Shown here: positions 1 to 64,000 of the stretch, piece by piece
Layout of the letters: every line of letters starts with the position of its first letter
Numbering within the stretch: the stretch's first letter is position 1
Assembly: GCA_046723845.1 (NCBI GenBank)
Contig: JBKOVG010000150.1
Span: forward strand, 5,491 to 69,490
Reading direction: 5' to 3'
DNA from: Candidatus Methylomirabilota bacterium
GTDB taxonomy: Bacteria > Methylomirabilota > Methylomirabilia > Rokubacteriales > CSP1-6
DNA: 64,000 bases
The notes under the pieces: generated by a model
Seen by the model: the letters and a program-made list of their open reading frames with translations, nothing else
Databases searched by the model: none
Told to the model about the DNA's origin: nothing
Made by a program: the position numbers and the translations under genes

Positions 1-2
1 AT

Positions 3-420
3 GGCGCGCCGTCGGCCGCTCCGTCCTACGTCGGCGAGCGGAGCTGGCCCGTCGTCCCCTGGGAGGTCGCGGAGGGCGACCCGCTCCGGCTCACCACGGC
101 CGATCTCGGGGTCGAGCTCACCCGCGATCCCGCGCGGCTCAGCTTCCTCGAGCCGACGGGACAGTGGCTGCTCCGCGAGCCGGAGCACGGCGGCAGGTGG
201 AGCGAGCCCGCGGGTGAGCGCCGTCGCGTGCACGCTGCCTTCGAGTTCTCCGGCGAGCAGCACTTCTACGGCCTGGGCCAGGGCGGGGCCGGCTTCGACC
301 GCTCGGCACGAGCCGCCAGCTCTGGAACTCTCACCTGGGGCACGGCCCCGGCTCGGACATGGGCATCCCCCTCCTCGTCTCCCAGCGCGGCTACGCGCTC
401 TTCTTCTATTCACCAACGCC
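3..420 (+). pseudogene. Glycoside hydrolase family 31 (alpha-glucosidase/alpha-xylosidase) N-terminal fragment. The 5' end lies outside the window. Frameshifted near 290 and truncated where the repeat element begins (~409).
   Basis: Frame 0 translates to ...YVGERSWPVVPWEVAEGDPLRL...EFSGEQHFYGLGQGGAGFDR. After a 1-nt shift it continues LGTSRQLWNSHLGHGPGSDMGIPLLVSQRGYALFFYSP. This matches the GH31 motif series FYGLGE / WNxD / IPF..RGYG (compare E. coli YicI). The remaining ~500 aa of a GH31 enzyme are absent. Confidence 0.45.
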
Positions 421-595
421 GCGAGTGCGACCGGGCGGGTGGCGGTGGAGGGAGGGTGCGCTCAGGCGGAGTGGGACCCCCTCGTCCTGCGCGCAGCCCG
501 CAGGGCTGCGATTCAGGCGAGCGGGTGACGCAGCCTGAGCGCACCCCTCCCCCCGCCGACGGGCCCGCCCGCCTCGCGCTCCGCACGTTCGCGAA
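409..595 (+). repeat. MITE/REP-like intergenic repeat, copy A (forward orientation). It abuts the stop codon of the aminotransferase gene.
   Basis: Aligns over ~185 bp with 29995-30187, including the core ggcggagtgggaccccctcgtcctg...attcaggcgagcgggtgacgcagcc. The terminal cacgaa/ttcgYgaa ends form an imperfect terminal inverted repeat. Confidence 0.7.
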
Positions 596-596
596 G

Positions 597-1817
597 CTAG
601 AGGGATGCCTTGATGGCGATGCGCGCGCCCTCGATCATCTGATCGATCTCGGCCGGCGTCACGTTCAGGGCCGGCATGAAGCGCAGGGTGTCGGGCCGCG
701 GCGCGTTGAGGAGGAGGCCCGTGTTCTCCCAGCCCGGATGCATCTGGAGCTGGTCGCGCGCGTAGGCGACGGCGCGGCCCGCCGCGGGCGCCCCCAGGTC
801 GAGCGCACGCAGGAGCCCGAGGCCGCGCTCCTGCGAGAGGCCCGGCTCCGCCACGAGCGCCTCGAGCTGCTGGCCGAGGTAGGCGCCGGTGGTGGCGACC
901 CCTTCGAGGAAGCCCGGCGCGAGCATCGCCTCCATCACCGCGCAGCCGACTGCGGTCATGAGCGGACTGCCGTTGAAGGTGCCGCCCTGCTCCCCGTGGG
1001 CGAAGACCGACACCTCTTCCTTCGCGCAGAGGGCGGCCAGGGGAACGCCGCCGCCCAGGCCCTTGCCCAGGGTCATGATGTCGGGCGCCTCGTCGTGGCT
1101 CCGCGCGAAGTGCTGGTAGGCGAAGAGCGTGCCCGTGCGCCCCATGCCCGTCTGCACCTCGTCGGCGATGAGCAGGCAGTGGTGACGCCGAGTCAGGGCG
1201 CGGAGCTCGCGGAGGAACGGCAAGCTGGCCGGGAGCACGCCCGCCTCGCCCTGCACGGGCTCGAGCATCACCGCCACCGTCTGGTCGGTGATGAGCGCTT
1301 CCACGGAGGCGATGTCGTTCAGGGTGGCCTTGGGGAAGCCATCCACCTGGGGGGCGAACATGGTGTCCCAGCCCGGCTTGCCGCTCGCCGACATGGTGGC
1401 GAGGGTGCGGCCATGGAAGCCATGATCGAAGGTGATGATCTCGAAGGCGCCATTCTTGACCTTCTGTCCCCACTTGCGGGCGAGCTTGATGGCGCCCTCG
1501 TTGGCCTCGGCGCCTGAGTTGGTGAAGAACACGCGTTGGAAGCTCGAGTGCCGGGTGAGAAGCGAGGCCAGCCGCAGCGACGGCTCGTTGTAGAAAGCAG
1601 GGCTGGGAGTGATGAGCTGTCGCGCCTGCGCGGCGAGCGCTCCCGTGACGGCGGGCGCGCAGTGGCCGAGACACGTGACGGCCCAGCCCTGGACGAAGTC
1701 GAGGTAGCGCTTGCCCGTGTGGTCGGTGAGCCAGGAGCCCTCCCCCTTGACGAAGACGATCTCGGGCCGCTCCGTGATGTCCATGAGGCTGCCGAAGTCG
1801 AACGCGTGCTCAGACAC
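597..1817 (-). CDS. argD: Class-III PLP aminotransferase, most likely acetylornithine aminotransferase
   Basis: Translation contains [39 protein letters not shown]...[20 protein letters not shown]...[10 protein letters not shown], a typical ArgD/class-III aminotransferase. A GTG at 1815-1817 places the start immediately after the upstream GNAT stop. argR lies two genes upstream on the same strand. Confidence 0.7.
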
Positions 1818-2247
1818 GGTAGGGCTCACGATCCACCACCTCCATGAGGCGCTCCGGGTTGGCCGGGGCGCCGAAGCCGAACTGCCGGTAGAGTCCATGG
1901 GCGTCACGGGTGAAGAGCGTCCAGCGGCGCAGCCCCTGCAGCTCGGGGTGCGACATGATGGCGGCCATCAGGGCCTTCCCCACTCCGTGGCCGCGCGCCG
2001 ATTCGAGGGCGAAGACGTCACAGATGTAGGCGAAGGTGGCGTGGTCGCTGATCACGCGGGCGAAGCCGACCTGGCGGCCGTCCTCGAAGGCGCCGAAGCA
2101 CAGCGAGTGCTCCATGGAACGCGCCACCGTCTCACGGGGCACGCCCTTCGCCCAGTACGACGTGGTGAGGAAGCCGTGGATCAGGTCGAGGTCGAGCCGC
2201 GATCGATCGGTGGTGACGACGATCTCCTTGGCGCCGATCTCGCTCAT
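1810..2247 (-). CDS. GNAT family N-acetyltransferase (145 aa), a candidate short N-acetylglutamate synthase given its position between argR and argD
   Basis: GNAT acetyl-CoA motif region ...[23 protein letters not shown]... Start-stop overlap with argR (ATGA at 2244-2247) and with argD. Confidence 0.65.
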
Positions 2248-2741
2248 GCTTCCCGTCCTCCCGCCCGCCCGTCGAGGGCGAGGGCCAAGCGCCGGGCGAG
2301 GGCGCGTGCCGCGCCGTCGCTGGGGGTGGCCACGAACACCGTGTCGTCACCCGCGATGGTGCCCACCACTCCCGCCAGCTCCGCCTCGTCGAGAGCGCGG
2401 GCCACCGGATGCGCGGCGGCGGCCGGCGTCTTCACCACCACCAGCGTCCCCGCCGGTCGCACGGAGAGGGCGGAGCTCCGGAGGGTGCGCCGGAGCTTCT
2501 CCTCGCGGAGGTCGGCGGGAGCGAACCGGGCCACCGGCGCGTCGGGCGCGAGGTAGCCGCGCGGGGTCTTGGCCAGGCCCAGCTCGCGCAGATCGCGAGA
2601 GAGGGTGGGCTGGGCCACCGCGATGCCCCGCTTGCGCAGGAGCTGCTGGAGCTCGCCCTGCGAGCGCACGGCGGACGCCCGCACCAGATCAAGGATGACC
2701 GCCTGTCGCCGCAGGGAGCCGGGGTCGCGGGGTTCATTCAT
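2244..2741 (-). CDS. argR: Arginine repressor ArgR
   Basis: N-terminal winged-helix region QAVILDLVRASAVRSQGELQQLLRKRGIAVAQPTLSRDLRELGL. C-terminal oligomerisation/arginine-binding motif GTIAGDDTVFVATP. Confidence 0.85.
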   Translation of the reverse strand: MNEPRDPGSLRRQAVILDLVRASAVRSQGELQQLLRKRGIAVAQPTLSRDLRELGLAKTPRGYLAPDAPVARFAPADLREEKLRRTLRSSALSVRPAGTLVVVKTPAAAAHPVARALDEAELAGVVGTIAGDDTVFVATPSDGAARALARRLALALDGRAGGREA

Positions 2742-2745
2742 AGTC

Positions 2746-2765
2746 AGTAATAATTATTCATACGG
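2746..2765. promoter_or_regulatory. Putative ARG box (ArgR operator) 5-22 nt upstream of the argR start, in the argR / M20-peptidase divergent region
   Basis: A strongly AT-rich 20-mer in ~70% GC DNA. On the argR sense strand it reads TATGAATAATTATTACTG, matching the TGAAT-wwww-ATTCA ARG-box consensus at 15/18 positions. Confidence 0.4.
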
Positions 2766-2820
2766 GCCATCGTGTCAAGCGGGTTGTGATGGCGCAGGCC
2801 GGGGTGTAGGGTGGGCGCCC

Positions 2821-4254
2821 ATGAGCCCCTCGACCACGAGCCCGCTGCCGCCTCGCGAGACCCTGGCCTTCGTCCAGCGCCGGTGGGAGGAGAACGTCCT
2901 CCCCACCCTCACGCGCTACATCGAGATTCCCGCCAAGTCGCCCTCCTTCGACCGCGAATGGGCAGCCCACGGCCACCTCGATCGCGCGGCCGCCCTCATC
3001 GACGAGTGGGGCCGCCGGCGCCCCATCGAAGGGCTCAAGGTGGAGACGGTGCGCCTGTCCGGACGCACGCCCGTGGTCCTCATGGAGGTGCCCGGCACGG
3101 CGGCGGAGACCATCCTCCTCTACGGCCATTGCGACAAGCAGCCCGAGATGACGGGATGGGCGGAGGGACTGGGCCCGTGGATCCCCGTGCGCCGCGGCGA
3201 CCGCCTCTACGGGCGCGGCGCCCAGGACGATGGCTACGCGGCCTTCTGCGCGCTGACGGCCATCGAGGCGGTGCAGCAGGCGTGGACCCCGCATGCGCGG
3301 CTCGTCGTGCTCATCGAGGCGAGCGAGGAGAGCGGCAGTCCCGACCTGCCCGCCTACATGGAGACATACGCCCGCCGCATCGGTGAGCCGGACCTCGTCA
3401 TCTGCCTCGACTCGGGGTGCGGCAACTACGAGCAGCTCTGGGGTACCACCTCACTGCGCGGGGTGATCAACGGCGTCCTCACCGTGGAGGTGCTGAGCGA
3501 GGGCGTGCACTCGGGGGCGGCCAGCGGCATCGTTCCCTCGAGCTTCCGCATCGCTCGCCAGCTCCTCTCGCGCATCGAGGACGAGCGCACCGGTGTGCTC
3601 GTGCGCGACTTCCACGTCGACGTGCCGCCCGCCCGCGCCGCGGAGGCGCGCGCGGTGGCCAAGGTGCTCATCGGCGAGGCGTCCGAGCGCTTTCCCGTGG
3701 TCCAGGGCATGCGCTATGCGCAGGACGACCCCGCCGCGCTCCTCCTCGCCCAAACCTGGGAGCCCGCGCTCTCCATCACGGGAGCGGCCGGCCTCCCCAC
3801 GCCGGAGGACGGCGGCAACGTGCTCCGGCCCTTCACCTCGCTCAAGCTCTCTCTCCGCATCCCGCCCACCCTGGATGCCGGGCGCGCGGGGCGGCGGCTG
3901 AAGGAGATCCTCGAGAGCGATCCGCCCTACGGGGCCCGCGTGCGCTACGAGACCTCGAGCCCCTCGCCAGGGTGGGACGCGCCGGCGACCGAGCCCTGGC
4001 TCCTCGACGCGATACAGGACGCCTCCGAGCGCCACTTCGGCAAGCCGGCCATGTTCAAGGGCCTCGGCGGCTCGATTCCCTTCATGGCCATGCTGGGCGA
4101 GCGATTCCCGCGGGCGCAGTTCTTCATCACGGGCACGGGGGGGCCGGGCTCCAACGCGCACGGGCCGAACGAGTTCCTGCACGTGCCGTACGCGGAGCGC
4201 CTCACCGCCTGCGTCGCCGACGTGATCGCCGCCCACTACCTGGCGCGACACTAA
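2821..4254 (+). CDS. M20 family metallopeptidase (dipeptidase / ArgE-DapE-CPG2-like)
   Basis: ATG at 2821 (MSPSTTSPL...). Motifs LLYGHCDKQP, GRGAQDDGYA, LIEASEESGS and a C-terminal dimerisation domain. The longer ORF from 2569 is a spurious high-GC extension. Confidence 0.8.
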   Translation: MSPSTTSPLPPRETLAFVQRRWEENVLPTLTRYIEIPAKSPSFDREWAAHGHLDRAAALIDEWGRRRPIEGLKVETVRLSGRTPVVLMEVPGTAAETILLYGHCDKQPEMTGWAEGLGPWIPVRRGDRLYGRGAQDDGYAAFCALTAIEAVQQAWTPHARLVVLIEASEESGSPDLPAYMETYARRIGEPDLVICLDSGCGNYEQLWGTTSLRGVINGVLTVEVLSEGVHSGAASGIVPSSFRIARQLLSRIEDERTGVLVRDFHVDVPPARAAEARAVAKVLIGEASERFPVVQGMRYAQDDPAALLLAQTWEPALSITGAAGLPTPEDGGNVLRPFTSLKLSLRIPPTLDAGRAGRRLKEILESDPPYGARVRYETSSPSPGWDAPATEPWLLDAIQDASERHFGKPAMFKGLGGSIPFMAMLGERFPRAQFFITGTGGPGSNAHGPNEFLHVPYAERLTACVADVIAAHYLARH

Positions 4255-4284
4255 GCGACGGCAGCGAGGCCGGCGCTCGCCTGG

Positions 4285-4458
4285 CCCATTCTCGGAGCGC
4301 GAGGCGGGGCGGGGCCTGTCGTCGGGGGCGGGGGAGCGCTCCAGCTCCGTCACCCGCTCGCCTGACTCGCCGCCCTCCAGGCGGCGCACAGGACGAGGGG
4401 GTCCCACTCCGCCAGAGCGCTCCCCGCCTCCGCCGCCACCCGCCCCGGTCACACGTCC
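4285..4458 (-). repeat. MITE/REP-like repeat, copy B (inverted orientation), sited between the convergent M20-peptidase and DUF1624 genes
   Basis: The reverse complement aligns with copies A and C across the full core (…ggcggagtgggaccccctcgtcctgtgcgccgcc…gcgagcgggtgac…ccccgacgacaggcccc…). It ends 4 nt from the DUF1624 gene stop codon. Confidence 0.7.
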
Positions 4459-4461
4459 GGG

Positions 4462-5496
4462 CTAGGAGAGGCCGACCACAGCGCGGACGCGGGGCTTGAC
4501 GGTGAGCCACGCGCGGCCGATGTAAACGCAGGGGACGACGAGGGCGAGGTTGGCGGTCCAGTAGAGCGTCCAGGAGTGAAGCTGGATCCCCAGCGTGCGG
4601 TGGATCAGCGTCTCCTCGATGAGCTGGTGGATGAAGTAGAGCGGCAAGGCGGTCTGCCCCAGCGTCACCAGCCACGGAAGGTTCCATCCCCGCACCTGCA
4701 TCAGCCAGTAGCAGAGGGCGAGCATGATGGCGACGCCGCCCATGATCAGGAACGTGCTCACCCCCCGCGGCGTCCAGTAGTGATTCAGGCCGAGATCCCG
4801 CCCGAAGCCGAAGCGCGGCGTGGTCGGGATCCACCATTCCCAGGCCGCGTAGGCGAGGAGGAGGACACACCCCGCCGCGGCCACGCCCGTGAAGAACCGC
4901 GCCTCCTCTCGAGCGCCGCGCGCTCGCGCCTCGAGCCACGACCAGCTCGCCACCAGCCCAATGAGGGCGGCGGCGATCCACGGCCACGGTGGGAAGTCGC
5001 CGAAGAGCGACACGCCGAGCCGCGGATGCGCGGCGCACCAGCGCACGAGCGCGTCATGGAGCCACGAGAAGGAGAGATAGAAGAGGACGGCCGCGGCCAG
5101 GAACGCGCCGCGGATCCACCGACGTCGCAGCAGCGGCACGAGCAGCCCCAGCACGATGATGCTGAGCCCGATGGTCTGGAGCACGCCCCCGTGCCACACG
5201 CGCTCCTCGGGGGGCACCGGTCCCCGGGGCAGCATGATCACGTTGAGCGCGTAGCCCGCGGCGATGATGCCGATGCCTCGCCGGCCATACTTGGCGAGCT
5301 CGCCGAGGAAGCCCTCGGTGCGGCCATGCGCGTGGAAGGAGATGGGCAGGCAGAAGCCGACGAGGAAGAGGAACATGGCCGCGGGGAGGAGGAGGCTGCC
5401 GTAGACGAGATGGTAGCGCGTCCAGCCCAGGCTCACGCCGATCCAGTCGCGCGAGGTGTGGTTGATCACCATCAGGATGAGGGCAACGCCGCGCAT
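4462..5496 (-). CDS. DUF1624 / heparan-alpha-glucosaminide N-acetyltransferase-like integral membrane acyltransferase
   Basis: Multi-TM protein beginning ...RLRFIDGMRGVALILMVINH. The first in-frame ATG is at 5494-5496, but conserved family residues (RLRFID) lie upstream of it, so the true start is uncertain. Confidence 0.6.
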   Translation of the reverse strand: MRGVALILMVINHTSRDWIGVSLGWTRYHLVYGSLLLPAAMFLFLVGFCLPISFHAHGRTEGFLGELAKYGRRGIGIIAAGYALNVIMLPRGPVPPEERVWHGGVLQTIGLSIIVLGLLVPLLRRRWIRGAFLAAAVLFYLSFSWLHDALVRWCAAHPRLGVSLFGDFPPWPWIAAALIGLVASWSWLEARARGAREEARFFTGVAAAGCVLLLAYAAWEWWIPTTPRFGFGRDLGLNHYWTPRGVSTFLIMGGVAIMLALCYWLMQVRGWNLPWLVTLGQTALPLYFIHQLIEETLIHRTLGIQLHSWTLYWTANLALVVPCVYIGRAWLTVKPRVRAVVGLS

Positions 5497-5570
5497 GCCG
5501 TCGATGAAGCGGAGCCGTCCCCCGGTGGGCGCCGCTGACGGGAGCGGGCGCGTCGCCGCACTCGCCGTCT

Positions 5571-5984
5571 CTACTGTATGGTTCCCCGTTCCTCGATGAA
5601 GCTGTACGACCACACCGTCACCTTGTAGTGATCGGCGGCGGCCATGCGCACGAACTCGAAGTAGGTCGTGGTGAAGCCGGGCACACCGCCGGGCACGCGC
5701 TGCACCCGCTGATCCACGAGCTTGTCGGCGCTGTCGAGAGCCTGGCCGAGGAGGGTGAAGGGCTCCGCGTACTGCCCCCAGCGGCTGGTGACCCGGCCAT
5801 AGACCACGCGCGAGCCGTCCCCCGCCGCCTGCGCGTTCCACTCGACGGAGAACTTGGACTCCCAGCCCGGCATGAGGGTGGTGAAGGCCGTGTTGGGCGC
5901 GACCTGGTCCACCCCCGCACACGCCGTGACCATCACCGCGACGACTCCGAGGCGGGCCAGGTGGAGGAGCCCGGGCGCGCGCAT
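5571..5984 (-). CDS. Lipoprotein of unknown function
   Basis: Signal peptide with lipobox VAVMVTAC. Non-repetitive sequence, and co-directional with its neighbours. Confidence 0.5.
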   Translation of the reverse strand: MRAPGLLHLARLGVVAVMVTACAGVDQVAPNTAFTTLMPGWESKFSVEWNAQAAGDGSRVVYGRVTSRWGQYAEPFTLLGQALDSADKLVDQRVQRVPGGVPGFTTTYFEFVRMAAADHYKVTVWSYSFIEERGTIQ

Positions 5985-5995
5985 GCGCTGACCGC

Positions 5996-7096
5996 CTACT
6001 GGGAGCGGCCGCGGCCCGCGATGTCCCAGATCGCTTCCACCTGCGGACCGCGCAACACGTAGATGCGATCGTAGAGATTAATGGTGGGATCGCAGTGCGG
6101 CGGGAAGAACTCGATGAGCTGGCCGAGGGCGGGCAGCCGTCCCGCCTCCGACACGGTGAGGCGCCCGTGCTCGTCGCCCGCCCAGGAGTAGGAGACGCCG
6201 GGGCACTCGAGCGGCTCGGGCACGAGCGGCTTGTCCGTGGAGAAGGCCTTGAGGCCGCCGTCGACCATGGCCATCTCCTTGCTCGGCACGCTGATGACGG
6301 TGGTGAGCACGGTGAGGGCCATCTCGAAGTCGTCGTAATCGCCGCCGCCCTTGCCCCCGATCCGACGGTAGTCGAGGTCCATCACGCAGTACGAGCCGCT
6401 CTGGAGCTCGGTGAGGCCCTTGAGCTCGGAGTCGATGTTGAAGGTGCCGGAGGAGCCGCCGCTCACGATCTCCACGGGGAGGCTGTTCTTCTCGAAGAGG
6501 TCCCGCGTCTTCATGAGGCGGTTCATCCACCGGTTCGAGGTGCGGCGCCGGTTGGCGTAGCCCGGCACGTGCGCGCAGTGCCCCGCGTAGCCCTGCAGGC
6601 CGCGCAGGTTGAGCGCACTCTCCAGCATGACCATGCGAGCGAGATGCACGGCAGGCTCGCCGGGCTGAGTCCCCGTGCGGCGCCCGCCCACGTCCACGTC
6701 GACGAGCACGTTGAGCACCTTGCCCGCGGCGGCCATGGCCTGCCCCAGCTCGCGCACGTTGTCCACGTTGTCCACCACTGCGAGGGTCTCCGGGGCCTGC
6801 TCGAGCACGCCGAGGAGACGGTGGATCTTCTCCGGCCCCACCACTTCCGTGGTGATGAGGATGTTGCGGATGCCCGCCGCCGCCATCACCTCGGCCTCCC
6901 CGACCTTGGCGCAGCAGATACCCACTGATCCCGCCGCGATCTGGCGTCGGGCGATCTCCGGGCACTTGTGGGTCTTGGAGTGAGGGCGGAGCTTCTTGCC
7001 GGCCGCCTTCACGTGGGCGGCCATTTTGGCGATGTTGCGCTCGAAGCGCTCGAGGTCGAGGAGGAGCGCGGGGGTGGGAATCTCGTTTCGCGTCAT
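5996..7096 (-). CDS. DSD1 family PLP-dependent enzyme (alanine-racemase-fold D-serine dehydratase / D-threonine aldolase-like)
   Basis: ATG at 7094-7096 (MTRNEIPTPALLLDLERFERNIAKMAAHVKAAGKKLRPHSKTHKCPEIA), with the PLP-lysine motif HSKTHK. The upstream in-frame extension is spurious. Confidence 0.75.
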   Translation of the reverse strand: MTRNEIPTPALLLDLERFERNIAKMAAHVKAAGKKLRPHSKTHKCPEIARRQIAAGSVGICCAKVGEAEVMAAAGIRNILITTEVVGPEKIHRLLGVLEQAPETLAVVDNVDNVRELGQAMAAAGKVLNVLVDVDVGGRRTGTQPGEPAVHLARMVMLESALNLRGLQGYAGHCAHVPGYANRRRTSNRWMNRLMKTRDLFEKNSLPVEIVSGGSSGTFNIDSELKGLTELQSGSYCVMDLDYRRIGGKGGGDYDDFEMALTVLTTVISVPSKEMAMVDGGLKAFSTDKPLVPEPLECPGVSYSWAGDEHGRLTVSEAGRLPALGQLIEFFPPHCDPTINLYDRIYVLRGPQVEAIWDIAGRGRSQ

Positions 7097-7424
7097 GGCG
7101 TGGCGAGCATACCACGGCTCGTTGCATGGGAGTCGCCAGAAGTGAGGCAACGTACTGATTTGACGGTGGTTCATCTCCCCTGGTGTGGCTGGGTGCTACG
7201 GGAATCTGCACGTTTCCGTGCTACGGGCGTGGCGTGTCAAGCGTGGAGCAGGGCGAGCATGTGCGTTTCGGGGCATGGAGATCGGCCCGTCCTGCCCCTG
7301 TGGATCGACTTCTGCCGGCACCTGCCAACTACGTGAGACGCAGGATTTCAGGCGCGGGGCTTGCAGCCCTACCTCTCATATGGGCACGGAGAACCAAAAA
7401 TGGACATCGAGCGTCACTCACGGT

Positions 7425-7801
7425 GGCAAGAACTGGGACACCAAGTCGGGGCACCCTCGCACGGTGCCGCTGACGCAGCGGGTGGGCGGAAGCGCCCCTT
7501 CACCGGGCTGCGCTACCGGGACGTGCGGAAGATCTGGTACCAGGCCTGAGACCACCTTGGCTTCGCCGACGACCCGCAGTGGGTCATCCACATGCTGCGC
7601 CACACCTGCCCCTCGCGCCTCGTACAGGGTGGCGCAGAGATCCAGTACGTCATGAAGTGGCTCGGCCACGCGACCATCAGCATCACGATGCGGTACGCGC
7701 ACCTAGCACCAAAGAGCCTCGACAAGCTCACGGCGATCCTCGACCAGCAGCCCGAGGAGAAGCCGCGCACGCTGGCCGTGGTCAAGGAGCAGAAGGGATG
7801 A
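7425..7801 (+). pseudogene. Tyrosine recombinase (phage integrase) C-terminal remnant with frameshifts and an internal stop. It marks the left end of a degraded integrative element.
   Basis: Three frames together give KSGHPRTVPLTQRV / FTGLRYRDVRKIWYQA* / HMLRHTCPSRLVQGGAEIQYVMKWLGHATISITMRYAHL. These are the catalytic box I, box II (HxLRHT) and LGH..TxxYxH tyrosine motifs of a tyrosine recombinase. No intact N-terminal domain is present. Confidence 0.7.
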
Positions 7802-7883
7802 GCGACACCCGAGTGTGGAAAGCCGCCCCGCCGTGCCCGCCTCTGACATCAGAGCGGGTGCTGGCGTGGCTGAGGAGTAAGTG

Positions 7884-8045
7884 ATGTTCTGGACCCGCAA
7901 GACGAGGGCAGACGGGCACTGCTACGCCTGCGCCGCCGAGGGGACGTGCGACTGCCGTGTCTGCGAGGAGAAGCGCGTCCTCGCCGCTCCGATTGTGGCG
8001 CAGGATGTGGCGCAGGCGCCACCAAGTAGCGCCACCGATCGCTAA
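7884..8045 (+). CDS. Small Cys-rich protein (53 aa), zinc-ribbon-like, in the integrative island
   Basis: ATG preceded by GAGGAG at a 5-nt spacing. Translation MFWTRKTRADGHCYACAAEGTCDCRVCEEKRVLAAPIVAQDVAQAPPSSATDR contains CxxC...CxCxxC. It falls below the 60-aa ORF-track cutoff. Confidence 0.35.
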   Translation: MFWTRKTRADGHCYACAAEGTCDCRVCEEKRVLAAPIVAQDVAQAPPSSATDR

Positions 8046-8196
8046 GATTCAACTACTTGCAGCACCGGAAGTCAGTGGAAGTGAAGTGGCATTCAAGATC
8101 CTCTCGCTGACACGATAGTCTCCCAGAACCGCGCCCTATCTGGTGAATCTGCCGGTGTGGGTGCGGTAGCGAGACCATCGTGTCACGGTATGTCAG

Positions 8197-8637
8197 TTGC
8201 CCCACTGCGCCGACGATCCTCCGTTCTGCTGGCCCGCCGTCCCTTGCGAAGGCCACGAACATCTCCCAGCCCGCCAGCTTCACGTAGCCATGCGTCCGCA
8301 CGATCTCCACCACGACTCCACCACCGATGCTCTTTGGAATCCAGATCAAGGCGGGGCGTTCTGTGGGAAGTGCGCGCTGCCCGCACCGTGGCTCTCGCGT
8401 GACACCCTCATGGACTGGCTCACGCATCAGGTGCAGGCCGACGAGAGCGTGTCCGATGTGAACCGGGTTGAACTCCGGGCGATCTTGGAGCGGCTCAAGG
8501 CGATGGACCCGGAGGACACGAAGGCTGTCTCAGCATGGCAGCGGTTTCAGGTACTCGCGCCGAAGGTGTGGGACGCCACGAAGCCGGTGCGCGATGCGCT
8601 GATCGGTGAAGCGGTGAGGTACGCGCTGGGCCTCTGA
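8197..8637 (+). CDS. Hypothetical protein (island cargo). Alternative start at 8410 (MDWLTHQ...).
   Basis: The C-terminal half (MDWLTHQVQADESVSDVNRVELRAILERLKAMDPEDTKAVSAWQRF...) has very high GC3. The N-terminal half has CPHC...CGKC spacing. An overlapping antisense ORF (8053-8427) cannot be excluded. Confidence 0.35.
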   Translation: MPHCADDPPFCWPAVPCEGHEHLPARQLHVAMRPHDLHHDSTTDALWNPDQGGAFCGKCALPAPWLSRDTLMDWLTHQVQADESVSDVNRVELRAILERLKAMDPEDTKAVSAWQRFQVLAPKVWDATKPVRDALIGEAVRYALGL

Positions 8638-8918
8638 CAGCCCCACTAGATCGACTACACCACTAGACGGAACCGCCCACCCGTCGTCTTGATGGTCACT
8701 ATCGTTCTCCTCTCAGCTTCTCGAAGATGGACTTCATGTGGGACCACCCTACGACCAGACGTCAGACCTCCAGCGATGCGTGCGGTAGCGCGATGATCGT
8801 GCTGGCGAACACGAGCGCATCGGTGGTGACTTGCGAGGGAGATCCTTCCGCGCTATCGGTTCTGCTTTCCTTCTTGACGAGGCAGCACGAAGTTCTCAGG
8901 GTGTGCTAGGCTCTCGCC

Positions 8919-9581
8919 GTGCTGAGGTATTACTGGCGTCTGCTGCGAGCGCTCCCGACGCTCCTCCGCACGTCAACATCTCGCGTCAACGGCACCGTGT
9001 TCCTCGGAGGCGCACTGCTGACCGCTGTTCTGCCCACGCTGACGGCGAGATGGTCGATCACGCAGGGGCCGACTGCCGACCGGGTGAAGGCGTTCGCCGC
9101 GAGCTTCCCGCTGTGGTGGCCGCTCGTACCGATCAGCCTGCTGGTCCTGCTAGGTCTCCTCAAGGCGAACTACGAGCTTCACGCGAAGGTCGAGCGCCAG
9201 CGTAACCGACTGCGGGCGAAGCTGGATGATCGCGTGAAGCGGCATCGGGATGCGGAGGAGCTTGGTCGCCTTCGCAAGACCATGAGGAAGCGGTACTACG
9301 AGTGGCTTGAGGAACAGAAGTCGCACATCCCCGGACCGGACCCAGCGAAAGACCGGGCGCTCGACTTGCAGAACCAGATCGCGGACCTGCTGGAGAGGCG
9401 GTACGGGTTCGACATCAGAGATCGGTTCCTCACTGCTGACGATGCCGACTCTCAGCATCCCTCTGCTTTGGTCACTGTTTTGGTCTTGACCCGTGAGTAC
9501 GCGGGTCGCACCAAGCGTCTGAGGGGGATCATCCGCGACATCCGATCCGGCAAGATCAGGCGCACGGTAGAGTGGGGATGA
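8919..9581 (+). CDS. Hypothetical membrane protein with two TM segments and a charged coiled-coil C-terminal domain (island cargo)
   Basis: GTG start. TM helices VFLGGALLTAVLPTL and LWWPLVPISLLVLLGLL, followed by an Arg/Lys/Glu-rich helical region. No recognisable family. Confidence 0.45.
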   Translation: MLRYYWRLLRALPTLLRTSTSRVNGTVFLGGALLTAVLPTLTARWSITQGPTADRVKAFAASFPLWWPLVPISLLVLLGLLKANYELHAKVERQRNRLRAKLDDRVKRHRDAEELGRLRKTMRKRYYEWLEEQKSHIPGPDPAKDRALDLQNQIADLLERRYGFDIRDRFLTADDADSQHPSALVTVLVLTREYAGRTKRLRGIIRDIRSGKIRRTVEWG

Positions 9582-10228
9582 AGAGAAGTGTCTTGCCCGC
9601 GCTACGAACAGGAGCGGATCGGTGAGGACTTCGAGGGGAGATGGTTCCGCTATCGCGAGGAAGAATCAGGTTGACGTGTTCTGCTGCGTCGGCCCTGTCT
9701 TGGACTCGCATTCCTTCTCCTAGATCTTCCGGTCGAGGGTCGCGCGCACTGCACCGATCTGTTCCTCAATGGCGCGACGCCCGCCTTCAAGATGGAGAAG
9801 GTCCGGTGGGCGAGGAGATGACGGGCATGGCTGAGTTGAGCATCGAGGCGCCCGCGCTCAGCTTCAAGCTCAACGATGATGTGGCGGATGTCGGAGATGG
9901 TGAGCGTGGAGAAGCTGGGGCGGTGGTCCGGGTGATGTGCTGGCGTGGTGCGCTCCTCTCAGGTTGACTGCAGTGGACGGCCAGCGTAGCAGGGAGCGCA
10001 CGGCTGAGACCATCGGGAGAATCGCTCACGTAGTTCTACGCTCGCGGAGGAGGCCGATGGCTCCTAGCGACAGGGACGATCACGCAGGTGAGAAGGCGAT
10101 GGAGGCCCTCATGTCGTATCCCCTTGTGGACTGCTCGGGTCTTCTGCTACCGTCGAGATGCCAGTCGGAGATGAAGCGCAGTCAGATCGGGACGTTGCCA
10201 CACGCGACTCTACTCGCCGTCATGTTGT

Positions 10229-10855
10229 ATGATCGCCGCCATGACCACAACGAGCCTCGTGCATCCAGGTGAAGTCGACTGGTCCGGGGAGAACCCCGGC
10301 ATGTACCTGAAAGAGAAGGCGGACGGCCCCTTCGTCACCCTCGTGTCCTTCTTCCGCGTGGTCGCCTCGCCCTACGGACGCGGTCATGCCCTCGTCCTCC
10401 TCGAAGCGCCCCTCCTCCATCGCAGTCTGCCCGAGGCGCTGAACGTCTGCGTCACCGACAACGACCCCCTCGCCCGCTATCTGGTGAGCAACTTCGTCAC
10501 CTATTTCGGCGCCTTCAAGGGCACCGAGGCCCTGCCGTACATGGACTACATCCCGCTCGAAGGCGTGGCCGCCTCCGGCGACACGCGCGCCAGCTACATG
10601 GAGTGGGTCAAGGGGCCCGCGGTGGAGGTGACGCTGTCCTGGGAGGATCTCGGCGAGCCGTTCATGGTGAACATTCCCAAGGAGCAGTCCGCCACGGGCA
10701 AGCACGCGCTTCACAGCCTTTTCGTCGATGCCCGCCGCGTCATCGCCACCGTGAACGACCGCCCCCTCAAGGGCCAGCCGGTGCCTCGCGAGTTCGCGGG
10801 ACGGCAGAGCAGCACCGCCTTCCTCGCCTACTCGGAGACGTGGATCAAGATGTAG
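10229..10855 (+). CDS. Hypothetical protein (alternative start ATG 10241). GC returns to ~70% at this gene.
   Basis: High-GC3 coding pattern throughout. A TATGAT -10-like hexamer (10228-10233) overlaps the first ATG. Confidence 0.5.
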   Translation: MIAAMTTTSLVHPGEVDWSGENPGMYLKEKADGPFVTLVSFFRVVASPYGRGHALVLLEAPLLHRSLPEALNVCVTDNDPLARYLVSNFVTYFGAFKGTEALPYMDYIPLEGVAASGDTRASYMEWVKGPAVEVTLSWEDLGEPFMVNIPKEQSATGKHALHSLFVDARRVIATVNDRPLKGQPVPREFAGRQSSTAFLAYSETWIKM

Positions 10856-11699
10856 CTGCGGGTTCCTTGATGGACACCCGCCAGTGGATGCGGTCTTCCT
10901 CGGGCGGGTAGTCCCCCGCCGCCTTGTGGTAGGAGCAGCGGTTGTCCCAGATCACGATGTCGCCGCGGCGCCAGCGGTGGCGGTACTCGCCCTCGGGCTG
11001 GATCATCCACTCCGTCAGCTCCTCGATGAGCTCGTCGCTCTCTCGCGCCTCTAGTCCCTCGATGCGGAGGATCTTGCCTGGATCGAAGTAGAGGCCCTTG
11101 CGTCCCGTCTCGGGATGCACGCGGATGATGGGATGGAAGACAGGCGTCCAGTCGCGGTCGGCCTCGTCGAGGAGCGCGGTGGCCTTGCGGCGGCCGCCGT
11201 AGGTGAAGGCGCCCAACCGCCCCTCGAGCCGCGCGCGCAGCGGCGCGGGGAGCGCGTCGTACGCCGCGTACATGCTCGCGAAGAAGGTGTCCCCGCCCCG
11301 GCTCGGCACGGCGAGGGCATAGAGCTGGGTCGCCTTGAAAGGCTCGGCATCGTAGGCGCCGTCGGTGTGCCAGCCCTCCGCGCCGCGCCGGTAGATCGCC
11401 ATGTCGAGCTGGCCGTCCGGCCCGAACTTGTTCACGCCGAGCAGGGTGATCTCGGGATATTCCGGATGCCGCGTGGACTTGGAGGGATGGGGGACGACCA
11501 CGCCGAAGCGGCGGCTGTAGACGAGGAAGTCCTCGATCTCAAGCTGCTGCTCGGGCACCACCAGCACGTTGTGGGCGAGCCACGCGCGGTAGATCTCCGC
11601 GAAGCCCGCGTCGTCGAGGGTTTTCACGTCGACCCCGCGGATCTCCGCGCCGATCTGCGGCCCGAGCTGTCGCACCTCGATCGTGGTTGGCACGGGCAC
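10845..11699 (-). CDS. TauD/TfdA family Fe(II)/2-oxoglutarate-dependent dioxygenase
   Basis: HTDGAYDAEP...WDNRCSYHKA, the His-x-Asp...His facial triad pattern of taurine-dioxygenase-like enzymes. Confidence 0.8.
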   Translation of the reverse strand: MPVPTTIEVRQLGPQIGAEIRGVDVKTLDDAGFAEIYRAWLAHNVLVVPEQQLEIEDFLVYSRRFGVVVPHPSKSTRHPEYPEITLLGVNKFGPDGQLDMAIYRRGAEGWHTDGAYDAEPFKATQLYALAVPSRGGDTFFASMYAAYDALPAPLRARLEGRLGAFTYGGRRKATALLDEADRDWTPVFHPIIRVHPETGRKGLYFDPGKILRIEGLEARESDELIEELTEWMIQPEGEYRHRWRRGDIVIWDNRCSYHKAAGDYPPEEDRIHWRVSIKEPAATS

Positions 11700-11734
11700 A
11701 TCCTAGCCCCGGCTCCCCGCGAGGTAAAGGACCG

Positions 11735-12067
11735 TCAGCGCGGGGCGCGGAAGGGGTCGATCACATTGCGGGGGATGCGGGAGGCGCTGTTGTCGTAGCG
11801 GTTGTGGGAAAGACTGCCGCAGAAGGTGATGGACCCGACCGCGAAGACCGCCCCGCCGCCCGGCAGCTCCGCGTAGGTCATGTCCGCGCGTATCATGCGC
11901 GACGGCCGCTCGCCGGTGGCGGAGGTGAGGTGGCTCAAGAGCTCCTCGAAGACCACCACGAAGCTCGGGCCGTGCCCTTCCGAGCGGGCGATCACGATGG
12001 CGCCGGACGGCGTTTCCAGCGCGGCGTCCGCGCGGTCGAGCGCCGTGTACCCGGTGAGCGGGATCAC
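11735..12067 (-). CDS. Hypothetical protein (110 aa)
   Basis: Co-directional and downstream of the TPM genes. Non-repetitive sequence (…GGGAVFAVGSITFCGSLSHNRYDN…). No family assignment. Confidence 0.35.
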   Translation of the reverse strand: MIPLTGYTALDRADAALETPSGAIVIARSEGHGPSFVVVFEELLSHLTSATGERPSRMIRADMTYAELPGGGAVFAVGSITFCGSLSHNRYDNSASRIPRNVIDPFRAPR

Positions 12068-12113
12068 GCGAGCGCGAGGCCGCCACCTCGTCGCGTGTCG
12101 TCGAGGCAGCCGC

Positions 12114-12569
12114 TCACCGGCCGAGACTCACGTCGTCGGGCAGCTCGTTCACGTCGTCGGGCCGCCGGGGAAAGTGCTGGCCGAGGGCTTCGCCCACCTC
12201 GGCGATGGCGTGCAGCAGGCCCTCCCGCGAGCGCTGCTGACGCAGGTGATCGCCGACGGCGTCAACCAGCCCCCGCCAGTAGGCTTCGCCCACGCGCTCG
12301 TGGATGCCCGCGTCACCGATCACGGCCAGCTTGCGATCCGTGACGGAGATGTAGATGAGCACGCCGTGGCGCTCCACCGTGCGATGCATCCCGAGCCGCT
12401 CGAAGACCTTGATGGCCCGCCGGAGCGCGTCGCCCTCGCAGGCGTGGTCGAGATGCACGCGCACCTCCGCGGAGGTGCGGGTCTCTGCCTGCCTCACCGC
12501 GCGCGCGATGGACGCGAGATCGTCCTCGGAGAGAAAGGCCGTGACCCACCCGGGATGCCGCCCCATCAC
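12114..12569 (-). CDS. TPM-domain protein (cytoplasmic; TLP18.3/Psb32/MOLO-1 phosphatase-like fold)
   Basis: …ETRTSAEVRVHLD…HGVLIYISVTDRKLAVIGDAGIHERVGEAYW… This is the usual third gene of lemA-TPM-TPM triads. ATGA overlap with the upstream TPM gene. Confidence 0.65.
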   Translation of the reverse strand: MMGRHPGWVTAFLSEDDLASIARAVRQAETRTSAEVRVHLDHACEGDALRRAIKVFERLGMHRTVERHGVLIYISVTDRKLAVIGDAGIHERVGEAYWRGLVDAVGDHLRQQRSREGLLHAIAEVGEALGQHFPRRPDDVNELPDDVSLGR

Positions 12570-13351
12570 CAGTCCCCGCTCGCGCCGCCGCCGCCGAAGC
12601 TGCCCCCGCCCCCGCTGAAGTCACCGCCGCCCCCGCCGCCTCCACCGCCGCCGAAGTCTCCGCCCCCAAAGCCGCCCGGGAAGATGATAGGCCCGCCCCA
12701 ACCGCGCGAGCCACCCGTCCAGCCCTGCCGCCGCACGTGTGACTGCCGGAGCGCGGGAATGATGATGGAGAAGAGACCGGCGACGACGATGAGGAGGAGG
12801 ACGCCGGCCATGACGCCGCGGCCGGCGGAACCGCGAGGGGGTGGCGCGGCTTGGGCGTGATAGGTGCCCGCGATCACCTGCTCGATGGCGTCGAGGCCGG
12901 CGGCGATCCCGTCGGCGATCTTGCCCTCGCGGAAGCGCGGGCCGACCACCTGCCGCAGGATCTGGCTGGACAGCGCGTCGGTGAGCTTGGGCTCGAGGCC
13001 GTAGCCGACCTCGAGACGCATCTTCCGGTCGTCCACGAAGACGAGAAAGATGACGCCGTTGTCGAGCCCCTTCTGCCCGATGCGCCAGGCCTGGGCGAGA
13101 CGGATGGAATAGTCCTCGAGATTTTCCCCCTGGAGCGATCGGAAGATGGCGACCACGATCTGGTTGCTGCTCTCCCGCTCCCGCGACCGGAGCTTGTCCT
13201 CCAGCCGCTCGCGCTCGGCGGCCGAGAGCACCCCCGCGTAGTCGTTGATCCGGTGATCGGGAGCGGGGGGAATGGGCAGGGCGGCTGCGGCGGGCGCCCC
13301 GAGGGCGGCGAGGACGAGCAGCGCCGCGAGCCAGTGGTGACGCGGGCGCAC
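12566..13351 (-). CDS. TPM-domain membrane protein (YgcG-like) with a Gly-rich C-terminal tail
   Basis: Signal peptide, TPM domain (…NQIVVAIFRSLQGENLEDYS…GVIFLVFVDDRKMRLEVGYGLE…), a TM helix, then a GGFGGGDFGGGGGGGGGGDFSGGGG tail. Confidence 0.7.
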   Translation of the reverse strand: MRPRHHWLAALLVLAALGAPAAAALPIPPAPDHRINDYAGVLSAAERERLEDKLRSRERESSNQIVVAIFRSLQGENLEDYSIRLAQAWRIGQKGLDNGVIFLVFVDDRKMRLEVGYGLEPKLTDALSSQILRQVVGPRFREGKIADGIAAGLDAIEQVIAGTYHAQAAPPPRGSAGRGVMAGVLLLIVVAGLFSIIIPALRQSHVRRQGWTGGSRGWGGPIIFPGGFGGGDFGGGGGGGGGGDFSGGGGSFGGGGASGDW

Positions 13352-13382
13352 GATGCCGGGCCTCGCCCCCTCGCTGAGCCTC

Positions 13383-13976
13383 CTAGAACTTCACCTTCGG
13401 CGCCGTCTCGGCACCGGGGGTCGACTCGAAGAAGGGCTTCTCCTTGAAGCCGCGCAGGGAGGCGATGAAGCTCGCGGGGAAGACGCGCACGCGGAGGTTA
13501 TAGTCGCGCACCGCCTCGTTGAAGCGCTGGCGCTCCACCGTGATGCGGTTCTCCGTGCCCTCGAGCTGGCTCTGCAGGGCGAGGAAGTTCTGATTGCTCT
13601 TGAGCTCGGGATAGCGCTCCACGGTAACGAGGAGGCGCGAGAGGGCGCCCCCCAGCTGGTTCTGCGCGTCCTGGAACTTCTTGAAGGCGGCGGGATCGTT
13701 GAGGAGCTCGGGGGTGGCTTTGATGCTGCCCGCGCTCGCCCGCGCCTGCGTCACCTCCTCGAGGACGGTGCGCTCCTGGGTCGCGAAGCCCTTGACCGTC
13801 TCCACGAGATTGGGAATGAGGTCGGCGCGGCGCTGATACACGTTCTGCACCTGGGCCCACTTCTCGTTGACGGCCACGTCGGCACCGACGATCTGGTTGT
13901 TGACCCCGATGCCCCATATGAAGGCGATCACCACGATGACAACGAGCACGCCCACCACGATCAGCCCAGTTTTCAT
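13383..13976 (-). CDS. lemA: LemA family protein
   Basis: N-terminal TM helix followed by NEKWAQVQNVYQRRADLIPNLVETVKG…ERYPELKSNQNFLALQSQLEGTENRI…, typical of LemA. It starts 21 bp after the stop of the Ehr large-subunit gene. Confidence 0.8.
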   Translation of the reverse strand: MKTGLIVVGVLVVIVVIAFIWGIGVNNQIVGADVAVNEKWAQVQNVYQRRADLIPNLVETVKGFATQERTVLEEVTQARASAGSIKATPELLNDPAAFKKFQDAQNQLGGALSRLLVTVERYPELKSNQNFLALQSQLEGTENRITVERQRFNEAVRDYNLRVRVFPASFIASLRGFKEKPFFESTPGAETAPKVKF

Positions 13977-13997
13977 GAATGCACCGTGCCTCCCACG

Positions 13998-15563
13998 TTA
14001 GAGGTCGTTGCCGGAATAGGACTGGTTGAAGGACTTGTTGCAGAGCGGAAAGTCCGGAACGATGTTCTTGAGCAGCGCGTAGGAGAGGGGCCGCCAGTTG
14101 AGAAAGGACGGATCCATCACCTTGACCCGGTAGAGGGCTCCCGCCGCGTCGGCCATGAGCCAGTGGATGATGGCCCCACGCCATCCCTCGACCATGCCCC
14201 ACGCAGGCTCGAAGGCTGGCACCGCTCCCAGCCCGGTCTTCACCGGGCCCGCGGGCAAGTTCTCCACGGCCTGACGGATCAGGCGGGCGGACTCTCTCGC
14301 CTCCTCCACGCGCACGAGGGTCCGGGCCTTGACGTCGCCCGAGGTGAAGACGGGAACGCGGAAGGCGAGGTCGCCGTAGGCCGCGAAGGGATGGTCGCGC
14401 CTCACGTCGGCGTCGATCCCCGAGGCGCGCGCCACGTAGCCCGACACTCCGTGATCGCGGGCGATGCGGGTGGCGAGCGTCCCGGTGCCCTCGAGGCGAT
14501 CCAGGACCAGGCTCGTGCCGAGGGCCAGGGCCACGATCTCCTCGAAGTCCGCCAGGGCCTCCTCCACCAGGACGGGCAGGTCCAGATCCGGGGGCAGATC
14601 GTGGCCGACTCCGCCCGGGACGATGCCCCCCCGGAGCAGCCGGCTCCCCGTGAGGCGCTTGTTAAGGCGCAGGAGGCGCTCGCGGATCCGGAAACAATGG
14701 GCGTGGGCCACGGCGAAGCCGGTGTCGTTGGCGATCATGCCGAAGTCCGCCACGTGATTGTAGAGCCGCTCCATCTCGAGCAACACCACGCGCAGGTAGC
14801 GGGCGCGATCCGGCACGACGGCGCCGGTGGCCGCCTCGAGCGCCTGACAGTACGCGAGGGCGTGTCCCACCGTCGTGTCGCCCGACACGCGCTCGGCCAA
14901 CTCGACGCCCGCAGCGGGGGCGCGTCCTTCGAAGAGCTTCTCCGTGCCCTTGTGCGTGTAATAGAGACGCGCCCGCATGTTGATGATCGTCTCGCCCACC
15001 ACCGAGAAGCGGAAATGCCCGGGCTCGATGACACCCGCGTGCACGGGACCGACGGGAATCTCGTAGACCCCCTCTCCGCCCACCTCCACGAACGGAAACG
15101 GCCGCCCGTCGTCGACGAAATCACCCGGCTGCGCGTCTTTCCGGAGGGGAAAGTAGTCGGCGGGCCAGAAGCCGTGGCGCACGAGCGGCCGCGGATCAGG
15201 ATGGCCGGTGGCCGCGATGCCGAGCAGGTCATAGATCTCCTGCTCGAAGAGCGAGGCGGGATGGTGGAAGGTCCCGAGCGAGGTCAGCGAGGGGTCTCCG
15301 GCGGGCAGGACCTTCCACGCGTGGAGGAACCAGTCCTCGCGCGGATGGGCGAAGAGATAGTACACCTCGAAGGCCCCGAGGTCCGCCCGGCGGTCGACAC
15401 CGACCATCAACCGGAGCTCGACGCCGTGCTCGGTCCGGAGGATCTGCGCCAGCTCCTGCATCTCGCCCCGTCCGACCGCGCCATGGATCTCGCGCCCGCG
15501 TACGAGGCGCGCCTCCGCCAGGCGCGGAGCGAGGGCGGCCATGACGGCCTGCAGGTCCCTCAT
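13998..15563 (-). CDS. Fused NuoC-NuoD / HycE-like large subunit of a group-4-hydrogenase-related complex that has lost all NiFe-ligating cysteines (Ehr-type large subunit)
   Basis: ATG at 15561-15563 (MRDLQAVMAAL…). The NuoC-like N-domain is followed by the EPGHFRF…YTHKGTEKL core. Where hydrogenases have ER[IV]CG[IV]C this protein has ERVSGDTTVGH. Where they have DPCxxC it has DPSFLNW. ATGA overlap with the next gene. Confidence 0.8.
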   Translation of the reverse strand: MRDLQAVMAALAPRLAEARLVRGREIHGAVGRGEMQELAQILRTEHGVELRLMVGVDRRADLGAFEVYYLFAHPREDWFLHAWKVLPAGDPSLTSLGTFHHPASLFEQEIYDLLGIAATGHPDPRPLVRHGFWPADYFPLRKDAQPGDFVDDGRPFPFVEVGGEGVYEIPVGPVHAGVIEPGHFRFSVVGETIINMRARLYYTHKGTEKLFEGRAPAAGVELAERVSGDTTVGHALAYCQALEAATGAVVPDRARYLRVVLLEMERLYNHVADFGMIANDTGFAVAHAHCFRIRERLLRLNKRLTGSRLLRGGIVPGGVGHDLPPDLDLPVLVEEALADFEEIVALALGTSLVLDRLEGTGTLATRIARDHGVSGYVARASGIDADVRRDHPFAAYGDLAFRVPVFTSGDVKARTLVRVEEARESARLIRQAVENLPAGPVKTGLGAVPAFEPAWGMVEGWRGAIIHWLMADAAGALYRVKVMDPSFLNWRPLSYALLKNIVPDFPLCNKSFNQSYSGNDL

Positions 15564-17020
15564 CGTCCCGCGATCTCCACGATCCGGTCCAGGAGCGCCG
15601 TCACCGGCGCGGGCACGCTCAGCCCGAGCAGGACGAGGGCGGCCGCGCAGACGCCGAGCGGCACGACGCCCCAGCCGCCGTCCCCGCCCGAGCGCACTCC
15701 GGCCGGGGGGGCGCCATAGAGCATGTGGTTGAGATGGACGAGCAGGGAGACGAAGGCGACCACGAGCAGGGCCAGCACGACCGCCATCAGCCATCCCTGC
15801 TCCGCCACGAAGCCCGCCCGTACCAGCGTGAACTTGGAGAGGAACATGCCGAAGGGCGGCAAGCCGACCAGGGCGATCATGCCGGCGGCGAACAGCCCGC
15901 CCGTCCACGGCATCGCCCGCAGGAGCCCGGATACGCGCGAGATCTCGGGCGTGCCGTAGCGGTCGAGGATGCGTCCCGAGAGGAAGAACATCATGGACTT
16001 CGACAGGGTGTGGTTCACGAGGTGGAGCATGGAGGCGAACACGCCGAGGGGGCCCAGAGCCAGCCCGAGGCAGATGAGGCCGGTGTGCTCGATGCTGGAA
16101 TAGGCGAGGAGGCGCTTGTACTGCCGCTGGCCGAGAAGCGACAAGGCGGCGATGGCGAGTGAGAGGAGGCCGAGGCCGATCAGGAGCCGGTCGGAGAACC
16201 CGTGCCCCACCGAGGCGTCCGCCACGGCCTTCCAGCGGACGATGGCGTACAGCGCGACGGCCAGCAGCACCCCCGACATCATGGCGGACAGTGCCGACGG
16301 CGCCTCCGAATGCGCGTCTGGCAGCCACGTGTGCATGGGCGCGAGACCCGCCTTCGTGCCATAGCCGATCAGGACGAAGACGAAGGCGAGCTCGACCACC
16401 TCGGGGTGCAGCAGCGGCGCGCTCGCCAGGAGCACCGTCCAGTTCAGCGCGTAGTCCCGGCGGCCCGCGAGCGTCACGAAATCGAAGTAGCCGAGGACGG
16501 TGCCCACGAAGGCCAGCGCGATGCCCACCGATCCGATCAGGACGTACTTCCAGGAGGCCTCGACCGAGGCCTTGCTGACGGACAGCGGAATGATGACGGC
16601 CGAGGTGATGGTGGTCGCCTCGATGGCGATCCACATCACGCCCACGTTGTTGGCGGTCACGGCCACCAGCATGGTGAACGCGAAGAGCGGCGCGAAGACG
16701 CGGAAACGCCGGACCTGTTCCGGCGAGTAGTGCTCACGCCCGGCGAGCCCCGGCCCGAGGAGCGCCGCCAGCGCCGCCACGAACGCGACGCAGACGGCGA
16801 GGAGCGCCGAGAGCGCGTCCACGCGGAAGAGCGTGGTGGGACCCCAGGTCGGAGTCCAGCCGCCCAGCACGAGCGCGGCCAGCCGCAGCGCGGCCAGGAG
16901 CGGCACGATCCCCAGCACGCTCCAGAGCGTCCGGGCCGCTCGCCCGCGGGGCGGCAGCACCAGTGCGGCGAGGGCGGCCAGGAGCGGAGGCAGGAAGAGG
17001 GAGAGGAAGGACTCGCTCAC
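15560..17020 (-). CDS. NuoM/NuoN (HyfF/Mrp-antiporter-like) proton-translocating membrane subunit
   Basis: About 14 TM segments and the conserved …GYGTKAGLAPMHTWLPDAHSEAPSALSAMMSG… antiporter motif. Confidence 0.8.
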   Translation of the reverse strand: MSESFLSLFLPPLLAALAALVLPPRGRAARTLWSVLGIVPLLAALRLAALVLGGWTPTWGPTTLFRVDALSALLAVCVAFVAALAALLGPGLAGREHYSPEQVRRFRVFAPLFAFTMLVAVTANNVGVMWIAIEATTITSAVIIPLSVSKASVEASWKYVLIGSVGIALAFVGTVLGYFDFVTLAGRRDYALNWTVLLASAPLLHPEVVELAFVFVLIGYGTKAGLAPMHTWLPDAHSEAPSALSAMMSGVLLAVALYAIVRWKAVADASVGHGFSDRLLIGLGLLSLAIAALSLLGQRQYKRLLAYSSIEHTGLICLGLALGPLGVFASMLHLVNHTLSKSMMFFLSGRILDRYGTPEISRVSGLLRAMPWTGGLFAAGMIALVGLPPFGMFLSKFTLVRAGFVAEQGWLMAVVLALLVVAFVSLLVHLNHMLYGAPPAGVRSGGDGGWGVVPLGVCAAALVLLGLSVPAPVTALLDRIVEIAGR

Positions 17021-17024
17021 GTCG

Positions 17025-17684
17025 TCACCTCCTCAGCCGGTTGAGCTGCTCGACGTCGATGCTCTCGAACGTCTCGTGGATCTGGTACACGAACACCTGC
17101 ATGACGATGAATCCTAGGAGGACGTCGAGGAAGACGCCGATTTCCACGATGAGCGGGATGCCGTGGGCGCCCAGCACGGCCAGGAGGGCGATGCCGTTCT
17201 CGAGCATGAGGAAGCCCACTACCTGCGTCAGGGCCTTCTTCCGGCTCACGATGACGAAGAGGCTGACGAAGACGAGTCCCATGGCCAGCGGCATGCCCGT
17301 GCGTGTCGGCAACTGGCTGACGGAGACGAGCGGCCGCGTGACCACATAGGCCAGGAGCACCAGGAGTCCCCCGATCAGGAGCGAGGTGGCGGTGTTGACG
17401 TAGGGCTCGAGCTCTCGTTCGGTGCCGAACTGCACCGTCATGCGCCGGAGGAGGACGGGGATCCCCACGCCCTTGATCAGGAGCAGCAGGGCGGCCACCG
17501 CCCAGAGCTGCCAGTCGCCCGAGAACCAGCCGACCGTGGCCGTGGTGGCGGCCAGCGTCACGGACTGCATCGTGAATGCTCCGACGTGGGCCGTCACCCC
17601 GCGCCGCCAGAGCATCCCGAACCCACCGAGCAGCACGAGGGCCGAGCCGCCCACCGAGAGATGGGAGACGAGCTGAGGGCTCAT
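17025..17684 (-). CDS. HyfE-like (extended NuoK-like) membrane subunit
   Basis: ATG at 17682-17684 (MSPQLVSHL…). 219 aa, about six TM segments, …FLMLENGIALLAVLG… The longer ORF to 18650 is a spurious extension. Confidence 0.7.
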   Translation of the reverse strand: MSPQLVSHLSVGGSALVLLGGFGMLWRRGVTAHVGAFTMQSVTLAATTATVGWFSGDWQLWAVAALLLLIKGVGIPVLLRRMTVQFGTERELEPYVNTATSLLIGGLLVLLAYVVTRPLVSVSQLPTRTGMPLAMGLVFVSLFVIVSRKKALTQVVGFLMLENGIALLAVLGAHGIPLIVEIGVFLDVLLGFIVMQVFVYQIHETFESIDVEQLNRLRR

Positions 17685-18622
17685 CGCAAGAGGAAAGACG
17701 CGGTGACGGCCAGGAGGGCCAGGATGAAGGAGGCGCTCAGCAGCTCGGGCACGCGGAAGAGGCGGAGCTTCGCGACGTGCGTCTCCACGAGGGCGACCAC
17801 GCCGCCCAGGGCCAGGAGCTTGAGGGTAAGCGTGACGGCGGCCCAGAGGAGCGCTCCCGGTGCGAGAGTCAGGGCCACTCCCCACGGGACGAAGAGGTTG
17901 CCCAGCAGGGTGAAGAAGACGAGCAGCTTGAGGGCGGCGGCCCATTCGATCAGGGCCAGGTAGCGTCCGGAGTACTCGAGGATCATCGCCTCGTGGATCA
18001 TCGTCAGCTCGAGGTGCGTCGCCGGATTGTCCACGGGCAGCCGCCCCGTCTCGGCCAGCGTCACCACGAACACGGCCGCGAAGGCCAGGACGTGCCCCGG
18101 GGCCAGGGCCTCGGCGGGCGTGGTCAGCGTGCGCGAGGCGATCCGGCCGAGATTGGTCGAGCCGGCAGACCACGCCAGCGCGAAGATGGCCAGCGCCATC
18201 GTCGGCTCGGCCAGCGCCGCCACCGTCATCTCGCGACTCGCCCCCATGCCACCGAAGGGCGAGCCCGGGTCGAGGCCGGCCAGGGCGAGGACGAACGTGC
18301 CGAGCAGCAGCAGGTACACGACCACGAGGAGGTCGCCCGCGCCGTCCAAGGGCAGCGGCACGGCCAGGAGCGGCACGAGCAGCGTGACGGTCACCGTGCT
18401 CCCGAAGACGATGAAGGGCGCCGCCCGGAAGAGCCACGAGGCATTGCTCGAGACCACGACCTCCTTGGCGAAGAGCTTGCGGAGCTCGAGGTATGGTTGC
18501 CAGGGCGGCGCGCCCCGGCGGTTCTGGAGGCGAGCCTTCATCCAGCGGATGGCGCCGACCAGCCCGGGGGCCAGCAGCAGCGCCACCGCTGCTTGGGCGA
18601 GCGCGAGCAGCCACAGCCTCAT
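17681..18622 (-). CDS. NuoH / HycD-like membrane subunit
   Basis: ATG at 18620-18622 (MRLWLLALAQ…IRWMKARLQNRRGAPPWQPYLELRKLF), a typical NuoH N-terminus. ATGA overlaps at both ends. Confidence 0.8.
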   Translation of the reverse strand: MRLWLLALAQAAVALLLAPGLVGAIRWMKARLQNRRGAPPWQPYLELRKLFAKEVVVSSNASWLFRAAPFIVFGSTVTVTLLVPLLAVPLPLDGAGDLLVVVYLLLLGTFVLALAGLDPGSPFGGMGASREMTVAALAEPTMALAIFALAWSAGSTNLGRIASRTLTTPAEALAPGHVLAFAAVFVVTLAETGRLPVDNPATHLELTMIHEAMILEYSGRYLALIEWAAALKLLVFFTLLGNLFVPWGVALTLAPGALLWAAVTLTLKLLALGGVVALVETHVAKLRLFRVPELLSASFILALLAVTASFLLR

Positions 18623-20658
18623 TGCGCCCCAGCCACGACGAGCCAGCCAAGGAGGAGCAGGAGAGCGGCCACGAGGTATGTCAGGTAGGCGTGCACCGAG
18701 CCCGACTGGAGCGCAAGCATGCGCTCGGACCACCGTCGCACCCGCGCGAGCACGGGGGCGTAGAGGTAGCGCTCGAACCACGGCACGATTGTGGCCCGGT
18801 AGGAGATCGACTGGATGAAGTAGCGCGAGCCCGGGTGGAAGTCGACGCTCACGTCCTCACGGGGGCGGTACAGGGCGGCGAAGATCCGGCGCAGCGGCTC
18901 AGCGAAGGCGGTGGCGGTGTACTCCATGCGCGGCGTCTGCACCACGCGCCCGCAGCCCCACGTCTCGCCCACGCGCACGGGGCGGCGCGCGGCGAGGGTC
19001 CTCACAGCCAGCCAGGTCACGAGGACGACGAGGCCGAGCCCCGCCCCCACGAGCATCGGCGACATCTGGGCGAAGCCTGCGGGCGTCTGGAGAGCAAGCC
19101 CCGCCGTGAAGGTGGGCGCCACCGCCGCCGGCCCCAGCCCCAGCAGCGGCGCGACCGCCAAGGAGAGCCGCGGCGTGATGGCAAAGGCGCCGGCGCTCAA
19201 GGCGAGGCAGGCGACGGCGAGCACGGCCATGCCGGTGCGCATGGGCCAGGCCGCCTCTCGCGCGCCTCCGGCCTCGGGTGAGCGCGGAATGGCGAGGAAA
19301 GTGATGCCGAAGGCCTTGACGAAGCAGGCGGCACAGAGTCCCGCGGTCAGCGCCAGCATCCCCAGGGCCAGCACCATGAGCACCGCCACGAGAGGCGAGG
19401 GTGCGCCGATGCCCGGCAGGAGCGCCTGGATCAGCAGCCACTCGGAGACGAAGCCGTTCAGGGGCGGCAGCCCCGAGATGGCGGCCGCGCCCACGAGGAA
19501 GAGCGCGGCGGTCCACGGCATGCCCCGGATGAGCCCACCCAGGTGATTCATGTCCCGCGTGCCCGTGGCCTGGAGCACGGCGCCCGCGCCGAGGAAGAGG
19601 AGCCCCTTGAAGACGGCGTGGTTGACCGTGTGATAGAGCGCCGCCACGAGGGCCAGCGCGGCGGCCGCCGGCATCTGGAGGCTCCCGAAGAGCAGGCCGG
19701 CGCCCACGCCCATCGTGATCAGCCCCACGTTCTCGACGGAGTGGTAGGCAAGGAGACGCTTAAGGTCGTGCTCCATCAGGGCGTAGAGCACGCCGAGCAG
19801 GGCCGACACGGCTCCGATCGAGAGGACGAGACCACCCCACCAGGCCGGACCGCCACCGAGGAGATCCACGCCGACACGCAGCAGGCCGTAGATGCCCATC
19901 TTGATCATCGCACCCGACATGAGCGCCGACACGTGGCTGGGGGCCGCGGGGTGCGCGCGCGGCAGCCAGACGTGCAGGGGAATCAGCCCGGCCTTCGATC
20001 CGAAGCCGAGCAGCGCGAGCACGAAGACTGCACCGCGCGTCCGCGCGGGCAGGGCGGCCGCGGCGGCGCGGAGATCTGCGAATCCCCCGGAGCCGCCCGG
20101 CTGGAGCAGGAAGAAGGCGCCGAGCAGGCACACGAGGCCGAGCTGGGTCATGCCGAGATACCACTGGCCGGCGCGCACCACCTCCGGCTCATCCGCCTCG
20201 GTGATCACGAGGAAGTAGGAGCTGACGGACATGCCTTCCCACAGGAAAAGGAAGGTGAGCGTGGCATCGGCGAGGGGGACGAGGCTCATAGTCAGCAGGA
20301 AGACGTTCAGCATCACGCCGACCTGGCGGAGGGCGGCGTGTCCGTCCCACGCGCGCGAGTACGCGGCGCCGTAGAGCGCCGCCGGCGCGGCGACGAGGGA
20401 CGTGAGGGCGAGGAACACGGCGCCGAGTGCGTCGAGGCGGAAGGCCAGTCCGCCCAGCGGGCCAAGGAGCTCCGGCACCGCGAGGGCGATGCTCCCTCCC
20501 CCCACGCATGCCACCATGGCCAGCGCGAGCCCTGAGATGGCGCCGACGACGGTGCCCGCAGCGGAGGCCCAGCGGGCGAGCGCGCCCGCGCCGAGGGCGA
20601 GGGCCGCCGCGGCGCCCGCAGCGTAGGCGCCGACCATGAGAAGGAGGAGAGCGCGCAC
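18619..20658 (-). CDS. NuoL / HycC-HyfB-like antiporter-type membrane subunit
   Basis: Starts at GTG 20656-20658 (alternative ATG at 20637), directly after the small-subunit stop. …HSVENVGLITMGVGAG…HAVFKGLLFLGAGAV… The upstream in-frame extension to 20862 is spurious. Confidence 0.8.
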   Translation of the reverse strand: MRALLLLMVGAYAAGAAAALALGAGALARWASAAGTVVGAISGLALAMVACVGGGSIALAVPELLGPLGGLAFRLDALGAVFLALTSLVAAPAALYGAAYSRAWDGHAALRQVGVMLNVFLLTMSLVPLADATLTFLFLWEGMSVSSYFLVITEADEPEVVRAGQWYLGMTQLGLVCLLGAFFLLQPGGSGGFADLRAAAAALPARTRGAVFVLALLGFGSKAGLIPLHVWLPRAHPAAPSHVSALMSGAMIKMGIYGLLRVGVDLLGGGPAWWGGLVLSIGAVSALLGVLYALMEHDLKRLLAYHSVENVGLITMGVGAGLLFGSLQMPAAAALALVAALYHTVNHAVFKGLLFLGAGAVLQATGTRDMNHLGGLIRGMPWTAALFLVGAAAISGLPPLNGFVSEWLLIQALLPGIGAPSPLVAVLMVLALGMLALTAGLCAACFVKAFGITFLAIPRSPEAGGAREAAWPMRTGMAVLAVACLALSAGAFAITPRLSLAVAPLLGLGPAAVAPTFTAGLALQTPAGFAQMSPMLVGAGLGLVVLVTWLAVRTLAARRPVRVGETWGCGRVVQTPRMEYTATAFAEPLRRIFAALYRPREDVSVDFHPGSRYFIQSISYRATIVPWFERYLYAPVLARVRRWSERMLALQSGSVHAYLTYLVAALLLLLGWLVVAGAQ

Positions 20659-20660
20659 GG

Positions 20661-21173
20661 CTAGGAGCGACCTTGCCTGAGCGCGGCGAGGATGCCCTGG
20701 AGGATCTGCGCGGGCTCGGGAGGGCAACCGTCCACGAAGACGTTGACGGGGATCACCTTCTCCACGCTTCCGACCACCGCGTAGCTGCCCGCGAACACGC
20801 CGCACGTCCGCGCGCAGTCGCCGACCGCCACCACCAGCTTCGGCTCGGGAGTCGCCTCCCACGTCTTCCGCAACGGCACTTCCATGTTGCGCGTGACGGG
20901 CCCGGTGACGAGGAGCAGGTCGGCGTGACGGGGAGAAGCCACGAAGTGGAAGCCGAAGCGCTCGCTGTCGTAAACGGGGCTCGTGAGGCCGGTGATCTCG
21001 ACCTCGCAGCCGTTGCAGGAGCCCGCGTCCACCTCGCGAATGCCAAGGGCGCGACCGAAGAGACGCCGCGCTTCTCCATCGACCTCATGAACCAGATGCA
21101 CGACTTCGGAGTCACCGGCGGGAAGTGCCTCGGTGACGATCCCGGTTCGAAGGATCTTGGAGAGAAGACCCAT
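20661..21173 (-). CDS. NuoB / HycG-like small subunit that retains its 4Fe-4S cluster cysteines
   Basis: GSCNGCE…GDCARTCG…DGCPPEP: all four cluster-N2-type cysteines are present. It is the first gene of the cluster. Confidence 0.85.
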   Translation of the reverse strand: MGLLSKILRTGIVTEALPAGDSEVVHLVHEVDGEARRLFGRALGIREVDAGSCNGCEVEITGLTSPVYDSERFGFHFVASPRHADLLLVTGPVTRNMEVPLRKTWEATPEPKLVVAVGDCARTCGVFAGSYAVVGSVEKVIPVNVFVDGCPPEPAQILQGILAALRQGRS

Positions 21174-21282
21174 CTAGCGGAGCCGATACCTCCACCATCC
21201 GATCATCACGATGCCTACTATACGCTACGCGTCCTCGTGCTCCGTCAGCGAACTCCATCGACAGCCGGGCGGGGCCGATCGG

Positions 21283-22893
21283 TCAGCGGGCGCGTCGTCC
21301 CTCGTAGCCCAGGCGGCGGTCGCGGAGGCGCAGGGCGCGGTCGCGCGCGCGGGCGGGGCCGTAGCCGCCACCCCCCGGCGTGCTCACGAGGACGCGGTCG
21401 CCGCGCTCCAGCACGTGCTGGCGCCGATGGTCGACCTTCTTGCCGTTGATGCGCACGTCGCCCAGACCGCCCGCGGCGCCGCCCGCGAAGCCGGGGGCGG
21501 CGAAACGCGTCCGCTCCGCCATGAAGCTCACCACGATGGGCCGAACGGAGCCGCTCTCGAAGAGCACGTCCTGGCCGAGGCCGCCCCGCCGGCGCCCATC
21601 GCCGCCCGAGCCGGGACGCAGGCGCTTGTAGTGGAAGAAGAGCGGGCTGTTGCGCTCTGCCACTTCCACGGGCGTGCTGGAGATGTTGCTCGGCCAGGAG
21701 AGCACGTGCTCGCCGTCCTTGGCCGAGGTGGCGCCCATGCCGCCGTTGAAGAAGAGCACGTTGGTGTAGGGGCGGCCGTCGTCGCGCGTCCCCGTCTGGG
21801 CCACCGCCCACAGGGGCGAGCCCGCGCCTGCCATCACCTTGTCGGGGATGACCTGATGCAGCGCCCCCAGGACAAGGAGCGGCACATAGTGGCCGGTCTG
21901 GGCCCGGCTCACCACCGCCGCGGGGAACTTCGGGTTGAGGAGACATCCCTCGGGCGCCTCCACCTTGACTGGGCGATACATGCCCTCGTTGTTGGGCAGC
22001 CCGGGCAGGAGGGCGCAGCGCACGGCGTACGCGGTCATGGCGTAGGTGTAGGCGAGCACGCAGTTGATGGCGCGGGGCTGGGCGGGCGAGGAGCCGGTGA
22101 AGTCCGCGGTGATCTCGTCGCCCTCCACGCGCAGGGCGATCTTGAAAGTGTACGGCCGCTCGAAGCCGTCGGTGTCGAAGCCGTAGCGATAGACGCCGTC
22201 GGGCACGGCGCGGATCGCCTCGCGCATGGCGCGCTCGGAGCGCGCGAAGAGCTCGTCGGCTAAGCCCTCGAGCGAGTCGAGGCGGTACTCCTCCAGGAGC
22301 CGGCGTACGCGGTTCTCCATCAGCTCGTTCGCGCTCACCTGGGCCCAGATGTCGCCCATGGTCTGGTCGGGCGTGCGCACGTTGGCGCGGATGAGGCTGA
22401 TGAGGGTCTGGTCGCGCTGCCCGTCACGGATGATGCGGCTCAACGGGATGTGGATGCCTTCCTCGAAGAGCTCGCGCGCCTCGATGGCGCGCACGCGCCC
22501 GCCGATGTCCGGCATGTGCGAGGTGGTGGCGGAGAAGGCCACCAGGCGCCCCCCGTGGAAGATCGGCTTCACCAGGCACACGTCGCTCATGTGCCCCGTC
22601 CCCTCCCAGGGATCGTTGGTGATGAGCACGTCGCCGGGGCGCAGGTCGCTCCCGAACTCGCGCAGGAAGTGCCGCACGGTGGCGGGAAGGGTGCCGATGA
22701 AGGAAGGAATGCTCCCGGAGTTCTGGGCCAGCGCGAAGCCGCGGGCGTCGGTGAGGACGCAAGCGAAGTCATTGGCCTCGTTCGACAGCGTGGAGAAGGA
22801 GGTGCGCACGATGGCCTTGGCCGCCTCGTCCACCACGGAGATGATGCGCGTCCACAGAACCTCGAGGGTGATGGGATCGAAGGTCGCGCTCAC
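21283..22893 (-). CDS. Hydantoinase B / oxoprolinase family protein (HyuB-like)
   Basis: MSATFDPITLEVLWTRIISVVDEAAKAIVRTSFSTLSNEANDFACVL…, matching N-methylhydantoinase B. Confidence 0.8.
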   Translation of the reverse strand: MSATFDPITLEVLWTRIISVVDEAAKAIVRTSFSTLSNEANDFACVLTDARGFALAQNSGSIPSFIGTLPATVRHFLREFGSDLRPGDVLITNDPWEGTGHMSDVCLVKPIFHGGRLVAFSATTSHMPDIGGRVRAIEARELFEEGIHIPLSRIIRDGQRDQTLISLIRANVRTPDQTMGDIWAQVSANELMENRVRRLLEEYRLDSLEGLADELFARSERAMREAIRAVPDGVYRYGFDTDGFERPYTFKIALRVEGDEITADFTGSSPAQPRAINCVLAYTYAMTAYAVRCALLPGLPNNEGMYRPVKVEAPEGCLLNPKFPAAVVSRAQTGHYVPLLVLGALHQVIPDKVMAGAGSPLWAVAQTGTRDDGRPYTNVLFFNGGMGATSAKDGEHVLSWPSNISSTPVEVAERNSPLFFHYKRLRPGSGGDGRRRGGLGQDVLFESGSVRPIVVSFMAERTRFAAPGFAGGAAGGLGDVRINGKKVDHRRQHVLERGDRVLVSTPGGGGYGPARARDRALRLRDRRLGYEGRRAR

Positions 22894-22924
22894 GGCGACG
22901 TCTCCTCGGGAAGGGCGGCCGGCG

Positions 22925-25027
22925 TCACGGCGTCCCCCGCGTCAGCACGAGGTTGCCGCTGGAGGCGACGCGGGCGTGCCCACCGGGGCCGATGACGAGC
23001 GTGGAGCCCTCTTCCTCGACCACGGCGGGGCCGTCGAGCTCATCGCCCACGCCCAGGCGCTGGCGATCGTAGACCGCGGTGGGGACGAAGCCTTCCGTCT
23101 CCGCGAAGTACGCGGGCCGCGTGCCCTTGCGCGCGCTCGCCGCTCCCGCCCCGCGCCGGCCCTGCAGGACGACGTCGCTGCCCGAGACGGGCGCGCGCAC
23201 CGCCACGCGAATGTTCAGGAACTCCACGGGCACCCCGGGCGGGGTGAGGGCGAACTTGTCGCGATAGGCGGTCTCGAAGGCCGCGGTGAGCCGACGGCGG
23301 CTCGCCTCGCTCTCGTCATAGGGGCCGTCGGGCAGCGAGACGACGAGATCGAAGCCCTGCCCGATGAAGCGGCCGTCGGCGAGCCGGCGCACGCTGGCGT
23401 TCTCGAGCTTGAGGCCGGTGTCGGCCATGACCGCTCTGGCCTCGTCCTCCAGGCGCTGGAAGGCCGCCTCCAGCTCCGCCACACTGCCCTGGTCGAGCCG
23501 GATCCCCACCGTGGCGACGCGGTCCACGCGCGCCGGCGCCACGAGGAGGCCGAGGGCGGAGGCGACGCCCGCCGAGGGCGGACAGACGATGCGGGGGACG
23601 CCGAGCTTCTTCGCCACCGACCAGGCGTGCACCGGCCCCGCCCCGCCCGTGCAGAGCAACGCGTAGTCGCGCGGATCGCGCCCGCGCTCGGCGATGTGCA
23701 CGCGGGCGGCGCTCGCCATGTTCTCGTTGACGATGTCGTGGATGCCCCAGGCGACCTTGACCGGCTCGAGGCCGAGGCGGCCCGCAAGGCGGTCCACGGC
23801 GGCGCGGGCTGCGCCGAGGTCGACGCGGACCTCGCCCCCTGCGAAGTACGCCGGGTTGAGATAGCCGAGGAGGAAGTCGGCGTCGGTGACGGTGGGCTCC
23901 GCGCCGCCCAGACCGTACGACGCGGGGCCGGGATGCGAGCCGGCGCTGCGCGGGCCGACCTTGAGCAGCCCGATCTCGTCCACGTCGGCGATGCTCCCGC
24001 CGCCCGCCCCGATCTCGATCAGCTCGATGGTCGAGATGCGGATGGGGAGGCCGCTGCCCTCGATGAAGCGACGCTGCCGCGCCGCCTCGAAGCTGTAGGC
24101 AGTGAGCGGCTCGCCGTCGTCGACCAGAGAGAGCTTGGCGGTGGTACCGCCCATGTCGAAGGCGAGGATGCCGGGCGCGCGGCCTTCGCTCTCGTCGCGG
24201 CCGAAGAAGGCGGCGGCGATGGCGCCCGCGGCCGGGCCCGACTCGAGCATCTGCACGGGCGCGCGCTGCGCCTCCGCCACGTGGGTGAGGCCGCCGCTCG
24301 AGAGCATGAGCAGGAGGGGCGCGGGGATGCCCTGCTCCGCCACGCGCTCCGCCATCAGCGCCAGGTAGCGATGGGCGAGCGGCTTGATGTAGGCATTGGC
24401 CACCGCGGTGGAGGCGCGCTCGAACTCGCGCACCTCGGGCGCCACCTCGTGCGAGGTGGTGACAGCGACGCCCCGATGACGGCGGGCGATTGCCCGTGCC
24501 GCCTGCTCTTCGTGGCGCGAATTGGCGTAGGCGTGGAGGAACACCACGGCGATGGAGGTCACCCCCGCCTTGACGAGGGCGCGCGCCTTCGCCTCCACCG
24601 CCTGCGTGTCGAGGCGGCGGCGCACGCGGCCGTCGGCCTGCATGCGCTCGGGCACCTCGAGGCGGAGGTGGCGCGGCACGAGGGGCTCGGGCCGGGTGAT
24701 GGCCAGGTCGTACAGCTCGTACTTCCGCTCGCGGCCGATCTCGAGGGTGTCCGCGAAGCCCTCGGTGGTGATGAGCCCGGTGATCGCGCCCTTCCGCTCG
24801 ATGAGGGCGTTGGTGAACAGCGTGGTGGCGTGCACCACGCGGGTGAACTCCCGCGGCTCGAAGCGTCCCTCGCGGAGCAGGGCGGCCACCCCGGCCGCCA
24901 CCGCGCGGGCCGGATCGTCGTGGGTGGTGAGCACCTTGCGATTCACCTGGCGGCCGGTGTCGTGGTCGTAGATCACGAGGTCCGTGAAGGTGCCGCCGAT
25001 GTCGATGCCGAGCGAGTAGTGGGCCAC
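22925..25027 (-). CDS. Hydantoinase A / oxoprolinase family protein (HyuA-like)
   Basis: MAHYSLGIDIGGTFTDLVIYDHDTGRQV…, matching N-methylhydantoinase A. It is directly upstream of the HyuB-like gene. Confidence 0.8.
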   Translation of the reverse strand: MAHYSLGIDIGGTFTDLVIYDHDTGRQVNRKVLTTHDDPARAVAAGVAALLREGRFEPREFTRVVHATTLFTNALIERKGAITGLITTEGFADTLEIGRERKYELYDLAITRPEPLVPRHLRLEVPERMQADGRVRRRLDTQAVEAKARALVKAGVTSIAVVFLHAYANSRHEEQAARAIARRHRGVAVTTSHEVAPEVREFERASTAVANAYIKPLAHRYLALMAERVAEQGIPAPLLLMLSSGGLTHVAEAQRAPVQMLESGPAAGAIAAAFFGRDESEGRAPGILAFDMGGTTAKLSLVDDGEPLTAYSFEAARQRRFIEGSGLPIRISTIELIEIGAGGGSIADVDEIGLLKVGPRSAGSHPGPASYGLGGAEPTVTDADFLLGYLNPAYFAGGEVRVDLGAARAAVDRLAGRLGLEPVKVAWGIHDIVNENMASAARVHIAERGRDPRDYALLCTGGAGPVHAWSVAKKLGVPRIVCPPSAGVASALGLLVAPARVDRVATVGIRLDQGSVAELEAAFQRLEDEARAVMADTGLKLENASVRRLADGRFIGQGFDLVVSLPDGPYDESEASRRRLTAAFETAYRDKFALTPPGVPVEFLNIRVAVRAPVSGSDVVLQGRRGAGAASARKGTRPAYFAETEGFVPTAVYDRQRLGVGDELDGPAVVEEEGSTLVIGPGGHARVASSGNLVLTRGTP

Positions 25028-25200
25028 GCGTCGCCTACTTGAGCCGCAGGTCTTCGAAAGGCGCGGGGTACGAGAAGCCGGGAATGAGCCCTGCCCCGCC
25101 CTCGGCCACCCGCGGGCCCAGCGCGACGCGAGGAGTGAGCGAGCGGTCTCGGATCATGGCGGACACCCTAGGGCCGCTGATAGGAAAGGTCAAGCGCAGG

Positions 25201-25491
25201 CTAGGCGAGCTGCTCGGTGCGCACGACGTCGAGGGCGTGATCGAGGAGCGGCGGCAATCGCTCGACGAAGCGGACGGTGTGGGGCAGCCCCGCGTGCGCC
25301 TCGAAGGCCGCCTCGTCCTTCCAGCGCGAGTGGATGTAGAAGAGCCGCGAATCGCGCGTGGAGCGGAAGGCATGAATGTCGAGGCAGCCTGGCTCGCCGC
25401 GCGACGGCGGCACCACGTCGCGGAGGGCGTCGGCCACCGCTTGCTCCTGACCGGGCCGGGCGTGAAATCTCGCGAAGATGTACAGCTCCAT
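25201..25491 (-). CDS. Antibiotic-biosynthesis-monooxygenase (ABM) domain protein (96 aa)
   Basis: ATG at 25489-25491 (MELYIFARFHARPGQEQAV…FYIHSRWKDEAAFEAH) with a GGAGAGG Shine-Dalgarno. Divergent from the acyl-CoA dehydrogenase operon. Confidence 0.6.
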   Translation of the reverse strand: MELYIFARFHARPGQEQAVADALRDVVPPSRGEPGCLDIHAFRSTRDSRLFYIHSRWKDEAAFEAHAGLPHTVRFVERLPPLLDHALDVVRTEQLA

Positions 25492-25636
25492 GCCACCTCT
25501 CCTCTCGAGCCGTCGTGTCAGGTTGACCCGCTCCGGGCCCCGTGCTAGAACCGGGAGCATTCGAGCGGAACGCACGCCGCAGACGTCGTGCCGCGCGGCT
25601 CGGCGTCGAGCCAATTCTGGCACAGGAGCCCAGCGC

Positions 25637-26851
25637 ATGGACCTCAACTACACGCCCGAAGACCTCGCCTTCCGCAAGCAGGTGCGCACGTGGCTCGAGC
25701 AGAACCTGCCCAAGGACGTCAGCACCCTCGAGGAGCGCCGCGCGTGGCATCGCAAGCTCTACGACGCGGGCTATCTCGGCATGGGCTGGCCCAAGGAGTA
25801 CGGAGGCGGCGGCGCCCGTCCCATGGAGCAGGCCATCGTGGCCGACGAGATGGCGAGGGCCAACGCGCCCGCGCCCACCAACGGGCTCGGCCTCGGCATC
25901 GTGGGGCCCACCATCGTGGTGCACGGCACCGAGGCGCAGAAGACGCGCTATCTGAGAAAGATCCTCTCTGCGGAGGAGCTGTGGTGCCAGCTCTACTCCG
26001 AGCCCAACGCGGGCTCCGACCTCGCCGCGCTCAAGACTTCCGCGGTGGACGCGGGCGATCACTTCGTGGTCAACGGGCAGAAGATCTGGACAAGCGGCGG
26101 CGCCATCGCGGACTGGGGCCTCCTCCTCGCGCGCACCGACACCAAGGTCCCCAAGCACAAGGGCATCTCCTGCTTCCTCATGAACATGCGCCAGCCCGGG
26201 GTGGACGTGCGCCCCCTCAAGCAGATCACGGGTTCCTCCGAGTTCTGCGAGGTCTTCATGACGAACGCGCGCGTGGAGAAGAGCGATCAGATCGGCAAGC
26301 TCGGCGAGGGCTGGGCCATCGCCCAGACCACGCTCGGCTACGAGCGGGGCGGCCGCGCCCTCGCGCGCGTCACCACGTACTCCTCGCAATTCAACCGTCT
26401 GATGGAGGCGGCCCGGCGCCTGCGCCGGCACGGCCAGCCCCTGCTCGAGAATCCCGTGGTGCGCCAGAAGCTCGGGCGCATCTGGTCGGAGATCGAGGTG
26501 GAGCGCTACCAGGCCCTCCGCACCCTGACCCAGCTCGAGCGTGGCGAGCACCCGGGGGCGGGCGGCTCCATCACCAAGCTCTCGTACTCGGAGTTCGAGA
26601 AGCGCTTCATGGAGCTGGCCCTGGAGATCCTCGGGCCCTACGGGCAGCTGACCAAGGGGGCGCCGCAGGACTTCGCCCTCGACATCGACACGGCCATCGG
26701 CGAGCGCGGGAGCTGGGCCTACGCCTATCTATGGTCGCGTGCCGGCACCATCTACGCCGGCTCCTCGGAGATCCAGAAGAACGTGATCGGTGAGCGCATC
26801 CTCGGCCTGCCGAAGGAGACCCGCGCGGACCGGGTGGGAGGGAAGGCGTGA
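25637..26851 (+). CDS. Acyl-CoA dehydrogenase
   Basis: ATG at 25637 with an AGGAG Shine-Dalgarno. MDLNYTPEDLAFRKQVRTWLE…GYLGMGWPKEYGG…YSEPNAGSDLAALKTSA…. Confidence 0.8.
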   Translation: MDLNYTPEDLAFRKQVRTWLEQNLPKDVSTLEERRAWHRKLYDAGYLGMGWPKEYGGGGARPMEQAIVADEMARANAPAPTNGLGLGIVGPTIVVHGTEAQKTRYLRKILSAEELWCQLYSEPNAGSDLAALKTSAVDAGDHFVVNGQKIWTSGGAIADWGLLLARTDTKVPKHKGISCFLMNMRQPGVDVRPLKQITGSSEFCEVFMTNARVEKSDQIGKLGEGWAIAQTTLGYERGGRALARVTTYSSQFNRLMEAARRLRRHGQPLLENPVVRQKLGRIWSEIEVERYQALRTLTQLERGEHPGAGGSITKLSYSEFEKRFMELALEILGPYGQLTKGAPQDFALDIDTAIGERGSWAYAYLWSRAGTIYAGSSEIQKNVIGERILGLPKETRADRVGGKA

Positions 26852-27975
26852 ACTTCTCGTTCAGCGACGACCAGGTCCTCCTGAGGAACTCCGTGCGCTC
26901 GGCTCTCGACGAGCAGTGCAAGCCCGAGCACGTGCGCGCCATGTTCGATGATCCGCGCGGCTACGGCGAGGCGCTCTGGGGCGAGATGGCCAAGCTCGGC
27001 TGGCTCGGCCTCCCCTTCACCGAGGAGCAGGGCGGGGCTGGCCTCGGCCTCGTCGAGCTCGCCATCGTGCTCGAGGAGATGGGCCGCGCCGCCTATCCCG
27101 GGCCCTTCTTCGCCACGGTGGCGCTGGCCGGCCTCGGCATCCAGCTCGCGGGCAACGCCGCCCAGAAGGACCGCTGGCTCTCCGCCATCTCCGCGGGGAA
27201 GGCGCGGGCGACGGCGGCGCTCCTCGAGGAGCATCTCGACTGGGATCCCGCCTCCACCACCACCACGGCCACGCGCGACGGCGCGGGCTGGACGCTCTCC
27301 GGCGTCAAGCGCTTCGTGCCGTGGGCGCACGTGGCCGACGTGGTCCTCGTGCCTGCGCGCGCGCCGGAAGGCCTCTCGCTCTTCCTGGTGGATCCGAAGT
27401 CGCGCGGTGTCGCGCTGTCGCCCATGGTCGGCATCGATCTCGCCAACCGCTGGTCGGAGATGCGCCTCGACAAGGTCGGGGTCGGCGCTGACACCGTGCT
27501 GGGCGCGCCGGGAGCGGCGGGGCCGGTTCTCGACTCCCTCCTCCGTCGCGGCGCCGTCATGGCCTCCGCGGAGATGCTGGGGGCGGCGCGCCGCTGTCTC
27601 GACATGAGCGTGTCGTACGTGAAGGTGCGCGAGCAGTTCGGCCAGCCCGTGGGCTCCTTCCAGGCCATCCGCCACCGCTGCTCGGAGATGCTGCTCGAGG
27701 CGGAGAACGCGCATGCCGCCGTCTACTACGCGGCGTGGGCGCTGGCCGCGGGAGCGGAGGACGCGGGCCAAGCCGCCTCCATCTGCAAGGCCTACGTGAG
27801 CGACGCCGCGCGCAAGGTGTGTAGCGACAGCATCCAGGTCCACGGGGGCATCGGCTTCACCTGGGAGTACGACCTCCATCTCTACATGAAGCGCGCGAAG
27901 GCTCTTGAGCCGCTCTTCGGCGACGCCGAGTTCCACCGCGAGCTGATCGTCCGCTACCTCACCGCCGTCCGCTGA
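26848..27975 (+). CDS. Acyl-CoA dehydrogenase (second, paired subunit)
   Basis: GTG start overlapping the upstream stop. …LGLPFTEEQGGAGLGLVELAIVLEEMGRAAYPGPFFAT…VHGGIGFTWEYDLHLYMKRAKALE. Confidence 0.75.
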   Translation: MNFSFSDDQVLLRNSVRSALDEQCKPEHVRAMFDDPRGYGEALWGEMAKLGWLGLPFTEEQGGAGLGLVELAIVLEEMGRAAYPGPFFATVALAGLGIQLAGNAAQKDRWLSAISAGKARATAALLEEHLDWDPASTTTTATRDGAGWTLSGVKRFVPWAHVADVVLVPARAPEGLSLFLVDPKSRGVALSPMVGIDLANRWSEMRLDKVGVGADTVLGAPGAAGPVLDSLLRRGAVMASAEMLGAARRCLDMSVSYVKVREQFGQPVGSFQAIRHRCSEMLLEAENAHAAVYYAAWALAAGAEDAGQAASICKAYVSDAARKVCSDSIQVHGGIGFTWEYDLHLYMKRAKALEPLFGDAEFHRELIVRYLTAVR

Positions 27976-29135
27976 TGTTCGACCTGCGCGGCGCGCTCGA
28001 CGGCATCACGGTGCTGGACTGCACCTCGTACCTCGCCGGGCCCTACGGGGCCATGATGCTCGCCGACATGGGAGCGAGCGTGCTCAAGGTCGAGTCGCTG
28101 GAGGGCGACTCGTTCCGCGAGCTGCCCGGCTTCTACGGCTGGAATCGCGGCAAGCGCTCCATCGCCGTGAACCTGAAGGACCGCGCGGGGCAGGAGGTGC
28201 TCCACCGTCTCGTGAAGTCGGCGGACGTGCTCATGCAGAACATGCGCCCGGGCGTGGACGAGCGGCTCGGCATGGACGCGGCGACCCTGCGCAAGCTGAA
28301 CCCGCGCCTGATCTACTGCGCCATGACCGCCTTCGGGCCCGACGGGCCCTATCGCGATCGCCCCGGCTACGACCCCGTGTTCCAGGCGCTCGGCGGCGTC
28401 CAGCATCTTCAGGGCTTCGGCGGGCCGCCCCAGTTCGTGCGGGTAGCGGTGACCGACTACTACACAGCGGCCCTGGGCGCCCAGGCCGTGCTCGCCGCGC
28501 TCTTCGTGCGCGAGCGCACGGGGCGCGGCCAGGTCGTGGAGACCTCGCTGCTCCAGGGTGTGCTCGCACTGCAGTCCGGCAGCGTAGTGGACTATCCCAA
28601 CAAGCCGACCTTCCTGCGCGAGACCCCGACCTACCGGCTCTACCAGGCGGGCGACGGCCAGTGGTTCTTCCTCGCCTGCGGCAACCAGGTGTTCTGGGCC
28701 AAGCTCTGCAAGGCCATCGGGCGGACGGAGATGATTGACGACCCGCGCTTCGGCTCCTGGCTCCTTCGCGGCGACAATCGCGACTCGCTGATGCCGATCC
28801 TGGAGGCGACCTTCGCCACCAGGCCGCGCGAGGAGTGGCTGGCGATCCTGAGCGACCACGACATCCCCTGTGCGCCCGTGCAGTCGCTCCAGGAGTTCAT
28901 GCGCGATCCCGGCGTGCAACACATGAAGATGACCGTGCAGTACGAGCATCCCGAGGTCGGTCCTCTCACCCTCATGGGCCAGCCCATCCGCTTCTCCGAC
29001 ACGCCGGCGCCCGACGCGGGGCCGCCGCCCCTCCTCGGCCAGCACACGCGCGCGGTACTGCGCGAAGCGGGCTACGGCGACGAAGACATCGCCGATCTCC
29101 ATCGCCGCGGCGTTATCGCGGGCAAGGATCTTTGA
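27975..29135 (+). CDS. CaiB/BaiF family (class III) CoA-transferase
   Basis: GITVLDCTSYLAGPYGAMMLADMGASVLKVESLEGD… Start overlaps the upstream stop (TGATG). Confidence 0.8.
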   Translation: MFDLRGALDGITVLDCTSYLAGPYGAMMLADMGASVLKVESLEGDSFRELPGFYGWNRGKRSIAVNLKDRAGQEVLHRLVKSADVLMQNMRPGVDERLGMDAATLRKLNPRLIYCAMTAFGPDGPYRDRPGYDPVFQALGGVQHLQGFGGPPQFVRVAVTDYYTAALGAQAVLAALFVRERTGRGQVVETSLLQGVLALQSGSVVDYPNKPTFLRETPTYRLYQAGDGQWFFLACGNQVFWAKLCKAIGRTEMIDDPRFGSWLLRGDNRDSLMPILEATFATRPREEWLAILSDHDIPCAPVQSLQEFMRDPGVQHMKMTVQYEHPEVGPLTLMGQPIRFSDTPAPDAGPPPLLGQHTRAVLREAGYGDEDIADLHRRGVIAGKDL

Positions 29136-29196
29136 TGTTCGAGCCGAGACACTGCCGGGTTGCCGCAGGCACGAGAGTGGCGCGGCGAGGGCTGAG

Positions 29197-29988
29197 ATGA
29201 ATGCAATGGCCGACGAGCCCGTTCGCTCCGAGTCGAAGGACGGCATCCTCACTCTCACCCTCGACCGTCCCGACGTGCTCAACGCCATGAACAACGCCAT
29301 GCGCGCCAAGCTCCTCGAGATCTTCACTCGCCTCCGCACGGACGACACGGTGAAGGTGGTGGTGATCGCGGGAGCGGGCGAGCGGGCCTTCTGCGCGGGT
29401 GCGGACATCCGCGAGTTCCTCGAGCCGCCCACTCCGACCCACTTCCGCGAGTCGCGCAAGCGGCTCGATTTCCGCGCGGAGATGGAGCGCTGCTCGCAGC
29501 CCATCATCGCAGCCATCCGCGGCTTCGCGCTGGGCGGCGGGCTCGAGCTGGCCCTGGCCTGCGACATCCGGATCGCCGCCCAGGACGCGCAGCTCGGCCT
29601 GACCGAGATCAACCTCGCCATCATTCCGGGGGGTGGCGGCACCCAGCGCCTGCCGCGCCTGGTGGGGCGCGGCAAGGCCCTCGAGATGATCCTGACCGGC
29701 ATGCGCGTGCCTGCCGCGGAGGCGCTCCGCATCGGTCTCGTGGAGCGCGTGGTCCCGGTGGCGGAGCTCATGACCGCCGCCCAGGGTCTCGCGCGCCAGA
29801 TCGCGGACAAGGCGCCCATCGCGCTCCGCTACGCCAAGGAAGCGGTGGTGGGCGGGCTCGGGCTGCCCCTGGCCGACGGCATCCGCCTCGAGAACGACCT
29901 GTCCACGCTTCTACGCACCACGGAAGACCGCGTGGAGGGCGCCAAAGCCTTCGTGGAGAAGCGCAAGCCGAACTGGACCGGGCGCTAG
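29197..29988 (+). CDS. Enoyl-CoA hydratase/isomerase (crotonase family)
   Basis: …VVVIAGAGERAFCAGADIREF…AAIRGFALGGGLELALACDIRIAA…. Confidence 0.8.
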   Translation: MNAMADEPVRSESKDGILTLTLDRPDVLNAMNNAMRAKLLEIFTRLRTDDTVKVVVIAGAGERAFCAGADIREFLEPPTPTHFRESRKRLDFRAEMERCSQPIIAAIRGFALGGGLELALACDIRIAAQDAQLGLTEINLAIIPGGGGTQRLPRLVGRGKALEMILTGMRVPAAEALRIGLVERVVPVAELMTAAQGLARQIADKAPIALRYAKEAVVGGLGLPLADGIRLENDLSTLLRTTEDRVEGAKAFVEKRKPNWTGR

Positions 29989-29994
29989 CCGGGA

Positions 29995-30187
29995 CTATTC
30001 ACGAATGCCGCACGTACGACCGGGGGGGGTGGCATCGGGGGCGGGGGAGCGCTCCGGCGGAGTGGGACCCCCTCGTCCTGTGCGCCGCCCGCAGGGCGGC
30101 CATTCAGGCGAGCGGGTGACGCAGCCGGAGCGCTTCCCCGTCCCCGACGACAGGCCCCGACCCGTCTCGCGCTTTGCGTGTTCGTGA
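29995..30187 (+). repeat. MITE/REP-like repeat, copy C (forward orientation), starting 7 nt after the enoyl-CoA hydratase stop
   Basis: Full-length copy with ttcacgaa…ttcgtgaa termini. Near-identical core to copy A, and to copy B in reverse complement. Confidence 0.7.
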
Positions 30188-30212
30188 ATAGTCCAGGCTC
30201 GGCAACGCTCGA

Positions 30213-30602
30213 GTGAAGGCCGGCTCCCGTCGCATATCCTGCCTCCTGGTGACAACGGGATTGCTCGGCGTATGGCCCGCACCGGTGGCCGGCGGAGCTG
30301 CGCAGGGATGGCACCTCCTGGAGCCCCCGGTCGACGAGACCGTCGAGCATGGCCGAGTTCTCGACGACGCCCGCCTCGCGCGATGGACTCGCACCGGCAC
30401 CTTTGCCACCGAGGCCGCGTGCGAGGCAAAGCGACGCGAAGCTCTTGAAGCAACCAGGGCCGAGATGATGCGCTTGTCTCGGACATCTCCGCTGCCATCG
30501 GTCAGCAACTGGCGCAACGCCGATCGCGACCGCCAACTCGTGCAGGCGAGCGATTGCGTCTCTGCTGGCGACGCCCGGCTGACGCCGACATCAAGGCAAT
30601 AG
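30213..30602 (+). CDS. Small secreted hypothetical protein (129 aa)
   Basis: Signal peptide (ISCLLVTTGLLGVWPAPVAG). No family assignment. Confidence 0.4.
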   Translation: MKAGSRRISCLLVTTGLLGVWPAPVAGGAAQGWHLLEPPVDETVEHGRVLDDARLARWTRTGTFATEAACEAKRREALEATRAEMMRLSRTSPLPSVSNWRNADRDRQLVQASDCVSAGDARLTPTSRQ

Positions 30603-30641
30603 GTTGACCGTCCCGAGAGGCGGCGGTAGCATCCGAGCCGC

Positions 30642-31616
30642 ATGCCCTTCGCCTACTTCGAGCGGCTCTCGCGTCGCCAGCAGGGTATCTATCTCAAGAG
30701 CGACAAGATCAGCGCTGTACCCCTCCCGCACGCGCCCGCCCTGCGCCCGCTCGTGGTCGAGCTGGGAGAGGCCCTCGAGAGCGGCGATCGCGCCCTCACG
30801 GAGTCGGCCTCCCAGCGGCTTGCCTCTGCCCTCTCACGCGAGCTCGGCCTGCCCTCGGTGCGGGTCACGGTGCTGGCCGCGCGGCCCCACGCGAAGTGGG
30901 GCGAGCTCCACGGCCTGTACGAGTCGACGGGAAAGCCGGGGAATCCGCCCACCATCACCCTCTGGATGCGCACGGCGCGGCAGAAGCGCGTGGTCGCCTT
31001 CCGGACGTTCCTCCGCACGCTGCTACACGAGATGGGGCATCACCTCGACTACACGCTGCTGAAGCTCGAGGACTCGCTGCACACGCAGGGCTTCTATCAG
31101 CGCGAATCGCACCTCTTCCATCAACTCGTCACCGACGGGGGACCCGGCATGGCCACGCTGGACGAGCAGCTCGCGCGCATGGAACGGACGGTCGACGACT
31201 ACGCGGCCGCCATCAAGGGCGTCCCGGATGCCAAGCTCTCGAAGCGGCCCGACGACAAGAACTGGTCGGCCAAGGAGGCGCTCTGCCACGTGCGCGACAT
31301 CGAGGAGGCCTTCATGATGCGCTTCCAGAGCGTGCTCGCCATGGACGAGCCCAAGTTCCTGCCCGTGGAGCCCGACCGCTGGGCGGTGGAGCGCCAGTAC
31401 CAGCGCAACGACGCCCAGGAAGCGCTCGCCGCCTTCAAGGCGCGGCGCGACGAGACGCTACGCTTCCTGCGCGGGCTCAAGCCCGAGCAGTGGGACCGCG
31501 GCGGGATCCACGCCACGCGCGGGAAGATGACCATCAAGGACTTCGTCGAGCTGCTCGCCTGGCACGACGACAATCACCTCGACCAGCTCAAGCGCGCCCT
31601 CGACGGCAAGGCCTGA
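30642..31616 (+). CDS. Two-domain protein: an N-terminal HExxH (putative zinc metallopeptidase-like) domain fused to a C-terminal DinB_2-like domain
   Basis: LLHEMGHHLDY motif in the N-terminal half. The C-terminal half has DinB/YfiT-like metal-ligand spacing (…CHVRDIEE…WHDDNHLDQ…). Confidence 0.55.
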   Translation: MPFAYFERLSRRQQGIYLKSDKISAVPLPHAPALRPLVVELGEALESGDRALTESASQRLASALSRELGLPSVRVTVLAARPHAKWGELHGLYESTGKPGNPPTITLWMRTARQKRVVAFRTFLRTLLHEMGHHLDYTLLKLEDSLHTQGFYQRESHLFHQLVTDGGPGMATLDEQLARMERTVDDYAAAIKGVPDAKLSKRPDDKNWSAKEALCHVRDIEEAFMMRFQSVLAMDEPKFLPVEPDRWAVERQYQRNDAQEALAAFKARRDETLRFLRGLKPEQWDRGGIHATRGKMTIKDFVELLAWHDDNHLDQLKRALDGKA

Positions 31617-31793
31617 GCAGGTCGTGGGCAGGCCTGCCCGCGCTGCCGTCGAAATGAGCACGCCGGCGCCCCCCTCGGGGGCCGTCTCCGCACAACCCGC
31701 TGAATCTGCGCTAGAATCCCGCCGGTCCCGATCTCCGGTGTCCGGGCACGGTGTTTGTAACCGTCCGAGCCGCTCACACCAAAGGAGACCTAT

Positions 31794-32927
31794 ATGACCG
31801 CGAAGCTCCGCACCCGCAAGACCCTGCTCACGGCCGTGGCCGCCCTGGGCCTGCTCCTGGGCGCCGGCCTCTACGCCGTGGCCCAGCAGGCGATGGACGA
31901 GTCCAAGCGCGAGCGCGCTGTCGCCGTCCCGGGCGGCACCTACTACGTGCTGCCGGCCACCCTCGAGACCACGCAGTGGGGCTGGCTCGATCCGAAGGAG
32001 CCGCCCAAGCTCACGGTGAAGTCGGGCGACACCGCGGCCGTGGAGACAATGATGCACTCGCACAACAAGATCGTCCCCGGCACCACCATGGACGAGATCA
32101 TCGCGCTCCGGAAGGCGAACCCCGGGGGCGGGCCGCACTCCGTCACTGGCCCCATCTACGTGGAGGGCGCCGAGCCCGGCGACGTGATGGAGATCCGCAT
32201 CATCAAGATCACCCCCAAGGCCTTCGGCGCCAACTTCAACCTGCCCGGCAAGGAGTTCCCCACCATCGGCGCGCTCGCCTCCGAGATGCCCGACGGCTTC
32301 CTCAAGTACTTCTATCTCGACCTCGACAAGCGCCAGGCCGAGTTCAAGTCCGGCATCGTGATCGAGCTGCAGCCCTTCCCGGGCGTCCTCGCGGTGGGCA
32401 TCGATCCCAAGGACCCGTCGCCGCGCAAGGGCGGGGCTACCGATCCCATGGCGCCCGTCTCCACGCTCCGGCCGTGGAAGAACGGCTCCAACATGGACAT
32501 CAACGAGATCCAGGAGGGGACGACGCTGTTCATCCCCATCTTCCTCAAGGGCGGGCTCGTGTGGACGGGCGACTCGCACTGCCGTCAGGGCAATGGCGAG
32601 GTCAACCTCACCGCGCTCGAGTGCTCGTACCGCGAGATGGTCATGCAGCTCATCGTGCGCAAGGACATGAAGCTCGAGTGGCCGCGCATCGAGAGCAAGA
32701 CGCACTGGATCACCACGGGCATGGACGAGGATCTCAACAAGGCCATGGTCAACGCCGTGCGCGAGGCGGTGGACATGCTCGCGGCCCAGAAGGCGGTGTC
32801 CCTCAGCCGCTACGAGGCCTACTCGCTCGTGTCCATGGTCGGCGACTGCCGGGTGAGCCAGGTGGTGGACGTGCGGAAGGGCGTGCACTGCATGATCCCG
32901 AAGTCGATCTTCACCGCCAAGAAGTAG
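31794..32927 (+). CDS. Acetamidase/formamidase (FmdA_AmdA) family protein with an N-terminal signal peptide
   Basis: AAGGAG Shine-Dalgarno. Signal peptide LLTAVAALGLLLGAGLYAVAQQA, then …ITPKAFGANFNLPG…TGDSHCRQGNGEVNLTALECS…. Confidence 0.75.
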   Translation: MTAKLRTRKTLLTAVAALGLLLGAGLYAVAQQAMDESKRERAVAVPGGTYYVLPATLETTQWGWLDPKEPPKLTVKSGDTAAVETMMHSHNKIVPGTTMDEIIALRKANPGGGPHSVTGPIYVEGAEPGDVMEIRIIKITPKAFGANFNLPGKEFPTIGALASEMPDGFLKYFYLDLDKRQAEFKSGIVIELQPFPGVLAVGIDPKDPSPRKGGATDPMAPVSTLRPWKNGSNMDINEIQEGTTLFIPIFLKGGLVWTGDSHCRQGNGEVNLTALECSYREMVMQLIVRKDMKLEWPRIESKTHWITTGMDEDLNKAMVNAVREAVDMLAAQKAVSLSRYEAYSLVSMVGDCRVSQVVDVRKGVHCMIPKSIFTAKK

Positions 32928-32933
32928 GGCCCG

Positions 32934-33857
32934 GTGCGGCGGGCGCTCCCGGCCGGCGCGCTCGTCGCGGCCGTGGCGGTGGCGGGGATGGCCGCCGCTG
33001 CCGCATGGGGCGGCGCTCCCCTCTCTGTGGTCGCCACCACCACGGATCTCCGGTCGCTCGTGGAGGCGGTGGGCGGCGATCGCGTGGCGGTGGACGCGCT
33101 CGTGTCGCCCGGGCAGGATCCCCACGCGGTCGACATCAAGCCCGGCCAGCTCGTCGCGCTCAAGCGCGCCGTCCTCCTCGTGCGCGTGGGCCTCGACCAC
33201 GAGCCGTGGCTCCCGCGGGCGCTCCGAACCGCGCGGGGGCCGGACTCCCTGCCCGCCGATCTCGACTGCTCCCGGGGCATCGCGCTCCTCCAGGCGGAGA
33301 CCTCGCGCGTGCGGTCGGAGCGCGGCGTGCACGTGCACGGATTCGGCAACCCGCACTACTGGCTCGATCCCGAGAATGCCCGGCCCATCACCGCGGGCAT
33401 CCTGGACGCGCTCGCGCGTCTGGCGCCGGCCGACCGGGGCTACTTCGAGCGGCGACGCGCGGACTTCCTCGCCCACCTCGACGTGGGGCTCGTCCGCTGG
33501 CAGGCCGCGCTGGCCCCTGCCAAGGGCGCCCGCATCGTGGTGGTGCACGAGAGCTGGCCATACTTCGCCCGCCGCTTCGGCCTCGAGATCGTGGCCGCGG
33601 TGGAGCCGACGCCGGGCGTGCCTCCCTCGCCTGCCTCGCTCGCCTCGCTCACGCGGCAGATGAAGGACGCCAAGGTGCGCGTGATCATCGCCGAGCCGTA
33701 CTCCGACGCGGCCCTGGTGCGACGGGTCGCCGCGCTCGGGGGCGCGCGCGAGGTAGAGCTCGCCGCCTCCGTGGGGGCGCTGCCCGAGGCGCGCGACTAC
33801 CTCGCGCTCTTCGACGTCGACGTGGCGCGCCTCGCCGAGGCTCTCCGGTCGCGCTGA
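32934..33857 (+). CDS. Metal ABC transporter substrate-binding protein (ZnuA/TroA family)
   Basis: GTG start and a signal peptide. …HVHGFGNPHYWLDPENARP…IVVVHESWPYFARRFGLE…. Confidence 0.7.
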   Translation: MRRALPAGALVAAVAVAGMAAAAAWGGAPLSVVATTTDLRSLVEAVGGDRVAVDALVSPGQDPHAVDIKPGQLVALKRAVLLVRVGLDHEPWLPRALRTARGPDSLPADLDCSRGIALLQAETSRVRSERGVHVHGFGNPHYWLDPENARPITAGILDALARLAPADRGYFERRRADFLAHLDVGLVRWQAALAPAKGARIVVVHESWPYFARRFGLEIVAAVEPTPGVPPSPASLASLTRQMKDAKVRVIIAEPYSDAALVRRVAALGGAREVELAASVGALPEARDYLALFDVDVARLAEALRSR

Positions 33858-35140
33858 TGCTCGAGCTGCTGTGGGTCCCCTTCCTGGCCTGTCTCGTCCT
33901 CACCGCCATCCACGTCTATCTCGGCCTCCACGTGCTCGCCCGGGGCGTCATCTTCGTGGACCTGGCTCTCGCCCAGGTCGCGGGCCTCGGCGTCACCGTG
34001 GCCTTCCTCGCCGGCCACCCGATCCAGAGCGAGGCGGCCTACTGGTACGCGCTCGCCTTCGCGGTGGGCGGCGCTGCCCTCTTCTCACTCACGCGCGCGG
34101 AGCGGGGCCGTCTGCCCCAGGAGGCGATCATCGGCATCGTCTACGCGGTGTCCGCCGCGCTCGCCGTACTGGTGGTGGATCGCGCGCCCCAGGGCGCGGA
34201 GCACATCAAGCAGCTCCTCGTGGGCGACGTCCTCACCGTCTCGCCCAGCGAGGTCGGTCGCCTCGCCCTCCTCTACGCGGTGATCGGTCTCCTCCACGTG
34301 CTCATGCGGCGACCGCTCCTCGAGATCTCCTTCGATGCCGAGGGCGCGGTGAGCCGGCGGCGCGCCGTGCGCTGGTGGGATTTCGCCTTCTACGTCACCT
34401 TCGGCGTGGTGGTGACGAGCTCGGTGCGGATCGCTGGCGTTCTCCTCGTATTCTCGTACCTGATCGTGCCAGCCGCCGTGGGGGCGCTGGCCACTCGCTC
34501 AGTGAGCCATCGTCTGCTCCTCGGCTGGGCGCTGGGAGCGCTCGTAAGCGCGGGCGGCCTCTGGGCGTCTTTCGCCTGGGATCTGCCGACGGGCGCCGCC
34601 ATCGTGGCGACCTTCGGAGCCCTCATGGCCGTGGTGGGCATGGCGTGCGGGGTGCGCGCCCTCGTGCGCGGCGGGTGGGCGTCCCTGGTCACGCTGGGGG
34701 TTGCCGCGTGCGCGGCGGTCGCGCTGGCCGGGCTCCTCCTCGCGCTGTTTCCCCGCATGGATCATCACTGGCTCGACTGGCTCGAGTCCGGGGTCCCCGC
34801 GGTGGAGCTCGCCTTCCTCTCTCCCGCCGAGCGTCAGGCGTGGCGGGACAGCCGCGAGGGCCTCGCGCGCGGAGCGAGCGAGCTGCGCCGTCTCCGCACC
34901 CTCCAGGAGGACGTCCAATGGGGCCGGGCCACGCTCTCCCCGGAGCAGCAGGAGCGGCTCCGGCAATTCCTCGCCGCGCGCGGTGAGATCACCGCGGGGG
35001 ATCGCTTCGTGCTCGCCACCCTTCGTGGGCGTGCGCGCGAACGGGAGCGCTACTGGCTCGGGGTGCCGTTGCTGCTGGCGGGCGCGGCGGGAGGGCTGGC
35101 CCTCGCCGCGCGCGAGCGCGGTGCGACGGTGACTAGCTGA
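33857..35140 (+). CDS. Metal ABC transporter permease (ZnuB/TroC-like) with a ~150-aa C-terminal extension. No adjacent ATPase gene.
   Basis: ATG overlaps the upstream stop. ABC-3 type permease core, then a charged helical extension ending in an extra TM helix (YWLGVPLLLAGAAGGLALAA). The 1129-aa ORF from 31751 is spurious. Confidence 0.65.
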   Translation: MLELLWVPFLACLVLTAIHVYLGLHVLARGVIFVDLALAQVAGLGVTVAFLAGHPIQSEAAYWYALAFAVGGAALFSLTRAERGRLPQEAIIGIVYAVSAALAVLVVDRAPQGAEHIKQLLVGDVLTVSPSEVGRLALLYAVIGLLHVLMRRPLLEISFDAEGAVSRRRAVRWWDFAFYVTFGVVVTSSVRIAGVLLVFSYLIVPAAVGALATRSVSHRLLLGWALGALVSAGGLWASFAWDLPTGAAIVATFGALMAVVGMACGVRALVRGGWASLVTLGVAACAAVALAGLLLALFPRMDHHWLDWLESGVPAVELAFLSPAERQAWRDSREGLARGASELRRLRTLQEDVQWGRATLSPEQQERLRQFLAARGEITAGDRFVLATLRGRARERERYWLGVPLLLAGAAGGLALAARERGATVTS

Positions 35141-36200
35141 GCGAGGCGCCGGGCACCGCGGGAGCCGGCACGTCCACCACTGTCTGATAGTTCGGATCGC
35201 GCCGGAGCTTCCAGATGAAGGCGTCGACCACGAAGTGGTGGATGTTGATGATGGCCGTCACGAGGAGCCCGCTCTGCACGATGGGGAAGCCGAGCAGCCA
35301 GTAGGCCTGCGGCCAGCGGAAGAAGAGCACCCAGCCGAGGATGAGGCAGGTCACGTAGAACGTCGCGGTGTGGAAGAACCAGCCGTGCGCGTTCGTGCTC
35401 CGCCGTGCCTGATCCTTGACGTGGAAGATGCTCACGATGGCCAGGTACTGGAGCCCGTGGAACACCGTGGCCCACACGAAGGCGTTGAAGTAGTTGAAGA
35501 GCGTCCACCAGACGGCATTGGACACGATCACCACGAGGCTGATCAGGGGTAAGGCCTGCTCGCGCCGCGAGCGTCCCCACAGCCAGAGAGCCGCGGGCGC
35601 GGCGAGGGAGAGCACGGCGAGCGCCTGCATCACCTGTTGGCGGAACGGAAACGCGGCGTAGAACGTGCGCGGGAGGATGAGGGCCATGCCGCCGTCGGGA
35701 TGCAGGAGCGTCCAGAAGAACGGCAGGAGGCACACCCAGAGGATGAGCCGCTTGCCCAGGCCCTCCAGCGCGCCCCCGGAGCGGTACGCGTACATCACGC
35801 TGAGGCCGTAGGCCTGGCGCGAGTAGTGATAGGGCGACCAGACGAGATAGAGCGCGAAGAGGTACCGGCCGAAGGGATCGCCCACCACGAGGGCGGCTGT
35901 CACCACCGCCACCGCGATCACCGGGAAGGCAAGGGTGAGGATGGGCCAGCTCTTCACGGCGTCCGGCCTCGTGTAGAGCCGCACGGTGGAGGCCGCGAAG
36001 TGCGCCCAGTTCGACACGAGGATCGCCCACCACAGGAAGGGGTCGTCGTCGGGAAAGTTGTAGCCGCCGAAGTAGAGGAAGGCGCCCGCGGCCCAGCTCA
36101 GGAGCCCGCCGATGAGCAGGTAGTCGAAGACCGGCCCCACGAACATCGTGCCGAGGGAGATCGTGCGCGGCGGAGCGGTGTCGGCGACGGCGCCATCCAT
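35133..36200 (-). CDS. Hypothetical polytopic membrane protein
   Basis: About ten predicted TM helices. Aromatic-rich, with no family assignment. Confidence 0.5.
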   Translation of the reverse strand: MDGAVADTAPPRTISLGTMFVGPVFDYLLIGGLLSWAAGAFLYFGGYNFPDDDPFLWWAILVSNWAHFAASTVRLYTRPDAVKSWPILTLAFPVIAVAVVTAALVVGDPFGRYLFALYLVWSPYHYSRQAYGLSVMYAYRSGGALEGLGKRLILWVCLLPFFWTLLHPDGGMALILPRTFYAAFPFRQQVMQALAVLSLAAPAALWLWGRSRREQALPLISLVVIVSNAVWWTLFNYFNAFVWATVFHGLQYLAIVSIFHVKDQARRSTNAHGWFFHTATFYVTCLILGWVLFFRWPQAYWLLGFPIVQSGLLVTAIINIHHFVVDAFIWKLRRDPNYQTVVDVPAPAVPGASLS

Positions 36201-36222
36201 ACTTCCACCCTAGCACGCCGGG

Positions 36223-37185
36223 TCAGAAAGCCGAGCCGGCCTCGAGAGTGGGGAGGTAGTGTGGCGCGTCGGGAAATGCGATGGGGCGAATGGCGGGCAG
36301 GGTGACGCCGGTCTCGCGATACGCGGCGACCAGCCGGCCGAGGACGGCCGCATCGCCCACCGCGCCCAGGGCGTCCGCGAGGCGGTCGGGCACGGCGGCG
36401 GGCGTCGACGCGCGGTCCCAGGCAGCGATCTCGGCGCCGAAGCCGCTCTTCTCGAGCATGGCGCGATAGAAGGGCAGCGTGAGATAGCGGGTCAGCTCGA
36501 TCTTGAACGCCTCGCGCCCCGCCGCGCGATCGGTGGTGACGGCGGCGGGCACGGACACCACGATCTCGAACCCCTCGAGCCGCTTGCCCGCCCGCTCCCG
36601 GCCGCGGCGGATGGCGGGCAGCGCGTGCCCGCGGATGTAGGCGGGCGCGCAGAGCCACAGCACGGCGCCGTCGGCGATCTCGCCCGCGAGCTCGAGCATG
36701 CTCGTGCCGAGGCCGGCGAGATAGATGGGCGGCGGGGAAGGCAGACGGGGCACTCCCATCTGCCACGTCACGTGATAGCGCGTGCCCGTGTGCTGCACGC
36801 GCCCGCTGAGGGCCTGCCGGAGCACGGCCACGTACTCGCGCGCGACCTCCAGCGGCTTGCCCATGTCGAGACCGAGCGCGCCTTCCATCACCGGGCGATG
36901 GCTCACCCCGATGCCGAGGCGGAGCCGGCCCCCGCTCACCTCCTGCAGGGTCAGCGCTTCCTGGGCGAGGAGAATGGGGTGACGCGGGTAAAGCGGCAGC
37001 ACCCCGGTGCCGAGACCGACGCGCGGCGCGGCGTGGGCATAGGCGGAGAGTACGTGCAGGCCGTCGCGCCCGATGCCGTGGGTGACCCACACGCTCTCGT
37101 ATCCCGCGGCATCCGCCCGGCGCGCGAGATCCACGGCGGCCGCGAGGTCGGCGCCCGGCGAGAGGAAGATCGCGGTGCGGGCCAT
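36223..37185 (-). CDS. LLM-class (luciferase-like) flavin/F420-dependent oxidoreductase
   Basis: MARTAIFLSPGADLAAAVDLARRADAAGYESVWVTHGIGRDGL…LGIGVSHRPVMEGALG…. Confidence 0.75.
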   Translation of the reverse strand: MARTAIFLSPGADLAAAVDLARRADAAGYESVWVTHGIGRDGLHVLSAYAHAAPRVGLGTGVLPLYPRHPILLAQEALTLQEVSGGRLRLGIGVSHRPVMEGALGLDMGKPLEVAREYVAVLRQALSGRVQHTGTRYHVTWQMGVPRLPSPPPIYLAGLGTSMLELAGEIADGAVLWLCAPAYIRGHALPAIRRGRERAGKRLEGFEIVVSVPAAVTTDRAAGREAFKIELTRYLTLPFYRAMLEKSGFGAEIAAWDRASTPAAVPDRLADALGAVGDAAVLGRLVAAYRETGVTLPAIRPIAFPDAPHYLPTLEAGSAF

Positions 37186-37188
37186 GGC

Positions 37189-37916
37189 TCAGCGGGCGGG
37201 CACGACGCCGAGCGCCGCGAGCTGGCACCGGAGATCGTCGCCCTTGTCGACGCGGAAGAGCACGCCCTGCATTCCCACCTGGCGCGCCGCCTCCACGTTG
37301 GTGTCGAGATCGTCCACGAACACGCACTCATGGGGCGACAGGCCCAGACGCTGCGCGGCCAGGATGAAGATGCCCGCCTCGGGCTTGGCCATCCCCACCT
37401 CCGCCGAGCAGACGATGTCGTCGAAGAGGTGATGGAGAGCGAGCTCGCCCTCGAGCCGGTCACGCAGGGAGAGGTCGGCGTTGCTCAGGATGGCGAGCTT
37501 GTAGGGCGGGCGAAGCTCACGCACCAGGGCGAGGTTCGGCGTGATGGCGCACTGCGAGGCGCGCCACTCCTCGTGGAGCGGAGGGAGCGGACGGCCCGCG
37601 CGCTCCTCGAGGGACCGGTGGGCGGCCTTCTGCCAGGCCAGCCGGTCGCCGCGGCCGCGCTCGATGTCTCTCCAGGTGTCCGTGCGGTACAGGGTCTCGA
37701 AGACGGAGAGCCGAGGCAGACCATGCGTGCGGTCGAGCTCGCGCGCGACGTCCCAGCGCATGTCCCAGAGCACCCCGCCGAAGTCGAAGATGACGCCGCG
37801 CAGACTAGCCTCTTGCCGGAGGGGGCTAGTGTGTTGACTATCCTCGGTTACGTGGCGGGTTGGAGAGCACTTGCCCCTCAGCTCAGGAACTCGTCGCGAC
37901 CAAAACCTGCAGCACA
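37189..37916 (-). CDS. HAD family hydrolase. The start is uncertain: there is an unusually long N-terminal region before motif I.
   Basis: Motif I IFDFGGVLWD and C-terminal motifs …ILSNAD…VFVDDLDTNVEAARQVGMQG. The only ATG upstream of motif I (37914-37916) leaves ~40 aa before it. The 5' end sits at the edge of the low-GC insertion. Confidence 0.55.
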
Positions 37917-38003
37917 TGGGAAGCCGCGCACGCTCTCCAACAATTCCCCCGATAAAACCGTGGCAGCCGATGAACCGCTCTCTCAAGTCTCATAACGGCT
38001 TCT

Positions 38004-39131
38004 CTATCGTGCGAGTTGTTTACGAATAACCGGACCTATTTTGTTAGCTAAAGCAACGGGCATCCACCGTGTCCACATATTCGAGAATTGCGACATCATT
38101 GACGAGGACGAATCAAATGTGCGCAGTGCGTCCTGCTGCTTCGACATCAGGTAATAATGAGAATGGGGAATGAACGTACATCCCCATTTTCTTTTGAAGT
38201 GCTCCTGACCGTCGTACCGTACGGAGCCGAAATCAAAGAAGGAATAACCATTCTCGGCTGCAAATCGGATAAATTCCCAATGGATCAGATCATTCGGTCT
38301 CAAATTCCAATATGCGGGATCTGAAACGATGTTGATGATGCTGATCCTGCGGCCACACGCAAAACCCAGCAGACCCGCCACCTTGATGGAATCCTTCATG
38401 GCCCAGAAAATCTTCATCTTATCGCCGAATGCTTTATAGCAGTCCAGGTAGTACCGCAGATTATGCGGAGGCACGCCGAGGCGCTTCATCGATTCGCAAT
38501 ACAGCGAGAAGAAAGGCCCGCGTAGCGTCGCCTCGTTGCATTCTTCTTTTACGGCTAGACCGGAGTTTCTTGCCTTGTTGACGGCCTTCCGGGCTTCATA
38601 ACTGATTTTTCGCCGCCAGATCTCATCAACGTTTGAAGCCAACTCCAGGTAAGCTAGTAAATGCGGATGTCGGCCAGCGAATAGCTCTTCGTTGAGACTC
38701 GACGGGATTCCGTGGTTGCCATTGATCTCCAGCGTCACGTCTTTAAATTTCTTTGCGATGTGCGCGCGCAGAGAGCCCACGATTTCTCTGATTTCATCGA
38801 GATCCAACTCGGCCGCGACCAGCAGTCCGCCATACTCAGAAAATGGCTGGCTGATCAATTTGCGGCCGAACAAAAGGCTCCGGGTGAGTGCCATCGGAAC
38901 CACCGCAACGATCTCGCTGCCTTTGACGAAACAAATGCGTTGCGAGCGGAAGCCATAACACTCCGTCGCCATCCCGTAGTTGTACAGGTGCGCAAACCTG
39001 CCCTCGACGTTGCTCTCGACGAACGCGTCCCAGGTTCCTTGATCCTGCCAATCGTCTCTTATCCGAGGCAACTCCCTCTGCGAAGAGTGGACCCTCCCAG
39101 CACCGTTAGGTGACGTTGCTTCCATAAACAA
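38004..39131 (-). CDS. FemAB-family / CelD-like GNAT-fold acyltransferase (similar to PEP-CTERM/exosortase-associated FemAB proteins) on a low-GC insertion
   Basis: 375 aa at roughly 48-50% GC in a ~70% GC context. The FemAB-like two-lobed acyltransferase signature is spread along its length (…YNYGMATECYGF…FEYGGLL…LRYYLDCYKAFGDKMKIFWA…FDFGSVRYDGQEHFKRKWG…). Confidence 0.6.
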   Translation of the reverse strand: MFMEATSPNGAGRVHSSQRELPRIRDDWQDQGTWDAFVESNVEGRFAHLYNYGMATECYGFRSQRICFVKGSEIVAVVPMALTRSLLFGRKLISQPFSEYGGLLVAAELDLDEIREIVGSLRAHIAKKFKDVTLEINGNHGIPSSLNEELFAGRHPHLLAYLELASNVDEIWRRKISYEARKAVNKARNSGLAVKEECNEATLRGPFFSLYCESMKRLGVPPHNLRYYLDCYKAFGDKMKIFWAMKDSIKVAGLLGFACGRRISIINIVSDPAYWNLRPNDLIHWEFIRFAAENGYSFFDFGSVRYDGQEHFKRKWGCTFIPHSHYYLMSKQQDALRTFDSSSSMMSQFSNMWTRWMPVALANKIGPVIRKQLAR

Positions 39132-39135
39132 ATTC

Positions 39136-39420
39136 CTAGTACTTGCCCTTGGTCTTTCCCGCCGTGGACGGATCGGGCGCCTTCACCGGCGGCCCGATGT
39201 CTCCGCCGAGGGCAACCCACCCGCGGTCCTTCATGCAGTCTTCGTCGAGGACCTTGGTCTTCTTGTCGGTACAGGCGGTGCGATCACGCTCGAAGTCGGC
39301 GGTGGTGTAGTTCACGTTGGGCTTGTACCACTGCCTGTCGGGCGGCCCTTCCGAGCAGCCGGTGGCGAGGACGAGGAGTCCGATGGGGAGGAGCGCAATC
39401 AGTCCCTTCATGAAGCGCAT
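39136..39420 (-). CDS. Small lipoprotein (94 aa)
   Basis: MRFMKGLIALLPIGLLVLATGCSEGPP: a canonical signal peptide with lipobox LATGC. Confidence 0.7.
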   Translation of the reverse strand: MRFMKGLIALLPIGLLVLATGCSEGPPDRQWYKPNVNYTTADFERDRTACTDKKTKVLDEDCMKDRGWVALGGDIGPPVKAPDPSTAGKTKGKY

Positions 39421-39437
39421 GGTACCATGCCGCCGAC

Positions 39438-40460
39438 ATGCTCGACACCACCATCGCCGGCAGCTTGCCGAAACCCGCGTGGCTCGCCGCTCCGAACATG
39501 CTGTGGGCGCCCTGGCGGCTCGCGGGCGGCGCGCTCGAGGAGGGCAAGCGCGACGCCGTGCGGCTCGCCTTGCAGGATCAGGCGGAGGCGGGCATCGACA
39601 TCGTCACCGACGGCGAGCAGACGCGCCGGCACTTCGTATGGGGCTTCGTGGAGCGGCTGGAGGGCGTGGACTTCTCGAAGATGGTACGGATCGGGATCCG
39701 CGCCGATCGCTACCAGGCCGACGTGCCCACGGTGACGGCGCCCCTGCGACGCCAGGGGCCGATTCACAGTGACGAGGCGCGTTATCTTCGCGGCCGGACC
39801 CGGCAGCGCATCAAGTTCACCATGCCCGGCCCCATGACCATCGCGGACACCATTCACGACGCGCACTACGGCCGCCGGGCGGACCTGGCCATGGCCCTCG
39901 CCGCCCTCCTCAACGAGGAGGCGCGCGAGCTCGCTGCCCTCGGGGTGGACGTGATCCAACTCGACGAGCCCGCCTTCAACGTCTACATGGACGAGGTGCG
40001 CGAGTGGGGCATCGCCGCCCTCGACCGCGCGGTGGACGGCCTGCCCTGCCGCACCGTGGTCCACATCTGCTACGGCTACGGCATCAAGGCCAACACGGAC
40101 TGGAAGAAAACGCTCGGCGCGGAGTGGCGACAGTACGAGCGGACCTTCCCGCTGCTCGCGGCGAGCCGCATTGGCGGCGTCTCCCTCGAGTGCGCCAACT
40201 CGCACGTGCCCATGTCGCTCATCGGCCTCCTCGGCGACAAGGACGTGCTGGTCGGCGCCATCGACGTGGCGAGCGATCGCGTGGAGACCCCCGAGGAGGT
40301 GGCCGCGGTCATCCGCGAGGCTATGCGTCACGTCAAGCCCTCGCAGATCTTCCCCTGCACCAACTGCGGCATGGTTCCCCTCGGCCGCGATCTCGCCCGC
40401 GCCAAGCTCCACGCTCTCGGCGCCGGCGCCGCCCTCGTCCGCCGCGAACTCCCCGTCTAG
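39438..40460 (+). CDS. Cobalamin-independent methionine synthase (MetE) C-terminal-domain-like methyltransferase, the short ~340-aa form
   Basis: MLDTTIAGSLPKPAWL…IVTDGEQTRRHF…HICYGY…FPCTNCGMVPL, the UROD/MetE_C fold with its Zn ligands. Confidence 0.75.
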   Translation: MLDTTIAGSLPKPAWLAAPNMLWAPWRLAGGALEEGKRDAVRLALQDQAEAGIDIVTDGEQTRRHFVWGFVERLEGVDFSKMVRIGIRADRYQADVPTVTAPLRRQGPIHSDEARYLRGRTRQRIKFTMPGPMTIADTIHDAHYGRRADLAMALAALLNEEARELAALGVDVIQLDEPAFNVYMDEVREWGIAALDRAVDGLPCRTVVHICYGYGIKANTDWKKTLGAEWRQYERTFPLLAASRIGGVSLECANSHVPMSLIGLLGDKDVLVGAIDVASDRVETPEEVAAVIREAMRHVKPSQIFPCTNCGMVPLGRDLARAKLHALGAGAALVRRELPV

Positions 40461-40514
40461 ATCCACTTCCCCGGCCGCGTTGGCACTAACGCGAGGCGGG
40501 GCGGGTCCTGTCAC

Positions 40515-40597
40515 CGAGGGCGGGGGTGCGCTCCCCCTGCCCGCGGCGTCAGGCCCCGCCCGCCTCGCGCTCCGGAGAACGTGCGAACGAGGCCGAG
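40515..40597 (+). repeat. MITE/REP-like repeat, copy D (internally deleted derivative), between the convergent MetE-like and ABC substrate-binding-protein genes
   Basis: Retains the left segment gggcgggggtgcgctcc and the right segment ccccgcccgcctcgcgctccg…gtgcgaacga of the family. It lacks the ~80-bp core. It ends 10 nt from the substrate-binding-protein gene stop. Confidence 0.5.
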
Positions 40598-40606
40598 CGC
40601 CGGAGG

Positions 40607-41671
40607 CTACTTGAGCTTGTAGCCCTTGGCCTCCGCGGCAATCTTCGCCGCGTCGAACTTGTTGATGTCGTCGATTAGCTCGTTGGTGATGAGGTCGCGC
40701 CAGTCGACCTTCTCCTTGATGACGCCCCACTTCAGCATGAAGTCCGTGTAGGCCGCGTAGTTCGCCTCCGAGTTCTCGCCCCACTTCTTGACGCCGGACT
40801 TGTCGAGCTTCCAGTTCGCCACGCGCGCCTGCAGCACCTTCACGTCGTCGCGGATGGCCGTGGCCTCGCCCTTGCCCGTGGGCTTGGTCGCCGGATAGAC
40901 GTCGTAGAGGATGCGGATGGCCGCCTCGGGGTTGGCGATGGCGAACACCGTGCCCATGGCGTAGCCGCGGGCGAGGGCGACCATCTCCTTCCGCTTGTTC
41001 TTGAGCGTCTCCTCGAGGGCGAGGAAGCCGTTCGAGGGATAGCGGTCGATGTCCTTGGTGTCGAGCACGCGCAGCTTCACCCCCGCGTTCTCCACCAGCG
41101 CGTACTGGGTGTCATACTGGGAGAGCGCGTCCACCTGCTTGGTCCTGAGGAGGGCCGCCGTCTGCGCCCCTTCCCCCGCCACCACGATGTTGATGTCCTT
41201 GTCGGGGTTCATGCCATTGGTTGAGGCGAGGGCCCGCGCGATCAGCACGCCCGCCGAGCCCATGGCGATGACGCCGATGTTCTTGCCCTTGAGGTCGGTG
41301 AACTTCTGCACGGAGCTGTCCGCGGGCACCGCGATGCCGTAGATGTTCCCCTGGTACGCGGTGTAGAAGATCTTGGCCTTGATCCCCTGCGGCCGGCCCA
41401 CGGCGAGCGGCTCCACGCTGGGCAGGGCGGCCACCACCTCGCGCGTGGCCACATTCTTCACGCAGTCGCCGGAGCCGGGCAGCGGCACCAGCTCCACCTC
41501 GATGCCTTCTGCCTTGTACCACCCCATCTTGGTGGCGATGGCGAAGGGCGAGGTGGCGCTCGAGATGGTACGCGAGCACCAGCCCACCGCGAGCTTGGTC
41601 TGGGCCACGGCGGGGACGGCGGCGCCGAGGGCGAGGGTGAGCAGGGTGACGGCGGCGGTGAGATGCCTCAT
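40607..41671 (-). CDS. ABC transporter substrate-binding protein, NitT/TauT (SsuA-like aliphatic sulfonate / nitrate) family
   Basis: ATG at 41669-41671 (MRHLTAAVTLLTLALGAAVPAVAQ signal peptide). The longer ORF to 42385 is spurious. Confidence 0.75.
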   Translation of the reverse strand: MRHLTAAVTLLTLALGAAVPAVAQTKLAVGWCSRTISSATSPFAIATKMGWYKAEGIEVELVPLPGSGDCVKNVATREVVAALPSVEPLAVGRPQGIKAKIFYTAYQGNIYGIAVPADSSVQKFTDLKGKNIGVIAMGSAGVLIARALASTNGMNPDKDINIVVAGEGAQTAALLRTKQVDALSQYDTQYALVENAGVKLRVLDTKDIDRYPSNGFLALEETLKNKRKEMVALARGYAMGTVFAIANPEAAIRILYDVYPATKPTGKGEATAIRDDVKVLQARVANWKLDKSGVKKWGENSEANYAAYTDFMLKWGVIKEKVDWRDLITNELIDDINKFDAAKIAAEAKGYKLK

Positions 41672-42444
41672 GCTTCGACCTTCTCTTTCTCGGATGGGTC
41701 CCAGAAGAGGACGCGCTTCCGGATGAGCGAGATACCGCGGTTCAGGAGCAGCCCCACCACGGACAGGATGAGGAGCACGGAGAACTGGCCGGACACGTCC
41801 ATGGTGAAGTTCATGCTCTGGATGAGCATGCCGAGCCCATGCTTGGCCCCCACGAACTCGCCCACGATGGCGCCGATGAGGGCGAAGATCATGGCCACGT
41901 CGAGCCCCGCCATCACGAAGGGGAGGGCGTTGGGCAGGCGGAGCATCCAGAAGATCTGCTTCTCGCTCGCCGCGAGCGAGCGCATGAGGCTCACGCGCTC
42001 CTCGTCGGTGGACTTGAGTCCCACGATGGTGTTGACGAGGAGAGGGAAGAAGGCCACGAGGGCGGCGTTGACCACCTTGGAGGAGAGTCCCAGCCCGAAC
42101 CAGATTACGATGAGGGGAGCCAGGGCGATCTTGGGCAGGGACTGGAACATCACGATGTAGGGGTAGAGGAAGAACTCGAATCGCCGCGAGAGCGCCACCG
42201 CCGTGCCCAGGCCGAAGCCGAGGGCAGAACCCAACAGGAAGCCCAGCACGGTGGAGACCAGGGTGTAGTAGAGATGCTCGACGTACACGCCGCTCGCCAG
42301 ACCCCGCCAGAGCGCCTCCGCCACCTTGGAGGGCGCAGGCAGGATGAACTGCGGGATCTGGAAGAGGCGCACCACCGCTTCCCACACGCTCACGAGCACG
42401 ATGAAGAGGATCACGGAAATGCCGATGTTGCGCGCCCGGCTCAT
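41668..42444 (-). CDS. ABC transporter permease, NitT/TauT (SsuC/TauC-like) family
   Basis: Six TM segments and the EAA-like motif region …LMRSLAASEKQIFWMLRLPNALPFVMAGL…. Confidence 0.8.
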   Translation of the reverse strand: MSRARNIGISVILFIVLVSVWEAVVRLFQIPQFILPAPSKVAEALWRGLASGVYVEHLYYTLVSTVLGFLLGSALGFGLGTAVALSRRFEFFLYPYIVMFQSLPKIALAPLIVIWFGLGLSSKVVNAALVAFFPLLVNTIVGLKSTDEERVSLMRSLAASEKQIFWMLRLPNALPFVMAGLDVAMIFALIGAIVGEFVGAKHGLGMLIQSMNFTMDVSGQFSVLLILSVVGLLLNRGISLIRKRVLFWDPSEKEKVEA

Positions 42445-43217
42445 GCGTCGATCCCTCCCTTCACGTTGAAGTGGCCGCGGATGCGCCGCACGTGCTCGCC
42501 GAACTCGGGCGTGTTCATGATGTCGAGGCTCCGCGGCCGCGCGCTCGTCACCCGCACGTCTTCCAGGATCTTGCCGGGGCGCGGGGTCATCACGAGCACG
42601 CGATCGGCGAGGAACACCGCCTCGGGAATGGAGTGGGTGATGAAGAGCACCGTCTTCTTCTTCTCCATCCAGATGCGCTGGAGCTCCACGTTCATCAGCT
42701 CACGCGTCATGGCGTCGAGGGCCCCGAAGGGCTCGTCCATGAGGAGGAGGGCGGGGTCGTGCACGAGGGCGCGCGTGATGGCCACGCGCTGCTGCATGCC
42801 GCCCGAGAGCTCCCAGGGATAGCGCTCCTCGAAGCCCTGCAGCCCCACGAGGGAGAGGAGGTCCAGGGCGTCGCGCCGATGTCCATCGCGCCCGAGGCCC
42901 TGCACGTCGATGGGCAACAGCACGTTGTCGAGCACACTCCGCCAGGGGAAGAGCACGGGAGACTGGAAGACCACGCCGATGTCCTTGCGCGGGCCGGCGA
43001 TGGCGGTGCCGCGCAGCCGGGCCTCCCCCGCGGTGGCGGGAAGGATGCCCGCGAGGATCTTGAGCAGGGTGGACTTGCCGCAGCCCGAGGGACCGACCAC
43101 GGCCACGAACTCCCCTTCCCCGACGGAAAAGGAGATCTCCTCGAGCGCCGACACCGTCCCGGTGCGGGCGGCATAGCGCTTGGTGAGGGCGTTGACGGCA
43201 ATGACGGGAGCGCTCAC
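42441..43217 (-). CDS. ABC transporter ATP-binding protein, NitT/TauT (SsuB/TauB-like) family
   Basis: Walker A GPSGCGKST, signature LSGGMQQRVAITRAL, Walker B LLMDEPFGALD. Confidence 0.85.
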   Translation of the reverse strand: MSAPVIAVNALTKRYAARTGTVSALEEISFSVGEGEFVAVVGPSGCGKSTLLKILAGILPATAGEARLRGTAIAGPRKDIGVVFQSPVLFPWRSVLDNVLLPIDVQGLGRDGHRRDALDLLSLVGLQGFEERYPWELSGGMQQRVAITRALVHDPALLLMDEPFGALDAMTRELMNVELQRIWMEKKKTVLFITHSIPEAVFLADRVLVMTPRPGKILEDVRVTSARPRSLDIMNTPEFGEHVRRIRGHFNVKGGIDA

Positions 43218-43303
43218 GGCGGGCTTCTATTGCTAGCACATTTCACGGCGACGGCACAAGCGCACGTTGACAGGCGGGAAGCGATTCGCTACCGTGCCCC
43301 CGC

Positions 43304-43936
43304 GTGGACTTCCTCGTCTCCATCCTCACCGGCCACTACTCGCTCGACGCGCTCATTCAGTGGGGCGGCTATCTGCTCCTCGTGGCCATCGTGTTCGCGG
43401 AGACGGGGCTGCTCATCGGCTGCTTCCTTCCCGGGGACTCCCTCCTCATCACCGCGGGCCTCCTCGCCGCCGCGGGCCATCTCAACATCTGGTGGATCAA
43501 CGCGCTCCTCATCGCGGCGGCCATCATCGGGGACAGCGTGGGCTACGCCATCGGAACGCGGCTGGGCCCACGCATCTTCACCCGCGAGAAGTCGCTCCTC
43601 TTCAATCCCCAGCACGTGCTGCGCACGCGGCGCTTCTACGAGAAGTACGGGCCCAAGACCATCGTCATCGCCCGCTTCGTGCCCATCATCCGCACCTTCG
43701 CGCCCGTGCTCGCAGGGGTGGGCGTGATGGAGTACCGCCGCTTCCTCACCTACAACGTTCTCGGCGGCATCGGCTGGGTCGCCTCCATGAGCTGGGCGGG
43801 CTATCTCCTCGGCCAGACCGTGCCCAACATCTCCAAGCACATGCACGTCCTGGTGATCGTGATCATCGTGCTCTCCTGCGTGCCCATCGCGGTGGAGATC
43901 TACCGCGAGCGCCGCAAGACGGCTACGCGATCTTGA
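43304..43936 (+). CDS. DedA family (VTT/SNARE-associated domain) membrane protein
   Basis: GTG start. …FAETGLLIGCFLPGDSLLITAGLLAA…IARFVPIIRTFAPVLAGVG… A TTGACA-17-TACCGT candidate promoter lies at 43268-43296. Confidence 0.75.
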   Translation: MDFLVSILTGHYSLDALIQWGGYLLLVAIVFAETGLLIGCFLPGDSLLITAGLLAAAGHLNIWWINALLIAAAIIGDSVGYAIGTRLGPRIFTREKSLLFNPQHVLRTRRFYEKYGPKTIVIARFVPIIRTFAPVLAGVGVMEYRRFLTYNVLGGIGWVASMSWAGYLLGQTVPNISKHMHVLVIVIIVLSCVPIAVEIYRERRKTATRS

Positions 43937-44705
43937 TGATCCCCGGCTCCACCTGATCGAAGCGCGTGGCCACCTCGGGGTCGTGGCCCACCACCACGCG
44001 CTCCTTGGACCCCGCGAGGGCGTCGATGGTCTCGAAGCCCGCGAGCATCTGGGGCAGGTTGGTGATGATCTGCACGGGATCGCGCCGCTCGATGTTGCGG
44101 TAGAAGTGCGAAGCATCCGAGGTGAGCACCACCGTGCCCTTGGCCGTGGGCACCGAGACCACCTGCAGCCCCGCGGTATGTCCCCCCACCCAGTGCACCT
44201 TGATGCCGGGAGCGATCGCGGCCTCGCCGCTGACGAGCTTCACCCGGCCGCCGTAGTTGAGACGGACGAGCTGGGCGAGCGACTCGGGTAGGGCGAAGGA
44301 TCGATAGTTCTCGTGCTGGCCGGCGATGCCCGTCCAGAACTCGAGCTCCTCCCGCTGCATCCAAAAGGTGCTGCCGGGGAAGTAGGGATAGCCGCCCCAG
44401 TGGTCCCAGTGCAGGTGCGAGACGAGCGTCACCGGCACCTCGGCCGCCTTCACCCCCACACGCGCGAGCATGTCCGCGGGGCTCACGAAGGCGCGGAGCT
44501 CCTTGAGCCGGGCGTCGGGCTCCGTGCACCCCGTGTCCACCACAATGGGATGAGGTCCGCCCAGGATGACCCAGATGAAGAAGTGCAGGGTGAGCGGCTT
44601 CTGCGAGGCCTCGCGGAAGAAGAACTGGCCTTCCTTGGTCTCCCGCTCACCGTACTTGAGGGCGTAGATCTGGTAGGTCGCGGTCATGACAATCTCCTCA
44701 TTCAC
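43923..44705 (-). CDS. MBL-fold metallo-hydrolase (N-acyl-homoserine-lactonase-like)
   Basis: HxHxDH motif HLHWDHWGG and downstream His/Asp ligands. Confidence 0.7.
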   Translation of the reverse strand: MNEEIVMTATYQIYALKYGERETKEGQFFFREASQKPLTLHFFIWVILGGPHPIVVDTGCTEPDARLKELRAFVSPADMLARVGVKAAEVPVTLVSHLHWDHWGGYPYFPGSTFWMQREELEFWTGIAGQHENYRSFALPESLAQLVRLNYGGRVKLVSGEAAIAPGIKVHWVGGHTAGLQVVSVPTAKGTVVLTSDASHFYRNIERRDPVQIITNLPQMLAGFETIDALAGSKERVVVGHDPEVATRFDQVEPGIIKIA

Positions 44706-44757
44706 TCAGCCCTCGCCTCCTCGCTCGAAGCGAGCGCCTCAGCTCGAAGGGCAATGA

Positions 44758-46368
44758 TCAGTAGCCGAGGGCGGCGCCGTCGCTGCGTGGGTCCGAGCCC
44801 CCGATCCGGGCGCCCGTGGCCGGATCGATGGTGATGCCGTGCGCGTGGCCTGCCCGCTCTTCCCACGCCGGCCAGCGATGCACGAGATGACCGCGGCGCT
44901 CGAGCTCGGCGAGGGTGGCCGCGGGGAAGCGGGCCTCGATGTTGAGGAGGTCGCGCGGGTCGCCGAGGGCGAAGCGGCCGGCGAGCCAGCGCGGAGCGGC
45001 CACCGCCTCCTGCACGTCGAGGCCGTGATCGATCATCGCGGTGTAGGCCTGGAGGTGAATCTGCGGCTGGCCGTCCGCCCCCATGCAGCCGAAGACCTGC
45101 CAGAGGGCGTCGTGCTTGAAGGCGAGCGAGGCGATCAGGGTGTGGAGGGGAATCTTCCCGGGCTCGAGCCGGTTCGGATGCGCGGGATCGAGGGTGAAGT
45201 ACGCGCTCCGATTCTGAAGCACCACCCCGGTGCGGCCCGCCACCACCCCCGCGCCGTACACGCCGTACACGCTGTGGATGAGCGAAGCGGCGTTGCCTTC
45301 GGCGTCCACCGCACAGACGGCAACGGTGTCGCCCGCCAGGCTGCCGACCGGCGGCACGCGATCCCAGGGCAGCGCGCGCACGGGATCGAGTACGGCCCGT
45401 CGCTCGCTCGCGTACGCCTTGGACAGCAGCCTCGCCACCGGCACCTTGACGAAATCGGGATCGGCCAGGAGCTGATCGCGGTCGTGGAAGGCGATCTGCT
45501 TGGCCTGCACGAGGAGGTGCACGGCCTCCGGTCCCAGGCGATCGAGCCTGCTCAGCTCGTAGGGCTCGAGGAGGTTCAGCATCTGGAGCACGGAGAGGCC
45601 CTGCGTCGGCGGCGGCGTCTCGTAGATGGTGACGCCGTGATACGTCGTGGAGACCGGCTCGCCCCAGCGCGCGCGCTGCTCGCCCAGGTCCTGCTCGGTG
45701 AAGAAGCCGCCGTGCGCGCGGGAGTAGCGCGCCATCTCTCGCGCTGTCTCGCCCTCGTAGAAGCCGGCGCGGCCGAGGGCGCCGATGCCTTCGAGGGTGC
45801 GGGCGAGATCCGGGTTGCGCAGGTGCTGGCCGGACCGCGGGGCTTCGCCGCCGGGCAGGAAAATGGCCGCCGCCTCGGGGCACTCCGCGAGGACGCTCAG
45901 CGCCTCGCCCGTCCACCTCGCCAGGCGGTCCGTCACTGCGAAGCCGTCCCGCGCGCAGGCCACCGCGGGCGCGAGATCGCGAGCGAGGGAGAGCCGGCCG
46001 AGGGCCGCGTGCGCCTCGCACCAGCCATCGACGGCGCCGGGCGTGGTGAGGGTAGCGGGGATGATGCCGCGGCGGGGGATCTCCTGGAGGCCGCGGCGGC
46101 GGAACCACTCGAGCGTGCCCGAGGCGGCGGCGCGACCGCCCGCGTTCAAGAAGCGCACGACACGACGGCGCGCGTCCCAGATCACCCAGAACTGGTCGCC
46201 ACCGACGCTCGTCATATGCGGGTAGACGACGGAGAGGACGGCGCTTACCGCGATGGCGGCGTCCACCGCGGAGCCGCCCACCCCGAGCGCGTCGACTCCG
46301 GCCGCGGAGGCGAGAGCGTGGGGGGAGACGACCATGCCGTGCGCTGCCGTGGTCGCCGGCCGAACCAT
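44758..46368 (-). CDS. Gamma-glutamyltransferase (GGT) family protein with no signal peptide
   Basis: ATG at 46366-46368 (MVRPATTAAHGMVVSPHALAS…). The catalytic region contains …GDTVAVCAVDAEGNAASLIHSVYGVYGAG… The upstream in-frame extension is spurious. Confidence 0.75.
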   Translation of the reverse strand: MVRPATTAAHGMVVSPHALASAAGVDALGVGGSAVDAAIAVSAVLSVVYPHMTSVGGDQFWVIWDARRRVVRFLNAGGRAAASGTLEWFRRRGLQEIPRRGIIPATLTTPGAVDGWCEAHAALGRLSLARDLAPAVACARDGFAVTDRLARWTGEALSVLAECPEAAAIFLPGGEAPRSGQHLRNPDLARTLEGIGALGRAGFYEGETAREMARYSRAHGGFFTEQDLGEQRARWGEPVSTTYHGVTIYETPPPTQGLSVLQMLNLLEPYELSRLDRLGPEAVHLLVQAKQIAFHDRDQLLADPDFVKVPVARLLSKAYASERRAVLDPVRALPWDRVPPVGSLAGDTVAVCAVDAEGNAASLIHSVYGVYGAGVVAGRTGVVLQNRSAYFTLDPAHPNRLEPGKIPLHTLIASLAFKHDALWQVFGCMGADGQPQIHLQAYTAMIDHGLDVQEAVAAPRWLAGRFALGDPRDLLNIEARFPAATLAELERRGHLVHRWPAWEERAGHAHGITIDPATGARIGGSDPRSDGAALGY

Positions 46369-46459
46369 CTCCACGTCCGCCTCCTTGCGCGAGCGGCGTC
46401 GCGCGGGATCAAAGCCGGGGAAGTGTAGCACGCTGAGCCGCGGCCCCGATCGGACGAGG

Positions 46460-47233
46460 CTACCGGAGGCCGCGCACGACCAGCCAGAGGCCGAGGAGGC
46501 CCAGCACCACGAGGATGACGCGGTTGAACGTGCGCTGCTCGAGGCGTTCCTGCACGACGAGCCCGAGCCCGAAGCCCAGCAGCGCGACCAGGGCCAGCCC
46601 GAGAGAGACGCCGACGAGGGAGGGGGAGAGGAGGCCGTAGTAGAACACCGCGCCGAGCTGAACCAGCTTGTAGGCGACGAACGTGAAGGCGACGGACGCG
46701 ACGAACTCGTGCTTGCCGAGCCCCAGGGCGTGGAAGTAGATGACGAGGGGCGTTCCCGGCACGTTGGTGATCCCGCCCACGACTCCGGCCAGCAGGCCGG
46801 CCACCGGGGACAGCCACGGCTCCCAGCGCTTCGACACGTGCAGCGTAAGGCCGGTGGCATTCAGGGCCACGAAGCCGACGATGAAGAGGCCGAGGATCAG
46901 GGTCGCGGTGCGGGACGACAGGCCGACCAGGAGTCGAGTCCCGATGACGGTTCCCACCGCGCCGAACAGCAGCAGCACGGAGAATCGCCGGACGATGGCC
47001 ATGGGGGCGCCGCGCCGGACGAACTGGATGCTGTCCATCACGATGTTGGGCAGGATGAGGACGACCACGGCCGCCTTCACGTCCATCACGAGGCTCAGGA
47101 GCGGGGTGCCGAGGGTGGGGAAGCCGAAGCCGATGGCGCCCTTGAGGAGGGCCGCCAGCAGGACGATGCCGCCCGCGAGGATCGCGCTCAGGACAGGAGC
47201 CGTCAGCGCGTCAAGCGCCGAAGAACCGCCCAC
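46460..47233 (-). CDS. TauE/SafE family sulfite-exporter-like membrane protein
   Basis: Eight TM segments with the duplicated …GAIGFGFPTLGTPLL… / …GVVGGITNVPGTPLVIYF… halves. Confidence 0.7.
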   Translation of the reverse strand: MGGSSALDALTAPVLSAILAGGIVLLAALLKGAIGFGFPTLGTPLLSLVMDVKAAVVVLILPNIVMDSIQFVRRGAPMAIVRRFSVLLLFGAVGTVIGTRLLVGLSSRTATLILGLFIVGFVALNATGLTLHVSKRWEPWLSPVAGLLAGVVGGITNVPGTPLVIYFHALGLGKHEFVASVAFTFVAYKLVQLGAVFYYGLLSPSLVGVSLGLALVALLGFGLGLVVQERLEQRTFNRVILVVLGLLGLWLVVRGLR

Positions 47234-47385
47234 ATCTTGCGGTTGGCATCCACGAGGATGGTGCCCGGGCTACGAGCGAACGCGGTCATCGTGGGAAAGC
47301 GCGATCTCGTGATTGCCCGGGTCGAGGGCGGCCCACGCCGCCGGCGCGTGAAGCAGCGCCAGGACGAGGGCGACGGTCGGAAGCC

Positions 47386-47895
47386 TCAGAGGGTGCGCTC
47401 CATCCAGATGTCGGCGCGGCGGTTGTCGTTGTAGGGCGCGATCTCGCGGAAGCCGTTGGCGCGATAGAGACGCACGGCGGCGGCCAGCTTGGTCTGGCTA
47501 TCGAGACGGAGGGCGCGGCAGCCGAGACTCCGTGCCTCGGCGAGGCTCGCGTCGAGCAGACGGCGGCCGAGCCCCTGGCCCTGACAGACGGGACGGAGCC
47601 ACATCCGCTTGAGCTCGCCTACCCCGGCCTCGAGCACGCGCACGGCGGCCGTGCCCACGACCTCTCCCGCCGCATCCAGCACGAGGAGCAGCACGCCGCT
47701 CCGTCCGTCGTACTCCGCCCGCCAGTGGGCGATGTCGTGATCGAGCCCGTCAGGCTCGAGGCTGTCGCCGATGTAGGCCAGGTACTCCGCGAGCTCCCGC
47801 GCCACGGCGGGATGATCCTCCGGCCGCGCGCGCCTGATGGTAAAGCCGCCCGTCAGGCCCTCTTGCGGGCGTGCGAGGCGAGGCCGCGCTCCCAC
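47386..47895 (-). CDS. GNAT family N-acetyltransferase. The start is uncertain (GTG 47893-47895 proposed); it overlaps the adenosyltransferase gene.
   Basis: …TIRRARPEDHPAVARELAEYL…LKRMWLRPVCQGQGLGRRLLDASLAEAR…. Confidence 0.55.
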   Translation of the reverse strand: MGARPRLARPQEGLTGGFTIRRARPEDHPAVARELAEYLAYIGDSLEPDGLDHDIAHWRAEYDGRSGVLLLVLDAAGEVVGTAAVRVLEAGVGELKRMWLRPVCQGQGLGRRLLDASLAEARSLGCRALRLDSQTKLAAAVRLYRANGFREIAPYNDNRRADIWMERTL

Positions 47896-48464
47896 AGGTA
47901 CTCCGTCTCCCGGCCCTTCTTGGCGACCCAGCGCGAGAGCACGAAGAGCAGGTCGCTCAGGCGATTGACGTAGGTCAGCGGCCAAGGGCTCACTGTCTCC
48001 GCGCGCGAGAGGGCGAGGATGCGGCGCTCCGCGCGGCGGCACACCGTGCGTGCCTGGTGCAGGTAGCCGGCCACGCGTCCGCCCCCCGGCAGCACGAAGG
48101 ACTTGAGCGGCGCCAGGTCCTTCTGGCACTGATCCATGAGCGCCTCGAGCGCCTTGACCTCGCTCTCCCCGATCCGGTGCATGCCCTCGTACACCGCGTC
48201 CTCCGGCGTGGCCAGCTCGGAGCCCAGATCGAAGAGCTCGTTCTGGAGCTGACGGAACACGCCGTCCAGCCAGCGGGACGCCTTGCCCTTGCTGAGGCGC
48301 TCCGCGTTGAAGACGCGGGCGAGGCCGATGATCGAGTTGAGCTCGTCGATGGTCCCGTAGGCCTCGATGCGCGGGGAGTCCTTGGGGACACGGCGGCCTC
48401 CCACCAGCGCGGTCTCGCCCCCGTCACCGGTGCGCGTGTAGATGCGGGTGAGACGAATGGGCAT
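47853..48464 (-). CDS. PduO-type ATP:cob(I)alamin adenosyltransferase
   Basis: ATG at 48462-48464 with an AGGAGG Shine-Dalgarno. MPIRLTRIYTRTGDGGETAL…. Confidence 0.8.
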   Translation of the reverse strand: MPIRLTRIYTRTGDGGETALVGGRRVPKDSPRIEAYGTIDELNSIIGLARVFNAERLSKGKASRWLDGVFRQLQNELFDLGSELATPEDAVYEGMHRIGESEVKALEALMDQCQKDLAPLKSFVLPGGGRVAGYLHQARTVCRRAERRILALSRAETVSPWPLTYVNRLSDLLFVLSRWVAKKGRETEYLWERGLASHARKRA

Positions 48465-48511
48465 GGAGAGCTCCTCCTGCGACGAGGCTAGCACACTGGT
48501 ACACTCGAGGC

Positions 48512-48922
48512 ATGAGCGACTGGCAGGCCAACCTGATCGACGACGACGCGGGGCTCGCCGCCATCCTCCAGGAGACGAAGCGCATCGCCGTCCTCGGCAT
48601 GAAGACCGAGGCGCAGGCCGGACAGCCCGCCTTCTACGTGCCGCGTTACATGGCAGACGCGGGCTACGAGATCGTGCCCGTCCCCGTCTACTATCCCGAA
48701 GTCTACGAGATCCTGGGCGAGCCCGTCTACCGCAAGCTCGCCGAGATCCCGGATCCCGTGGACATGGTCAACGTGTTCCGCCGGGCGCATCACATCCCCC
48801 CGCATCTGCCCGACATCCTCGCCGTCCAGCCGCGCGTGGTCTGGATGCAGCTCGGCATCGGCCACGACGAGGTCGCCGAAGCGCTCGCCCGCGCCGGGAT
48901 CAAGGTGGTGCAGGACCGCTGA
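48512..48922 (+). CDS. CoA-binding domain protein (YccU-like)
   Basis: …RIAVLGMKTEAQAGQPAFYVPRYM…VDMVNVFRR…. Confidence 0.7.
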   Translation: MSDWQANLIDDDAGLAAILQETKRIAVLGMKTEAQAGQPAFYVPRYMADAGYEIVPVPVYYPEVYEILGEPVYRKLAEIPDPVDMVNVFRRAHHIPPHLPDILAVQPRVVWMQLGIGHDEVAEALARAGIKVVQDR

Positions 48923-49195
48923 CTCATGGTCGACCACCGCCGGCTCCGGCGGTCAGGGGGAAGATAAGGGCCCATCTGCTTCGTTGGCGCCCTCGGCTGC
49001 GCGCTCAACGATGACGACGCCGTGCGCACGCTCGGGCTCGCTCATCGGGAGATCGCAGAACGCCCCGCTCGACCCAATAGAAGCGGCTACCCGGCTCCTG
49101 ATCGCAGGCGAGATCCGCGTCCGCAGGCTGCGCGACCGTCAGCGGCCCGAGCGACACCAGGCCGGCCAGCAGAGCGAGCGCGATGCCGCGACGGC

Positions 49196-50086
49196 TCAAG
49201 AGAGGTGCGGCAACACCTTGGTGGCGAAGAGCTGAGTGCCGTCCGGGCGGGGCGCGTCCGCGAAGTTGACCGTGAGGCGACGGGCACCGCGTGTGAGGAT
49301 GGCGCGAAGGCCGTCCGTGACCTGCGCCGGCGTGCCCGCGAGGCGAATGTCGCTCATGGGCCGGATGCCCGGCTGGTCCTTCATCCGCTCTACTTCGGCC
49401 TCGGTCTCCGCGACCAGAATACCCACGCGGACGACCTGGACGATCTGGTCGTAGTCGCGCCCAACGTCCTTGCAGTGCCCCTTGAGCACCTCCTGCTTGT
49501 GGGCGTAGGTGGCAAGATCGCGGAAGCTGTAGTTCCACCAGTCAGCGTGCTTCGCGACGGCGCGCAGCAGGTACTTCTCGCCGTGACCGCCCACCACCAC
49601 GGGCGGGATGGGATTGGGTCGCGGCTCGCAGTAGGCGCCGGTGATCTGGTAGTGCTCGCCCTTGTAGGTCGCGGGTGCGCTCGTCCACATGAGGCGGATC
49701 AGCTCGATGGCCTCGCTCATCTGCGCGATGCGCACGGGAGTGGGCGGGAACGGCCAGCCGTAGGCGCGATACTCCTCCTCGTTCCAGCCCGCCCCGATGC
49801 CGAGGATGACGCGTCCGCCCGACAGCGCCTGCGCGGTGGCCACCATCTTGGCCAGGTGCGCGGGGTTGCGGAAGCTGTTGCAGAGCACCTCGTGGGTGCC
49901 GAGCTTGTCGGGATAGCGCGAGAGCGCGAAGGCGAGGAGGGTCCACCCCTCGGCGACCTTGTTCGCGCCATACTGCACGTGATCGGGGAACCAGAGCGAC
50001 TCGAAGGGCGCCACCGTCTGGTCGAGATATGGAAACAGCTCCTCGACGAGCCGGGACCACACGTTGAGACCGACGGGCACGGGCAT
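49196..50086 (-). CDS. LLM-class flavin/F420-dependent oxidoreductase
   Basis: …RVILGIGAGWNEEEYRAYGWPF…. Confidence 0.7.
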   Translation of the reverse strand: MPVPVGLNVWSRLVEELFPYLDQTVAPFESLWFPDHVQYGANKVAEGWTLLAFALSRYPDKLGTHEVLCNSFRNPAHLAKMVATAQALSGGRVILGIGAGWNEEEYRAYGWPFPPTPVRIAQMSEAIELIRLMWTSAPATYKGEHYQITGAYCEPRPNPIPPVVVGGHGEKYLLRAVAKHADWWNYSFRDLATYAHKQEVLKGHCKDVGRDYDQIVQVVRVGILVAETEAEVERMKDQPGIRPMSDIRLAGTPAQVTDGLRAILTRGARRLTVNFADAPRPDGTQLFATKVLPHLS

Positions 50087-50095
50087 GGCCGCTCC

Positions 50096-51061
50096 TCAGA
50101 ACCAGCGGGGCTTGTCGACGACGTTGCGCAGGGGCTGCCCACCCAGGAAGCGGCGGCTGTTCTCGAGGAGGATCTCGTAGCGGCGATCGTCGAGATAGGG
50201 GCCGAAGCCCGCGGTGTGCGGGGTGATGAGGACGCCGGGCATGGTCCACAGCGGATGGTCGGCGGAGAGCGGCTCGCGCTCGAAGACGTCGAGGCCGGCC
50301 CCCGCGATCTCGCCGGCCTGGATGGCGGCGGCGAGGTCGTCGAGCCGGGTGGTCATGCCACGGCCGATGTTGATGAAGAACGCCGTGCGCTTCATCCGCT
50401 GGAAGCGGGCGCGATGCATGAAGCCCTCGGTCTCCGGCGTGTGCGGCACGGTGAGAATCACGAAGTCGGCGCGCGGCAGGAGGGCGTCGAGCGCGTCGGG
50501 GCGATGCAGCTCGGCTACCCCGGGCGGCGCCTCCGCGCGCCGGGCGTCCACGCCGATCACGCGCATCCCGAAGGCGGCGGCGAGACGGGCCGCCTCCGCG
50601 CCGATGCCGCCCACGCCCACGATGAGGGCGGTTGCCTCGGGTAGGTGGATCACGCCCGTGTCGAGGGGATCGGGCCGCCACTCGCGCCGGAGTTGCCGCG
50701 CCAGGTAGTGATGCAGGCCGCGCGCGAAGGCGAGGACGAAGGCCATGATGTGCGCGCCGATGTGGTCGTTGTAGATCTCGCGGAAGTTGGTCACGACCAC
50801 CGGATGCTCGATGAGCTCGCGGTAGTACCAGCCGGCGGGCGGGGCGGCCTGGGGGGCCTGGAGCCAGCGAAGCCGAGCGGCGCGGGCGAGCACGGCGCGC
50901 GACGGCGTCCCGTAGGCGGCCTCGGCGTCGGCGATGACCCGCTCGGCCTCCCCATCGTTCTCGGCCACGATGACGGACAGCTCGGGCTCCGCGGTGGCGA
51001 GGCGCTTCGCCCACTGGCGAGTGGTCGGCGTCTGCGGCGGCAACATGACGAGGGTGGGCAT
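50096..51061 (-). CDS. D-isomer-specific 2-hydroxyacid dehydrogenase (NAD-binding)
   Basis: ATG at 51059-51061 (MPTLVMLPPQ…). Rossmann motif GVGGIGAEAARLAAAFGMRV and …INIGRG…HPLW…ITPH. The upstream in-frame extension is spurious. Confidence 0.75.
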   Translation of the reverse strand: MPTLVMLPPQTPTTRQWAKRLATAEPELSVIVAENDGEAERVIADAEAAYGTPSRAVLARAARLRWLQAPQAAPPAGWYYRELIEHPVVVTNFREIYNDHIGAHIMAFVLAFARGLHHYLARQLRREWRPDPLDTGVIHLPEATALIVGVGGIGAEAARLAAAFGMRVIGVDARRAEAPPGVAELHRPDALDALLPRADFVILTVPHTPETEGFMHRARFQRMKRTAFFINIGRGMTTRLDDLAAAIQAGEIAGAGLDVFEREPLSADHPLWTMPGVLITPHTAGFGPYLDDRRYEILLENSRRFLGGQPLRNVVDKPRWF

Positions 51062-51269
51062 GGCCCTCGACATTACGCGATCGCCTGTGGTTCGGCAACG
51101 CCGTGTTGCCGTCGCGACCGGGAGCCACTGGTCGGTTGCCGGCAGCAGTACAATCCGGCTCACTACGATACGTCGCTGTAACGGAGTCAGGCGTTGCGCA
51201 TCTCAAGCGAAAGGGCCTCCGATGCCGAGGCTGCCCACTCCCATGGTGCTCTAACGGAAGGAGGGCGCA

Positions 51270-53015
51270 GTGACCACGGTTGCCGAGCAGCTCATCCACG
51301 TCCTCCGCCAGGCCGGCGTCACCCGTGTGTACGGCGTGGTCGGCGACAGCCTGAACCCGTTCGTCGACGCGATACGCCGCACCGAGGGGATCGTCTGGAT
51401 CCACGTCCGCAACGAGGAGGCGGGCGCCTTCGCCGCCGCCGCCGAGGCGCAGCTCACGGGCCGGCTCGCCGTATGCGCAGGCAGCTGCGGGCCAGGGAAT
51501 ACTCATCTCATCCAAGGGCTGTACGACGCGCACCGAAGCGGCGCCCCGGTCCTCGCCATCGCCTCGCACATCCCCACCGCGCAGATCGGTACCTCGTTCT
51601 TCCAGGAGACGCACCCCGAGCGGCTGTTCGTCGAGTGCAGCCACTACTGCGAGCTCGTGAGCCAGGCGTCCCAGATGCCTCGGCTCGCCCGCGTGGCGAT
51701 CCAGCACGCGATCGGACGTGGCGGGGTCGCCGTGCTCGTCACGCCGGGCGACATCCTCAACCGGTCCGCGGAGCACCCGACGGGCGAGCACGCGCCGGTG
51801 ACCGAGCGAGGGACGATGATGCCGCCGGATCAGCAGGTGCACGAGCTGGCCGACCGGCTCAACGCCGCCCGCACCGTGACGCTCTTCTGCGGCGCCGGTG
51901 TCCGCGGCGCCCACGACGAGGTGATGGCACTCGCCGGCAAGCTGGCGAGCCCCGTCGGGCACACCCTGCGGGGCAAGGAGTGGATCCAGTACGACAACCC
52001 CTACGACGTCGGGATGAGCGGGCTGCTGGGCTACGGCGCCTGCTACGACGCGACCCACGAGGCCGAACTGCTGGTCCTGCTCGGCACCGACTTCCCCTAC
52101 GACGCGTTTCTGCCCCAGTGCCACACCGTGCAGGTCGATCACGATCTCGCCCGCCTCGGACGGCGGACGCCGCTGGATCTCGCCGTGCACGGCGACGTCG
52201 CCGCGACGCTGCGCGCCGTACTGCCGCGACTCGAGCAGAAGCAGGACCGGTCGTTCCTCGACGAGATGCTGCGCAAGCATGCGCGGGCGCTCGAGAACGT
52301 CGTCGACGCCTATACCCGACAGATCGAGGATCACGTCCCCAGTCATCCCGAGTACGCGGCGACCCTCCTCGACGAGGCGGCTGCCGATGACGCCGTCTTC
52401 ACCGTCGACACCGGGATGTGCAACGTGTGGGCGGCGCGCTACATCACCCCGAACGGCCGGCGCCGCGTCATCGGGTCGTTCCTTCACGGGACGATGGCCA
52501 ACGCGCTGCCGCACGCCATCGGGGCCCAGCTCGCGTACCCGGGGCGCCAGGTGATCTCGATGTCGGGCGACGGCGGCCTCGGGATGCTGCTCGGTGAACT
52601 GCTCACGGTCGCCCTCCACCGGCTGCCCGTGAAGATCGTCACCTTCAACAACTCGTCGCTCGGCATGGTGAAGCTGGAGATGCTCGTCTCGGGGTTCCCG
52701 GACTTCGAGACCGATCATGAGAGCGTGGACTACGCCGCGATCGCCAAGGCCGCCGGCATCCACGCCGTTCGCATCGAGCACCCGAGGGACATCCGGGCTG
52801 GACTCGAGGAGGCGCTCACCCATCCGGGGCCGGCCCTCGTCGATCTCGTCACCGACCCGAACGCGCTCTCCCTCCCCCCGCACATCAGCGCCACCGAGAT
52901 GGCGGGCTTCGCGCTGGCGGCGACGAAGGTCGTGCTGAGCGGCGGGGTGGGCCGGATGCTCCAGATGGCACGGTCGAACCTGCGCAACATCCCGGGCGCG
53001 GCACGGCTGCGCTGA
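51270..53015 (+). CDS. Thiamine-diphosphate-dependent enzyme, pyruvate oxidase/dehydrogenase (PoxB)-like
   Basis: GTG start. N-terminal TPP pyrimidine-binding domain (…VYGVVGDSLNPF…) and C-terminal TPP-binding motif GDGGLGMLLGEL…. Confidence 0.75.
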   Translation: MTTVAEQLIHVLRQAGVTRVYGVVGDSLNPFVDAIRRTEGIVWIHVRNEEAGAFAAAAEAQLTGRLAVCAGSCGPGNTHLIQGLYDAHRSGAPVLAIASHIPTAQIGTSFFQETHPERLFVECSHYCELVSQASQMPRLARVAIQHAIGRGGVAVLVTPGDILNRSAEHPTGEHAPVTERGTMMPPDQQVHELADRLNAARTVTLFCGAGVRGAHDEVMALAGKLASPVGHTLRGKEWIQYDNPYDVGMSGLLGYGACYDATHEAELLVLLGTDFPYDAFLPQCHTVQVDHDLARLGRRTPLDLAVHGDVAATLRAVLPRLEQKQDRSFLDEMLRKHARALENVVDAYTRQIEDHVPSHPEYAATLLDEAAADDAVFTVDTGMCNVWAARYITPNGRRRVIGSFLHGTMANALPHAIGAQLAYPGRQVISMSGDGGLGMLLGELLTVALHRLPVKIVTFNNSSLGMVKLEMLVSGFPDFETDHESVDYAAIAKAAGIHAVRIEHPRDIRAGLEEALTHPGPALVDLVTDPNALSLPPHISATEMAGFALAATKVVLSGGVGRMLQMARSNLRNIPGAARLR

Positions 53016-53030
53016 GAAAGGACTACGACC

Positions 53031-53285
53031 ATGACAGCACACGGCGACCTCCCGCGCGGCATGGACCTGCTCACCCGCCAGGGTCTGAACAAGGGCACGG
53101 CCTTCACGGACGCGGAACGGACGGCGCTCGGCCTGCACGGACTGCTGCCGCCTCACGTCGAGACACTCGATCAGCAAGCGGTGCGCGCGTACGAAGCGTA
53201 CCAGCGGAAGAACGATGACCTCGAGCGCCACATCTATCTGCGCGCGCCGCGCCTACGAGTGGCATGGCGCGGTAGCCGGCTGTAG
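53031..53285 (+). pseudogene. Malic enzyme N-terminal remnant (~65 aa of homology, then divergence and a stop). The body of the gene is absent.
   Basis: GMDLLTRQGLNKGTAFTDAERTALGLHGLLPPHVETLDQQAVRAYEAYQ…HIYLR matches the conserved malic-enzyme N-terminus through the HIYLR motif. After HIYLR comes APRLRVAWRGSRL and a stop. A malic enzyme would need roughly 500 more residues. Confidence 0.6.
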
Positions 53286-53450
53286 CAGCGCACCCTTTGC
53301 CATGGTGTGTTGGCCCTGCCCGACTGCTGGCTTGGGTGGTGTACGGCGCAGCTGTCAAGATCCCAGACGGCTTGACTCGCCGCCGCGGCCACCCTAGGCT
53401 CTGGGATCGAGGCCGCCCGTCACGCGGCCCGCCCCAGGGAGGACGCGTCC

Positions 53451-54344
53451 ATGGCGCTCACATTCCGCAAGCTGCATCCGCTGTTCGTCGGCGAGGTCAG
53501 CCCTGTCGATCTCCGGCGGGTGCACGACGAGGACACCCTCGCCCGCATCCGCGCCGGCATGGACGAGTTCGCCGTCCTCGTCTTCCGCGATCAGCCCTTC
53601 GACGACCACGAGCATCTCGAGTTCGCCCAGCGCCTCGACGGCGTCCTCCACACCAAGCTCGGCATCAGCGCGCTCCAGAAGAACCGGCTCGGCAACGAGG
53701 CCCTCGGCGACATCTCGAACCTCGACGAGAACGGCGAGATCATGAAGTCCGACCATCGCCGCCGCATGTATTCCCTCGGCAACCGGCTCTGGCATACCGA
53801 CGCGTCCTTCCAGGACCCCGCGGGGCGCTACTCCATGCTCTCCGCCAAGGTGGTGCCGCCCGTGCCCGCGGACACCGAGTACGCCGACATGCGCGCGGCG
53901 TACGACGCCCTCCCCGCGGAGATGAAGGCGCGCTGCGAGGGGCTGCGCGTGCACCACTCCATCGCTTACTCCCGGCAGACCCTGGGCTTCGACTTCTCGG
54001 AGAGCGAGCAGGACGCCCTCAAGGGCGCCATCCATCCGTTGATTCGCACCATTCCGCGCTCGAAGCGGCGCTCGCTCTATGTCGCCTCCCACGCCTCCCG
54101 CATCATCGACTGGCCGGTGCCGGAAGGCCGGCTCTTCCTGCGCGAGCTGATCGAGCACGCGACGCAGCGCCAGTTCGTCTATCGGCACGAGTGGCGGGTC
54201 GGCGACCTGGTGATCTGGGACAACCGCGCCACCATGCATCGCGCACTGCCTTTCGACGACACGCGGTACAAGCGCGAGCTCCGGCGGGTCACCACCCTCG
54301 ACGTCCCCGAGCCCGCCGCCGTCGCGGTCTCCGGCAGGTCCTGA
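53451..54344 (+). CDS. TauD/TfdA family Fe(II)/2-oxoglutarate dioxygenase (the second in this window)
   Basis: AGGGAGG Shine-Dalgarno. …WHTDASFQDPAGRYS…WDNRATMHRALPF…. Confidence 0.8.
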   Translation: MALTFRKLHPLFVGEVSPVDLRRVHDEDTLARIRAGMDEFAVLVFRDQPFDDHEHLEFAQRLDGVLHTKLGISALQKNRLGNEALGDISNLDENGEIMKSDHRRRMYSLGNRLWHTDASFQDPAGRYSMLSAKVVPPVPADTEYADMRAAYDALPAEMKARCEGLRVHHSIAYSRQTLGFDFSESEQDALKGAIHPLIRTIPRSKRRSLYVASHASRIIDWPVPEGRLFLRELIEHATQRQFVYRHEWRVGDLVIWDNRATMHRALPFDDTRYKRELRRVTTLDVPEPAAVAVSGRS

Positions 54345-54353
54345 GACGGGCGC

Positions 54354-55844
54354 TCAGTCTCCGGAGGCGTACACCAGCGCGGCGCTCGCGCGCAGCAGGT
54401 CGGCGCGGCTCTGGATGTCGGTGAAGCGCGCCCGCGCCAGATCGCGCTGGGCCGCGAGCAGGTCCAGCACGGTGGCGAGCCCCGCCGACCGGTAGGACTC
54501 GAGGGTGGCCGAGTAGGCCTCCTCGGAGGCGGCGAGGAGGGCGAGGGCGAAGTCTCGCTTCCCCAGCGCCGTCTTCACGTCCGTGTAGGCCTGCCACACC
54601 TGGCGGATGACGCGCAGCTCGAGCTCAGCCACCTCCGCCTCGGCCGCCCCGCGCTGCGCCGTCGCCTCCCTCACGCGATTCTCGCGATCGAAACCGTCGA
54701 ACAACGTCCAGTTCAGGGTGAGAAAGGCGCCGTACGTCTGCTGCTGGAAATTGAACGGACCGGTATTGCCGAAGGTGTAATGACTGAAGTCTCCCCCGAT
54801 CGAGCTCGACACTCCTATCTGGGGCATGAACTGGGCCCGGGCCTGCTTCATCTCCGCCTCTCTCGCGCGCAACGCGGAGAGCCGCGCCGCCAGGTCGGGC
54901 CGGCGCACCAGGGACCGGTCCATCACCTGGTCGACCGTGGCCGGCAGATCGGTCGGCAAGGGGACCGCGCCGAGGTCGGCCACCTTGAGCGGTACGGTGG
55001 GCGGGATGCCGATGCTCTCCGCCAGACGGGCCCGCGCATCGGAGACCTGTCCCGCGGCGTCCTGCACGTCGAAGGCGGCGCGGGCGCGCTCCTGTACGGC
55101 AAGGAGAAGATCGGGACGCGTGGCCAGCCCCTGCTCGGCTCTGGCCTGCACGGCGTCCGCAACTACGCTGGCCTGTTCCAGGGTCACCTGCGCCGAGGTG
55201 AGACGGGCCCGACTCGCGTCGAGAGCGAAGAAGCTTTCGGACACGCGGAAGGCGACCTCCTGGTGCTTGCGGTTGAAATGGAGATTGGCCGCCATGACTT
55301 CCCAGCCCGCCCGCTCCACGGCGGCGCTACGCCGGCCGAAGTCGAGCAGGATCCACGAGAGCTGGAGGCTGGGGGTGGCCTCCGGACCCGTGACCGGCAC
55401 GCCACCATTGTCACGGGGGCCGGCCTTCTCGATCACTCGCGAGGTGCCGGCCGCGGCCACGGCGGCCAACGTCGGGAACCAGGCACTCTCCGACCGCCCC
55501 AGCCGCGCGGCGGCCGCGCGCGCCTCCTCCCAAGTACGCCAGGTCTCGGGATTGAGCCGCTGGGCGAGGTCGATGAGATCGGCGAGGCCGTGCTCCTTGT
55601 CCGGATCGATCTGCACTTCCTTGTTGAGACGATCGATGAGCACGGCGAGGCGGGGCTGCTTGTTGCCGTCGGTGGCGCGCCAGGGCGCGACGGGCGTGGG
55701 CGGCGCGGCCGCGAAGGGATCCCAGGCCGCCGAGAAGGGCATGTGGCTGCAGCCGGTGGCGCCGAGGACACTGCCGAGGGCCAGCGCGGCGAGGATGCCG
55801 CGAGCCGGGCGACGGGCGGCCCGAACGGCGAGCCGCCGGGGCAA
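54354..55844 (-). CDS. Efflux outer-membrane factor lipoprotein, NodT/TolC family
   Basis: Lipobox LGATGCS, and two OEP repeats with the characteristic …SQLDVLDA…/…LELRVIRQVWQAYTDV… helices. Confidence 0.8.
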   Translation of the reverse strand: MPRRLAVRAARRPARGILAALALGSVLGATGCSHMPFSAAWDPFAAAPPTPVAPWRATDGNKQPRLAVLIDRLNKEVQIDPDKEHGLADLIDLAQRLNPETWRTWEEARAAAARLGRSESAWFPTLAAVAAAGTSRVIEKAGPRDNGGVPVTGPEATPSLQLSWILLDFGRRSAAVERAGWEVMAANLHFNRKHQEVAFRVSESFFALDASRARLTSAQVTLEQASVVADAVQARAEQGLATRPDLLLAVQERARAAFDVQDAAGQVSDARARLAESIGIPPTVPLKVADLGAVPLPTDLPATVDQVMDRSLVRRPDLAARLSALRAREAEMKQARAQFMPQIGVSSSIGGDFSHYTFGNTGPFNFQQQTYGAFLTLNWTLFDGFDRENRVREATAQRGAAEAEVAELELRVIRQVWQAYTDVKTALGKRDFALALLAASEEAYSATLESYRSAGLATVLDLLAAQRDLARARFTDIQSRADLLRASAALVYASGD

Positions 55845-55910
55845 CGTGTCATGTCCGATCGACGTGGTTAGGTCTCCGCTCTCGTCGAGCGCAGTATAGC
55901 CTATCGCCTA

Positions 55911-56246
55911 TTGACGGCGGAGCTTGCGGCGCGCGTGCGCCCGGCGCTATGCTCGCTCATCGTGATCGCGACACTGATCGCGCGCAAGGACTGGTGGTTG
56001 CGCTGCTCGCTCGTCGCCGTCGCGTGCATCCCCGCCGCTGGCTGTGATCCCATCATCAGCATCCAGGGATCGTTCTTTCCGGCGTGGATCATCTGCATGA
56101 CGGTGGGCGTCGTCCTCACCGTGCTGTGTCGCCAGCTCCTCGCCACGACCGGGCTCGAGCCGCACCTTGGCCCGCTCCCCCTCATCTACCCGAGCCTCTG
56201 GCTCTTCGTGACGCTCCTCACCTGGCTCCTCTTTTACCGGACCTGA
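55911..56246 (+). CDS. DUF1656 (AaeX-like) small membrane protein. The start is uncertain (TTG at 55911 or 55998).
   Basis: …PIISIQGSFFPAWIICMTVGVVLTVLCRQLL…PLIYPSLWLFVTLLTWLLFY. It sits immediately upstream of the HlyD/FUSC pair, as in aaeXAB operons. Confidence 0.5.
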   Translation: MTAELAARVRPALCSLIVIATLIARKDWWLRCSLVAVACIPAAGCDPIISIQGSFFPAWIICMTVGVVLTVLCRQLLATTGLEPHLGPLPLIYPSLWLFVTLLTWLLFYRT

Positions 56247-56247
56247 G

Positions 56248-57546
56248 GTGAGCGAGCCCGCGCCCGCCGAGGCCCCCGAGTCCACCTCGCGCAGGCTCCC
56301 CCTGCCCGTCCTTGGCCGCATCGTGGGCATCGTCATCGTGGTGGGCGCCCTCGTGGTGTCGGCGCTGGCCTGGCGGCTCAGCGACGTGCACCCCAGGACC
56401 GACGATGCCGCGGTGCGCGCCAACGTGGTGGGGATCGCTCCCCACGTGAGCGGCCCCATCGTGGAGCTCCACGTGGTCGACAATCAGCGGGTGCAGGCGG
56501 GAGACCTCCTCTTCGTCGTCGATCCGCGTCCCTACGAGGCACGGCTCACCCGCGTGCGGGCGGAGTTCGCCCTGACCCGGAAGGAGGTCGAGGCCCAGGA
56601 GCGGGCGATAGGCTCGGCGGCGGCGGAGGTGACGCGCCGCGAGGCGGGGCTCAAGGCGGCGGAGGCCGACCTGGTGGGGAAGGAGACCATGCCCCCCGCC
56701 GTCGATGCCGAGATCGCGCGCCTCGAGGCGGAGCGCGCGGCCGTCGAGGCTTCGGTAGTCCGTCTCGAGGCGGAGCGCGACTACGCGGAGGACTACCTCA
56801 AGCGCGTGGAGCCGCTCCTCGCCAAGCAGTTCGTCACCGCGGACCGGGTGAGCGAGGCCCGCAGCAAGCGCGACGCGGCGGTGGCCGCAGTGCGCGAGGC
56901 GCAGCGCAAGCGGGTGGCGGCGGAGGCGGCGGTGGTCGAGGCGCAGAAGCGGAGGCAGGCGGCGGTGGCCGGCGTCAGCCAGGCTCGCGCGGCCCGCGGG
57001 AGCGCCGCGGTCGGCATCGACCAGGCGCGGGAAGATCGCTCGCGGGCCCAGGCCCTGCTCGCCCAGTACGCTGACCGCAACGCGCGGCTCGCCGCGGCCG
57101 AGGCGGCGGTGGAGAGCGCCGAGCTCGACGTGGGCTACTGCCGGGTGCGCGCGCCCTTCGACGCCTACGTGACGAATCTCAACATCACGGTGGGCGAGTA
57201 CGCGCGACAGAGCCAGCAGGTGTTCGCCCTCGTCGACGATCGCGCCTGGTACGTGATGGCGAACTTCCGGGAGACCTACGTGGGGGTGATCAAGCCGGGG
57301 ATGGCCGCCGAGGTGTTCCTGATGAGCTATCCGAACCGGCGTTTCCGCGGCGTGGTCCAGGGTATCGGCTGGGCCAACTATCCCGAGGAGGGCCCCACGG
57401 TGGGCGTGCTGCCCAACGTGCCGCGCACCCTCAACTGGGTGCGCCTGGCCAGCCGCTTCCCCGTGCGGATCCTCCTTGAGGAGCGCGACCCCGAGCGGCC
57501 GTTCCGCATGGGCGCCACCGCCGTGGTCACCATCAAGGGACGGTGA
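56248..57546 (+). CDS. HlyD-family membrane fusion protein (AaeA-like efflux periplasmic adaptor)
   Basis: GTG start. An N-terminal TM helix, a long coiled coil, then a beta-barrel region. Confidence 0.8.
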   Translation: MSEPAPAEAPESTSRRLPLPVLGRIVGIVIVVGALVVSALAWRLSDVHPRTDDAAVRANVVGIAPHVSGPIVELHVVDNQRVQAGDLLFVVDPRPYEARLTRVRAEFALTRKEVEAQERAIGSAAAEVTRREAGLKAAEADLVGKETMPPAVDAEIARLEAERAAVEASVVRLEAERDYAEDYLKRVEPLLAKQFVTADRVSEARSKRDAAVAAVREAQRKRVAAEAAVVEAQKRRQAAVAGVSQARAARGSAAVGIDQAREDRSRAQALLAQYADRNARLAAAEAAVESAELDVGYCRVRAPFDAYVTNLNITVGEYARQSQQVFALVDDRAWYVMANFRETYVGVIKPGMAAEVFLMSYPNRRFRGVVQGIGWANYPEEGPTVGVLPNVPRTLNWVRLASRFPVRILLEERDPERPFRMGATAVVTIKGR

Positions 57547-59711
57547 CGCTCCTCTCCTTCCTTCAGCGCGAGCTGGCGCCGACGCCCGGTCGCCTGCGCG
57601 CCACCCTCCGCATCGTGGTGGGCGCCCTCGCCGCCGTCCTCGCCACCGTCGCCATCGGCGCGGACGAGTTCCCTCACGGCCACTGGGCCATCACCACCAT
57701 CTTCACGGTCAGCCAGGCGGACGCGGGCGCCTCCGTGCGCAAGTCGCTCCAGCGCATGGTCGGCACGCTCGTGGGGGGCGGCCTCGGCATCCTCGTGGTC
57801 GCCGCCTTCGCGGATCTGCCGTACGTGTACGTGCCCGTTCTCTGCGTCGTGGTCGGCATCGGCATCTTCGCCTCGCTGACCACGACCTCGCCCTACGTGA
57901 TGCTCCTGGGCTCGTTCACCTTCGTCCTCGTGACCTTCTTCCCCCCCGGCGCCAACGCGAGCGCGGCCATCGAGACTGGACTCTGGCGCGTGGTCGGCAT
58001 CGCTCTCGGCGTGATCTGCGGCACGGGGGCCCAGCTCTTCCTGTGGCCCGACGATCCTGAGGCCAAGCTGAGGCAAGCCCTCGCCGCGCGGCTGCGCTCG
58101 GTAGCCACCGTGATGGGCGCGCTGGCCGTGCGGGAGGACCGCGGCGACGACGCGCCTCCCCTCCCCGTCCTCGCCAACGAAGATCTCACCGTGGAGCTCG
58201 ATCTCCTCGCTAACGCCGAGGCCTTGCATCCCTCCCTGCGCCAGCGTCACACCGAGCAGCTCAGCCTCATCGTGGAGGCGGACCGCCTCCTGACCACGGC
58301 GGTGTGGCTCGGGGCCGCCTCGCGCGATTGGCCCGCCACCCCCAACGAGAAGCGTCGCCGCAGCCTCGACGAGCTGAGCGCCGAGTGCACCCGGCTGGCG
58401 GATGCTCTGGACGCGGGACGGCCGCCGGCCCCGCTGCCGCCGCCGGAGCTGCACGTCGCCGAGGAGGGCGGAGACGTCGCCGGCCTGCGCCCGTTCCTCG
58501 AGGACACGCGGCTGTCGCTGTCCCGCGTGCGGGAGGCGCTGGGGTTTCTCGATCCCGCTCGCCCGGTCACCGTCGCCGCGCTGGACGCCCCGGCCGCCAC
58601 GCCCTTGCTGACCCCGGCCTTCTCGCTCAAGAACACGGCGGCCATCGCGCTCGCCTTCAAGGCGGCCGGCGGCCTCCTCCTCTGCTACGTGCTCATGCAC
58701 GCCCTGGCCTGGGCGGCCATGGTCACCGCCGGCGTCACCGTGGTCCTCCTGAGCCAGACCAGCTTCGGGGCAACGCTGCAGAAGTCGACGCTTCGTCTGG
58801 GAGGCGCGATCCTGGGCGGCGCCCTGGGCATCCTCACCATCGTCGTGGCCATGCCGAACATGACCACCATCGGCTCGCTCCTGATCGTGGCCGGCGTGGG
58901 CTTCGCCATCGCGGCCTGGATCACCGTGGGGAGCTCCCGCATCTCGTACATGGGCTTGCAGACCGGCATGGCCTTCGCCATGTGCGTCACCGATCCCTCG
59001 GGGCCGACCACGAATCTCACCACGGGCCGCGATCGCGTCCTGGGCATCCTCGTCGGAGTGATGGCCATGCTGCTCGTGAACGTCGTACTGGGAGTCGTCC
59101 GGGCGCGCTTCGCCATGTGGGCTCCGCTGGGCCGGGCCCTGCGAGCGCTGGCCGAACTGGCCCGCCTCGCTCCGGAGACGCGCGCGTACCGCGCCCAGCT
59201 CGACCACGCGGTGCGCACCCGCTCCTCGGTCTACACCGAGCTCGCGGCCACCCTCCGCACGGCCAACGAGTCGTCGCTCGAGCTCGACGAGCACGAGAGT
59301 CGCGCCGAGCGCGAGTGGGTGAAGCGGCTCACCGTCCGTGCCCAGACGGTGTTCCTCGCCCTCCTCGCGCTCATTCGCCACCGCCTGGCCCCCGGCTTCC
59401 CCATCCTGCCCGCACCCGTGCAGGAGGCCATGCGAGACCTCGACCGCGGTGTGGGCGAGGCGCTGGACGCCCTCGCCGAGCGGATCGACCGGCGGCCGGC
59501 CCGCCCCCTTCCCGATCTGGCACGACGGCTGGACGCGCTCGAAGCCCTCACGCCGTCCGCCGACGAGAGCTTCGCGGCCGACGACGGCGCCACGGTCGTG
59601 CGACGGGCCCAACGCGACCACGTCGTGATGGCCCGCGGCGTGGTGCGCGAGGTGAGTCTGCTCGAGGCCGACGTCGACGCCGCCCTTGCCATCCGCCCGC
59701 CCGGACCGTAG
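57543..59711 (+). CDS. FUSC-family (fusaric-acid-resistance / AaeB-like) aromatic acid efflux membrane protein
   Basis: GTG start overlapping the upstream stop. Duplicated FUSC membrane domains separated by a cytoplasmic helical region. Confidence 0.8.
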   Translation: MTLLSFLQRELAPTPGRLRATLRIVVGALAAVLATVAIGADEFPHGHWAITTIFTVSQADAGASVRKSLQRMVGTLVGGGLGILVVAAFADLPYVYVPVLCVVVGIGIFASLTTTSPYVMLLGSFTFVLVTFFPPGANASAAIETGLWRVVGIALGVICGTGAQLFLWPDDPEAKLRQALAARLRSVATVMGALAVREDRGDDAPPLPVLANEDLTVELDLLANAEALHPSLRQRHTEQLSLIVEADRLLTTAVWLGAASRDWPATPNEKRRRSLDELSAECTRLADALDAGRPPAPLPPPELHVAEEGGDVAGLRPFLEDTRLSLSRVREALGFLDPARPVTVAALDAPAATPLLTPAFSLKNTAAIALAFKAAGGLLLCYVLMHALAWAAMVTAGVTVVLLSQTSFGATLQKSTLRLGGAILGGALGILTIVVAMPNMTTIGSLLIVAGVGFAIAAWITVGSSRISYMGLQTGMAFAMCVTDPSGPTTNLTTGRDRVLGILVGVMAMLLVNVVLGVVRARFAMWAPLGRALRALAELARLAPETRAYRAQLDHAVRTRSSVYTELAATLRTANESSLELDEHESRAEREWVKRLTVRAQTVFLALLALIRHRLAPGFPILPAPVQEAMRDLDRGVGEALDALAERIDRRPARPLPDLARRLDALEALTPSADESFAADDGATVVRRAQRDHVVMARGVVREVSLLEADVDAALAIRPPGP

Positions 59712-59804
59712 TCGAACCGCAACACCGCCTTCGCAACCCTGTCACGCGCGGCTGGTAGAAGGGAACGCGCACAGGACCATCCCTCACCACACGCGGAGGA
59801 ACTC

Positions 59805-60367
59805 GTGAGCTTTCGACTCGTGGCCGCCATCGTCGCCCTCGTCCTCGGCGGGAGCATCCCAGCCCTCGCCGGTCCCGCCTTCGTGAACGGCATCACCGTA
59901 CCCGCCGACACCCTCGATCTGTCCGGCGATCCCATCGCCCTCAACCAGCGCCTCGGCATGTTCTCCGATCTCTACTACGATCCCAATCGCAACCAGTGGT
60001 GGGGGCTCAGTGATCGCGGGGCGGGCGGCGGCACTCTGCCCTACGACACCCGCGTGCAGCAGTTCACCATCGACATCAACCCGAGCACGGGCGCCATCTC
60101 CAACTTCCACGTGGTCCAGACCGTGGAGTCCAGTGCGACCTCGGTACCTTCAACAACTGGTTCTCGATCAACGCCGACGGCTCCGTGGGCAGCGCCTTCC
60201 TCGGATCCACGAGCGGCTTCGCCCTCATCCCCGGGGTCCTCTACGCCTTCAAGAGCGTGGGGACGGATCTGGCCGACTACGTGGGCCCCGTCCCCCTGCC
60301 CGCGACGTGGTCATTCCTCCTCGCGGGCCGCGGCATGATCGTCTTGCAGGGCCGGCGGCGCTCCTGA
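59805..60367 (+). pseudogene. Secreted PEP-CTERM-like protein interrupted by a frameshift near 60110-60130
   Basis: Frame 1 gives a signal peptide plus …FVNGITVPADTLDLSGDPIALNQRLGMFSDLYYDPNRNQWWGLSDRG…HVVQTVE. A second frame continues …FNNWFSINADGSVGSAFLGSTSGFALIPGVLYAF…VGPVPLPATWSFLLAGRGMIVLQGRRRS. The ending is a VP(E/L)P-ATW-hydrophobic-RRR sorting-signal-like tail. Confidence 0.5.
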
Positions 60368-60431
60368 GCGGCCTCGCGCGGCTCTCACTGGACCACCTCG
60401 TTCGCGCGCGGGAGCGCCGACGGCGGGACGG

Positions 60432-61487
60432 TCAGGTCGAGAGGGCGAGATCCTTCAGGAACACCTCCTTCCCCGTCCGCGACGACTCGTAGATGGCCAT
60501 GTTGATGGCCAGCGACACGCGCGCGTCCTCACCGGTGAGGACGGGGTCGCGGTCCTCGCGGATCGCGTCGACCATGTCCTGGAGCTGGATGCGGTGGCGC
60601 ACCTGCGGGTACGACCAGGGATCGTCGATGTCGCCGATGGCGAACTGCTTCTCCACATCCGGCACCGTCTGTCCCCCCACGTTCCAGAACAGGATCTGGT
60701 CGTACTGCGCGTTGGCCACGATGGTGCCGTGATCGCCGTGGAGCTCGAGCCGCGACTTGAGAGCGGGCTTGATCGAGGAGGTGCTCTCGATGACGCCCAT
60801 GGCGCCATTCTCGAAGGACACGAGGGCGGTGGCGGTGTCCTCCACCTCGACGGCGTGCTGGTTGGTGGCGACGCGTCCGATCACCGACCGCACCGGTCCC
60901 ACCACGTACTGGAGCAGGTCCACGATGTGGATGGACTGCGTCATGAGGCAGCCGCCGCCCTCCAGGGCCTTGGTCCCCCGCCACTCCGCGGAGTCGTAGT
61001 ACGCCTGCGTACGGCTCGACTTGTCCACGGCATCCGCGAGGAAGACGCGGCCGAGGGCGCCCGACTGCACCGCCTCCTTGAGCCGCGCCGCCACGGTGCC
61101 GAAGCGCATCTGGAAGATCACCCCGAGCTTGATCCGGTGGGCGCGGCAGAGGCGGATCATCTCGTCCGCGCGCGCGAGATTGACGTCGAGCGGCTTCTCC
61201 ACGAGGAGGTGCTTGCCCGCCGCCACCGCCGCCCGCACCACCTCGAGGTGCGTGCCCGTGGGAGTGAGCACGCAGACCACGTCCACCGCGGGATCGCGGC
61301 AGAGTTCGCTGAAATGCGTGTAGACGCGCGGGACGGACCACTCACGGGCGAAGGCCTGGAGTCGCCCGGGATCGCGCGAGCAGGCGGCGACCAGCCGGCC
61401 CCCGAGCACGTGACGCAGCTCCTTGGCGTGAAAGCCCCCCGCCATGCCCGTGCCCACCAGCCCGAATCCGATCTCGCCGTTCGTCAC
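60432..61487 (-). CDS. Gfo/Idh/MocA family NAD(P)-dependent oxidoreductase
   Basis: GFGLVGTGMAGGFHAKEL…VLTPTGTHLEVVRAAVAAGKHLLVEKPL…. Confidence 0.8.
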   Translation of the reverse strand: MTNGEIGFGLVGTGMAGGFHAKELRHVLGGRLVAACSRDPGRLQAFAREWSVPRVYTHFSELCRDPAVDVVCVLTPTGTHLEVVRAAVAAGKHLLVEKPLDVNLARADEMIRLCRAHRIKLGVIFQMRFGTVAARLKEAVQSGALGRVFLADAVDKSSRTQAYYDSAEWRGTKALEGGGCLMTQSIHIVDLLQYVVGPVRSVIGRVATNQHAVEVEDTATALVSFENGAMGVIESTSSIKPALKSRLELHGDHGTIVANAQYDQILFWNVGGQTVPDVEKQFAIGDIDDPWSYPQVRHRIQLQDMVDAIREDRDPVLTGEDARVSLAINMAIYESSRTGKEVFLKDLALST

Positions 61488-61500
61488 CGTGGAAGCTCCT

Positions 61501-62274
61501 TCAGTGGAGGATCTTGTCGAGGAAGGCGCGCCCGCGTTCCGTGCGGGGCCGGCTGAAGAACTCCGCGGGAGGGGCGTCTTCCACCACGCGGCCCTCGTCC
61601 ACGAAGACCACGCGGTTGGCCACCGCCCGCGCGAAGCCCATCTCGTGGGTGACCACGAGCATGGTCATGCCCTGCCGGGAGAGCGCCGTCATCACGTCCA
61701 GCACCTCGCTGATCATCTCGGGATCGAGGGCCGAGGTCGGCTCGTCGAAGAGCATGACCTCGGGCCGCATGGCCAGCGCGCGGGCGATGGCCACGCGCTG
61801 CTGCTGCCCGCCCGAGAGCTGGGCGGGATAGGCCTGGGCCTTCTCGGGGAGGCCGACGAGGGCGAGGAGACGCCGTGCCTCCTCCGCGGCGCGCTCGCGC
61901 GGCTCGCCGAGGACGTGCACGGGCCCCGCCGTGATGTTGCCCTCGGCCGTGAGATGCGGGAAGAGATTGAACTGCTGAAAGACCATGCCGATGCGTCGGC
62001 GATGTCGCGCCACCTCGGCGTCGCGCAGCTCCACGAGCCCCCGCGAGGTCTCGCGATAGCCGATGAGCTCCCCGCACACCCGCACGGTGCCGCGCTGGAC
62101 CGCCTCGAGGTGATTGAGGCAGCGGAGCAGCGTGCTCTTCCCGGAGCCGCTCGGCCCCACCACCACCACGACCTGGCCGCGGCGGACGTCCAGGTCGATC
62201 CCGCGCAGCACGTGCAGGGAACCGTAGAACTTGTGGACGCCCACGGCCTGGACGGCGAGGTCGGTCGACGCCAT
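61501..62274 (-). CDS. Polar amino-acid ABC transporter ATP-binding protein
   Basis: Walker A GPSGSGKST, signature LSGGQQQRVAIARAL, Walker B LFDEPTSALD. Confidence 0.85.
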   Translation of the reverse strand: MASTDLAVQAVGVHKFYGSLHVLRGIDLDVRRGQVVVVVGPSGSGKSTLLRCLNHLEAVQRGTVRVCGELIGYRETSRGLVELRDAEVARHRRRIGMVFQQFNLFPHLTAEGNITAGPVHVLGEPRERAAEEARRLLALVGLPEKAQAYPAQLSGGQQQRVAIARALAMRPEVMLFDEPTSALDPEMISEVLDVMTALSRQGMTMLVVTHEMGFARAVANRVVFVDEGRVVEDAPPAEFFSRPRTERGRAFLDKILH

Positions 62275-63002
62275 CAGCGCGCGTCCTGCTCGAGGAGCGT
62301 CCCCTCAATGGCGCGGGACGGCCGGCCCGGGGCGGCGCCGTACGGACGACCGAAGTGCGCCTCGAGGCGCCGCTGCACGAGCCCCCACAGCGTAGTCATG
62401 GCGAGGTAGTAGCAAGCGGCCACGATGAAGATCTCCAACACCTTGAACTCGAGCTGGATCAGCATCTGCGAGCGGCGCAGGAGCTCTTCCAGCGAGATCA
62501 CGGAGGCGAGCGAGGTGGTCTTGAGGAGCCCGTTGAAGTTGTTGCCGAGCGGGGGCATGATCACCCGCGCTGCCTGGGGCAGGATGACCACGCGGAGCAT
62601 GGTCCAGTACGGCATCCCCACGCCGCGGGCGGCGTCGAACTGCCCGCGCGGCACGGAGAGGATGCCCGCGCGGATGATCTCCGCCAGGTACGCGCCTTCG
62701 TTGAGGCCGAGCCCGATGAGGGCGGACTGGATCACGGTGAGGCGGAGGCCAAGCTGAGGCAGCCCCGTGTAGATGATGATGAGCTGGACGAGGAGCGGCG
62801 TGCCGCGCATGAGCCAGATGTAGAAGCGGGCGACGTCGCGCGGCACGCGATACCGCGAGAGGCGCATGAGGGCGGCGCCGAGCCCCAGGCCGAGCCCGAT
62901 GGTCATCACGGCCACGGAAAGCCATACCGTGGTCCACGCGCCCTCGAGCAGATACGGATTGAGTAGGTACTTCTGGAACGCCGCCCAATCCCAGCCGGCC
63001 AT
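62274..63002 (-). CDS. Polar amino-acid ABC transporter permease (HisM/GlnP family)
   Basis: …LNEGAYLAEIIRAGILSVPRGQFDAARGVGM…. Confidence 0.8.
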   Translation of the reverse strand: MAGWDWAAFQKYLLNPYLLEGAWTTVWLSVAVMTIGLGLGLGAALMRLSRYRVPRDVARFYIWLMRGTPLLVQLIIIYTGLPQLGLRLTVIQSALIGLGLNEGAYLAEIIRAGILSVPRGQFDAARGVGMPYWTMLRVVILPQAARVIMPPLGNNFNGLLKTTSLASVISLEELLRRSQMLIQLEFKVLEIFIVAACYYLAMTTLWGLVQRRLEAHFGRPYGAAPGRPSRAIEGTLLEQDAR

Positions 63003-63018
63003 CGCGCGCGGGCTCCGC

Positions 63019-63876
63019 CTACGGCAGATCGGGGCCCTTCAGCTCCAGCGTCTTGCCCGCCACCTTGGCCACTCCGTAGCGGTCGAAGAGCGCGTCGTAG
63101 GTGCCGTCAGCCTTCATGTCGTTCATCACCTTGAGCACGGCCTGGGCGAGATCCTTCGACTTGGCGGCCACGGTGGCGGGCGAGCCCGCGATGCCGGACA
63201 GGGCGCGCTCGAACTCGCCCTTGTCCTGATAGAACTTCGCCACCGCGTCCACGCTCACCACCGCCTCCACCTGCCCCGCGCGCAGGGCCTGGTAGGACTC
63301 CGCGAAGGTGTTGAAGGTCTTGATGTCCATGGGCTTGGCGCCGGCCTTGACCTGCTCGTCGTTGATGCGCCGGATCTGCCGCTCCTCGTAGCCGCCGATC
63401 TCCACGGCCACCGGACGCCCGGCGAGGTCCGTGAGCTGCGTGATCTTCTTGGGATTGCCTTTGGGCACGGAGACGCTGATGGCCTGCAGCTCATAGGGAA
63501 TGAGGTACATGATCTTGGCACGCTCGGGTGTGAAAAAGAGCCCGGTCACGATGAGGTCCCAGCGGCCGCCCTGCAGCCCGGGAATCTGCGCGTCGAACTG
63601 GATGTTGACCCAGTTCATCTCGAGCCCGAGCCGCTTGGCGATCTCGTTGCCGAGCTCGATGCGCATGCCCTGGAGATTGCCCTTCTCGTCGATGTACTGC
63701 ACGGGCGGCAGGGTGGCGTTGGTGGCGACCACGAGCTTGCCGGGTCGCACCACCGCGGGCGGCGTCACCACGGGCAAGGTCGGATACTTGGCGGCCTGCG
63801 TCCCCGCCGCGGCGGGCAGGGCGAGCAGGGCCAGAGCCATCAGCAACGACGTGAGACGCGTGCCTCGACTCTGCAT
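63019..63876 (-). CDS. Polar amino-acid ABC transporter substrate-binding protein (family 3)
   Basis: Signal peptide, then …KLVVATNATLPPVQYIDEKGNLQGMRIELGNEIAKRLG…. Confidence 0.8.
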   Translation of the reverse strand: MQSRGTRLTSLLMALALLALPAAAGTQAAKYPTLPVVTPPAVVRPGKLVVATNATLPPVQYIDEKGNLQGMRIELGNEIAKRLGLEMNWVNIQFDAQIPGLQGGRWDLIVTGLFFTPERAKIMYLIPYELQAISVSVPKGNPKKITQLTDLAGRPVAVEIGGYEERQIRRINDEQVKAGAKPMDIKTFNTFAESYQALRAGQVEAVVSVDAVAKFYQDKGEFERALSGIAGSPATVAAKSKDLAQAVLKVMNDMKADGTYDALFDRYGVAKVAGKTLELKGPDLP

Positions 63877-64000
63877 CGCGCTTCCTCCTCTGGGCTCACG
63901 GGGCGTGGACGTCGCGGGGTCAGCCGGCTGGTCGACGACAGCGCTGACGGGCCAGAAGGCTCCCCCTATCTACCACGAATCGAGCGGCGCGCGCGACGAT

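Follow-up and report, generated by a model that had tools for sequence, protein, structure and literature searches.

The closest described relatives of the gene presented here are the XrtA/PEP-CTERM-associated FemAB proteins (TIGR03019, pepcterm_femAB), the FemX/FemA/FemB and MurM enzymes (PF02388), and Sba18/Sbb17 (PDB 9wqy and 9wqw), natural-product enzymes that act on streptothrisamine. FemA carries a coiled-coil arm. For the DNA that holds the gene, the closest parallels are islets at microhomology and CTAG insertions of the IS5/IS630 type. Our literature search found no characterised FemAB-related exopolysaccharide (EPS) gene, no paper linking Rokubacteria with exosortase, and no demonstration of aminoacyl-tRNA-dependent exopolysaccharide aminoacylation by TIGR03019 or by the clade described below.

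In the 64-kb stretch of DNA analysed here (the window), the sole strong GC trough lay at 37809–39135, with a GC content of 0.48–0.55 against 0.69. GC contents were 0.48–0.59 in 500-nt intervals starting at 37701–38801, compared with a whole-window mean of 0.693 (s.d. 0.038), and just one other 500-nt interval fell below 0.60 (0.598, at 9401). One minus-strand open reading frame (ORF) coincided with the trough. The initial annotation, which described a low-GC insertion at 37800–39135 carrying a single 375-aa gene, was almost exactly right: comparison with empty sites placed the boundaries at 37809–39135, and the single ORF encodes 375 aa from TTG 39131 or 373 aa from ATG 39125. The features of the locus are as follows.

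37189–37803, minus strand: host HAD-IA hydrolase gene, intact; probable start CTG at 37803–37801, 1 nt after CTAG
37805–37817, minus strand: right junction repeat GGCAAGAGGCTAG, imperfectly repeating the target in direct orientation, with CTAG at 37808–37805
37809–39135, no strand assigned: horizontally acquired insert of 1,327 bp (FemAB-like gene plus 195-nt 3' tail), delimited by the GC trough and empty-site alignments
37809–38003, minus strand: 3' tail of the insert, non-coding and intermediate in GC
37814–37845, minus strand: right arm of a 32-nt inverted repeat (GAGGATAGTCAACACACTAGCCCCCTCCGGCA); alignment score 50, shuffle maximum 29
38004–39125, minus strand: FemAB-family tandem-GNAT transferase gene, 373 aa, ATG with AGGA 8 nt upstream
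TTG 39131 (375 aa) and TTG 39071, minus strand: alternative in-frame starts of the FemAB-like gene, the second coinciding with the consensus start of the family
39136–39147, minus strand: left junction repeat GGCAAGTACTAG, with CTAG at 39139–39136 containing the lipoprotein stop TAG
39136–39420, minus strand: host gene for a 94-aa putative lipoprotein (signal peptide with LATGC lipobox; GC3 0.87), whose stop codon is the insertion target
59805–60367, plus strand: gene for a small secreted protein, broken into two frames (switch near 60105–60165), with a PEP-CTERM-like C-terminus

The codon usage of the FemAB-like gene was clearly not that of the host. Its GC3 was 0.623, compared with 0.920 ± 0.019 in 41 host genes (z = −15.3), its CAI-like index was 0.27 compared with 0.73 ± 0.05 (z = −9.6), and its GC content also deviated from the host (z = −6.6). 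The lipoprotein gene adjoins the HAD gene directly, with no insert between them, at approximately 32 related Candidatus Methylomirabilota (Rokubacteria) loci, confirming the insertion as foreign. One of these empty-site loci (L009) encodes flanking proteins 92–94% identical to those of the window, with flanks about 89–90% identical at the nucleotide level, and the exact junctions were fixed by alignment with L009, L010, and L012. The same junctions recurred in the independent assemblies L059, L061, L062, and L063. In L062 the FemAB-like gene was 95.2% identical to the window copy, while the flanks were 89.5% identical, the same distance as those of L009. The 1.3-kb insert is thus a real and recent horizontal acquisition; as an example of horizontal gene transfer it is clear-cut but rather ordinary.

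According to the mechanism we propose, the 1,327-bp AT-rich segment would have integrated at the CTAG that holds the stop codon of the small lipoprotein gene, leaving CTAG at both ends within an imperfect direct repeat of 12/13 nt (GGCAAGTACTAG / GGCAAGAGGCTAG). Among 62 CTAG sites counted on both strands, GGCAAG occurred within 10 nt upstream only at the two junctions. The two CTAGs are compatible with a target duplication of the IS5/IS630 type and also with integration at microhomology. The locus shares with such islets and insertions its single cargo gene, the CTAG at each end, and the exact empty site. In sister strains that CTAG also carries an IS5-family remnant (16–17-bp terminal inverted repeats; DUF4096, 64.5 bits), found only at loci L059–L061. 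Unlike such elements, the window insert has no transposase and lacks its own terminal inverted repeats, and no mobility gene is left in the window. A long target duplication is rejected: aligned locally to the lipoprotein 3' end, the 195-nt tail scored 17, equal to the shuffle mean, and so is no degenerate copy of it; the only real repeat is the 12/13-nt junction repeat. An integron cassette was dismissed because the junctions are CTAG rather than G|TT boundaries, and attC because the only 10-bp stem in the tail (GTTGGAGAGC...GCTCTCCAAC) has the wrong order and does not fit the RYYYAAC...GTTRRRY consensus. Phage and defence origins were likewise set aside (no phage matches, no PADLOC match), as was a plasmid origin, for which the matches were only 24–30% identical and on plasmids predicted to be non-mobilizable. 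Scans of the window returned no tRNA and no Rfam match; those of the region returned no promoter-like sigma-70 site and no more terminator-like sites than expected from shuffles. Read-through from the lipoprotein promoter probably drives transcription of the window gene.

The neighbours of the insert in the window are the lipoprotein and HAD genes, an LLM gene, and a MetE-like gene. The initial annotation noted an abnormal 5' end of the HAD gene, with a 40-aa leader and a TTG or late ATG start, and attributed it to clipping by the insertion. A long leader with such starts is indeed present, but it is an artefact of two indels that is specific to the window. The insert tail supplies the HAD ORF with an in-frame ATG (37917–37915) and a 37-aa leader in the window only; the leader arose from a 5-nt CTGAG tandem duplication (37886–37877) and a 2-nt indel in the tail. 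The longer HAD ORF, extending to 37917 or 37986, is accordingly specific to the window, and L059 and L061, which carry the same insert, are without the leader ORF. Clipping itself did not hold up. When relatives were searched for an uninterrupted HAD gene, as had been suggested, the sequence from ...CTAG|TCTGCGCGGCGTCATCTTCGAC onward was found to be the same in the empty-site genomes. The ancestral GTG start lay nine codons upstream, overlapping the lipoprotein stop, and was already gone in the insert-free close relatives L009 and L011–L013; judging from these alignments, the loss of the canonical HAD start predates the insertion. Integration at the lipoprotein stop CTAG would have split an ancestral overlapping lipoprotein–HAD pair in this Rokubacteria lineage. 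A conserved FemAB–HAD pair, hinted at by locus L008, was rejected: the two HAD proteins share 37% identity over 65 aa and are not orthologues, and HAD is absent from the 25 most frequent neighbour families.

The assignment of the encoded protein to FemAB/CelD-like GNAT-fold transferases was borne out by Pfam, with Acetyltransf_6 (PF13480, a generic GNAT domain) as the best match (57.9 bits, threshold 22) and FemAB (PF02388) also above threshold (48.2 bits, threshold 24). Among NCBIfam families the best match was TIGR03019, which aligned end to end with a protein of similar length (residues 33–373 to model positions 2–329 of 330) and scored 154.3 bits, below the equivalog cutoff of 260.35. Sampled relatives from the same clade scored 125–145 bits, all below the cutoff, and identity to true TIGR03019 members, such as a gene on the N. 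vulgaris megaplasmid, was ~30%. The proposed tie to this family therefore stands only in part: TIGR03019 is the best curated family over the full length, but the protein belongs to a sister clade. It did not score as a peptidoglycan FemX, as the equivalog NF047883 gave only a partial match (21.6 bits; cutoff 500). All 47 invariant columns of the family alignment were kept in the window protein. K311 was invariant in an alignment of 57 sequences and preceded by F or Y in those displayed; its equivalence to Lys305 of FemX was judged from motif position and the literature.

An AF2 model (pLDDT 92.8, pTM 0.90) showed a tandem-GNAT fold, with Foldseek matches to FemX, FemA, and Sbb17 at E-values of 1e-12 to 1e-14 and TM scores of 0.6–0.8. 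The aminoacyl-tRNA-dependent peptide synthases Sba18/Sbb17 ranked first (E ~1e-14, target-normalised TM 0.79–0.80), followed by FemX, FemA, and then MprF, and a PDB profile search matched FemX at E = 4e-8. The protein resembles the FemX/FemA/FemB and MurM enzymes in fold (TM 0.63–0.73 to 6snr and 1xf8), in passing the Pfam FemAB threshold, and apparently also in the position of an aromatic-Lys motif. It differs from them in sequence (15–16% identity), in a family neighbourhood of glycan rather than peptidoglycan genes, and in a family-specific C-terminal helical hairpin (SSS..M...W...P...GPxIRKxLxR), and the secondary structure of the model has no coiled-coil arm like that of FemA. Identity to Sba18/Sbb17 was only 14–16%, and the clade is without a gene context of their kind.

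Across 45 family loci, the 142 flanking ORFs included 23 GT4/GT1 glycosyltransferases (GTs), 14 methyltransferases, 8 polysaccharide deacetylases (6 with DUF3473), and sugar-nucleotide enzymes. A relative that is 50% identical (P0035, in L004) holds the FemAB position in an EPS operon of the XrtA type, between a DUF3473 polysaccharide deacetylase and a GT1; this is the same operon slot as that of TIGR03019, and the gene order is as in Rubrivivax (PMC3684757). The window gene is by comparison an orphan: a Pfam scan of 26 window proteins found no exosortase or EPS gene, suggesting that the partner pathway of the enzyme, if any, lies elsewhere in the genome. The suspected link to an exosortase/PEP-CTERM system is hence seen in this relative and in a sister-strain GT cluster, but not in the window, where the TIGR03019 cutoff is also missed. 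The PEP-CTERM-like protein at 59805–60367 does exist as an ORF pair whose C-terminal 60 aa just reach the Pfam PEP-CTERM threshold (20.8 vs 20.7); it is, however, marginal (18.7 vs 35 with NCBIfam), frameshifted, 21 kb away, and unlinked.

In sister strains, a near-identical FemAB-like copy sits inside a glycosyltransferase cluster. Its neighbours are a GT4, two stp1-like GTs (TIGR03087, 227 and 101 bits), FkbM, and a fragment of a TIGR03108-like amidotransferase; the best matches of the cluster genes are XrtA/PEP-CTERM-system families, below cutoff. A FemAB-free version of the cluster occurs in L135–L137. The presumably relocated 1.7-kb unit consists of the FemAB-like gene, a 5'-truncated lipoprotein piece (255 nt), and 75 nt of the IS5-family remnant, in some contigs also with 27 nt of HAD. 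In L003 and L055–L058 it is bracketed by the 32-nt inverted repeat, the left arm of which is absent from the window and which matched no identifiable element. Neither this repeat nor the IS terminal repeat occurred anywhere outside the FemAB unit in 1.27 Mb searched, and multicopy elements were rejected because both are confined to the unit. From the passenger fragments, we infer that the unit moved from the landing site to the XrtA-system-type GT cluster.

Two other readings of the locus were weighed. The low GC might be intrinsic to the family and the gene native, with no recent insertion. The family does have a mild AT bias, since gene GC was below flank GC in 89% of 56 non-redundant loci (mean −0.037); the family-wide AT-richness suggested by the first six loci shrank to this mild bias in the larger sample. 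Against a native gene stand the empty sites in close relatives, the strongly deviant GC3, the many members in high-GC hosts whose GC3 is near that of the host (L075, L103, and L127), and a FemAB divergence smaller than that of the flanks, so that this reading is in effect already refuted. Strong GC deficits in a subset of high-GC hosts point instead to several independent acquisitions. That the gene is a decaying, non-functional passenger is also very hard to sustain: it has no partner genes in the window, and its N-terminal extension and start codon differ between strains, but all nine copies are intact and equally long, their dN/dS is 0.14–0.26, and every invariant residue is retained. The gene is under purifying selection, and copies 95–98% identical recur in several reproducible contexts in uncultured soil Rokubacteria.

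As to function, the protein is probably a FemAB-type enzyme that modifies a sugar polymer and depends on aminoacyl-tRNA. An acyl-CoA-dependent GNAT (a CelD/BcsL-like N-acyltransferase) that adds acetyl or acyl groups to a polysaccharide would agree with Acetyltransf_6 as the strongest Pfam match, with the labels 'GNAT family N-acetyltransferase' or 'CelD/BcsL family acetyltransferase' that several sources give to relatives, and with the CoA-dependent tandem GNATs 2wpw and Eis among the lower Foldseek matches. We consider it unlikely, though worth keeping in mind, because the top 11 Foldseek matches and all PDB profile matches were aminoacyl-tRNA-dependent, the Pfam FemAB threshold was also passed, and the invariant aromatic-Lys motif lies, by motif position, at the key Lys of FemX and DhpH-C. 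A peptidoglycan-precursor enzyme of the FemX/MurM type, adding an amino acid to the stem peptide and giving, for example, altered cross-links or resistance to cell-wall-targeting toxins, appears improbable. The FemX-like fold and the JGI labels of some relatives ('lipid II:glycine glycyltransferase', 'serine/alanine adding enzyme') speak for it, but the NF047883 score and the identity to FemX structures are very low, the family lies among GTs, methyltransferases, and polysaccharide deacetylases, and its 25 commonest neighbour families include no mur or peptidoglycan gene. Slightly more improbable still is a small-molecule or natural-product peptide synthase using aminoacyl-tRNA, as in Sba18/Sbb17, PacB, and DhpH-C: Sba18 and Sbb17 are the two best Foldseek matches, yet their sequence identity is low, no biosynthetic-cluster-type family is among those 25 families (45 loci), and the orphan genes in the window, L006, and L053 have no partner enzymes.

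We therefore favour, with a probability of roughly 0.6, a single-gene horizontal acquisition at the lipoprotein CTAG, with a FemABX-fold, putatively aminoacyl-tRNA-dependent glycan-modifying enzyme as cargo and a later relocation. The cargo would be a cytoplasmic tandem-GNAT enzyme, from the sister clade of the XrtA/PEP-CTERM-associated FemAB. Its donor may be an aminoacyl group from aminoacyl-tRNA, as suggested by the invariant aromatic-Lys motif (HF-K311), and its acceptor may be an amino group of a polysaccharide or of a lipid- or nucleotide-linked precursor, such as a deacetylated amino sugar. After acquisition, the gene would have been kept under purifying selection and spread among ~10%-diverged lineages, and in sister strains the 1.7-kb unit would have moved into the GT cluster. 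A more speculative extension, which we offer only tentatively, is that operon assembly is in progress: a foreign gene may have landed at a functionally irrelevant lipoprotein CTAG stop, spread by recombination, and then moved into an XrtA-type GT cluster, where it replaced two GT4 genes, bracketed by the 32-nt inverted repeat and keeping the scars of its first site, with the enzyme aminoacylating exopolysaccharide from aminoacyl-tRNA.

The clade forms a subfamily of its own, widespread and uncharacterised; it scores below the curated cutoff yet holds the same operon slot in some genomes, and the annotation 'FemAB / PEP-CTERM-associated' should not pass to it by name. The value of the locus lies in a population snapshot of one gene in several contexts, in which the first landing site and the glycan cluster each have a precise empty counterpart; this makes it a concrete, testable example of how a polysaccharide locus recruits a foreign accessory gene. 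Should the enzyme indeed act on a glycan with aminoacyl-tRNA as donor, the FemAB component of exosortase-type EPS systems, long unexplained, would gain an assigned chemistry.

The window had a mean GC content of 69.3% (sd 3.8% in 500-nt windows), and its sole strong trough, at ~37.8–39.1 kb, fell to 48–55%. The trough matched one minus-strand ORF encoding a FemAB-like protein (38004–39131 from a TTG start, or 38004–39125 from an ATG start with AGGA 8 nt upstream). The GC3 of this gene was 0.623, compared to 0.920 ± 0.019 for 41 host-like window genes (z = −15.3), and its CAI-like index was 0.27, compared to 0.73 ± 0.05 (z = −9.6). The AT-rich stretch reported in the initial annotation was thus borne out, with almost exact coordinates. 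The features of the site are:

37189–37803, minus strand: host HAD-IA hydrolase gene (HAD)
37809–39135: AT-rich insert, with the FemAB-like gene (minus strand, 373 aa from the ATG) and a 195-nt 3' tail
39136–39420, minus strand: host gene for a 94-aa putative lipoprotein

At 89% of the loci of the protein's clade, the FemAB-like gene had a mildly lower GC content than the flanking sequence (mean −0.037). Deficits greater than 0.10 were limited to some high-GC hosts, and the window (−0.18) was among the most extreme. Elsewhere in the window, ~3 kb at 7200–10200 showed a mild GC dip (0.598 at 9401) and contained no ORF longer than 220 aa and none with host-like GC3; this region may be non-coding or degraded.

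Searching reference genomes with the HAD protein recovered 44 loci, mostly from Candidatus Methylomirabilota/Rokubacteria MAGs. About 32 of them shared the order MetE-like gene (divergent), 94-aa lipoprotein, HAD, and F420-type LLM oxidoreductase, with the lipoprotein and HAD genes adjoining or overlapping and no FemAB gene between them. The empty site of L009, a locus whose flanking proteins were 92–94% identical to those of the window, reads ...GGGCAAGTACTAG/TCTGCGCGGCGTCATCTTCGAC..., and the same two halves are set 1,327 bp apart in the window. The left and right junctions of the insert are GGCAAGTACTAG/GAATTTG and GGCAAGAGGCTAG/TCTGCG, respectively. CTAG is rare (62 occurrences, both strands counted), and only at the two junctions does GGCAAG lie just upstream, so that CTAG falls inside a 12/13-nt imperfect direct repeat flanking the insert. 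The insert represents the genuine horizontal acquisition, within well-defined limits, of a single gene for a FemABX-fold enzyme.

No transposase was found in the insert, and no tRNA or Rfam matches anywhere in the window. The 3' tail lacked the attC-like structure of an integron-type 3' end and did not qualify as a long target duplication. Near the site, a 355-aa multi-pass membrane protein (35133–36200), whose place after the LLM gene is conserved across Rokubacteria, had no match in Pfam or NCBIfam.

A metagenome scan yielded nine copies of the FemAB-like gene with 90–97% identity. L059–L063 carried the insert at the window's site, with window-type junctions in L062 and L063, and its presence was polymorphic among lineages. 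The flanks of L062 were ~89.5% identical to the window, which is the distance of the empty-site locus L009, and its FemAB gene was 95.2% identical. As the gene is closer than its flanks, the insert postdates the lineage split and has spread by recombination. All nine copies were intact with equal core length, and dN/dS was 0.14–0.26. L062 (496–645) also carried a GC-rich palindromic repeat of 150 nt, three copies of which, with an identical 22-nt core, lie in the window (429–578, 4298–4447, and 30021–30171). It folds as a single long hairpin (−102 kcal/mol, z = −4.7), had no match in Rfam, and looks REP- or MITE-like.

At the left CTAG, the same CTAG used by the FemAB insert, two of the same-site copies had an additional element of 356 nt, and a third held at least the right end of this element. 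The element is an internally deleted IS5-family remnant, located as follows:

L060, 305–660: IS5-family remnant
L061, 1397–1752: IS5-family remnant
L059, contig start to 159: IS5-family remnant, at least the right end

Its terminal inverted repeats, AAGTCATTTCAAAACC, were perfect over 16 bp (17 bp counting the flanking G/C); it had CTAG on its flanks and encoded an N-terminal transposase domain of the IS4/IS5 family (DUF4096, 64.5 bits). The right terminal repeat of the L061 element provides an in-frame ATG for the FemAB ORF.

In six other contigs (L003, L055–L058, and L120), similarity to the window began abruptly 30 nt inside the lipoprotein gene (window 39390). These carried a unit in the order lipoprotein stop, the IS remnant's first ~75 nt, a shortened leader whose ATG lies where the family consensus places the start, and then the FemAB gene with its tail. 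A 32-nt inverted repeat, TGCCGGAGGGGGGCCTAGTGTTGACTATCCTC, bracketed the unit in L058 (951–982 and 2556–2587), L055–L057, and L003; its right arm corresponds to window 37814–37845, and it occurred nowhere else in the 1.27 Mb of sequence searched. Transposon ends and a fold-back rearrangement are both candidates for its origin. The left end was identical despite three different upstream sequences: an MBL-fold gene (L056–L058), an AsnB-like gene (L055 and L120), and another sequence (L003). The right end stopped 6 nt past the repeat arm in L056–L058, most of the tail was gone in L120, and CTAG plus part of HAD was kept in L055 (27 nt) and L003 (~15 nt, then the contig end). Downstream were GT4, GT1, FkbM methyltransferase, and second GT4 genes. 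For the cluster genes, NCBIfam gave XrtA/PEP-CTERM-system families as the best matches, with scores under the cutoff (TIGR03087, 227 and 101 bits); the upstream AsnB fragment matched TIGR03108 best (164 bits, below cutoff).

The same cluster occurred at ~96.5% identity without the unit in L135 and L136, where the GT4 3' end adjoins two convergent GT4 genes; the match of L058 and L120 to this unit-free cluster ended 35–47 nt past the GT4 stop. Because the lipoprotein–HAD adjacency is ancestral and the unit holds pieces of both genes together with an IS scar, the most economical reading of these sequences is a proposed relocation out of the lipoprotein site and into the glycan cluster. The recurrence of the unit's junctions in independent assemblies counts against assembly chimeras.

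The initial annotation suggested that the insertion had clipped HAD, a claim the empty sites do not support. In more distant relatives, HAD starts at a GTG nine codons ahead of V-I-F-D-F, overlapping the lipoprotein stop. This GTG was already missing in the closest empty-site genomes (L009 and L011–L013), and ATG, GTG, and TTG were all absent upstream of the catalytic Asp of HAD in this clade. The closest empty-site genomes keep a CTG 1 nt past the lipoprotein TAG (UAG-U-CUG; window 37801–37808 and orthologous sites in L009–L014), and at this conserved codon the L055 relic of HAD reads ATG. L059 and L061 have 18 open codons upstream of HAD without a canonical start. Unique to the insert tail of the window are a tandem duplication of CTGAG and an indel of 2 nt, and the two jointly give HAD an in-frame ATG (37917) and TTG (37986) upstream. 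The unusual start is therefore older than the insertion, the 40-aa leader is a lineage-specific by-product, and the HAD coding sequence was not clipped. The pattern suggests a start that is non-canonical or coupled to termination: translation would begin at the CTG, originally by coupling to lipoprotein ORF termination, and AAGAGG at the insert's end, 5 nt upstream, may now serve as the ribosome-binding site.

The possible exosortase tie reaches as far as the protein's kinship with TIGR03019 (pepcterm_femAB, the XrtA/PEP-CTERM-associated FemAB family) and the loci of some relatives, but was not seen locally: a Pfam scan of 26 proteins from the window turned up no exosortase or EPS protein. These proteins included aminotransferases, hydantoinases, acyl-CoA dehydrogenases, NADH-dehydrogenase subunits, GGT, a TPP enzyme, an efflux system, and similar proteins. 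The suggested PEP-CTERM-like protein at 59805–60367 is an ORF pair with a signal peptide, a weak phytase-like start, and a coding-frame switch near 60105–60165, which marks it as a frameshifted pseudogene or else stems from an error in sequencing. Its C-terminus passed the Pfam PEP-CTERM threshold by 0.1 bit (20.8 versus 20.7) but failed the NCBIfam cutoffs. It hints that the genome has, or once had, an exosortase system and is no evidence that this protein and the insert are functionally connected.

The window protein passed the Pfam thresholds for both Acetyltransf_6 and FemAB. TIGR03019 was its best NCBIfam model, matching end-to-end, but at 154 bits against a cutoff of 260; the peptidoglycan FemX equivalog scored 21.6 bits (cutoff 500). 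Relatives in a large protein database were ~355-aa proteins with 43–53% identity, plus one at 67% and a 97% near-copy. Every sampled clade member scored 125–145 bits with TIGR03019, and annotated TIGR03019 proteins (N. vulgaris megaplasmids) were just 30% identical to the window protein. These scores and identities place the clade as a sister subfamily of TIGR03019 rather than the equivalog.

In an alignment of 57 sequences, the window protein retained each of the 47 invariant columns, including the motifs SQPFSEYGG, HGNHG, SMKRLGVPPH, RPNDLxHWE, and FDFGSVRYxGQxxFKxKWG; judged by conservation, the gene is functional. The AlphaFold model was confident (pLDDT 92.8, pTM 0.90). Aminoacyl-tRNA-dependent transferases made up all of its best PDB neighbours (Sba18/Sbb17, S. 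aureus and W. viridescens FemX, FemA, and, after these, MprF aminoacyl-phosphatidylglycerol synthases), and FemX ranked first in a PDB profile search. Judged by motif position, the clade's invariant F/Y-K311 appears comparable to the key Lys of FemX.

Genomic settings varied within the clade. P0035 (50% identical to the window protein) occupies the FemAB position in an EPS operon of textbook XrtA type (Poly_export, chain-length protein, ParA-like kinase, AAA_22, Polysacc_deac_1+DUF3473, FemAB, GT1), an order matched by that listed for Rubrivivax (PMC3684757). P0005 heads a cluster of GT, NTP-transferase, methyltransferase, and PIG-L genes, P0002 follows a NusG paralog, and P0018 and P0010 are orphans amid unrelated metabolic genes. 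The 67%-identical relative (L001, 9066–11329; also L002) lies between a NusG-family paralog and a 68-aa ORF, possibly an arrangement dedicated to antitermination in a glycan operon. Among 142 flanking ORFs at 45 loci were 23 GT4/GT1 glycosyltransferases, 14 SAM methyltransferases, 8 polysaccharide deacetylases (6 with DUF3473), and sugar-nucleotide enzymes. An association of the clade with glycans is clear from these neighbours. The insert is an ordinary type of feature; the more interesting part is its population record across multiple contexts.
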